In this document: in pieces, positions 1 to 32,000 of the stretch
Layout: every line of letters starts with the position of its first letter
Numbering within the stretch: the stretch's first letter is position 1
From: Nitratidesulfovibrio vulgaris str. Hildenborough
GTDB taxonomy: Bacteria; Desulfobacterota; Desulfovibrionia; Desulfovibrionales; Desulfovibrionaceae
NCBI RefSeq assembly: GCF_000195755.1
Contig: NC_002937.3
Span: 450,001 to 482,000, forward strand
Length of the DNA: 32,000 bases
Direction: 5' to 3'
Notes under the pieces: generated by a model
Told to the model about the DNA's origin: nothing
Databases searched by the model: none
Seen by the model: only the letters and a program-made list of their open reading frames with translations
Program-made: the position numbers and the translations under genes

Positions 1-1
1 G

Positions 2-1201
2 GACTACCAGGTACCCGTCGACTGTCCGGAAGACCTGCTCGGCGTTCTCGAGCTGTCCTACGATGAGGGTGAAACCCACTGGAAGCACGGCGGCATCGTC
101 GGCGTGTTCGGTTACGGCGGCGGCGTCATCGGCCGTTACTGTGACCAGCCCGAAAAGTTCCCCGGCGTGGCGCACTTCCATACCGTGCGCGTGGCCCAGC
201 CTTCCGGCAAGTACTACTCTGCCGACTACCTGCGCCAGCTGTGCGACATCTGGGACCTGCGCGGTTCCGGTCTGACCAACATGCACGGCTCCACGGGTGA
301 CATCGTTCTCCTCGGCACGCAGACCCCCCAGCTCGAAGAAATCTTCTTCGAACTGACCCACAACCTGAACACCGACCTTGGTGGTTCCGGTTCGAACCTG
401 CGTACCCCTGAATCGTGCCTCGGCAAGTCGCGTTGCGAATTCGCCTGCTACGACTCTCAGGCCGCCTGCTACGAACTGACCATGGAATACCAGGACGAAC
501 TGCACCGTCCGGCGTTCCCCTACAAGTTCAAGTTCAAGTTCGACGCCTGCCCCAACGGCTGCGTGGCCTCCATCGCCCGTTCCGACTTCTCGGTCATCGG
601 TACCTGGAAGGACGACATCAAGATCGACGCCGAAGCCGTCAAGGCCTACGTGGCCGGTGAGTTCAAGCCCAACGCCGGTGCCCACTCCGGTCGTGACTGG
701 GGCAAGTTCGACATCGAAGCCGAAGTCGTCAATCGCTGCCCCTCCAAGTGCATGAAGTGGGACGGTTCCAAGCTGTCGATCGACAACAAGGAATGCGTCC
801 GTTGCATGCACTGCATCAACACCATGCCCCGCGCCCTGCACATCGGCGACGAGCGTGGCGCCTCCATCCTCTGCGGTGCGAAGGCTCCCATCCTCGACGG
901 TGCCCAGATGGGCTCTCTGCTGGTTCCCTTCGTCGCCGCCGAAGAGCCCTTCGACGAGATCAAGGAAGTCGTCGAGAAGATCTGGGACTGGTGGATGGAA
1001 GAAGGCAAGAACCGCGAGCGCCTCGGCGAGACCATGAAGCGCCTCAGCTTCCAGAAGCTGCTCGAAGTGACCGAAATCGCTCCGGTGCCCCAGCATGTCA
1101 AGGAACCCCGCACCAACCCGTACATCTTCTTCAAGGAAGAAGAAGTACCTGGTGGCTGGGATCGCGACATCACGGAATACCGCAAGAGACACCTGAGATA
1201 A
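2..1201 (+). CDS. dsrA: Dissimilatory sulfite reductase alpha subunit, 5'-truncated by the window edge
   Basis: The frame is open from base 2 ([13 protein letters not shown]...), upstream of the GTG listed at 104. The translation carries the siroheme/4Fe-4S Cys pattern ([16 protein letters not shown]) and a ferredoxin-like insert (CPSKC...CVRCMHC). It is followed 18 nt later by dsrB. The string matches my memory of Desulfovibrio DsrA. Confidence 0.95.
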
Positions 1202-1219
1202 GAAGAGGGGTGCAGAAAG

Positions 1220-2365
1220 ATGGCATTCATATCTTCCGGGTACAATCCCGAAAAGCCGATGGCAAACCGTATCACGGACATCGGCCCCCGCAAGTTCGAC
1301 GAGTTCTTCCCGCCGGTCATTGCCAAGAACTTCGGTTCGTGGCTGTACCATGAGATCCTCGAGCCCGGCGTGCTCATGCACGTGGCCGAGTCCGGCGACA
1401 AGGTGTACACCGTACGCGTTGGTGCTGCTCGCCTGATGTCGATCACCCACATCCGCGAGATGTGCGACATCGCCGACAAGTACTGCGGCGGTCACCTGCG
1501 CTTCACCACGCGTAACAACGTGGAATTCATGGTCGCCGACGAGGCTAGCCTCAAGGCCCTGAAGGAAGACCTCGCCAGCCGCAAGTTCGACGGCGGCTCG
1601 CTCAAGTTCCCCATCGGCGGCACCGGCGCTGGCGTGAGCAACATCGTTCACACCCAGGGCTGGGTACACTGCCACACCCCTGCGACCGACGCCTCCGGCC
1701 CGGTCAAGGCGATCATGGACGAAGTCTTCGAAGACTTCCAGAGCATGCGCCTTCCCGCTCCGGTTCGCATCTCGCTGGCTTGCTGCATCAACATGTGCGG
1801 CGCCGTTCACTGCTCCGACATCGGCGTTGTGGGTATCCACCGCAAGCCCCCGATGATCGACCACGAGTGGACCGACCAGCTGTGCGAAATCCCGCTGGCC
1901 GTTGCCTCCTGTCCCACCGCTGCGGTGCGTCCCACCAAGCTGGAAATCGGCGACAAGAAGGTCAACACCATCGCCATCAAGAACGAACGCTGCATGTACT
2001 GCGGTAACTGCTACACCATGTGCCCCGCGCTGCCCATCTCCGACGGCGAAGGCGACGGCGTGGTCATCATGGTCGGCGGCAAGGTTTCCAACCGCATCTC
2101 CATGCCCAAGTTCTCGAAGGTCGTTGTGGCGTACATCCCCAACGAGCCGCCCCGCTGGCCTTCGCTGACCAAGACCATCAAGCACATCATCGAGGTGTAC
2201 TCGGCCAACGCTTACAAGTACGAGCGTCTGGGCGAGTGGGCTGAGCGCATCGGTTGGGAACGCTTCTTCTCCCTGACCGGCCTCGAGTTCTCGCACCACC
2301 TCATCGACGACTTCCGCGACCCGGCCTACTACACCTGGCGTCAGAGCACCCAGTTCAAGTTCTAG
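1220..2365 (+). CDS. dsrB: Dissimilatory sulfite reductase beta subunit
   Basis: 381 aa, ATG at 1220 preceded by AGAGGGG. It has Cys clusters ([36 protein letters not shown]) and sits between dsrA and dsrD. Confidence 0.95.
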
Positions 2366-2381
2366 CCGGCATCGTAACCAT

Positions 2382-2406
2382 ACCGGGGGCGGTAAACGCC
2401 CCCGGT
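2382..2406 (+). other. Perfect 10-bp GC-rich hairpin (ACCGGGGGCG / GTAAA loop / CGCCCCCGGT) between dsrB and dsrD, with no U-tract
   Basis: Read directly from the sequence. It lies 16 nt after the dsrB stop and 20 nt before the dsrD ATG. Confidence 0.7.
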
Positions 2407-2426
2407 TCACTAAAAGGGGTACTTCC

Positions 2427-2663
2427 ATGGAAGAAGCCAAGCAGAAAGTCGTTGACTTCCTGAACTCCAAGTCTGGTAGCAAGAGCAAGTTCTACTTCAA
2501 CGACTTCACCGACCTGTTCCCCGACATGAAGCAGCGTGAAGTGAAGAAGATCCTCACCGCTCTCGTGAACGACGAGGTTCTCGAATACTGGTCCTCGGGC
2601 AGCACCACCATGTACGGCCTCAAGGGCGCTGGCAAGCAGGCTGCGGCCGAGCACGAAGACTAG
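2427..2663 (+). CDS. dsrD: DsrD, small winged-helix protein of the dsr locus
   Basis: 78 aa (MEEAKQKVVDFLNSKSGSKSKFYFNDFTDLF...). AAAGGGG lies 7 nt upstream of the ATG. The position directly after dsrAB is typical of Desulfovibrio. Confidence 0.9.
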   Translation: MEEAKQKVVDFLNSKSGSKSKFYFNDFTDLFPDMKQREVKKILTALVNDEVLEYWSSGSTTMYGLKGAGKQAAAEHED

Positions 2664-2697
2664 CCTTCATGCTTAAGGAGCATCGCTCCAGCCAGGA

Positions 2698-2733
2698 AGC
2701 GTATGAACCGCATGGTTCATACGCTCTTTTCTT
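2698..2733 (+). terminator. Rho-independent terminator after dsrD
   Basis: 12-bp perfect stem AGCGTATGAACC (2698-2709) / GGTTCATACGCT (2714-2725), loop GCAT, followed by CTTTTCTT. Confidence 0.8.
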
Positions 2734-2778
2734 ATGGCCTGCCTTGCACAAGGCAGCGGTAATGCATACGGGAAACCC

Positions 2779-4185
2779 ATGAGCAGTGCGCGACTCGTCA
2801 TCGCCGGATTGAACGGCGGCACCGGCAAGACCATCCTTTCTCTCGGCACGGTGCGCGCGTTGACCAACGCCGGGCATTCCGTGAAGCCCTTCAAGAAGGG
2901 TCCGGACTACATCGACGCCGAATGGCTTGGTCTTGCCGCAGGTAGGGCGGCTACAAACCTCGACCCGTTCTTCCTTGATGCGGCGCGGCTGCAATCGCTT
3001 TTCCTCCATGCCTCTGCCGGGGCGTCGATTTCCATCATCGAGGGCAACCGCGGGCTCTATGATGGCCGGGACGTGACAGGTTCCTGTTCCACTGCTGAAC
3101 TCGCCCGCATTCTCGATTCGCCCGTCGTGCTCGCCATGGACTGCACGAAGATGACGCGTACAGCCGCCGCCATCCTTTCAGGTGTTGCCGCGTTCGAACC
3201 GGGTGTGAAGCTTGCCGGGGTTGTCCTCAACCGTACGGCCAACGAACGGCACCGTTCGATGTTGCGGCAATGCATCGAGCACTATACCGACATCCCGGTG
3301 CTGGGTGCCTTGCCGCGTCTGCGCGACAACCCCATCCCCGAACGGCACATGGGTCTCGTGTCCGACCGCGAATTCGCGCAGTGTGCCGGAGAACTCGACC
3401 GTGTGGCCCAGTTCGTCGCCCAGCATGTGGATGTGGAACGCATGGCTGAAATCGCCCGCAGCGCCCAGCCTCTGGCGTCGAACGAACCCTTCTGGCCCGT
3501 GGTGGCGGAGGGTGATGGCGTCAGGCCCCGCATCGGCTATGTCCGTGACGCCGCCCTGTGGTTCTACTACGAGGAGAACCTTGAAGCCCTTCGTCAGGCA
3601 GGTGCCGACCTCGTCGAGTTGCGCATCATCGATGGCGACCCGTGGCCCACGCTCGACGGTCTCTATCTCGGTGGCGGGTTTCCCGAGACGCTTGCCAGCG
3701 AGTTGTCCGCATGCCGCGAGCGTCTTGCCGGAATCCGCGAGGCAGCATTGGCAGGGCTTCCCGTCTACGCCGAATGTGGCGGGTTCATGGTGCTTGGCGA
3801 ATCCATTGTCATGGATGGGGTCGAATACCCCATGAGCGGAGTCTTTCCGGTACAGACCGTCTTCCATCCGAAGCCGCAGGGGCTTGGCTACGTCGAGGCC
3901 GAGGTGGTGGCAGAGAATCCCTTCTTTCCGCAAGGCATGGTCTTTCGCGGGCATGAGTTCCATTATTCCGCCTGCCGTCCAAGAGACGGGGGGGCCGTGA
4001 CGCACGCGCTGCGCCTCAATCCCGGTACGGGGATGGGCGGCGGGGCGGACGGCCTTGTGCAGGCGAACACCTTCGCGGCGTATACGCATATCTTCGGGCC
4101 GGCAGTGCAAGGGTGGGCCGAGCGTTTCGTCAGGGCCGCACGGGGCCACCGGGACCAGCTGAACAAAGGCACCGACCTCAGCTGA
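2779..4185 (+). CDS. dsrN: Cobyrinic acid a,c-diamide synthase (CobB/CbiA) family amidotransferase in the DsrN position (putative siroheme amidase)
   Basis: N-terminal P-loop IAGLNGGTGKT and a C-terminal GATase-like region (YAECGGFMVLG, HEFHYS). I prefer the ATG at 2779 (MSSARLVIAG) over the ATG at 2734, which overlaps the terminator tail. The CobB-like family call is firm. The DsrN functional name comes from synteny only. Confidence 0.8.
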   Translation: MSSARLVIAGLNGGTGKTILSLGTVRALTNAGHSVKPFKKGPDYIDAEWLGLAAGRAATNLDPFFLDAARLQSLFLHASAGASISIIEGNRGLYDGRDVTGSCSTAELARILDSPVVLAMDCTKMTRTAAAILSGVAAFEPGVKLAGVVLNRTANERHRSMLRQCIEHYTDIPVLGALPRLRDNPIPERHMGLVSDREFAQCAGELDRVAQFVAQHVDVERMAEIARSAQPLASNEPFWPVVAEGDGVRPRIGYVRDAALWFYYEENLEALRQAGADLVELRIIDGDPWPTLDGLYLGGGFPETLASELSACRERLAGIREAALAGLPVYAECGGFMVLGESIVMDGVEYPMSGVFPVQTVFHPKPQGLGYVEAEVVAENPFFPQGMVFRGHEFHYSACRPRDGGAVTHALRLNPGTGMGGGADGLVQANTFAAYTHIFGPAVQGWAERFVRAARGHRDQLNKGTDLS

Positions 4186-4662
4186 CAGCCTCCCGGTCAC
4201 CTTGCGGGTGGCTGGCGATGCACAGTCAGAGCATGCCGCTTGTCGGTATTCTGTGTCAGGACAGACCCGGCTATCAGCGGATGCTGTAATCGCTGTATCC
4301 GGATTCGTCGTATCTTCCGGCACTCCCCGTTAACTGGCTGAAGCCGAGTTTGCCTGCCATCAGATGCGGTGACAGTCTTCCCTGTTTGCCATGGCGAAAG
4401 ACACCACAGCCTGCACACCATTCGGAACGCCGCTGCGGTCGTTACCTCGGTCCTTACGGCGTATCGACCGATGCTCTTTGCGGTCGCTGGAACCTGTTGC
4501 TGTGGCTGCGTGCACAGCGGGACAGGGCCTGTAGCCGTATTCGGCGCGTGCACGCCTGTCCCGCAGTCCATCCATCATTCGAGGGCAGCCCTGCCCTTGT
4601 TCACGTGTCGTTGAGGCCGTCAGTTGCCATGCGCATGCGTCCTGAACGAGAGCGGAAAATCG

Positions 4663-5601
4663 TCATCGGTTGGCCGTGTATACCCCGGTCAGCACGAGGG
4701 CGGCACCAAGAATCAATGAGGGCGACAGCGGTTCGCCTAGGAACAGCCAGCCGGAGAGGATGGCGGTGATGGGGACGAAGTTGATGAAGACCCCTGCCTT
4801 GGCTGCCCCGATGCGGTCGACACCTTCGTAGAACCATGTGAAGCCCAGCGCGGTTCCGAACATGCCGAGATAGAAGATGCTCGCCCATACATCGGGCGTG
4901 TAGGTGGTGATGGCATCCAGCATGCCTTCGTGCAGTGCGAAGGGCAGCAGCATGCATGCCCCAGATGCGCAAGACCATGTGACCGCCGCCAGAGGAGAGA
5001 GACTGCTCATGGCCTTCTTGCCGAGAAGCGAATAGGCGGCCCAGCTGGCAAGGCAGCCCACGAGGGCGACATCACCCCATGAGACGCCACCCTGCAGGAA
5101 CGAGACCGGGTCGCCACGTGTGACGGCTACCAGTGCTCCACAAACTGAAATGGCGATGCCGATGCATTTGCGCCGGGTGAGAGGTTCGCCCAGAAAAAGT
5201 GCTGCCCCAAGGGCTATGACGATGGGGTTGTTGGCCACGACTACGGCAGCGCGCCCTGCGGGGATGGTCTGCAGGGCTGTGAAGAAGAGCGCGTTGTACG
5301 CGAAGATGCCGGTGGCACCGAGAAGCAGCACGAACAGGATGTTGCGGCTGCCGCTGACCTGGGGCAGGGCGCCTTCGCGACGTCGTATGTGCCATACGAG
5401 AATGGCCGTGGCGAGGGTGAACCGCAAGAATGCGAGGGCGAATGGTCCGGCGTGGGCCGCGCCTATGCGTCCGGCGACAAAGGTCCCACCCCAGAAGAAT
5501 GCGGCGAGAAGGAGTTTGAGATAAAGAATCACAAGGAATCTCCATAAGGCGGATTGCAGGGAAAATGCCGTATTATAGTGTGCAGTACAGTCGCTTGCCA
5601 T
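4663..5601 (-). CDS. EamA/DMT-family (drug/metabolite transporter) membrane protein
   Basis: About 10 hydrophobic segments arranged as two EamA-like halves. The true start is probably the GTG at 5532 (VILYLKLLLAAFFWGG), which is preceded by GGAGA plus a 6-nt spacer. 5601 is the outermost ATG. Confidence 0.75.
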   Translation of the reverse strand: MASDCTAHYNTAFSLQSALWRFLVILYLKLLLAAFFWGGTFVAGRIGAAHAGPFALAFLRFTLATAILVWHIRRREGALPQVSGSRNILFVLLLGATGIFAYNALFFTALQTIPAGRAAVVVANNPIVIALGAALFLGEPLTRRKCIGIAISVCGALVAVTRGDPVSFLQGGVSWGDVALVGCLASWAAYSLLGKKAMSSLSPLAAVTWSCASGACMLLPFALHEGMLDAITTYTPDVWASIFYLGMFGTALGFTWFYEGVDRIGAAKAGVFINFVPITAILSGWLFLGEPLSPSLILGAALVLTGVYTANR

Positions 5602-5769
5602 GTATTGTTGACTGCATTGGCACTGTATCGTCGTTATGCATGTTAAAAGTTGCTTTGAGTGCCATTAGTGGCATAACAGACCGAAAATGCGTCTGTTTGA
5701 CACGAAGCTTGCCGTCTGTCATGTTAAGGGAACGACGAAACGGCAACCACGTTGCCAAGCAGGAGGCTT

Positions 5770-6414
5770 ATGATCAAGCGACTGACAGCCGCCGTGGTCT
5801 GCCTCGCCATCCTGCTCGCGCATGTCGCTCCGGCTTCGGCGAGCAATTCCGGGATACGCAAGCAAGGCAAGGCGTCCTGGTATGGTGAGGAACAGCACGG
5901 CCTACCGACTGCCAGCGGTGAAGACTTCGACATGAAGGCTTTTACGGCCGCCCACAGAAAACTCCCCCTCGGCAGTGTCGTGAAGGTGACCAACGTCCGC
6001 AACGGGCGTTCGGTTCTTGTAACGGTCAATGATCGCGGGCCGTATGCCGGCAACCGCATCATCGATCTTTCCTATGTGGCGGCAAGCAGACTGGGCATGG
6101 TGCGCCAGGGCGTCGCCTCCGTCAAGCTTGATGTCATGGCCAACGCAGACGGAACCCCCATCCACTCTGGCAAGGCGTTCTACATCGACATTCGGCGTTT
6201 CGCTTACAAAAGCGATGCCCTGCGTCTTGTGAGGTCTCTTGAGAAAACGGGTCTCGCCTCGGCGCGGGCCGTGCGTCTTGAAGGCACCTCGAACAAGGCG
6301 TGGATGGTGGCCGTGGGGCCCTTCCGCAACTTCCATGATGCCGCCGGGGTGCGTTCCACGCTGCAACGCAAGCAACCACAGAGCGAAATCATTCTTGAAC
6401 GGGGCGACTTGTAA
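5770..6414 (+). CDS. rlpA: RlpA-family septal-ring lytic transglycosylase (DPBB domain plus C-terminal SPOR domain), exported
   Basis: AGGAGG lies just upstream of the ATG at 5770. There is a signal peptide (MIKRLTAAVVCLAILLAHVAPASA). The DPBB motif reads ASWYG...TASGE...AAH..LPLGS.V.VTN..NGRSV.V.VNDRGPY. The C-terminal approx. 75 aa are SPOR-like. Confidence 0.85.
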   Translation: MIKRLTAAVVCLAILLAHVAPASASNSGIRKQGKASWYGEEQHGLPTASGEDFDMKAFTAAHRKLPLGSVVKVTNVRNGRSVLVTVNDRGPYAGNRIIDLSYVAASRLGMVRQGVASVKLDVMANADGTPIHSGKAFYIDIRRFAYKSDALRLVRSLEKTGLASARAVRLEGTSNKAWMVAVGPFRNFHDAAGVRSTLQRKQPQSEIILERGDL

Positions 6415-6504
6415 CCGCAACGTCCAATATTCTTCTGGAAAAAAACGCGCGTTGTTGGCACAATAGGCAATATTCTCAGTCGGAAGACAAGGAAATCCCT
6501 GCCT

Positions 6505-8652
6505 ATGTCCGATTCTCCTGCGCGTATACTCTGCATCGACGATGACGATGCCGACCGCATGAACCTCGTGGCCTACCTTGAGGACAGCGGTTACATCGTC
6601 CTTGAGGCGGCGAATGGCCGTGCAGGGCTGGACGTCTTTCGGGCTGAACACCCCGACCTGATTCTTGTCGACCTCCGGATGCCCGTCATGGGCGGTATGG
6701 AGGTCGTCGCGCATATGCGTGAGGAGGCACCGGGCGTGCCTGTCATCGTCGTGTCGGGGGCGGGTATTCTCGAAGAAGCCGTCGAGGCGCTGCGGCGCGG
6801 GGCATGGGACTATGTGACCAAGCCCGTCCTCGACATGCGGGTGCTGGAACACGCCGTGATGAAAGCGCTCGAGCGCGCAAGACTCCTCGACGAACGTCAA
6901 CGCTATCAGGAGCGTCTAGAGTTCGAGGTCGAGGCACGCACGCGTGAACTGCGGGTTTCGAACGAGCAACTCCGCAGTACTCAGTCGGAGTTGGAGGACA
7001 AGAGCCTCTTTCTCGAGACGCTCATCGAAAGTCTGCCCAATCCGCTTTTCTACAAGACGCTTGATGGCGTCTATATCGGATGCAACAAGGCCTTTTCACA
7101 GCTTCTGGGCATTCCCCGCGAGAAGATGGTCGGCAGGTCGGCACGAGACCTCTTGCCCGACCATGCCTATGCCCAGATCATAGCTGGTGATTGCCCTTCG
7201 GGCAGTGATGCCGGAGAGCACTCGTGCGTCTTCGATATCCTGGGTGCCGACGGGCATATCCATACCCTCGCATTGTACAAGAGCACCTACAGCGACAGTC
7301 AGGGGCAGGTCTCCGGCATCGTGGGCACTTTTCTCGACATCACCGAACTCAAGCGCAAAGAGGCGCAGATAGTCCATCAGGCGACACATGATGAATTGAC
7401 GGGGCTGCTCAACCGCTTCGGCATGCGTCAGCATGTCGACCGTCTTATCGTGGGCGGGCAGATGTCGTTCGCCCTGCTGGTCATCGACCTCGACGACTTC
7501 AAGACGATCAACGACAGCCTCGGGCACGCCCTTGGCGACAGGCTGCTGCACAAGGCAGCAGAGCGCATCGTCGAACTGGTGGGTAGTCAGGGCATCGTAG
7601 GACGCCCTGGCGGGGACGAGTATGTCGTGCTCCTCTACAATGTCGATGCAGAGGCCGCCCATGCCATGGCACGTCGTATTCTCGACATTTTCACGGACAG
7701 CCTGTCCGTGTCCGGCCACGAAGTCTACATATCACTCAGTATCGGCATCGCGGTGTACCCCGAAGATGGGGATGACGCCGCCAACCTCTTCAAGTGCTGC
7801 GACATCGCCATGTACCGGGCCAAGGAAGAGGGGGGCGCCCGTGCCCAACGGTATCTCGCCGCCATGCAGGACGTGATCACCAGTCGGCTTGCACTTGAAA
7901 AGAACCTTCGCAAGGCGCTGGAACGGGGCGAGTTCGTCCTGCATTACCAGCCCAAGGTCGACATCAGGACAGGGGCTGTGACAGGCATGGAGGCGCTGGT
8001 GCGGTGGGTTCGTGACGATGGGACCATCGTTCCGCCGCAGGATTTCATCCCCGTGGCGGAGAAGACCGGACTCATCGTCGCTCTTGGCGAATTCGTGCTG
8101 CGCGAGGCCTGTCGCCAGATGCATGCGTGGCAGAAGCGGTTCGGGCGGCTCAAGATGGCCGTCAACATTTCGGCCCGGCAATTCCAGCCCGGACTTCCGG
8201 ATACTGTCGCTTCGGCCCTTGCCGATGCGGGCCTCGACCCGGGGCTGCTCGAGCTTGAGATCACCGAAACGACCATGATGCGCGACCTCGCGTTGACGGT
8301 TTCGGTGCTTGAGCGGCTCACCACCGGGGGCATCGCCGTCGCCATCGACGACTTCGGCACGGGCCACTCTTCGCTCTACTACCTCAAGACGTTCCCCATC
8401 AGTTCCATCAAGATCGATCGTTCGTTCGTGCGGGACATACCCAATGACGAGACCGATGCCACCATCGTGACCACGGTGGTGAGCATGGGGCGCAACCTCG
8501 GCATCGGCATCGTGGCTGAAGGTGTCGAAACCGAGGCTCAGCTCGATTTCCTGCGGAGCCTGGAGTGCCCCGAGGTTCAGGGCTACTACTTCTCGAAGCC
8601 CCTTCCGCCCCACGCTTTCGAGGCGTGGATGGAAAACCGCCTTAGAGTCTGA
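6505..8652 (+). CDS. Response-regulator receiver / PAS / GGDEF / EAL protein (c-di-GMP turnover)
   Basis: REC domain with an LILVDLRMP acceptor Asp, a coiled linker and a PAS region. The GGDEF domain has the variant signature GGDEY and no RxxD at -5. The EAL domain has intact EALVRW, EITE, DDFGTGHSSL, KIDRSF, EGVETE and QGYYFSKP motifs. Confidence 0.9.
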   Translation: MSDSPARILCIDDDDADRMNLVAYLEDSGYIVLEAANGRAGLDVFRAEHPDLILVDLRMPVMGGMEVVAHMREEAPGVPVIVVSGAGILEEAVEALRRGAWDYVTKPVLDMRVLEHAVMKALERARLLDERQRYQERLEFEVEARTRELRVSNEQLRSTQSELEDKSLFLETLIESLPNPLFYKTLDGVYIGCNKAFSQLLGIPREKMVGRSARDLLPDHAYAQIIAGDCPSGSDAGEHSCVFDILGADGHIHTLALYKSTYSDSQGQVSGIVGTFLDITELKRKEAQIVHQATHDELTGLLNRFGMRQHVDRLIVGGQMSFALLVIDLDDFKTINDSLGHALGDRLLHKAAERIVELVGSQGIVGRPGGDEYVVLLYNVDAEAAHAMARRILDIFTDSLSVSGHEVYISLSIGIAVYPEDGDDAANLFKCCDIAMYRAKEEGGARAQRYLAAMQDVITSRLALEKNLRKALERGEFVLHYQPKVDIRTGAVTGMEALVRWVRDDGTIVPPQDFIPVAEKTGLIVALGEFVLREACRQMHAWQKRFGRLKMAVNISARQFQPGLPDTVASALADAGLDPGLLELEITETTMMRDLALTVSVLERLTTGGIAVAIDDFGTGHSSLYYLKTFPISSIKIDRSFVRDIPNDETDATIVTTVVSMGRNLGIGIVAEGVETEAQLDFLRSLECPEVQGYYFSKPLPPHAFEAWMENRLRV

Positions 8653-8818
8653 TTCCCGTCATCCAGCGATGTGATCGAGGCCTGACCGAGAGGCCATATG
8701 TGGCTGCGGTGTCTTTGTGACGTGTGCTTCCGGGGACCGGACGGCGTGGCAAGATACTCGGCATCAGGTCGTTTCCGGCAGTGCACGAAAGGCATAGGGG
8801 CGACCCACGTGTGACGAC

Positions 8819-8850
8819 AAAGGCCGGATGCCCGCGGGCATCCGGCCTTT
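8819..8850. terminator. Palindromic hairpin between convergent genes, candidate bidirectional terminator
   Basis: AAAGGCCGGATGCC-CGCG-GGCATCCGGCCTTT: a 14-bp perfect stem with a 4-nt loop. The T/A runs are only 3 nt and lie within the stem, so the bidirectional role is inferred. Confidence 0.55.
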
Positions 8851-8874
8851 ACGTCGGCAACATGTGTGAGGCTG

Positions 8875-9225
8875 TCAGCCGAGGTGCCCCAGAGTCACCG
8901 GTGCACCGGTAAGCTGGGCAGCCCTGCCGTAGCCGCGAAGCCGACGCACTTCACGCTTGTTGTCCTGCAACTGGCTGCGCAGTTGGGTATGCAGGCGTCG
9001 TGCCTCTTCGGTGAGCTTGCCTTGCAGGCACTGAAGTCTGACCAATCTGTCGCGCAGGGCGTCGAGGGTTTCGGGCGCCCGTCGCTCCCATGCCTGATGC
9101 AGGAGGCGTTCGCGTTCGGCGGCTGTGAGGTCGGCAGCATCCACATCGCCAGCGGCGAGTGCTCCGAGTTCGCGTTCTCCGAGAGAGAGTGCCTCGTCGA
9201 GCAGGGCGAGACTGTCGGTGGTCAT
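8875..9225 (-). CDS. Hypothetical 116-aa helical, charged protein
   Basis: The ATG at 9225 lies 5 nt after the stop of the upstream gene (TAGTCGCCATG), with AAGGGG 8 nt upstream, so the two are translationally coupled. The Ala/Leu/Glu/Arg-rich sequence looks coiled-coil. I recognise no family with confidence. Confidence 0.55.
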   Translation of the reverse strand: MTTDSLALLDEALSLGERELGALAAGDVDAADLTAAERERLLHQAWERRAPETLDALRDRLVRLQCLQGKLTEEARRLHTQLRSQLQDNKREVRRLRGYGRAAQLTGAPVTLGHLG

Positions 9226-9230
9226 GGCGA

Positions 9231-9836
9231 CTACCCCTTGACCGCCTTGCGGATGTCTTCCCGCAGGGATTGAATGACCTGCTTCCAGTTTTCGCAGACG
9301 GGCAGGAACTCGTATTCGAGCAGGTCGGCGAGCAATATCCAGTCTTCGTTCTCGAGGACCTCGGTCATTTCGGTGAGCAGGTCGGAAATCTGGTCGACGT
9401 TGGTCTGGAAGTCGACACCACCCCGCAGGGAGAATTCCGCACGCAGGGTGCTGATCATGCCCATGAAGTCGCGGGTCACGTCGATGAGGTCCTGCAACAG
9501 CTCAAGGGCTTCGGTGTCGTCGGCCTGACGGAAGAGCGTGGCGACCTGCTTCGCCCCGGAAGTCATGACCTGTATCACCTTGTACAGTTCGCGAGAGATG
9601 TTCACTGCCATCTCGCCGACGGGCACGGTGCGAATCTCGAGCGACCGGATTTCGTCGGTCTGCACGTCTTCAGCCTGATGCGGATAGATTTCGGAGAAGG
9701 TCTCTTCGTTGACGAGCACATCCGTGACGATGCGATTCTCCAGGTAGTCCTCGGTGAGCACCTTCACCAGTATCTCTTCAAGATTGGCGAAGCTGTCGAG
9801 CTTCATATCGGTCTGGCGACCGTCGATTACGATCAT
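9231..9836 (-). CDS. Hypothetical 201-aa strongly acidic protein
   Basis: The ATG at 9836 (MIVIDGRQTD...) is preceded by AGGAGG plus a 5-nt spacer. The ORF-track start at 10031 would overlap the GT9 gene and has no RBS. Codon usage is coding-like. No family recognised. Confidence 0.65.
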   Translation of the reverse strand: MIVIDGRQTDMKLDSFANLEEILVKVLTEDYLENRIVTDVLVNEETFSEIYPHQAEDVQTDEIRSLEIRTVPVGEMAVNISRELYKVIQVMTSGAKQVATLFRQADDTEALELLQDLIDVTRDFMGMISTLRAEFSLRGGVDFQTNVDQISDLLTEMTEVLENEDWILLADLLEYEFLPVCENWKQVIQSLREDIRKAVKG

Positions 9837-9888
9837 TTCTGCCTCCTGCGATCCCGGTCGGGAAGGTTTTGCGCTGTTCACAAGAATA

Positions 9889-9904
9889 AGCAAATTCCGG
9901 GCCA
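9889..9904 (-). promoter_or_regulatory. Sigma-54 (RpoN) type -24/-12 promoter
   Basis: The minus strand reads TGGCCCG-GAAT-TTGCT against the consensus TGGCACG-N4-TTGCW. The GG-N10-GC spacing is exact and only one core mismatch is present. It lies about 53 nt upstream of the ATG at 9836, in the 161-nt gap after the GT9 gene. Confidence 0.6.
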
Positions 9905-9997
9905 ACGTCCTTGATCCGGATGGGGCAGGTATGCAGGGGCGCAGGTCGGGAAAGGCGTCAGCAGAGAGGCAAGCGGGACAGCAGGAGAAGGCGGGGG

Positions 9998-11671
9998 TCA
10001 ATCGGTGGCTACGGAGAGGTGGTCGTGCCATGCCGTCGCAAGTGCGCGATACAGAGAAGCGAGTTGCAGAATGGTATCAAGTGATGCCCCCGCCGTCTGC
10101 ATCTCTGACAGCCACAGGTGGGCAAGGGCCCTGAAGTGGGGGCTTTGCTCAAAGAGGGCATGGATGCGTCCGCAGGTGGTCAGAAAACGCTGTTTCGCAA
10201 GGTCGGACGAGGTGCGTTGCAGCAGTAGCCCCTGTTCACCCAGAAGGTGCAGCAATGCCGATGCCTGTCCGAGGACTGTGGCGCAGTCATGGCGAAATGC
10301 CTGGGGCAGGGCGCAGGGGAGGTCTGGTGCCCTCAGCGAGGGAAGGGGACAACCCGCCGTCGCGGCAGGGCGCTTGAGGTCAAGGAATTGACGATAGAAG
10401 TGCCGTTGTTCGCGTATCCATGCCGTGCGGGTTTCCTGTTCATGCCCAGATGCTGAAGCATCGTCATGCCCATGTGCAGAAGCATCGTCATGCCCCGATG
10501 CGAAGGCGTCGCCATGTGCAGATGCGGAGGCGAGGTCGATGAAGCCGTGGGCGTCGCGCCGTGCGACCCAGACTCGCGCGCCTTTGGCCGGCACACTGTG
10601 CCATGCGCCCTTCGTGAGTCGACCAAGCAGCAGTGCCGCAACGTCTGCGGGGCGGATGGCGTCATGACATGCATGGTCGTGCGGGCACGGGACGCCGAAG
10701 GGGCAGGGGTGGCAGGGCATGTCGGGTTCGAGACAGCAGGCGTCGTCGCTATAGGGGCCCGTGTCCCACGGCTGTGCCGTGGCGAGGAATATGGCGAGTA
10801 CGGGAAGCCCCAGTCCGGCGGCGAGGTGCATCGTTCCGGTGTCGTTGGTGACGAGTGCGCGCGTGCACGAGAGGGCCGCTGCGAGGTCGGGCAACCGGGT
10901 GCGTCCCACCAGACTGATGAACGGTGCGGTCGCGGCGGTCGCGTAGCCCTCGGCAAGGTGCTGTTCAGCAGTGCTTCCGACAAGTACGGGACACAGTCGC
11001 TGTTCACGCCAAAGCCTGTCCCCGACCGCGGCGAAGGATGCCACAGGCCAGCGGCGTCTGTCCTCGCTGGCACCGGGTTGCAGGGCGACGAAGCCCTCGC
11101 ATCCTTCCGGGGCCGCTTCGGCGAGTTGCCGGTGCACGACCGCGCGTCGTTCTGCGTCGGGGCAGCGCAAGGTGAAGACGGGCGTCTGGTCGCCGACACC
11201 TGCGACGCGGCGTATCACGTCCACCAGATTGAACGGGCTGCATCCCCTGTCACGGCTGGCTGCCTGAAGGAACGTGCTCCATGCGTCGGCGTCGAGTCCG
11301 AAACCGTGTTCGTCGAGGGCGAAACCGAGCAACGGGCCGCCCTGGGGCACCAGCCTGCGGGCGAGCAGCCTGCCAGCGAGCGTGGCAGTGAGGTTCAGCA
11401 CCCCGTCGGGGCGGAATGACTTTGTGAGATCATCGCACCAGTCCGTGATGTCGGCGGTGGCGCGCCGCCAGTCGTCATCCAGTCCTGCCAGCAACCGGGC
11501 ACCGGGCAGAGGCGCGACGTGTGCCACCCCATACAGCAGCGAGGCTGCTTCGGCGAAGTTGTCGAGGCATACGAGGGCGGTCTCGTGTCCTTGCGCGTGC
11601 AGCCCTGCGAGTGCGGGCTGTGTTTGCAGCAGGTCGCCGAAGCGGGTGAGGTTGATGACGACGAGACGCAT
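9998..11671 (-). CDS. Glycosyltransferase family 9 (heptosyltransferase-like) with a repeat-containing C-terminal extension
   Basis: GT9 N-terminus MRLVVINLTRFGDLLQTQPAL and a later TNDTGTMHLAAGLG motif. The ATG at 11671 leaves 17 nt after the trkA stop, whereas the listed start at 11743 would overlap trkA by 56 nt. The C-terminal approx. 200 aa lie beyond the GT9 fold. Confidence 0.8.
   Translation of the reverse strand: MRLVVINLTRFGDLLQTQPALAGLHAQGHETALVCLDNFAEAASLLYGVAHVAPLPGARLLAGLDDDWRRATADITDWCDDLTKSFRPDGVLNLTATLAGRLLARRLVPQGGPLLGFALDEHGFGLDADAWSTFLQAASRDRGCSPFNLVDVIRRVAGVGDQTPVFTLRCPDAERRAVVHRQLAEAAPEGCEGFVALQPGASEDRRRWPVASFAAVGDRLWREQRLCPVLVGSTAEQHLAEGYATAATAPFISLVGRTRLPDLAAALSCTRALVTNDTGTMHLAAGLGLPVLAIFLATAQPWDTGPYSDDACCLEPDMPCHPCPFGVPCPHDHACHDAIRPADVAALLLGRLTKGAWHSVPAKGARVWVARRDAHGFIDLASASAHGDAFASGHDDASAHGHDDASASGHEQETRTAWIREQRHFYRQFLDLKRPAATAGCPLPSLRAPDLPCALPQAFRHDCATVLGQASALLHLLGEQGLLLQRTSSDLAKQRFLTTCGRIHALFEQSPHFRALAHLWLSEMQTAGASLDTILQLASLYRALATAWHDHLSVATD
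10442..10537 (-). repeat. Four imperfect tandem 24-nt repeats encoding octapeptides DLASASAH / GDAFASGH / DDASAHGH / DDASASGH within the GT9 gene
   Basis: Plus-strand units: atgcccagatgctgaagcatcgtc, atgcccatgtgcagaagcatcgtc, atgccccgatgcgaaggcgtcgcc, atgtgcagatgcggaggcgaggtc. These were read and translated directly from the sequence. Confidence 0.85.
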
Positions 11672-11687
11672 GGTATCGATTGGCAGG

Positions 11688-12353
11688 TCAGGGTTCGAGA
11701 CGGAGCACGTCTTCGTGCCGTCCGATGACGACAAGCTTGTCACCCTGTTGCAGCACTTCGTGGGCTGCGGGTACGAAGCGGTATTCGCGGAAGGCGGCGG
11801 GCTTCACCGCCACCACCATGACGCCGTGCTCGTTGGCGAGTCTCAGGTCGAGCAACGTCCGCCCGGCCCATTTGTCCACCGTGAGTTCCTGCAGGAGAAT
11901 CTGCCCTCCGCCGCCGAGGGGCAGCAGGTCGAGCATCCCCGGATTCACGAGCCTGTGGGCAAGGTGCGTGGCCACATCATGTTCGGGAAGGATGACGTGA
12001 TCGACACCAAGGCGTGTGAGCACCTTCTTGTGCTCCGTGCTCACGGCCTTGACCCATATCTTGCGGACGCCGATTTCCTGCAGGTTGAGGGTCACAAGCA
12101 GCGAGGTCTCCATGGAGTTGCCGACGCTGACGATGACGCAGTCGAGGTCCTGGAAGCGCAGTTGCTGCAACACCGCGGGGTCGGCGGCATTGCCCTGATA
12201 GACCTGCGATAGGATGTCCTGCGCCTGCCGGATGCGGCCCTCGGTACTGTCGATGCCGACCACGGAATGCCCAAGTTCGACGAGGGTCCGTGAGACCTGC
12301 AAGCCGAACTTGCCAAGACCGATGACGCCTATTTCGAGTTTCGGTGTAGCCAT
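11688..12353 (-). CDS. trkA: TrkA/KtrA-type K+ uptake regulatory subunit (RCK_N Rossmann plus RCK_C)
   Basis: IGVIGLGKFGLQV dinucleotide-binding motif. The ATG at 12353 (MATPKLE) is preceded by GGAG plus a 7-nt spacer. It sits directly downstream of trkH. Confidence 0.85.
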   Translation of the reverse strand: MATPKLEIGVIGLGKFGLQVSRTLVELGHSVVGIDSTEGRIRQAQDILSQVYQGNAADPAVLQQLRFQDLDCVIVSVGNSMETSLLVTLNLQEIGVRKIWVKAVSTEHKKVLTRLGVDHVILPEHDVATHLAHRLVNPGMLDLLPLGGGGQILLQELTVDKWAGRTLLDLRLANEHGVMVVAVKPAAFREYRFVPAAHEVLQQGDKLVVIGRHEDVLRLEP

Positions 12354-12410
12354 TGCAATCTCCTGGGCGGGGTGTGCGCGCCGCGAAAGGATGCGGCTGT
12401 CAGGCACATC

Positions 12411-13757
12411 CTAGCCGATGGGCATGTCCATTTCGGGCCAGCGGTACTTGGGTTCGGTCTGCAGGCTCTGCAACGTGGTCAGAAGCCATAGCGGGCCGAG
12501 GCGACCGACGAACATGATGAGGGTGATGCACAGTTTGCCGCCTGTAGTCAGGTGCGGCGTGACCCCGGTGGAGAGTCCGACCGTGCCGAAGGCCGAGACG
12601 GTCTCGAACAGGAGGTCGATGAAGTCGAAGCGGGGGGCTGACGGGTCGACCACTGCGTCGGTGGTGAGGGTGAGTATGGTGACCCCTCCCACCACGGTGA
12701 GGGTGGCGAAGAGAAAGAGCGTCAGCGCCTTTTCGATGGTCGCCCTGTCTACGGCCCTGTCCATGAGGATGATCTGCCGTCGTCCCTTGAACTGGGCGGT
12801 GACGAAGCCGGCAAGCACCCTGAACGTGGTCGTCTTGATGCCGCCTGCGCACGAACCCGGCGACCCGCCCACGAACATGAGGAAGATGATGACCAGCAGC
12901 GTGGTGTGGGTGACGGCACCGAGGTCGATGGTGTTGAATCCCGCCGTACGGGCCGACACGGACTGGAAGAGCGCGGGCAGCACGAGGTCGGCGCGGCTCA
13001 TGCCGTTGCCGGAACGCCACGCCTCGATGCACCAGATGGCGGCGGCACCGCCCACGATGAGCAGCGCCGAGGTGCGGAGCACAAGGCGGCTGTGCCTCGA
13101 CAGCCTGACCGAACGGTCGCGAAGCGCTGAAAGGCATTCGTCCAGCACAGAGAAGCCCAACCCGCCGAAGATGATGAGCAACATGATGGTGGCGTTGACG
13201 CCCACGTTGTCGCGGAACGAGACGAGGTTGTCGGGCATGAGGCCGAAGCCCGCGTTACAGAATGCCGAGATGGCATGGAAGATGGCGGCATAGACATCAA
13301 TGCGCCCTTCTCCGAAGATGAAGAGCGCCGCGGCACCGCTGAATTCGATGCATAGCACGACCACCACCACGCGTTGCAGGAACGTGCCGAGGTGGAACGA
13401 CGGGTCGTGCAGCAGTGCCTGCCCCACGGCCAGCCTGTCGGTGATGGAGACCCGGCGTCGCCAGAGGAAGAAGATGAGGCTCGAATAGGTGGTGATGCCG
13501 AGGCCGCCAAGCTGGATGAGCGCAAGAATGACCATCTGCCCCATCGTGGAGTAGGTCGTGCCGGTGTCGACGACAGCAAGCCCCGTCACGCATACCGCCG
13601 ATGTTGCCGTGAACAGGGCGTCTACGAACGAGACGGCCTTTCCGGTGCCGCAGGCCTCAAGCGTGAGCAGCACTGCCCCCGCGAGAATGACGGCAGCGAA
13701 CGAGAGCACCGGAAGGGCCAGTGGCCCGAAGTGTTTATGGTACGCCATGTGGCGCAT
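12411..13757 (-). CDS. trkH: TrkH/KtrB-family K+ transporter membrane subunit
   Basis: Polytopic membrane protein with repeated pore-loop-like segments ([30 protein letters not shown]). The start is set at the ATG at 13757 (MRHMAYHK...); the ATG at 13748 is also possible. The listed start at 13883 would overlap the divergent malic enzyme gene. Confidence 0.8.
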
Positions 13758-13866
13758 GATAGCCCTGCGGGGGGCGCATGGCAAGTTGCCGACTTGCGGC
13801 GACCGGCGCGATGCACTACCTTGGTCGCCGTCCCACGACACACCACATATCAGAGAGGTAGTACGC

Positions 13867-15186
13867 ATGGCCCTGTTCACCAAGGAGGAGGCGCTCCGCT
13901 ATCACGCCTGCGGTCATCCCGGCAAGGTCGAGACCGTTCCCGTCAAACCCTGTGCCACCCAGCGCCATCTCTCCATGGCCTATACGCCGGGCGTCGCCGA
14001 TGCCTGTCGCGCCATCCACGCGGATGCCGCCGAGGGCTACGCCTACACCAACAAGGGCAACCTCGTCGCCGTGGTCTCCAACGGCACGGCCGTCCTCGGC
14101 CTTGGCGACATCGGGCCGCTGGCTGGCAAGCCCGTGATGGAAGGCAAGGGCGTGCTGTTCAAGGTCTTCGCCGATGTGGATGTGTACGACCTGTGCATCG
14201 AGCAGAAAGACCCCGCGAAGATCATCGAATTCGTCAGGATGCTCGAGCCTACCTTCGGCGGCATCAACCTCGAAGATATCAAGGCGCCGGAATGCTTCGA
14301 GATAGAGCAGACGCTCATCCGCGAGATGGACATTCCCGTCTTCCATGACGACCAGCACGGCACGGCCATCATCTCCGGGGCGGGTCTCATCGCCGCGCTC
14401 GAACTCGCGGGCAAGAAGGCCGAAGAGGTCAAGGTCGTCGTCTCCGGTGCCGGTGCCGGTGCCATCGCCTGCACCAACTTCTTCATGGCACTGGGCGTCC
14501 GCCGTGAGAACGTCTACATGTTCGACTCGCGAGGGCTTCTGCACAAGGGGCGCGCCGGGCTCAACGCCGCGAAGCTGGCCTTTGCGCAGGAGCGCGACCA
14601 CGGCAGCCTCGCCGATGTCATGCGCGGCGCCGACGTGTTCCTCGGCCTTTCGGTTGGCGGCATGGTGACGCCCGACATGGTGGCGTCCATGGCGGCGAAC
14701 CCCATCGTCTTCGCCTGCGCCAACCCCGACCCCGAAATCGCCTACCCAGACGCCAAGGCCGTGCGCGACGATCTCATCATGGCCACCGGGCGTTCGGACT
14801 ATCCCAACCAGATCAATAACGTGCTGGGCTTCCCCTTCATCTTCCGCGGCGCACTCGACGTGCAGGCACGCACCATCAACGAGGAGATGAAGATGGCCGC
14901 CGCCCGCGCGCTGGCCGCGCTGGCCAAGGAACCCGTGCCCGCCGAGGCGCTGGCCCCCTATGGTCTTGCATCGGCTTCGTTCGGCGTGGACTACATCATC
15001 CCCAAGGCCCTCGACCCGCGTGTCATCGAGTGGGTCGCCCCCGCGGTGGCCGAGGCCGCCATGCGTACGGGCGTGGCGCGCCGCGTCATCGACCTCGACG
15101 CCTACCGGGTCGAACTGCGCGAGCGCATGAAGGCAGCCCGCGCACGCATCGGGGCCTTCATCGACAGCTACGGGCTGGATTTCTAG
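13867..15186 (+). CDS. NAD(P)-dependent malic enzyme, short form without a PTA-like domain
   Basis: 439 aa from the ATG at 13867 ([13 protein letters not shown]), with GAGAGG upstream. Motifs: [56 protein letters not shown]. The 5' part of the listed ORF (13558) is antisense to trkH and Arg/Ala-rich. Confidence 0.88.
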
Positions 15187-15243
15187 CCACGGGACGTCTT
15201 GCATCCTGCTGGATGCGAGCGGTGCCCATTTGCGGAGGATAAG

Positions 15244-16767
15244 GTGGACATCCGTTTTCAGGCCGGAGGGCACGCCGCATGGCGTGCCGGGGCCGTCATG
15301 GTTTTCGTGTTCAAGGACGAACCGCTTGCCGAGGTCGACAGCCAATTGGTGGAGGCCGCGCCGTGGCTGACCATCGCCCCGGCGGGCAACGACTTCAGGG
15401 CCGCGAAGGATGAAGTGGCCGTGCTGCACGGCCCGCCCGCGTTCGACATCCCGCGCGTGGTCGCGGTGGGGCTTGGCAAGCGGGAGGATTGCACGCTTGA
15501 GCGTATCCGCCTTGCCGCAGCCGCAGGCATCCGCCGTTGTCGCGACCTGCGTGTCGAGAACGTCGGTGTGGTCGCGGCACAGTTGGGGCGCATGGCCCCC
15601 ACGGAGCATGACGCCCTGCGGGTGGCCGAAGAGGTGGTGTGCGGTGCCCTTCTCGGTCTGTACCGCTACGACCGCTTCCGCACGGTGAAGGACGACGAGA
15701 GGGCGGAAGACCCGCGCTGGCTGGCACTCCTGTGCGAGGGCAAGAACGTCCCCGACGACCTGCACGGTGCCGCCCGCAAGGGCGAGGCGGTCGCCTTGGG
15801 CATGGGGGTCGCCCGCGACCTCGTCAACGGGCCTGCCAACATCGTAACGCCCGCGTTCCTTGCTTCGGAAGCTGAGGCCCTTGGAAGGAAGCATGGCTTC
15901 CGGGTCGAGGTGCTGGGCCGTGACGAACTGTCATCCATGGGGATGGGGGCCTTTGCTTCGGTCTTCCGCGGTGCGGAAGAGGAGGCAAGACTCATCGTCA
16001 TCGAACATGCCCCCGCCGGAACCGAAGAACAGCAGCCGCTGGTCTTCGTGGGCAAGGGCGTCACCTTCGATACCGGCGGCATCAGCCTCAAGCCCGCTGC
16101 GAAGATGCATGAGATGAAGGGCGACATGGCCGGGGCCGCTGCCATTCTCGGTCTTTTCGCCGCGCTGGGCGAGCGCGACCTGCCTCGTCGCGTGGTGGGT
16201 GTGCTGCCGTGCACCGAGAACATGCCCGACGGCCGGGCCACGCGCCCCGGTGACGTGGTCACCACCCTTTCGGGCAAGACGGTGGAGATTCTCAACACCG
16301 ACGCCGAGGGCAGGCTTCTGCTGTGCGACGCGCTCACCTACGCGCAGCGCCGCTGGCAGCCCGAGGCCCTTGTCGACCTTGCCACGCTCACCGGGGCGTG
16401 CGTCGTGGCACTCGGGACCGAAGTCGCCGGACTCTTCTGCGACGACGCGGCCCTTGCCGATGCCATCGCCTCGCGCGGCGAGACCGTGGGCGACCTCTTC
16501 TGGCCCTTGCCGCTGTGGAAGTCGTATGCCGAGAACCTCAAGAGCGATGTGGCCGACCTCGCCAACGTGGGGCCGCGCGAAGGGGGTGCTGTGAACGCGG
16601 CGCTTTTCCTGCGCCAGTTCATCGACGATGGCGTGCGCTGGGCGCATCTCGACATCGCCGGGCCTGCCTTCACCGCCAAGAAGTCGGCCCTGTGCCCGGG
16701 CGGTGGAACGGGTTTCGCCGTACGCACGCTGTTCGAACTTGTCAGCGAAGGCATTCCCGCCGCGTAG
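15244..16767 (+). CDS. pepA: Leucyl (cytosol) aminopeptidase, M17 family
   Basis: Motifs VGKGVTFDTGGISLKP and NTDAEGRLLLCDAL. The GTG at 15244 is preceded by GGAGG plus a 5-nt spacer and is preferred over the listed upstream start at 15199. Confidence 0.88.
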   Translation: MDIRFQAGGHAAWRAGAVMVFVFKDEPLAEVDSQLVEAAPWLTIAPAGNDFRAAKDEVAVLHGPPAFDIPRVVAVGLGKREDCTLERIRLAAAAGIRRCRDLRVENVGVVAAQLGRMAPTEHDALRVAEEVVCGALLGLYRYDRFRTVKDDERAEDPRWLALLCEGKNVPDDLHGAARKGEAVALGMGVARDLVNGPANIVTPAFLASEAEALGRKHGFRVEVLGRDELSSMGMGAFASVFRGAEEEARLIVIEHAPAGTEEQQPLVFVGKGVTFDTGGISLKPAAKMHEMKGDMAGAAAILGLFAALGERDLPRRVVGVLPCTENMPDGRATRPGDVVTTLSGKTVEILNTDAEGRLLLCDALTYAQRRWQPEALVDLATLTGACVVALGTEVAGLFCDDAALADAIASRGETVGDLFWPLPLWKSYAENLKSDVADLANVGPREGGAVNAALFLRQFIDDGVRWAHLDIAGPAFTAKKSALCPGGGTGFAVRTLFELVSEGIPAA

Positions 16768-16919
16768 GCGAGGCGCCGTCCGAGGCTGTCGGCAACAGCA
16801 GGAGGCTGCGCAACAGGTGTCCTGATGTCTTTTAGCCCGGTGCGCGCGGCGGCGGGGCAAGCCCGCAACGCGTGAGCAACCATCGCCGAGACGCATCGCG
16901 CCGTGACGGCGTTCATGGA

Positions 16920-16947
16920 GGGTCGCCCCTTGGGGCGGCCCTTTTCC
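16920..16947 (+). terminator. Rho-independent terminator, probably for the malic enzyme-pepA unit
   Basis: GGGTCGCC (16920-16927) / GGCGGCCC (16934-16941): an 8-bp stem with one G.U pair, followed by TTTTCC. It lies 152 nt after the pepA stop. Confidence 0.55.
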
Positions 16948-17021
16948 GTCTGCGAAACCGTTCCGGGTGTGCGGGGTGAGGAGGGGGGCGACTGTGGGGC
17001 ATGGGGCGCCCGCAGGTGTCG

Positions 17022-18140
17022 TCAGTCGGCCTCTTCGATGTAGCCGGGCGGAAGCAGGATGTCGGGGATGTCTCCCGAGACGACGCGGTTGCGCCCCTGT
17101 TCCTTGGCCATGTAGAGTTTACGGTCGGCCTTGCGGATGTGGTAGTCGGTGTGTCCTTCGCGGGAGCATTGGTGCACCCCGAAGCACAGCGTCACCCTGA
17201 TGGGGATGCCGTGGTACGAGAACGGGTACGATTCCGTGAGGGTCCGCAGTTTTTCGGCCAGACGGGTCGCCCCTTTCTCGTCGGTATCGGGCAGCAGCAG
17301 AAGGAATTCTTCACCGCCCCATCGACAGACGGTATCCTGCGCACGCATGTTCGTCCGCAGCATATCGGCCAGTTTGCGCAGGACATAGTCGCCGCATTCG
17401 TGCCCGTGCGTGTCGTTGATGGTCTTGAAGTGGTCTATATCACAGAGGATCAGTGACAGGGGCGTGTTGTTTCGCAGGGAACGTTGCCGCTCCTGTTCGA
17501 AACGTTCGCAGAGTGACCTTCGGTTCGCAAGCCCTGTGAGAGGGTCGGAACGTGCGCAGAAGGCCAACTGGTGGGTGAGGGCCAGCAGTCTGCGTTCGGA
17601 GTGCCGCCGGGCGGCTTCGGCGACCGATACGAGGGAGATGCTGGCGGTCAGGGCCAGCAGGTAGCGCGGGGCGAAGCTGTCACCATACTCGAAGGGACTG
17701 AGTTCTTCAGGGCCGTACAGGATACAGATGATACCGAAGACCAGCAGTGCCACGAGCATGCCGCCGCGCCGCAACCCGAAGGTGAAGAGCAGCAACGGTG
17801 GCAGCGAGAAGACCCACAGGTGCCCCATACCGGCGACGCCACCCGTGGCCATGAGCCACCAGTCGACGCCGATGAGGGCAAGGGCAAGCAGAAGGTTGAT
17901 ATTGCTTCGCTTTCCTGTTCTGCCGAGATGGAGCATGGAGAAGAGGGCAAGGGCGGCGATGCCGCACAACAGCAGGGCCATGCCGCCGTATCCCTGCATC
18001 CAGTCGAAGAAGGCAAGAGACAGGCAGAAGACCATGGTGACGGCGTTGAACATGTTGGCCACGCCGACGTGGTGTATGGCTTCAGGCTGCGGGGCATGGG
18101 ACAGCCCGTTGCTGAAGACCCGGTCGATGAGGGTGCGCAT
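17022..18140 (-). CDS. Membrane-anchored diguanylate cyclase (multi-TM N-terminal domain plus GGDEF)
   Basis: The N-terminal approx. 190 aa contain about 5-6 hydrophobic helices. The catalytic domain carries GGEEF and an RxxD I-site (RAQD-TVCRW-GGEEF). There is no obvious SD before the ATG at 18140, so the start is uncertain. Confidence 0.85.
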   Translation of the reverse strand: MRTLIDRVFSNGLSHAPQPEAIHHVGVANMFNAVTMVFCLSLAFFDWMQGYGGMALLLCGIAALALFSMLHLGRTGKRSNINLLLALALIGVDWWLMATGGVAGMGHLWVFSLPPLLLFTFGLRRGGMLVALLVFGIICILYGPEELSPFEYGDSFAPRYLLALTASISLVSVAEAARRHSERRLLALTHQLAFCARSDPLTGLANRRSLCERFEQERQRSLRNNTPLSLILCDIDHFKTINDTHGHECGDYVLRKLADMLRTNMRAQDTVCRWGGEEFLLLLPDTDEKGATRLAEKLRTLTESYPFSYHGIPIRVTLCFGVHQCSREGHTDYHIRKADRKLYMAKEQGRNRVVSGDIPDILLPPGYIEEAD

Positions 18141-18570
18141 GAGGGTGCTGTTCGATGTGCGAACGCCATCTATGGCGGACTGGTGTCAGGGCGCATGATC
18201 CCCCCCTGGGCGCATGCTGCTGAACGAGCTTTGCCGATATCGGTCAAACAATCATTTCTATACATAAAAGTTGTCGACTGTCAGTGACAAGGCGGGGATA
18301 ATGTGTCTCCTACCTTCAAAATGGGTGAATGCCCTACTTCTAGGTGGGGGATGCGTGATGCCAGCGACCCCAGAATGGGGCATGTCTCGATAACACCCGT
18401 TGCCGGTGCCCGCCTCTCCCCGCACTGGGGCGGGGTGATTACGCTTTTTCCGCTGTATTGACGGAACCTGCGACCCATGAAGGGCGCAGGTAAGCGGCTG
18501 GTGGCGGCTGGTGCTATCCTGAATGATGGCGCGAGGGGGCTTCGCCTCGAAATCACCTTCTGGATGGTCG

Positions 18571-18599
18571 TTGACAAGGGGGGGCATCATACATAGAAG
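18571..18599 (+). promoter_or_regulatory. Sigma-70-like promoter candidate for speA (TTGACA-N17-TAGAAG)
   Basis: Perfect -35 hexamer at 18571-18576, a 17-nt spacer and a 4/6 -10 hexamer at 18594-18599. This is a pattern match only. Confidence 0.35.
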
Positions 18600-18656
18600 G
18601 TGCCACTCCACACCCGTGCATGAAGACTCGCGTGTGGTTCAGGCCGGGGCGGTGGC

Positions 18657-20636
18657 GTGCGTGTGGTACGCCACTCTAGAGGAACCTGTAATCGGGGTTT
18701 GTATGAGGTTCGAGAATTGGCAAGAAACCGTACGTTGCAGCAGTGGGGTGTCGAAGACTCCGCTGAACTCTATGGTATCCGCAACTGGGGTGCGGGATAC
18801 TTCGATGTCGCACAGAACGGCGATGTCGTCGTATACCCCTTCGGTCATAACCGCGGTCCTGCCGTAAGCATTCCCGAGATCATCGGGGGCATGCGGGAGC
18901 GCGGCTACGACATGCCGGTGCTCCTGCGCATCGAGAACATCCTCGATTCCCAGATCACCAGTCTTCACACATCCTTTCGCAACGCCATCGGCTCGCTCGG
19001 CTACAAGGGCGAATACCGGGGCATCTTTCCCATCAAGGTCAATCAGCAGCAGCAGGTGGTCGAGAAGATCGCCCAGTTCGGTTCGCACTACCACCACGGT
19101 CTCGAGGTGGGCAGCAAGGCCGAGCTCATCGCCGCCGTCTCGCAACTGCGCGACCGCGAGGCGTGCCTCGTGTGCAACGGCTACAAGGACGAGGAGTTCA
19201 TCGACCTCGGCCTGCATGCGGTGCGTCTCGGCTTCATGTGCATCTTCGTACTGGAGATGCCGGGCGAACTCGACCTCATCCTCGAAAGGGGCGAGGCGCT
19301 CGGCGTGAAGCCCATCATCGGCGTCCGGGCCAAGCTTTCCGTCAAGGCGGGCGGGCACTGGACCGATTCGGGCGGCGAGCGTTCGACCTTCGGCCTCACC
19401 ACGTCGCAGATTGTGGACGTGGTGGACAGGCTCAAGGAAAAGGGCATGCTCGACTGCTTCAAGCTGCTGCACTACCATCTCGGGTCGCAGGTGCCCAACA
19501 TCCGCGACATCCGCGCCGCCGTCATGGAGGCTTGCCGCATCTATGCGGGCCTCGTGCAGGAAGGGGCGGCCATGGGCTTCCTCGACCTCGGCGGCGGTCT
19601 CGCCGTCGACTACGACGGTTCGCACACCAACTTCGTCAGCAGCCGTAACTACACGCTCGACGAATACTGCGCCGACATCGTCGAGGCGGTCATGACCACC
19701 CTCGACGAGCAGAACATCCCCCATCCCCATATCGTCACCGAGTCGGGGCGGGCCACCGTGGCCTACTATTCCATGCTGCTCTTCAACATCCTCGATGTGA
19801 GCCGCGTGGAGATAGGCAACCTGCCCGACGCCCTGCCCGAAGACACGCCCGAACCCGTGCGCAACATGCGCGAGGTGCTTGCGGGCATGACCCTGCGCAA
19901 CCTGCAGGAGTGCTACAACGACGCGCTCTACTACCGCGACGCCGTGCGGCAGCTCTTCCTGACAGGGCAGGTGACCCTGCGGCAGCGTACGCTCTCCGAG
20001 CGGCTGTTCTGGGCCATCATGAAGCGCATCGCGCAGGAGAAGCAGAAGCTCAAGCACGTGCCCAAGGACCTTGCCGAGATCGACGTGGCCCTCGCCGACA
20101 TCTACTACGGCAACTTCAGCGTGTTCCAGTCGCTGCCCGACTCGTGGGCCATCGACCAGCTTTTCCCCGTCATGCCCGTGCACAGGTTGCAGGAACTGCC
20201 GTCACGGCAGGGCATCCTTTCGGACATCACCTGCGACAGCGATGGCCGTATCGACCACTTCATCGACCCGCAGGGCATGAAGGGAACCCTCGACCTGCAT
20301 CCCCTGCGTGATGGCGAGGAATACTACCTCGGCGTCTTTCTCGTGGGGGCCTATCAGGAGACGCTGGGCGACCTGCACAACCTGCTTGGCGACACCAACG
20401 TGGTCAGCGTGCGCGTGCATGAGGACGGCACCTACGAGTTCGTCCGCGAGATACGCGGCGACTCCGTGGCCGACATCCTCTCCTACGTGGAGTATGATCC
20501 TCGCAGGATATACGAGGACATCCGCGAACTGGCCGAACGTGCGGTGCGCGAAGGGCGCATCACCGCCTCCGACCGTTTCCGGGTGATGCAGGCCTACGAA
20601 GACGGACTCCGCGGCTACACCTACTTCGAACGGTAA
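18657..20636 (+). CDS. speA: Biosynthetic arginine decarboxylase (PLP-dependent)
   Basis: Motifs ELYGIRNWGAGYFDV, FPIKVNQQQ, GLEVGSKAEL, HYHLGSQ, LDLGGGLAVDYDG. There is no in-frame ATG near the N-terminus. 18657 (GTG) is the outer bound. The TTGs at 18699 and 18717 (the latter 8 nt after GAGG) are plausible true starts. Confidence 0.9.
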   Translation: MRVVRHSRGTCNRGLYEVRELARNRTLQQWGVEDSAELYGIRNWGAGYFDVAQNGDVVVYPFGHNRGPAVSIPEIIGGMRERGYDMPVLLRIENILDSQITSLHTSFRNAIGSLGYKGEYRGIFPIKVNQQQQVVEKIAQFGSHYHHGLEVGSKAELIAAVSQLRDREACLVCNGYKDEEFIDLGLHAVRLGFMCIFVLEMPGELDLILERGEALGVKPIIGVRAKLSVKAGGHWTDSGGERSTFGLTTSQIVDVVDRLKEKGMLDCFKLLHYHLGSQVPNIRDIRAAVMEACRIYAGLVQEGAAMGFLDLGGGLAVDYDGSHTNFVSSRNYTLDEYCADIVEAVMTTLDEQNIPHPHIVTESGRATVAYYSMLLFNILDVSRVEIGNLPDALPEDTPEPVRNMREVLAGMTLRNLQECYNDALYYRDAVRQLFLTGQVTLRQRTLSERLFWAIMKRIAQEKQKLKHVPKDLAEIDVALADIYYGNFSVFQSLPDSWAIDQLFPVMPVHRLQELPSRQGILSDITCDSDGRIDHFIDPQGMKGTLDLHPLRDGEEYYLGVFLVGAYQETLGDLHNLLGDTNVVSVRVHEDGTYEFVREIRGDSVADILSYVEYDPRRIYEDIRELAERAVREGRITASDRFRVMQAYEDGLRGYTYFER

Positions 20637-20884
20637 CGGAAAGGGGCGCGCCCGCCGCAGGCGGGGTGTGCCCCTACCCGGTGATTCCCGGCCCGGTGCA
20701 TCATGCGTGCGTCGTGCAGGGGTGTCGTATATGCTGTGTCCGGGCTTCTCGTTCTGATGGTCCCGGAACAGAAGCAAGGTGGCGTGTGACATGGGCTGGC
20801 GTGTTGCGTCCGGCCCCGTGACAGGATCATATGGCGGCAAGTCGCCCCTCTCCGGGGGCATGTGTGCCGCAAAGGAGATGCGCT

Positions 20885-22075
<1,191 letters not shown>

Positions 22076-22085
22076 TCTGACACGG

Positions 22086-22120
22086 GACGGGGGCCGCGAG
22101 AGTGCGACCCCCGTCTTCTC
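22086..22120 (+). terminator. Terminator-like hairpin after the dehydrogenase gene
   Basis: GACGGGGG (22086-22093) / CCCCCGTC (22108-22115): an 8-bp stem with a 14-nt partly self-paired loop, then TTCTC. The U-tract is weak, so it could be an attenuator or a partial terminator. Confidence 0.4.
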
Positions 22121-22352
22121 GAATGTCGTCGCGTCCCTGCCGTAAACGGATGTGCCTATCCGCAAGCGTAAGGATCGATCGACGCAGTGGACGTATTCCG
22201 GGTTTCGTGCCGTCCCGGCGCGCCTGACCACGCCGTGGCGCAGTCTTCACCGTCAGTGCCCGTCGGTTGCCCCGTGTCGTCCGCGCACAACCTCCTGCAC
22301 AGTGGCAAGCTACCGGTAGATGCTGTCCGGCCTACCCCTATGGAGACCACCC

Positions 22353-23525
<1,173 letters not shown>

Positions 23526-23566
23526 GCAGGTGACGCGGCGTCCATTCAACGTTCAAGGAGGCACCC

Positions 23567-23956
23567 ATGTGCGGCCAGTGCGACCCGAAGAGAAGGCCCG
23601 TTGCGTCGGTGGCACCCCCGCCGGGCACTCCGCCGTCTGTGGAGGTATCCCCCGAGGCACGGGAGTACATCGCAAGGCGTGGCGGCGTGGTCAGCCTCTG
23701 GCAACGTCTGCAGGCCGGTTGCGGCTGAGCGGGGTGCGGCTCGGTATCGAGCCTCCCCGCCGTGAGCGTGGGAGAACCCGTGGCGGGCAAGATGCCCCGC
23801 GACATGCAACGGACTGAACGTGACGGGCTGGTGCTCTGGGTGGACGCCCGGCTTGAACCGGCACCGGGGGCGACTTCGGTGGTGGTGGCGTTGCGGCGGC
23901 TGTTCGGTCTCATCCCCTATCTCGACATCAAGGCGCGTGAACACCTGCGCCGCTGA
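23567..23956 (+). CDS. Candidate selenoprotein (129 codons, Sec at codon 54 encoded by the TGA at 23726-23728); function unknown
   Basis: AAGGAGG lies 5 nt upstream of the ATG at 23567. The single in-frame TGA sits in the context ...LQAGCG-[TGA]-AGCGSV.... The same frame continues open to the TGA at 23954-23956 and includes the listed 64-aa ORF (23762..23956). Third-position GC looks high on both sides of the TGA. A hairpin begins immediately 3' of the TGA. If the TGA is not recoded, the product is a 53-aa peptide. Confidence 0.6.
23729..23760 (+). other. SECIS-like stem-loop immediately downstream of the in-frame UGA
   Basis: Lower stem GCGGGG (23729-34) / CCCCGC (23755-60). Asymmetric internal loop UGC versus U. 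Upper stem GGCUCG (23738-43) / CGAGCC (23748-53). Apical loop GUAU (23744-47). All pairs were checked base by base. Confidence 0.6.
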
Positions 23957-23966
23957 AGGAACATCC

Positions 23967-24839
23967 ATGACAGACTCGCCGCACAAGCGTTTTCTGGCTT
24001 CCGAACTGGACGATATCGCGCCGGAAGAGGCCCGGTTCCATGTCATCCCCGCGCCTTTCGAAGCCTCTGTCTCGTATGGAGGGGGAACGGGCGCAGGGCC
24101 TGACGCCATCCTCGACGCCTCTGACCAGCTTGAGTTGTGGGACGGGTTATCCATCCCGGCGGCGCAGGGCATCCACACGCACCCCCCCGTGGACTGCACG
24201 GGCGACGCCGAGGCGGTTCTCGACCGCATCTCCCGAGCGACCCGAAGCGTTCTTGATGCGGGGGGGACGCCTGTCCTGCTGGGTGGTGAGCACACCGTCA
24301 CCTATGGGGCACTTGCGGCCCTGCGTGAACGGTTCGGCCGATTCGGGGTGGTGCAGTTCGATGCCCATGCCGACTTGCGCGACAGCTACGAGGGGTCGCG
24401 GTGGAGTCACGCCAGCGTGATGCGGCGTGCCGTGTCCGACCTTGGGCTACCGCTTGTGCAGTACGGGGTGCGCGCCTTGTGCACGGAAGAGGTGGCTTTC
24501 CGGCGTGAAGCCGGGGTGACGCACTGGGATGCGGCGCAACTGGCCCGTTCAGGCGTGCCTGCACGACCGCTTCCCGATGACTTTCCGGAAAGTGTCTATG
24601 TGACTTTCGATGTGGACGGCCTCGACCCTTCCATCATGCCCGCCACGGGAACGCCCGTGCCGGGTGGGCTTGGCTGGTATGATGCCCTGCGGCTGGTGGA
24701 ACGTTCCGTGTCCGGACGCAGGGTGCTCGGTTTCGATGTCGTTGAACTCGCCCCCATCGCAGGATGGCACGCCGCCGATTTCGCGGCAGCGCGGCTGGTC
24801 TACGACATCATGGGCATCATCCAGCGCATGGCCCGATGA
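23967..24839 (+). CDS. speB: Agmatinase (ureohydrolase/arginase family)
   Basis: 290 aa from the ATG at 23967, with GAAGGAA upstream. Mn-binding motifs GGEHTVT, QFDAHADLRD and VTFDVDGLDP. It starts 10 nt after the stop of the candidate Sec ORF. Confidence 0.88.
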   Translation: MTDSPHKRFLASELDDIAPEEARFHVIPAPFEASVSYGGGTGAGPDAILDASDQLELWDGLSIPAAQGIHTHPPVDCTGDAEAVLDRISRATRSVLDAGGTPVLLGGEHTVTYGALAALRERFGRFGVVQFDAHADLRDSYEGSRWSHASVMRRAVSDLGLPLVQYGVRALCTEEVAFRREAGVTHWDAAQLARSGVPARPLPDDFPESVYVTFDVDGLDPSIMPATGTPVPGGLGWYDALRLVERSVSGRRVLGFDVVELAPIAGWHAADFAAARLVYDIMGIIQRMAR

Positions 24840-24950
24840 CAGGCCGCTTCGTACGCTTCTGCGGTCGCGCGGCTTCGGGGTGATTCCCTGCGCGATGGCT
24901 TGCAGCACGCCTCGCCGGACCTCGTCGGGCGTGGCCCCCGGAATGGAAGG

Positions 24951-24986
24951 AACATCCCCCGTGCGGTTCTTCGCATGGGGGATGTT
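24951..24986 (+). terminator. Strong hairpin downstream of speB, probable end of the polyamine transcription unit
   Basis: AACATCCCCC (24951-60) / GGGGGATGTT (24977-86), 10 bp perfect. An inner extension TGCG/CGCA surrounds a 6-nt loop. It is followed by GCGTTTC, a weak U-tract. Confidence 0.45.
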
Positions 24987-25146
24987 GCGTTTCAGGGGCT
25001 CATTGCGTTCGCATCCCCGTGAGAGCGATACCGGGCCGATGCACCCCGGTGGGCGTTCCGGAGGAACGCTTCTGACTGGCGCATCGGCGTGACCTACTGC
25101 CAGTGTCGCAGATTGCGGCGCTGTAGCTGCACAACGCGGGCGGCTG

Positions 25147-28100
25147 TCAGGGATGGTCGAATGAAAGTTCGCCGGGCGCGACATTGACGTCGAAGCAGAC
25201 GCCCCGGCGCAGCAGGTCGAACAGCCGGTCTCCGGGTACGGCGGGACTGAAGAGAAAGCCCTGCACAACACGGCAGCCATGGTCACGCAGGAAGTGCATC
25301 TGCGCACCGGTCTCCACGCCTTCGGCGATGACGTCGAGGTCGAGATTGCGTGCCATGGCGAGCATGGTCAGGGCGATGGTGCGGCTTCCGGCCACGTGGG
25401 GCAGGTCGCGCACGAAACTCTGGTCTATCTTCAGGGTGTGCAGGGGCATGTGCTTGAGGTGGTACAGCGAGGAATACCCCGTGCCGAAGTCGTCGACGGC
25501 GAGCGTGATGCCGAGGGCCGCCAGCCGGTCGAGTCGGCGCAGGGTGCGCGTCACATCCGACATGATGGCGCTCTCCGTGATTTCGAGTTCGAGGCGCTCG
25601 GGCGGGACGCCCGTATCACGAAGCGCAGCCAGCACTCGCCCCACAAGGTCTGCGTGGCGGCATTGCACCAGTGACAGGTTCACCGCCATGGTGATGTCGG
25701 GCAGTCCTTCATCCATGAGTGCGCGGGTGAAGGCGAGTGAACTGCGAAGCATGTGTTCGCCGAGGTCGAAGATGAGGCCAAGGTCTTCGGCTACGGGAAT
25801 GAACTCGCCGGGCGAGATGCGTGTCCCATCGGGCAGTGTCCACCGGGCCAGTGCCTCGGCCCCCACGATGCGCCCGGTGGCGAGGTCCACACGGGGCTGG
25901 AAGTGCGGCACGATTTCGCCATGACGCAAGGCGTGGCGCAATCGTCCCTCGAGTTCCATGCGGCTGCGTATCCTGTCGTGGAGGTGGGGCGAGAACCGCT
26001 CATAGGTGTTCTTGCCCTGCGCCTTGGCGCGATACATGGCGAGGTCGGCGTTGGTGAGCAGTTCGTCCGGCCCCTTGCCGTCGGCGGGATGGATGGCGAT
26101 GCCGATGCTGAGCCCGACATGGAGTTCCCTGTCGAGCAGTGCGATAGGTTGCGAGAAGTGATGCAGGATGCGCTCGGCCACGAGCACGACCTCGCGTTCT
26201 TCACCGGGGTTGGCCACGAGGATGACATACTCGTCGCCCCCAAGCCGCGAGAGGGTGTCCTCGGGACGGATGAGCAGGGTGAGATGCTCTGCCACCTCGG
26301 CAATGAACTTGTCACCGGCCTCATGCCCGAGGCTGTCGTTGATGGTCTTGAAGTTGTCGATGTCGATGTACAGCAGCCCGCATAGCCTGCCCGTGCCCTG
26401 TCCCTCCTTGAGTTCGCCTGCCAGACGTTCCAGCAGCAACGCACGGTTGGGAAGTCCGGTGAGGGCGTCGTGCATCCCCTGATAGCGTATCTGCGCCTCC
26501 TTGGCCTTGAGGTCCGAGATGTCGTGGAAGAGGGCCACATAGTTGGTCGTGGCGCCCGACTCGTCGCGGATGGCACTGATGCTGAGCCATTCAGGGTAGT
26601 TCTCGCCGTTGATGCGGCGGTTCCATATCTCGCCTTCCCATGCGCCGCGTTCATGTAGCGAGTGCCACAGGCGTTCGTAGAATCCGCGGTCATGCCTGTT
26701 GGATTTGAGGATGCGCGGGTTGCGCCCCACGGCGTCGCGTTCGTTCCAGCCGGTGATGGTGGTGAATGCCGGGTTGACGGCGAGGATGGCGCCCGAGGCG
26801 TCGGTGATGAGGATGCCCTCAAGGGCATTGCGGAAGACGAGTTCGAAGAGGTTGAGGCGGTGCTCAGTGTGAATCCGCGACGAGATGTCGCGGAGTGCGA
26901 CGAGAAGGGTGCGCTCTCCCTCGATGTCCAGAGAACGGACGCTGACTTCAGCAGGGAACGCTACGCCCCCGCGGAGAAGCTCGGTACGGGTGCGCAGCGG
27001 GGTGTCTTCACTCTCCGGGACGGGCAGGGCGTGCCCTTCCCGGCATATGTCGCGGGCTTTCAGGGCCAGCAGTTCATGGCGCGACAGCCCGAGGGTGGCT
27101 TCGGCCATGCGGTTGCAATCGAGCAGGGTCCCGTCGTCCCGCTGGAGTAGCAGTCCGTCGGGCGCGTAGTCGAAGAGGGCGCGGAAGCGTGTGGAGGAGC
27201 GGTGGAGTGCCTCGTTGGCCACACGCAGTTCTTCCGTGCGGGTCGCGACCATGGCCTCGATGTTGGTGAGTCGCTGGCGCAGTCCCGCCTCGGTGTTCTT
27301 GAGGGCGGAGATTTCCATGGCGACCGTGCCGACCCCTTGCATGCCTCCGGAATGGTCGCGAACCGGGAAACGTTGCACGAGGAACGTCCTGTCGCTGCCA
27401 TCGTGTCCGTACCGCGGCAGGGTGACTTCCAGTTGTGACGGGGTGCCTTCACGCTGCATCCGTTCATTGTCGGCCGCCAGCAGCGCGGCGATGCGTTCGG
27501 GCAGGAGTTCGGCACGGTGCCTGCCGCGTGCGATGCCGTCCGGAAGGCGCAAGAGGGTGTGCCCCGCCTTGTTGAGCAACTGGACCCGCCCCTCGAAGTC
27601 CGTGAGGGCGAGCAGTCCCGGCATCTCATCCAGCAGAATCTGCCACGGGGCGTAAGGCCCCATGCCCGATGCCGGGTCGACATCGGGCGCGAAGGTGTCG
27701 TCATCCGTGTGGAGGACTATCGACAGGACCGCTGTTCCCCATGCCGTTCGCGGCAGGGGGATTGAGGTGCACCGCACGGGTTGTTCCTCTGCGGAGAGGG
27801 GGATGGTGTGCGCGTGGGCCTCCATACGCAAGAGCGTGGCCCTGTCCGCCTGCCGTAGTGCTCTGGCGCTGCTCTTGGGGAGCACGCTTTCGGGCGGGGC
27901 GTTACGGAATGCACGTTCGGGGATGCCGAAGAGCGCCGCGAAGGCGGGGCTGACGAAGCGGAAGATGGAGTCTGCGTCACGCAGGGCTACGGGCAGACCG
28001 CTATGACGGAGTGAGAGCAACGTGTCTGCAGAAGGGGGCGTGAGGTCTAGGCATACCAGAAGACCATCCTCGCCGGGAAGCGAGGTGAACGTTGCCCTGC

Positions 28101-28344
28101 ACGCTGTCGGCCCCTCGCGGCACAGCAGGAGGGCATTGCCCGACCATGGAGGGACAGGGGTGCGGGGCGTCGTCTGCAGCACTGTCTCGAGGCGTACGCC
28201 GCACACCTCTCCGAGGAGGGCCTCCCCGCTGGCGTCGGCGTGTCGTACCACGCCGTCGACGCCCACGCGCAAGACAGCGAAGTTGGTGGCTTCTGCCGTC
28301 TGAAGCGTGCGAGGTGACTGGCTGCCTTCGGGGGAAAGTCGCAT
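25147..28344 (-). CDS. Multi-PAS / GGDEF / EAL signalling protein (c-di-GMP turnover)
   Basis: The ATG at 28344 (MRLSPEGS) is preceded by GGAGG plus a 4-nt spacer. There are up to five PAS-like segments; the last has a clear PAC motif. The GGDEF signature is GGDEY. EAL motifs are intact (EALARW, EITE, DDFGTGYSSL, KIDQSF, EGVETG, QGFLFSPA). Confidence 0.88.
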   Translation of the reverse strand: MRLSPEGSQSPRTLQTAEATNFAVLRVGVDGVVRHADASGEALLGEVCGVRLETVLQTTPRTPVPPWSGNALLLCREGPTACRATFTSLPGEDGLLVCLDLTPPSADTLLSLRHSGLPVALRDADSIFRFVSPAFAALFGIPERAFRNAPPESVLPKSSARALRQADRATLLRMEAHAHTIPLSAEEQPVRCTSIPLPRTAWGTAVLSIVLHTDDDTFAPDVDPASGMGPYAPWQILLDEMPGLLALTDFEGRVQLLNKAGHTLLRLPDGIARGRHRAELLPERIAALLAADNERMQREGTPSQLEVTLPRYGHDGSDRTFLVQRFPVRDHSGGMQGVGTVAMEISALKNTEAGLRQRLTNIEAMVATRTEELRVANEALHRSSTRFRALFDYAPDGLLLQRDDGTLLDCNRMAEATLGLSRHELLALKARDICREGHALPVPESEDTPLRTRTELLRGGVAFPAEVSVRSLDIEGERTLLVALRDISSRIHTEHRLNLFELVFRNALEGILITDASGAILAVNPAFTTITGWNERDAVGRNPRILKSNRHDRGFYERLWHSLHERGAWEGEIWNRRINGENYPEWLSISAIRDESGATTNYVALFHDISDLKAKEAQIRYQGMHDALTGLPNRALLLERLAGELKEGQGTGRLCGLLYIDIDNFKTINDSLGHEAGDKFIAEVAEHLTLLIRPEDTLSRLGGDEYVILVANPGEEREVVLVAERILHHFSQPIALLDRELHVGLSIGIAIHPADGKGPDELLTNADLAMYRAKAQGKNTYERFSPHLHDRIRSRMELEGRLRHALRHGEIVPHFQPRVDLATGRIVGAEALARWTLPDGTRISPGEFIPVAEDLGLIFDLGEHMLRSSLAFTRALMDEGLPDITMAVNLSLVQCRHADLVGRVLAALRDTGVPPERLELEITESAIMSDVTRTLRRLDRLAALGITLAVDDFGTGYSSLYHLKHMPLHTLKIDQSFVRDLPHVAGSRTIALTMLAMARNLDLDVIAEGVETGAQMHFLRDHGCRVVQGFLFSPAVPGDRLFDLLRRGVCFDVNVAPGELSFDHP

Positions 28345-28523
28345 GTGGCCTCCGTTAGGGAACATCAATTTCCGAGTATATGCGAACTGTGCTCCTGCGC
28401 AACCACTTCGGCATACCTGACAGGCACGGGCTTGCCTTGCGTGTGGCAACGTGCAACTATGCGCCAGAATCAGTGAACCTCATGCTGCCCCTGCAGGGGA
28501 GCAGAACACCTATGGAGGTGCCG

Positions 28524-28943
28524 ATGTCGTTTTCGAAGATACTGCTTCCCGTCGACGGCTCCGAACATGCCCGACTGGCGTTGCGACATGCCCTGGCCCT
28601 GGCCGAGGGGGGCTCCACAGTCGTGCTTGTGCACAGTTACGGTGATATCCCGGCACTGATAGGTGGTGAGGCACGAGAGCAACTCATGAAGGAATGCGTG
28701 ACCGAGGCCGACGCATTGCTCGAGCCATACAGGACCGCACTTTCCGGTGCGGGTGTGCCCTATGTGGAACATGTGGTCGTCGGTGCGCCGGTGCAGGCCA
28801 TTCTCTCCGTCTGCGAGAGGGAGGCGTGCGACCTCATCGTCATGGGGTCGCGGGGGCTGACCGACTTCGAGGGAATGGTCATGGGCAGCGTCGCCCACGG
28901 GGTGCTGCACCAGAGCACCGTTCCGGTACTGGTCGCGCGATAG
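28524..28943 (+). CDS. Universal stress protein (UspA family)
   Basis: 139 aa from the ATG at 28524, with GGAGG plus a 5-nt spacer. MSFSKILLPVDGSEHA start and C-terminal GSRGL...GSVA..V motif. Confidence 0.85.
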   Translation: MSFSKILLPVDGSEHARLALRHALALAEGGSTVVLVHSYGDIPALIGGEAREQLMKECVTEADALLEPYRTALSGAGVPYVEHVVVGAPVQAILSVCEREACDLIVMGSRGLTDFEGMVMGSVAHGVLHQSTVPVLVAR

Positions 28944-29095
28944 CAGGAAATCGACGGGCGGCATGGTCGGTCTTGCGTCCGTGCCGCCCCTCTCCATATG
29001 ACGAGGACGAGAGGTGCGCAGGGTGAACCTGCGCCACCGGACTCTGGACGATTGCGGAACGGAACGGGAGAAGCCATCACCGACACCGGAATGCC

Positions 29096-30541
29096 ATGAC
29101 CACGCTGCACTGGATACTGCTGCCCATCTCCTACGCGCCATCTGTGGTCGCTGCGCTGCATGCCCTGCTCACCAAGCGCGACCCGCGTTCGGCCCTCGGC
29201 TGGATTGCCGTGAGCCTCACGTTCCCATTGGCTGGCCCCTTCTTCTATTTCATCTTCGGCATCAACCGCGTCCATAGCCGTGCGGCCCAGCTTCTGGCAG
29301 CCACGGAGAACAGGAGGCGTCGTCAGGGTGAGAGGTTGCATGGAGGGCCGGAAGAGGACGACCCGCCGGGTACCGTTTCGGATACCTACATACCCCCACG
29401 GTTTCGCGCCCTGGCACGTGTCGGACGCATGGTCACCGGAAGACCCCTTGCGGGGGGCAATACCGTGCGTCCGCTGTATAATGGCGAAGACGCCTATCCC
29501 GCCATGGTCGAGGCCATCGACAAGGCCGAACACAGTGTCTTTCTCACCACGTACATCTTCGGTGGCCGGCGCATAGGCGAACAGTTCGTGGATTCCCTCG
29601 CCGATGCGGCTGAACGCGGGGTCGACGTCCGGGTCATCATCGACGGTGTGGGGGGACTCTATTCGTGGCCGAGGGCGTGGTCGCGCCTGAAGCGTCGCGG
29701 AGTGCGCGTCGAGAGATTCCTGCCGCCGCACCTGTTGCCACCGCAGCTTTCCGTGAACCTGCGCAACCACCGCAAGGTGCTGGTCTGCGACGGGCATGTC
29801 GGTTTCACGGGCGGCATGAACGTGGGTGACCATCACCTCATGGCCACCGACAATCCGCGCCGTGTGCAGGATGTGCATTTCCTGTTCACGGGCCCCATCG
29901 TGGCACAGTTGCAGGAGGTCTTCCTGCGTGACTGGGGTTTCCTCACGGGAGACTATGCCCTGACGGCCCCGGTTCACGATGAACCCTGTGGCGATTCGCT
30001 CTGTCGTACGGTGCTCGAAGGGCCGGGCGACCGCGCAGAACGTCTGCACGACCTGCTATGCGGCATCATCTCCAGCGCCTCGCGCTCGGTGCGCATCGTG
30101 ACCCCGTACTTCCTGCCGTCGCGTGAGATCATCAGCGCCCTGCGGGCAGCGGCCCTGCGCGGGGTCGATGTGCGCGTCATGCTGCCTGCCCGCAACAACC
30201 TTCCCTTCGTGCACTGGGCCACACGACACCTGCTGGAAAGCCTTGTGGACAGCGGGGTGCGCGTCTTCTACCAGCCGCCGCCCTTCTCGCATTCCAAGCT
30301 GTTGCTGGTCGACGGCTACTATGCGCAGGTCGGGTCGGCCAACATCGACACGCGCAGTCTGCGGCTCAACTTCGAATTGACGGTGGAGGTCTTCGACACC
30401 AGCGTCGTGCGGCAGTTGAACAGGCATTTCGACACGGTGCGGCGCATGAGCGAAGAGGTTCAGGCCAGTATGCTGGCCAGTAGACCCTTCGCCACGCGGG
30501 TGCGGGATGCCCTGTTCTGGCTCTTCTCTCCGTATCTGTGA
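29096..30541 (+). CDS. cls: Cardiolipin synthase (PLD superfamily, two HKD motifs)
   Basis: Two N-terminal TM helices. HKD motifs HRKVLVCDG and HSKLLLVDG. 481 aa, typical of ClsA. Confidence 0.88.
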   Translation: MTTLHWILLPISYAPSVVAALHALLTKRDPRSALGWIAVSLTFPLAGPFFYFIFGINRVHSRAAQLLAATENRRRRQGERLHGGPEEDDPPGTVSDTYIPPRFRALARVGRMVTGRPLAGGNTVRPLYNGEDAYPAMVEAIDKAEHSVFLTTYIFGGRRIGEQFVDSLADAAERGVDVRVIIDGVGGLYSWPRAWSRLKRRGVRVERFLPPHLLPPQLSVNLRNHRKVLVCDGHVGFTGGMNVGDHHLMATDNPRRVQDVHFLFTGPIVAQLQEVFLRDWGFLTGDYALTAPVHDEPCGDSLCRTVLEGPGDRAERLHDLLCGIISSASRSVRIVTPYFLPSREIISALRAAALRGVDVRVMLPARNNLPFVHWATRHLLESLVDSGVRVFYQPPPFSHSKLLLVDGYYAQVGSANIDTRSLRLNFELTVEVFDTSVVRQLNRHFDTVRRMSEEVQASMLASRPFATRVRDALFWLFSPYL

Positions 30542-30640
30542 GCAGACGGGGAGGCATGGGCGCATGGTGGCGATCCCTGTCCGGGACATGCCGGAAAATG
30601 CCATGAAATGACCTTGTCTGGCGGCATGTTGCGTCGGGGC

Positions 30641-30668
30641 TTGACAGCCTCTGCGCCGTGCGTATGTA
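30641..30668 (+). promoter_or_regulatory. Sigma-70-like promoter candidate (TTGACA-N16-TATGTA)
   Basis: Perfect -35 hexamer at 30641-46 and a 3/6 -10 hexamer at 30663-68. It is followed by a 7-bp hairpin GCGACAC-CTC-GTGTCGC (30678-30694) in the putative 5'UTR. Pattern match only. Confidence 0.3.
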
Positions 30669-30725
30669 GGGGGTCGCGCGACACCTCGTGTCGCAGACGT
30701 CAAGCCTGAAGAGGTATCCCCGCTG

Positions 30726-31616
30726 ATGCTTCGTTTCCCCTTGTTCCTTGCCATGCTCATGGTGCTGCTCCTGCCCGGAGACGCACTCGCCTGGGGGCCG
30801 GGTATCCACATGGCTACGGCCTCGTGGCTTCTCGACCATCTGCCCCTGCTGCCCGCCGCCCTCGCACAGGTGGTGGGGGCCCATCCCGCCGCCTTCCGCT
30901 ACGGTTCGCTTTCCGCCGATATCTTCATCGGCAAGGGGTGCAGGGTGAAGCCGGGGCACAGCCATAACTGGTCGACGGCGCACGCCCTGCTGGACGAAGC
31001 CGACACGCCCGAGTTGCGTGCCTATGCGGCGGGCTATCTCGCCCACCTCGCTGCGGACACCGTGGCCCATAACCACTACGTGCCCAACCTGCTGCCCGGC
31101 ACACCCGGCAGCGGCAAGTTCTCGCATGTCTACATCGAGATGCAGGCTGACAGGCTTGTGGAGTGGGACGGTGCCTCGTACAGGCTCTTCGATGCCATGT
31201 CCGAAGCCGATAGCGCCCTGTTGCGTGCCACGGACAAGGCCGCCTTGCCGTTCCGTCTCAAGAAGCAGCTGTTCCGCGGTAGCGTGGCGGTGGCGGGGCG
31301 TCAGTCGTTCCGGCGTTCCTTGCGCATCGTGCACAGGATGATGCCCCACGCTGCCGACCGTGCCTACCTCGGCATGATGCTCGACATCAGCGCGCGTGCC
31401 GTGGTGGACGTCTTGCGTGACCCCTACGGTTCCGCCGTGCTTGATATCGACCCCATAGGCAGCGAGGCCCTCGATACGGCCCGTACAGCCTGCCGGTGCG
31501 CCACGCCGCTGGCCTTCCTTACGGTCGACCGCGAACTGCGCTTTCCGCTGGACGCCCGTCTGGCGTCCCTTCCCGCCTCTGGCGTCCCCTCGGGCAAGTC
31601 TGCCCACGCAGCCTGA
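30726..31616 (+). CDS. Secreted zinc-dependent phospholipase C family protein (PF00882-like metal hydrolase)
   Basis: Signal peptide MLRFPLFLAMLMVLLLPGDALA followed by WGPGIH. His-rich motifs HSHNW and YLAHLAADTVAHNHYVP are characteristic of this family. Confidence 0.7.
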   Translation: MLRFPLFLAMLMVLLLPGDALAWGPGIHMATASWLLDHLPLLPAALAQVVGAHPAAFRYGSLSADIFIGKGCRVKPGHSHNWSTAHALLDEADTPELRAYAAGYLAHLAADTVAHNHYVPNLLPGTPGSGKFSHVYIEMQADRLVEWDGASYRLFDAMSEADSALLRATDKAALPFRLKKQLFRGSVAVAGRQSFRRSLRIVHRMMPHAADRAYLGMMLDISARAVVDVLRDPYGSAVLDIDPIGSEALDTARTACRCATPLAFLTVDRELRFPLDARLASLPASGVPSGKSAHAA

Positions 31617-31644
31617 ATCCTGCCTGAGTCCTGCCCGCGTCCTG
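31612..31644. repeat. Three tandem 11-nt units CCTGAATCCTG / CCTGAGTCCTG / CCCGCGTCCTG
   Basis: Read directly from the sequence. The first unit overlaps the stop codon of the preceding gene. Confidence 0.6.
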
Positions 31645-31823
31645 TTGCGGCTGATGGTGGATGCCTGTCGCCTTGCACCGGGCAGGGGCGTTGTCCTCTG
31701 CCGTCTGTCAGGCTGTCCTGCATAGGCGGTCTGCGCTGCGCGTCTCTTGCCCCGTCAGCGGCAGATGCTCTTCGCCTCGCCCCGTCGGTTCCAGCGTCGT
31801 TTGCAAGACCCTGCCGATGCAGG

Positions 31824-32000
31824 TCAGAGCAACGCGGAAAGCACCGAGATGGCAGCCGCCCCTATCACGACGATGCCGGGGTCGACCTTGCGCCACAGCG
31901 CCACGAAACCTCCTATGGCAAGGAGCGCCGGGAGTGGTTCGGGAGGCAGTGAGCGGACCACGGCGACCACCAGTGAGAACAGAAGCCCCGAAAGGGCGGC
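31824..32000 (-). CDS. 3' end (58 codons plus stop) of a membrane protein, possibly chromate-transporter (ChrA) family; the 5' part lies beyond the window
   Basis: The minus-strand frame is open from the window edge and reads ...AALSGLLFSLVVAVVRSLPPEPLPALLAIGGFVALWRKVDPGIVVIGAAAISVLSALL*, ending at the TGA (31826-31824). It is absent from the ORF track because it has no start codon in the window. The family guess is weak. Confidence 0.45.
   Translation of the reverse strand, partial: AALSGLLFSLVVAVVRSLPPEPLPALLAIGGFVALWRKVDPGIVVIGAAAISVLSALL

What the first reader, a model, noticed from the sequence alone, without database searches (positions are those of the whole stretch)
23567..23956. Probable selenocysteine-encoding gene hidden between nspC and speB: one in-frame UGA plus an adjacent SECIS-like hairpin
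Seen in sequence: a strong RBS (AAGGAGG, 5-nt spacer) precedes the ATG at 23567. Translation runs 53 codons to the TGA at 23726, and the same frame stays open for 75 more sense codons to 23956. It ends 10 nt before the speB ATG. Codon third positions look G/C-rich on both sides of the TGA, like the flanking genes. The TGA context is Cys-Gly-[TGA]-Ala-Gly-Cys, which reads as U-x-x-C with another Cys two residues upstream. That is the kind of redox context where Sec replaces Cys. Starting on the nucleotide after the TGA is a 12-bp GC-rich hairpin (23729-23760). It has an asymmetric internal loop containing U and a GUAU apical loop about 18 nt from the UGA. This geometry resembles the fdhF-type bacterial SECIS (bulged U, G-U in the loop, upper stem about 10 nt after the UGA). 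Established knowledge: Desulfovibrio species decode Sec ([NiFeSe] hydrogenase, Sec formate dehydrogenases). Inference: this is a single 129-residue selenoprotein that ORF callers truncate to 53 aa or report as the unrelated-looking 64-aa tail ORF.
Basis: partly seen in the sequence, partly recalled or inferred. Interest (0 to 1): 0.85.

Follow-up and report, generated by a model that had tools for sequence, protein, structure and literature searches.

The report
Unannotated selenoprotein gene in Desulfovibrio
Between two polyamine-synthesis genes of Nitratidesulfovibrio (Desulfovibrio) vulgaris lies one 129-codon gene whose in-frame UGA almost certainly encodes selenocysteine; databases split it into two "hypothetical" stubs, and it belongs to an already described small selenoprotein family of unknown function.

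Summary
AAGGAGG sits at 23555-23561, the ATG at 23567, an in-frame TGA at 23726-23728, and the frame stays open to the TGA at 23954-23956. A 12-bp hairpin spans 23729-23760. The flanks are nspC and agmatinase.

The selenoprotein reading is well supported:
- All 12 distinct homologous sequences, in five clades down to 46-55% protein identity, keep the internal TGA. The eleven that can be read past it keep both halves in one frame; the twelfth contig ends 9 codons after the TGA. The terminal stop varies.
- Against the closest relative, 15 of 16 differences downstream of the TGA fall at third codon positions.
- The fused protein matches NCBIfam NF041239, "CC/Se motif family (seleno)protein", in one stretch across the TGA (E 2.8e-9). 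At 36.9 bits it is just under the 40-bit cutoff; three orthologues tested pass it.
- The TGA maps to the family's Cys/Sec position.
- The hairpin is unusually stable and its synonymous sites are conserved, but there is no covariation. Its loop lies closer to the UGA than the bacterial SECIS consensus allows.

The window matches strain Hildenborough. Public records hold only the 53-aa head and the 58/64-aa tail as hypothetical proteins. This is a new member of a known kind, not a new kind. Function is unknown. The U-x-x-C context is not conserved.

The parts
23555..23561 (+). Shine-Dalgarno sequence AAGGAGG, 5 nt before the start codon
   Evidence: Read directly from the sequence. GGAGG with a 5-nt spacer before the ATG is also present in L003, L005, L006 and L007.
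23567..23956 (+). Complete selenoprotein gene: 53 codons, UGA(Sec), 75 codons, then the TGA stop. The product is 129 aa, a member or close relative of NCBIfam NF041239, the CC/Se motif family.
   Evidence: Translation. One HMM stretch covers residues 25-99 and spans the TGA, E 2.8e-9. Against L001 there are 26 synonymous and 6 non-synonymous codon changes in this frame; the next-best of the six frames has 20 and 11, and the other four have 3-4 synonymous against 27-30 non-synonymous. Orthologues keep both halves in one frame.
23567..23638 (+). N-terminal extension specific to this clade: MCGQC (a CxxC) followed by a Pro-rich linker, 24 aa
   Evidence: The alignment shows it is absent from the clade that starts MIDIKPD, while L003 keeps only GQC. 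It lies outside the HMM match, which begins at residue 25.
23726..23728 (+). In-frame TGA, proposed Sec codon (residue 54)
   Evidence: TGA is found at this site in all 18 sequences examined (the window and 17 loci), which give 12 distinct sequences in 5 clades. The terminal stop varies between TGA, TAA and TAG. A Cys placed at this site adds 3.5-3.9 bits to the NF041239 score.
23729..23760 (+). Hairpin H1, the finder's SECIS candidate: 6-bp lower stem, internal loop UGC/U, 6-bp upper stem 23738-23743/23748-23753, apical loop GUAU 23744-23747
   Evidence: MFE -23.9 kcal/mol. This is in the top 0.18% of local coding positions and the top 0.75% of synonymous recodings. The upper stem is paired in 94% of cells across orthologues with no compensatory change. 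Synonymous sites are more conserved here than in the rest of the gene.
23755..23772 (+). Hairpin H2, an alternative SECIS core: CCCCGC / loop CGUGA / GCG(U)GGG. It excludes the H1 lower stem but is compatible with the H1 upper stem.
   Evidence: RNAalifold consensus; all six pairs are invariant in 9 sequences. The loop starts 32 nt after the UGA (29 nt in the MIDIKPD clade), inside the 16-37 nt consensus range, and reads CGU or GGU.
22320..23525 (+). Upstream neighbour nspC (carboxynorspermidine decarboxylase), 41 nt before the gene
   Evidence: TIGR01047, 482.9 bits. The same neighbour is found in L013 and L005/L006.
23967..24839 (+). Downstream neighbour agmatinase (speB), 10 nt after the gene
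   Evidence: TIGR01230, 214.9 bits. The sequence is identical to AAS94904.1/WP_010937728.1 of N. vulgaris Hildenborough. The same neighbour is found in L001, L003, L011, L013 and L015-L017.
18657..22075 (+). Rest of the co-directional polyamine cluster: speA (18657-20636) and carboxynorspermidine synthase (20831-22075)
   Evidence: NF003763, 836 bits; NF043000, 439 bits, which is below its 800-bit cutoff. No terminator-like site lies between nspC and speB.

Best explanation
Positions 23567-23956 are one gene. Its mRNA is translated from the ATG behind a strong Shine-Dalgarno sequence. At UGA 23726-23728, SelB with Sec-tRNA(Sec) is recruited by a stem-loop that starts on the next nucleotide. 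Selenocysteine is inserted as residue 54, and translation continues for 75 more codons to the real stop, 10 nt before speB.

The SelB site is either the upper stem-loop GGCUCG-GUAU-CGAGCC at 23738-23753 or the adjacent hairpin at 23755-23772.

The product is a 129-residue member, or very close relative, of the "CC/Se motif family (seleno)protein" (NCBIfam NF041239). The Sec sits in a Gly-rich loop, G-C-G-U-A-G-C-G-S.

The protein's function is inferred, not shown. It is most likely a small selenol/thiol redox or chalcogen/metal-handling protein. The Sec would be the reactive residue. A nearby Cys, or in some clades the N-terminal Cys, could form a selenenylsulfide with it.

Comparative sequence evidence shows the single reading frame, the conserved UGA, the family relationship and the conserved hairpin. 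Actual Sec insertion, the identity of the SelB-binding loop and the biochemical role are inferred.
For: **1. The internal TGA is conserved.** It is present in all 12 distinct homologous gene sequences, which come from 18 sequences (the window and 17 loci) in five clades. Protein identity to the window falls to 46-55%. One of these is an AT-rich contig, L009. The terminal stop of the same gene varies: TGA, TAA or TAG.

**2. Both halves stay in one frame.** This holds in the eleven sequences that extend past the TGA, despite codon-sized indels on each side of it; L009 ends 9 codons after the TGA.

**3. Purifying selection acts on both sides.**
- Window against L001 shows 34 nucleotide differences, 26 of them at codon position 3.
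- Downstream of the TGA, 15 of 16 differences are at position 3.
- This frame has 26 synonymous and 6 non-synonymous codon changes. The next-best of the six frames has 20 and 11; the other four have 3-4 synonymous against 27-30 non-synonymous.

**4. The fused protein matches NF041239 in one collinear stretch.** Residues 25-99 align to model positions 3-70, at E 2.8e-9 and 36.9 bits. Each half contributes separately, 21.1 and 14.1 bits. Three orthologues tested, from two clades, score 41.2, 43.4 and 46.5 bits against a cutoff of 40.

**5. The TGA falls at the family's Cys/Sec position.** Replacing the Cys placed at the TGA site with Ala costs 3.5 bits in L006 and 3.9 bits in L003. It costs 3.8 bits in the window protein once the neighbouring Cys are removed.

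**6. The hairpin is unusual and constrained.**
- Its MFE is -23.9 kcal/mol, top 0.18% of 1,664 local coding positions.
- It is more stable than 99.25% of synonymous recodings.
- The upper stem is conserved in all four Desulfovibrionaceae clades (L009 differs) while the loop varies.
- Synonymous sites in the hairpin codons are more conserved than elsewhere. Same-amino-acid codons are identical in 8 of 8 cases against 16 of 36, p = 0.004. In a second pair it is 10 of 10 against 41 of 68, p = 0.01.

**7. Translation signals favour a single gene.** GGAGG with a 5-nt spacer precedes the ATG in the Desulfovibrionaceae clades read upstream. No such site precedes the GTG at 23762, where the tail ORF would have to start.

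**8. The host decodes Sec.** The window's agmatinase is identical to that of N. vulgaris Hildenborough. That species is listed with SelD, three FdhA, FrhA and other selenoproteins (PMC1794560).
Against: - There is no experimental evidence of any kind: no 75Se labelling, mass spectrometry or ribosome profiling.
- No compensatory base-pair change supports the hairpin. Its stems are simply invariant, and they also encode conserved residues (GS..S[LV]PAV).
- Only 15 nt separate the UGA from the H1 apical loop, and 11 nt in the MIDIKPD clade. The published consensus is 16-37 nt.
- No Rfam family matches the region.
- About 15% of ordinary codon positions in the neighbouring genes also have some bSECIS-like hairpin.
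- The window protein scores 36.9 bits, below the 40-bit curated cutoff.
- No full-length Cys-containing homologue was retrieved. All 14 profile hits and the 3 credible representative-library hits are truncated halves. The Cys/Sec correspondence therefore rests on the HMM perturbation test.
- The sel genes and tRNA-Sec of this genome were not examined here. None lies in the window.
Confidence: 0.88

Rival explanations
1. There are two separate small genes. The TGA at 23726 is an ordinary stop for a 53-aa peptide. A 64-aa protein is translated independently, or by re-initiation, from the GTG at 23762. This is how current records annotate the region.
For: This is what gene callers and GenBank/RefSeq report: Deval_0382 at 53 aa, AAS94903.1 at 58 aa and WP_164561321.1 at 64 aa. 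The hairpin could equally be a coupling or pausing element. There is no covariation and no experimental proof of read-through.
Against: - The relative frame of the two halves is kept in all eleven sequences that extend past the TGA, despite indels.
- The internal stop is always TGA while the terminal stop varies.
- A single-domain family HMM aligns collinearly across the junction.
- The peptide between the TGA and the GTG (GS..S[LV]PAV) is conserved.
- No Shine-Dalgarno sequence precedes 23762.
Confidence: 0.06
2. The UGA is read through without selenocysteine. A near-cognate Trp or Cys is inserted at low level, stimulated by the downstream hairpin.
For: UGA is the leakiest stop codon, and a stable downstream structure can promote read-through. 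This would also explain the frame conservation. The spacing of the hairpin is atypical for a SECIS.
Against: - The family is curated as a Cys/Sec family, and the TGA maps to its conserved Cys position.
- The organism has a working Sec system with at least eight selenoproteins (PMC1794560).
- If Cys were meant, TGC or TGT would be expected in some of the 12 sequences. None has it at this codon.
Confidence: 0.03
3. This is a gene inactivated by a nonsense mutation (a pseudogene), or a non-coding regulatory hairpin between nspC and speB.
For: In isolation the region looks like a broken ORF. It lies in an intergenic-looking gap of an operon.
Against: - The same TGA persists across five clades, with strong purifying selection on both sides. 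Downstream of it, 15 of 16 differences are at third codon positions.
- Protein-level conservation runs to the C-terminus, through the PYLD motif.
Confidence: 0.01

Closest known systems
NCBIfam NF041239 'CC/Se motif family (seleno)protein' (Moor_selen_rel). [quoted passage not shown] 2016, PMC5029168, supplement: 8 organisms).
   Same: It is a small single-domain protein. The HMM matches in one stretch across the TGA (E 2.8e-9; orthologues score 41-46 bits). The Sec falls at the family's conserved Cys/Sec position, within a Gly-rich loop. Function is unknown for the whole family.
   Different: The window protein is just under the curated cutoff, at 36.9 against 40 bits. Its motif is C-G-U-A-G-C rather than the adjacent C-U/C-C pair; the review lists the family motif as CxxU. 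It carries an extra 24-aa N-terminal MCGQC/Pro-rich extension. One orthologue, L003, has no Cys next to the Sec at all. In Nitratidesulfovibrio and its relatives the gene sits inside a polyamine gene cluster.
E. coli fdhF-type bacterial SECIS and the bSECISearch consensus model (Zhang and Gladyshev 2005, as summarised in PMC13188914, Fig. 2A)
   Same: The stem-loop lies within the coding sequence immediately 3' of the UGA. The upper stem is 6 bp (allowed 4-16). The apical loop is 4 nt (allowed 3-9) and starts with G-U. The MFE is far below -7.5 kcal/mol.
   Different: Only 15 nt separate the UGA from the loop, and 11 nt in the MIDIKPD clade, against a consensus of 16-37 nt and 18 nt in fdhF (fdhF figure from my own count of the published sequence). 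The unpaired U is on the 3' side, not a 5' bulged U17. The clade-c loop is GCUGCU. No Rfam model matches. A second hairpin with 29-32 nt spacing could be the real SelB site.
HesB-like selenoprotein (TIGR01911) and IscA/HesB A-type carriers (PF01521)
   Same: By eye the pattern is similar: strand-helix-strand, then G-G-(C/U)-x-G, then ...E.DG..v.vD.... D. vulgaris already has a HesB-like selenoprotein (PMC1794560).
   Different: The resemblance is not supported statistically. There is no TIGR01911 or PF01521 hit at E <= 1. hhalign against E. coli IscA, alone or as a 106-sequence profile, gives a probability below 1%. I treat it as rejected.
C-terminal Gly-Cys-Sec-Gly redox centre of mammalian thioredoxin reductase (from established knowledge)
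   Same: The commonest orthologue clade has exactly G-C-U-G. A vicinal Cys-Sec pair can form a selenenylsulfide.
   Different: There is no homology. The motif is internal rather than C-terminal. The window protein has C-G-U and L003 has G-G-U, so the vicinal pair is not a conserved requirement.

Membership tests
Bacterial selenoprotein gene (general criteria) | In-frame UGA conserved in orthologues, never TAA or TAG | tested here: met
   TGA is present in all 12 distinct sequences across 5 clades. The terminal stop varies between TGA, TAA and TAG.
Bacterial selenoprotein gene (general criteria) | Protein-coding conservation on both sides of the UGA in the same frame | tested here: met
   The frame is kept in the eleven sequences that extend past the TGA. 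Against L001 there are 26 synonymous and 6 non-synonymous codon changes, and 15 of 16 downstream differences are at position 3.
Bacterial selenoprotein gene (general criteria) | Homologues with Cys at the position of the UGA | tested here: inconclusive
   No full-length Cys homologue was retrieved. Indirect evidence is positive: the curated Cys/Sec family HMM rewards Cys at the TGA position by 3.5-3.9 bits.
Bacterial selenoprotein gene (general criteria) | SECIS stem-loop immediately downstream that fits the bSECIS consensus: loop 3-9 nt, upper stem 4-16 bp, G in the first two loop positions, 16-37 nt spacing, MFE <= -7.5 kcal/mol | tested here: inconclusive
   H1 meets the loop, stem, G and MFE criteria but has 15 nt spacing, and 11 nt in one clade. 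H2 has 32 nt spacing but is weaker, at -5.6 kcal/mol for its contiguous stem. There is no covariation. bSECISearch itself was not available.
Bacterial selenoprotein gene (general criteria) | Genome encodes selA, selB, selC and selD | not tested
   None of these lies in the window. The organism was identified as N. vulgaris Hildenborough-type, and the literature lists its selenoproteome, including SelD (PMC1794560).
Bacterial selenoprotein gene (general criteria) | Selenium demonstrably incorporated (75Se labelling or mass spectrometry) | not testable with these tools
   No paper mentioning DVU0420 was found.
NCBIfam NF041239 CC/Se motif family (seleno)protein | HMM score at or above the curated cutoff of 40 bits | tested here: not met
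   The window protein (U written as C) scores 36.9 bits, E 2.8e-9. Orthologues L003, L005 and L006 score 41.2, 43.4 and 46.5 bits and pass. Strictly, the window protein is a sub-threshold relative whose orthologues are members.
NCBIfam NF041239 CC/Se motif family (seleno)protein | Adjacent Cys-Cys or Cys-Sec motif at the conserved loop | tested here: not met
   The window has C-G-U-A-G-C, L003 has G-G-U-A-G-R, and the MIDIKPD clade has the canonical G-C-U-G. The Sec position itself matches the model.
NCBIfam NF041239 CC/Se motif family (seleno)protein | Small single-domain protein of about 90 aa (model length 91) | tested here: met
   The match covers residues 25-99 against model positions 3-70. 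The additional 24-aa N-terminal extension is clade-specific, and clade c is 103 aa.
HesB-like selenoprotein / IscA family | Significant match to TIGR01911 or PF01521, or a profile-profile match to IscA | tested here: not met
   No hit at E <= 1. hhalign probability is 0.5% and 0.06%.

The most novel reading that the evidence does not exclude
The Sec protein may be functionally tied to the spermidine/agmatinase pathway it is embedded in. For example, it could act as a metal- or redox-handling partner of the arginase-family agmatinase, using its N-terminal MCGQC motif and its Sec loop. It may also be decoded through an unusually compact SECIS, with the apical loop only 11-15 nt from the UGA, outside the current bacterial consensus. 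Either finding would be new: the first would be a first link between selenium and polyamine synthesis, and the second would extend the SECIS model in a model sulfate reducer.
Probability: 0.12. Interest if true: 0.65.

Novelty: new member of a known kind. Interest (0 to 1): 0.42.

Why it matters
N. vulgaris Hildenborough is the reference sulfate reducer. Its published selenoproteome is SelD, three FdhA, DsrE-like, GlpC, HesB-like and FrhA, and it does not include this gene. The sequence records found here carry two meaningless "hypothetical protein" stubs instead.

Recognising the gene has three practical consequences:
- It adds a ninth selenoprotein to a genetically tractable organism.
- It gives an uncharacterised selenoprotein family (NF041239) a host in which knockouts, 75Se labelling and proteomics are routine.
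- It shows that the curated cutoff and motif definition of that family miss real members. Here the motifs are C-G-U and G-G-U instead of C-U, and the score is 36.9 against a cutoff of 40 bits.

It also provides a test case for bacterial SECIS models, because the obvious hairpin sits closer to the UGA than the consensus allows.

It is not a new kind of system.

Tried and rejected
**Rfam scan.** An evalue-mode scan of 23300-24200 found no SECIS family. The only hit was a chance sRNA match on the other strand.

**Pfam.** Nothing was found for the fused protein or either half.

**Search for full-length Cys homologues.**
- The word-indexed search with the fused protein returned one truncated hit.
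- The word-indexed search with a 6-sequence profile returned 14 hits, all halves.
It found 3 short tails and 2 spurious repeat proteins.
- tblastn against plasmids found nothing.
- Exact look-up of the fused sequences with X found nothing, and U is not accepted.

**IscA/HesB relationship.** It looked appealing by eye but is rejected. hhalign probabilities were 0.5% and 0.06%. My last protein search went to IscA and returned only near-identical enterobacterial sequences, so the profile was weak.

**PDB profile search.** Only chance hits with E > 0.1.

**AlphaFold2.** The C-terminal half alone gave pLDDT 45, which is uninformative, so no fold search was run.

**Covariation.** There are no compensatory pairs, so no covariance model was built.

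**Polyamine synteny as functional evidence.** I weakened this argument for two reasons. The syntenic genomes are close relatives, with speB 74-77% identical. The one distant homologue, L009, has a transposase upstream rather than nspC.

**Literature.** No paper mentions DVU0420, and none links selenoproteins with nspC in this context. Haft's two papers on NCBIfam selenoprotein models are not held in the library.
Full report
**1. The observation**

- AAGGAGG lies at 23555-23561, followed by a 5-nt spacer and the ATG at 23567.
- There are 53 sense codons, then TGA at 23726-23728.
- The same frame stays open for 75 more codons to the TGA at 23954-23956. That is 10 nt before the ATG at 23967 of the next gene.
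- The local peptide is ...LQAGCG-U-AGCGSVSSLPAV....

The hairpin is real.
- Lower stem: 23729-23734 pairs with 23755-23760.
- Internal loop: UGC on the 5' side, U on the 3' side.
- Upper stem: 23738-23743 pairs with 23748-23753.
- Apical loop: GUAU at 23744-23747.

GC3 is 0.77 and 0.80 on the two sides of the TGA, against 0.73-0.87 in the flanking genes.

The neighbours form a co-directional polyamine cluster:
- speA, 18657-20636
- carboxynorspermidine synthase, 20831-22075
- nspC, 22320-23525
- the candidate gene
- agmatinase, 23967-24839

No terminator-like site lies between nspC and speB.

**2. Organism and current annotation**

The agmatinase is identical to AAS94904.1/WP_010937728.1 of Nitratidesulfovibrio (Desulfovibrio) vulgaris Hildenborough. 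Records of the candidate gene found in the collection (GenBank, RefSeq, UniRef) cover only three pieces:
- the 53-aa head (for example Deval_0382 in strain RCH1)
- a 58-aa tail (AAS94903.1)
- a 64-aa tail (WP_164561321.1)

All are named "hypothetical protein". This is the truncation the finder predicted, plus a shorter 58-aa tail record. AAS94903.1 is probably locus DVU0420; that assignment is from memory and was not checked. No paper in the library mentions that tag.

**3. Comparative evidence that this is one gene with a recoded UGA**

I collected 17 homologous loci (18 sequences counting the window), giving 12 distinct gene sequences in five clades:
- the window type (L001, L002, L008; 95-100% protein identity)
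- L003 (55%)
- a clade starting MIDIKPD, from N. liaohensis, Miyazaki-type strains and MAGs (46-48%)
- a clade starting MIDISSE (L010-L012)
- an AT-rich metagenome contig, L009, which is cut 9 codons after the TGA

All 12 sequences have TGA at the same place. The eleven that extend beyond it keep both halves in the same frame, despite codon-sized indels on either side. The gene's terminal stop varies:
- TGA in the window
- TAA in L003 and L005
- TAG in L006 and L007

Against the closest relative, L001, there are 34 nucleotide differences, 26 of them at third codon positions. Downstream of the TGA the figure is 15 of 16. This frame has 26 synonymous and 6 non-synonymous codon changes. The next-best of the six frames, the antisense wobble frame, has 20 and 11; the other four have 3-4 synonymous against 27-30 non-synonymous.

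GGAGG with a 5-nt spacer precedes the start codon in the window clade, L003 and the MIDIKPD clade. Nothing like it precedes the GTG at 23762, where the tail ORF would have to start.

Every database hit to either half is itself a truncated half.

**4. Family assignment**

With U written as C, the fused protein matches NCBIfam NF041239, "CC/Se motif family (seleno)protein", in one collinear stretch across the TGA. Residues 25-99 align to model positions 3-70, at E 2.8e-9 and 36.9 bits. The curated cutoff is 40 bits. The head alone gives 21.1 bits and the tail alone 14.1 bits.

Orthologues pass the cutoff:

| Sequence | Bits |
|---|---|
| Window | 36.9 |
| L003 | 41.2 |
| L005 | 43.4 |
| L006 | 46.5 |

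A 2026 review lists this family as a selenoprotein first predicted in Moorella thermoacetica (PMC13188914). An earlier census found it in 8 organisms (PMC5029168 supplement).

I could not retrieve Cys-form members, so I probed the HMM by substitution.
- In L006, changing the residue at the TGA position from C to A costs 3.5 bits. Changing the preceding Cys costs 4.5 bits.
- In L003, C to A at the TGA position costs 3.9 bits. Making the preceding Gly a Cys gains 3.0 bits.
- In the window protein the effect is buffered by the neighbouring Cys, at only -0.5 bits. It reappears at -3.8 bits when Cys52 and Cys57 are removed.

So the TGA sits at the second position of the family's Cys-Cys/Cys-Sec motif.

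The motif itself varies between clades:

| Clade | Motif |
|---|---|
| MIDIKPD clade | G-C-U-G |
| Window | C-G-U-A-G-C |
| L003 | G-G-U-A-G-R |
| L009 | F-G-U-A-G-C |

The finder's U-x-x-C redox context is therefore not conserved. Only the Sec in a Gly-rich loop is.

**5. The SECIS question**

Dinucleotide shuffling gives z = -1.08, which says little in 65-70% GC sequence. Better controls:
- Only 0.18% of 1,664 codon positions in the four neighbouring genes have a 42-nt MFE of -23.9 kcal/mol or lower.
- Only 0.75% of synonymous recodings of the same 13 codons, drawn with local codon usage, fold as well. For orthologues the figure is 5-11%.

The upper stem GGCUCG/CGAGCC is kept in all four Desulfovibrionaceae clades (L009's stem is different), with 94% of cells paired. 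The loop varies: GUAU, GUAA or GCUGCU.

Codons in the hairpin that encode the same amino acid are identical far more often than elsewhere in the gene:

| Comparison | Hairpin codons identical | Rest of gene identical | One-sided p |
|---|---|---|---|
| Window vs L006 | 8 of 8 | 16 of 36 | 0.004 |
| L005 vs L010 | 10 of 10 | 41 of 68 | 0.01 |
| Window, L003 and L006 | 5 of 7 | 7 of 29 | 0.03 |

The weaknesses:
- There is no compensatory change.
- No Rfam family matches.
- About 15% of ordinary codon positions also carry some bSECIS-like hairpin.
- The spacing is short. Only 15 nt separate the UGA from the loop in the window and L003, and 11 nt in clade c. The consensus is 16-37 nt (PMC13188914, Fig. 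2A).

A second, fully conserved hairpin lies at 23755-23772: CCCCGC, loop CGUGA, GCG(U)GGG. Its loop starts 32 nt after the UGA (29 nt in clade c) and reads CGU or GGU. That fits the consensus spacing better, but the hairpin is weaker. It excludes the H1 lower stem but not the H1 upper stem. Which hairpin binds SelB cannot be decided here.

**6. Function**

No Pfam domain, PDB relative or structural model was obtained. A tempting resemblance to IscA/HesB failed profile-profile tests, with probability below 1%.

The position nspC - X - speB - (opposite strand) PAS/GGDEF/EAL is conserved in the orthologues. But these genomes are close relatives, with speB 74-77% identical. The one distant homologue has a transposase upstream instead. 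The link to polyamines is therefore suggestive only.

My committed reading is a small selenol-based redox or chalcogen/metal-handling protein with Sec54 as the reactive residue. In this clade it could form a selenenylsulfide with Cys52, Cys57 or the N-terminal MCGQC. This is inference.

**7. Verdict**

The finder's interpretation is supported. I put the probability that 23567-23956 is a single Sec-encoding gene at about 0.88. The rivals are far less likely:
- two independent small ORFs, 0.06
- read-through without Sec, 0.03
- a pseudogene or regulatory hairpin, 0.01

The family is already catalogued, so this is a new member of a known kind. It is nevertheless absent from the published D. vulgaris selenoproteome (PMC1794560) and from the sequence records found here. 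It falls just under the curated HMM cutoff, and its SECIS geometry is atypical.

Interest is moderate. It is useful for annotation and as an experimental entry point to an uncharacterised selenoprotein family in a tractable model organism. It is not surprising in kind.

Noticed in passing
window 23755-23772: A second invariant hairpin (CCCCGC / CGUGA / GCG(U)GGG) overlaps the 3' arm of the finder's hairpin. Its loop is 32 nt from the UGA, inside the bSECIS consensus range, whereas the finder's loop is 15 nt away. The two structures are mutually exclusive in part.
   Followed up: partly
L009 2033-2215 (LSQX01304634.1, metagenome contig end): A distant homologue in an AT-rich genome reads ...KVEISPEAREYILERDGVVTVNLQTSFG-TGA-AGCTTEPV. 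It has the TGA at the same site and a different stem sequence (CAGGCU/AGCCUG) right after it. Its upstream neighbour is a 466-aa transposase-like ORF on the other strand, not nspC.
   Followed up: partly
window 23567-23638: An N-terminal MCGQC (CxxC) followed by a Pro-rich 24-aa linker is present only in the window clade. L003 keeps GQC, and the MIDIKPD clade lacks the extension entirely. It may be a resolving or metal-binding Cys pair.
   Followed up: no
window 23954-23956; L003 759-761; L005/L006/L007 gene ends: The terminal stop codon of the gene differs between clades (TGA, TAA, TAG). The internal stop is invariably TGA.
   Followed up: yes
window 18657-24839: This is a complete alternative spermidine/norspermidine pathway cluster: speA, carboxynorspermidine synthase, nspC, the selenoprotein gene, then agmatinase. 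The carboxynorspermidine synthase scores 439 bits, below its 800-bit equivalog cutoff.
   Followed up: partly
window 25147-28449 (-) and 17022-18140 (-): A 1,100-aa PAS/GGDEF/EAL protein lies convergent to speB, and this arrangement is conserved in the orthologous loci. A separate GGDEF diguanylate cyclase lies upstream of speA.
   Followed up: no
window 23419-23913 (-) and 23546-24301 (-): Long antisense ORFs of 164 and 251 aa overlap the gene. The substitution pattern shows they are not coding (3-4 synonymous against 29 non-synonymous changes). The exception is the wobble-complement frame (20 against 11), the usual high-GC artefact.
   Followed up: yes
L005/L006 (N. liaohensis and related MAGs) versus L013/L015: The selenoprotein evolves much faster than its neighbours: 47-55% identity against 74-77% for speB. 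The gaps to nspC and speB also widen, from 41 and 10 nt in the window to about 125 and 180-195 nt in the MIDIKPD clade (L013, L015); the N. liaohensis locus and a related MAG (L005, L006) show about 600 nt after nspC and no speB was identified downstream there.
   Followed up: partly
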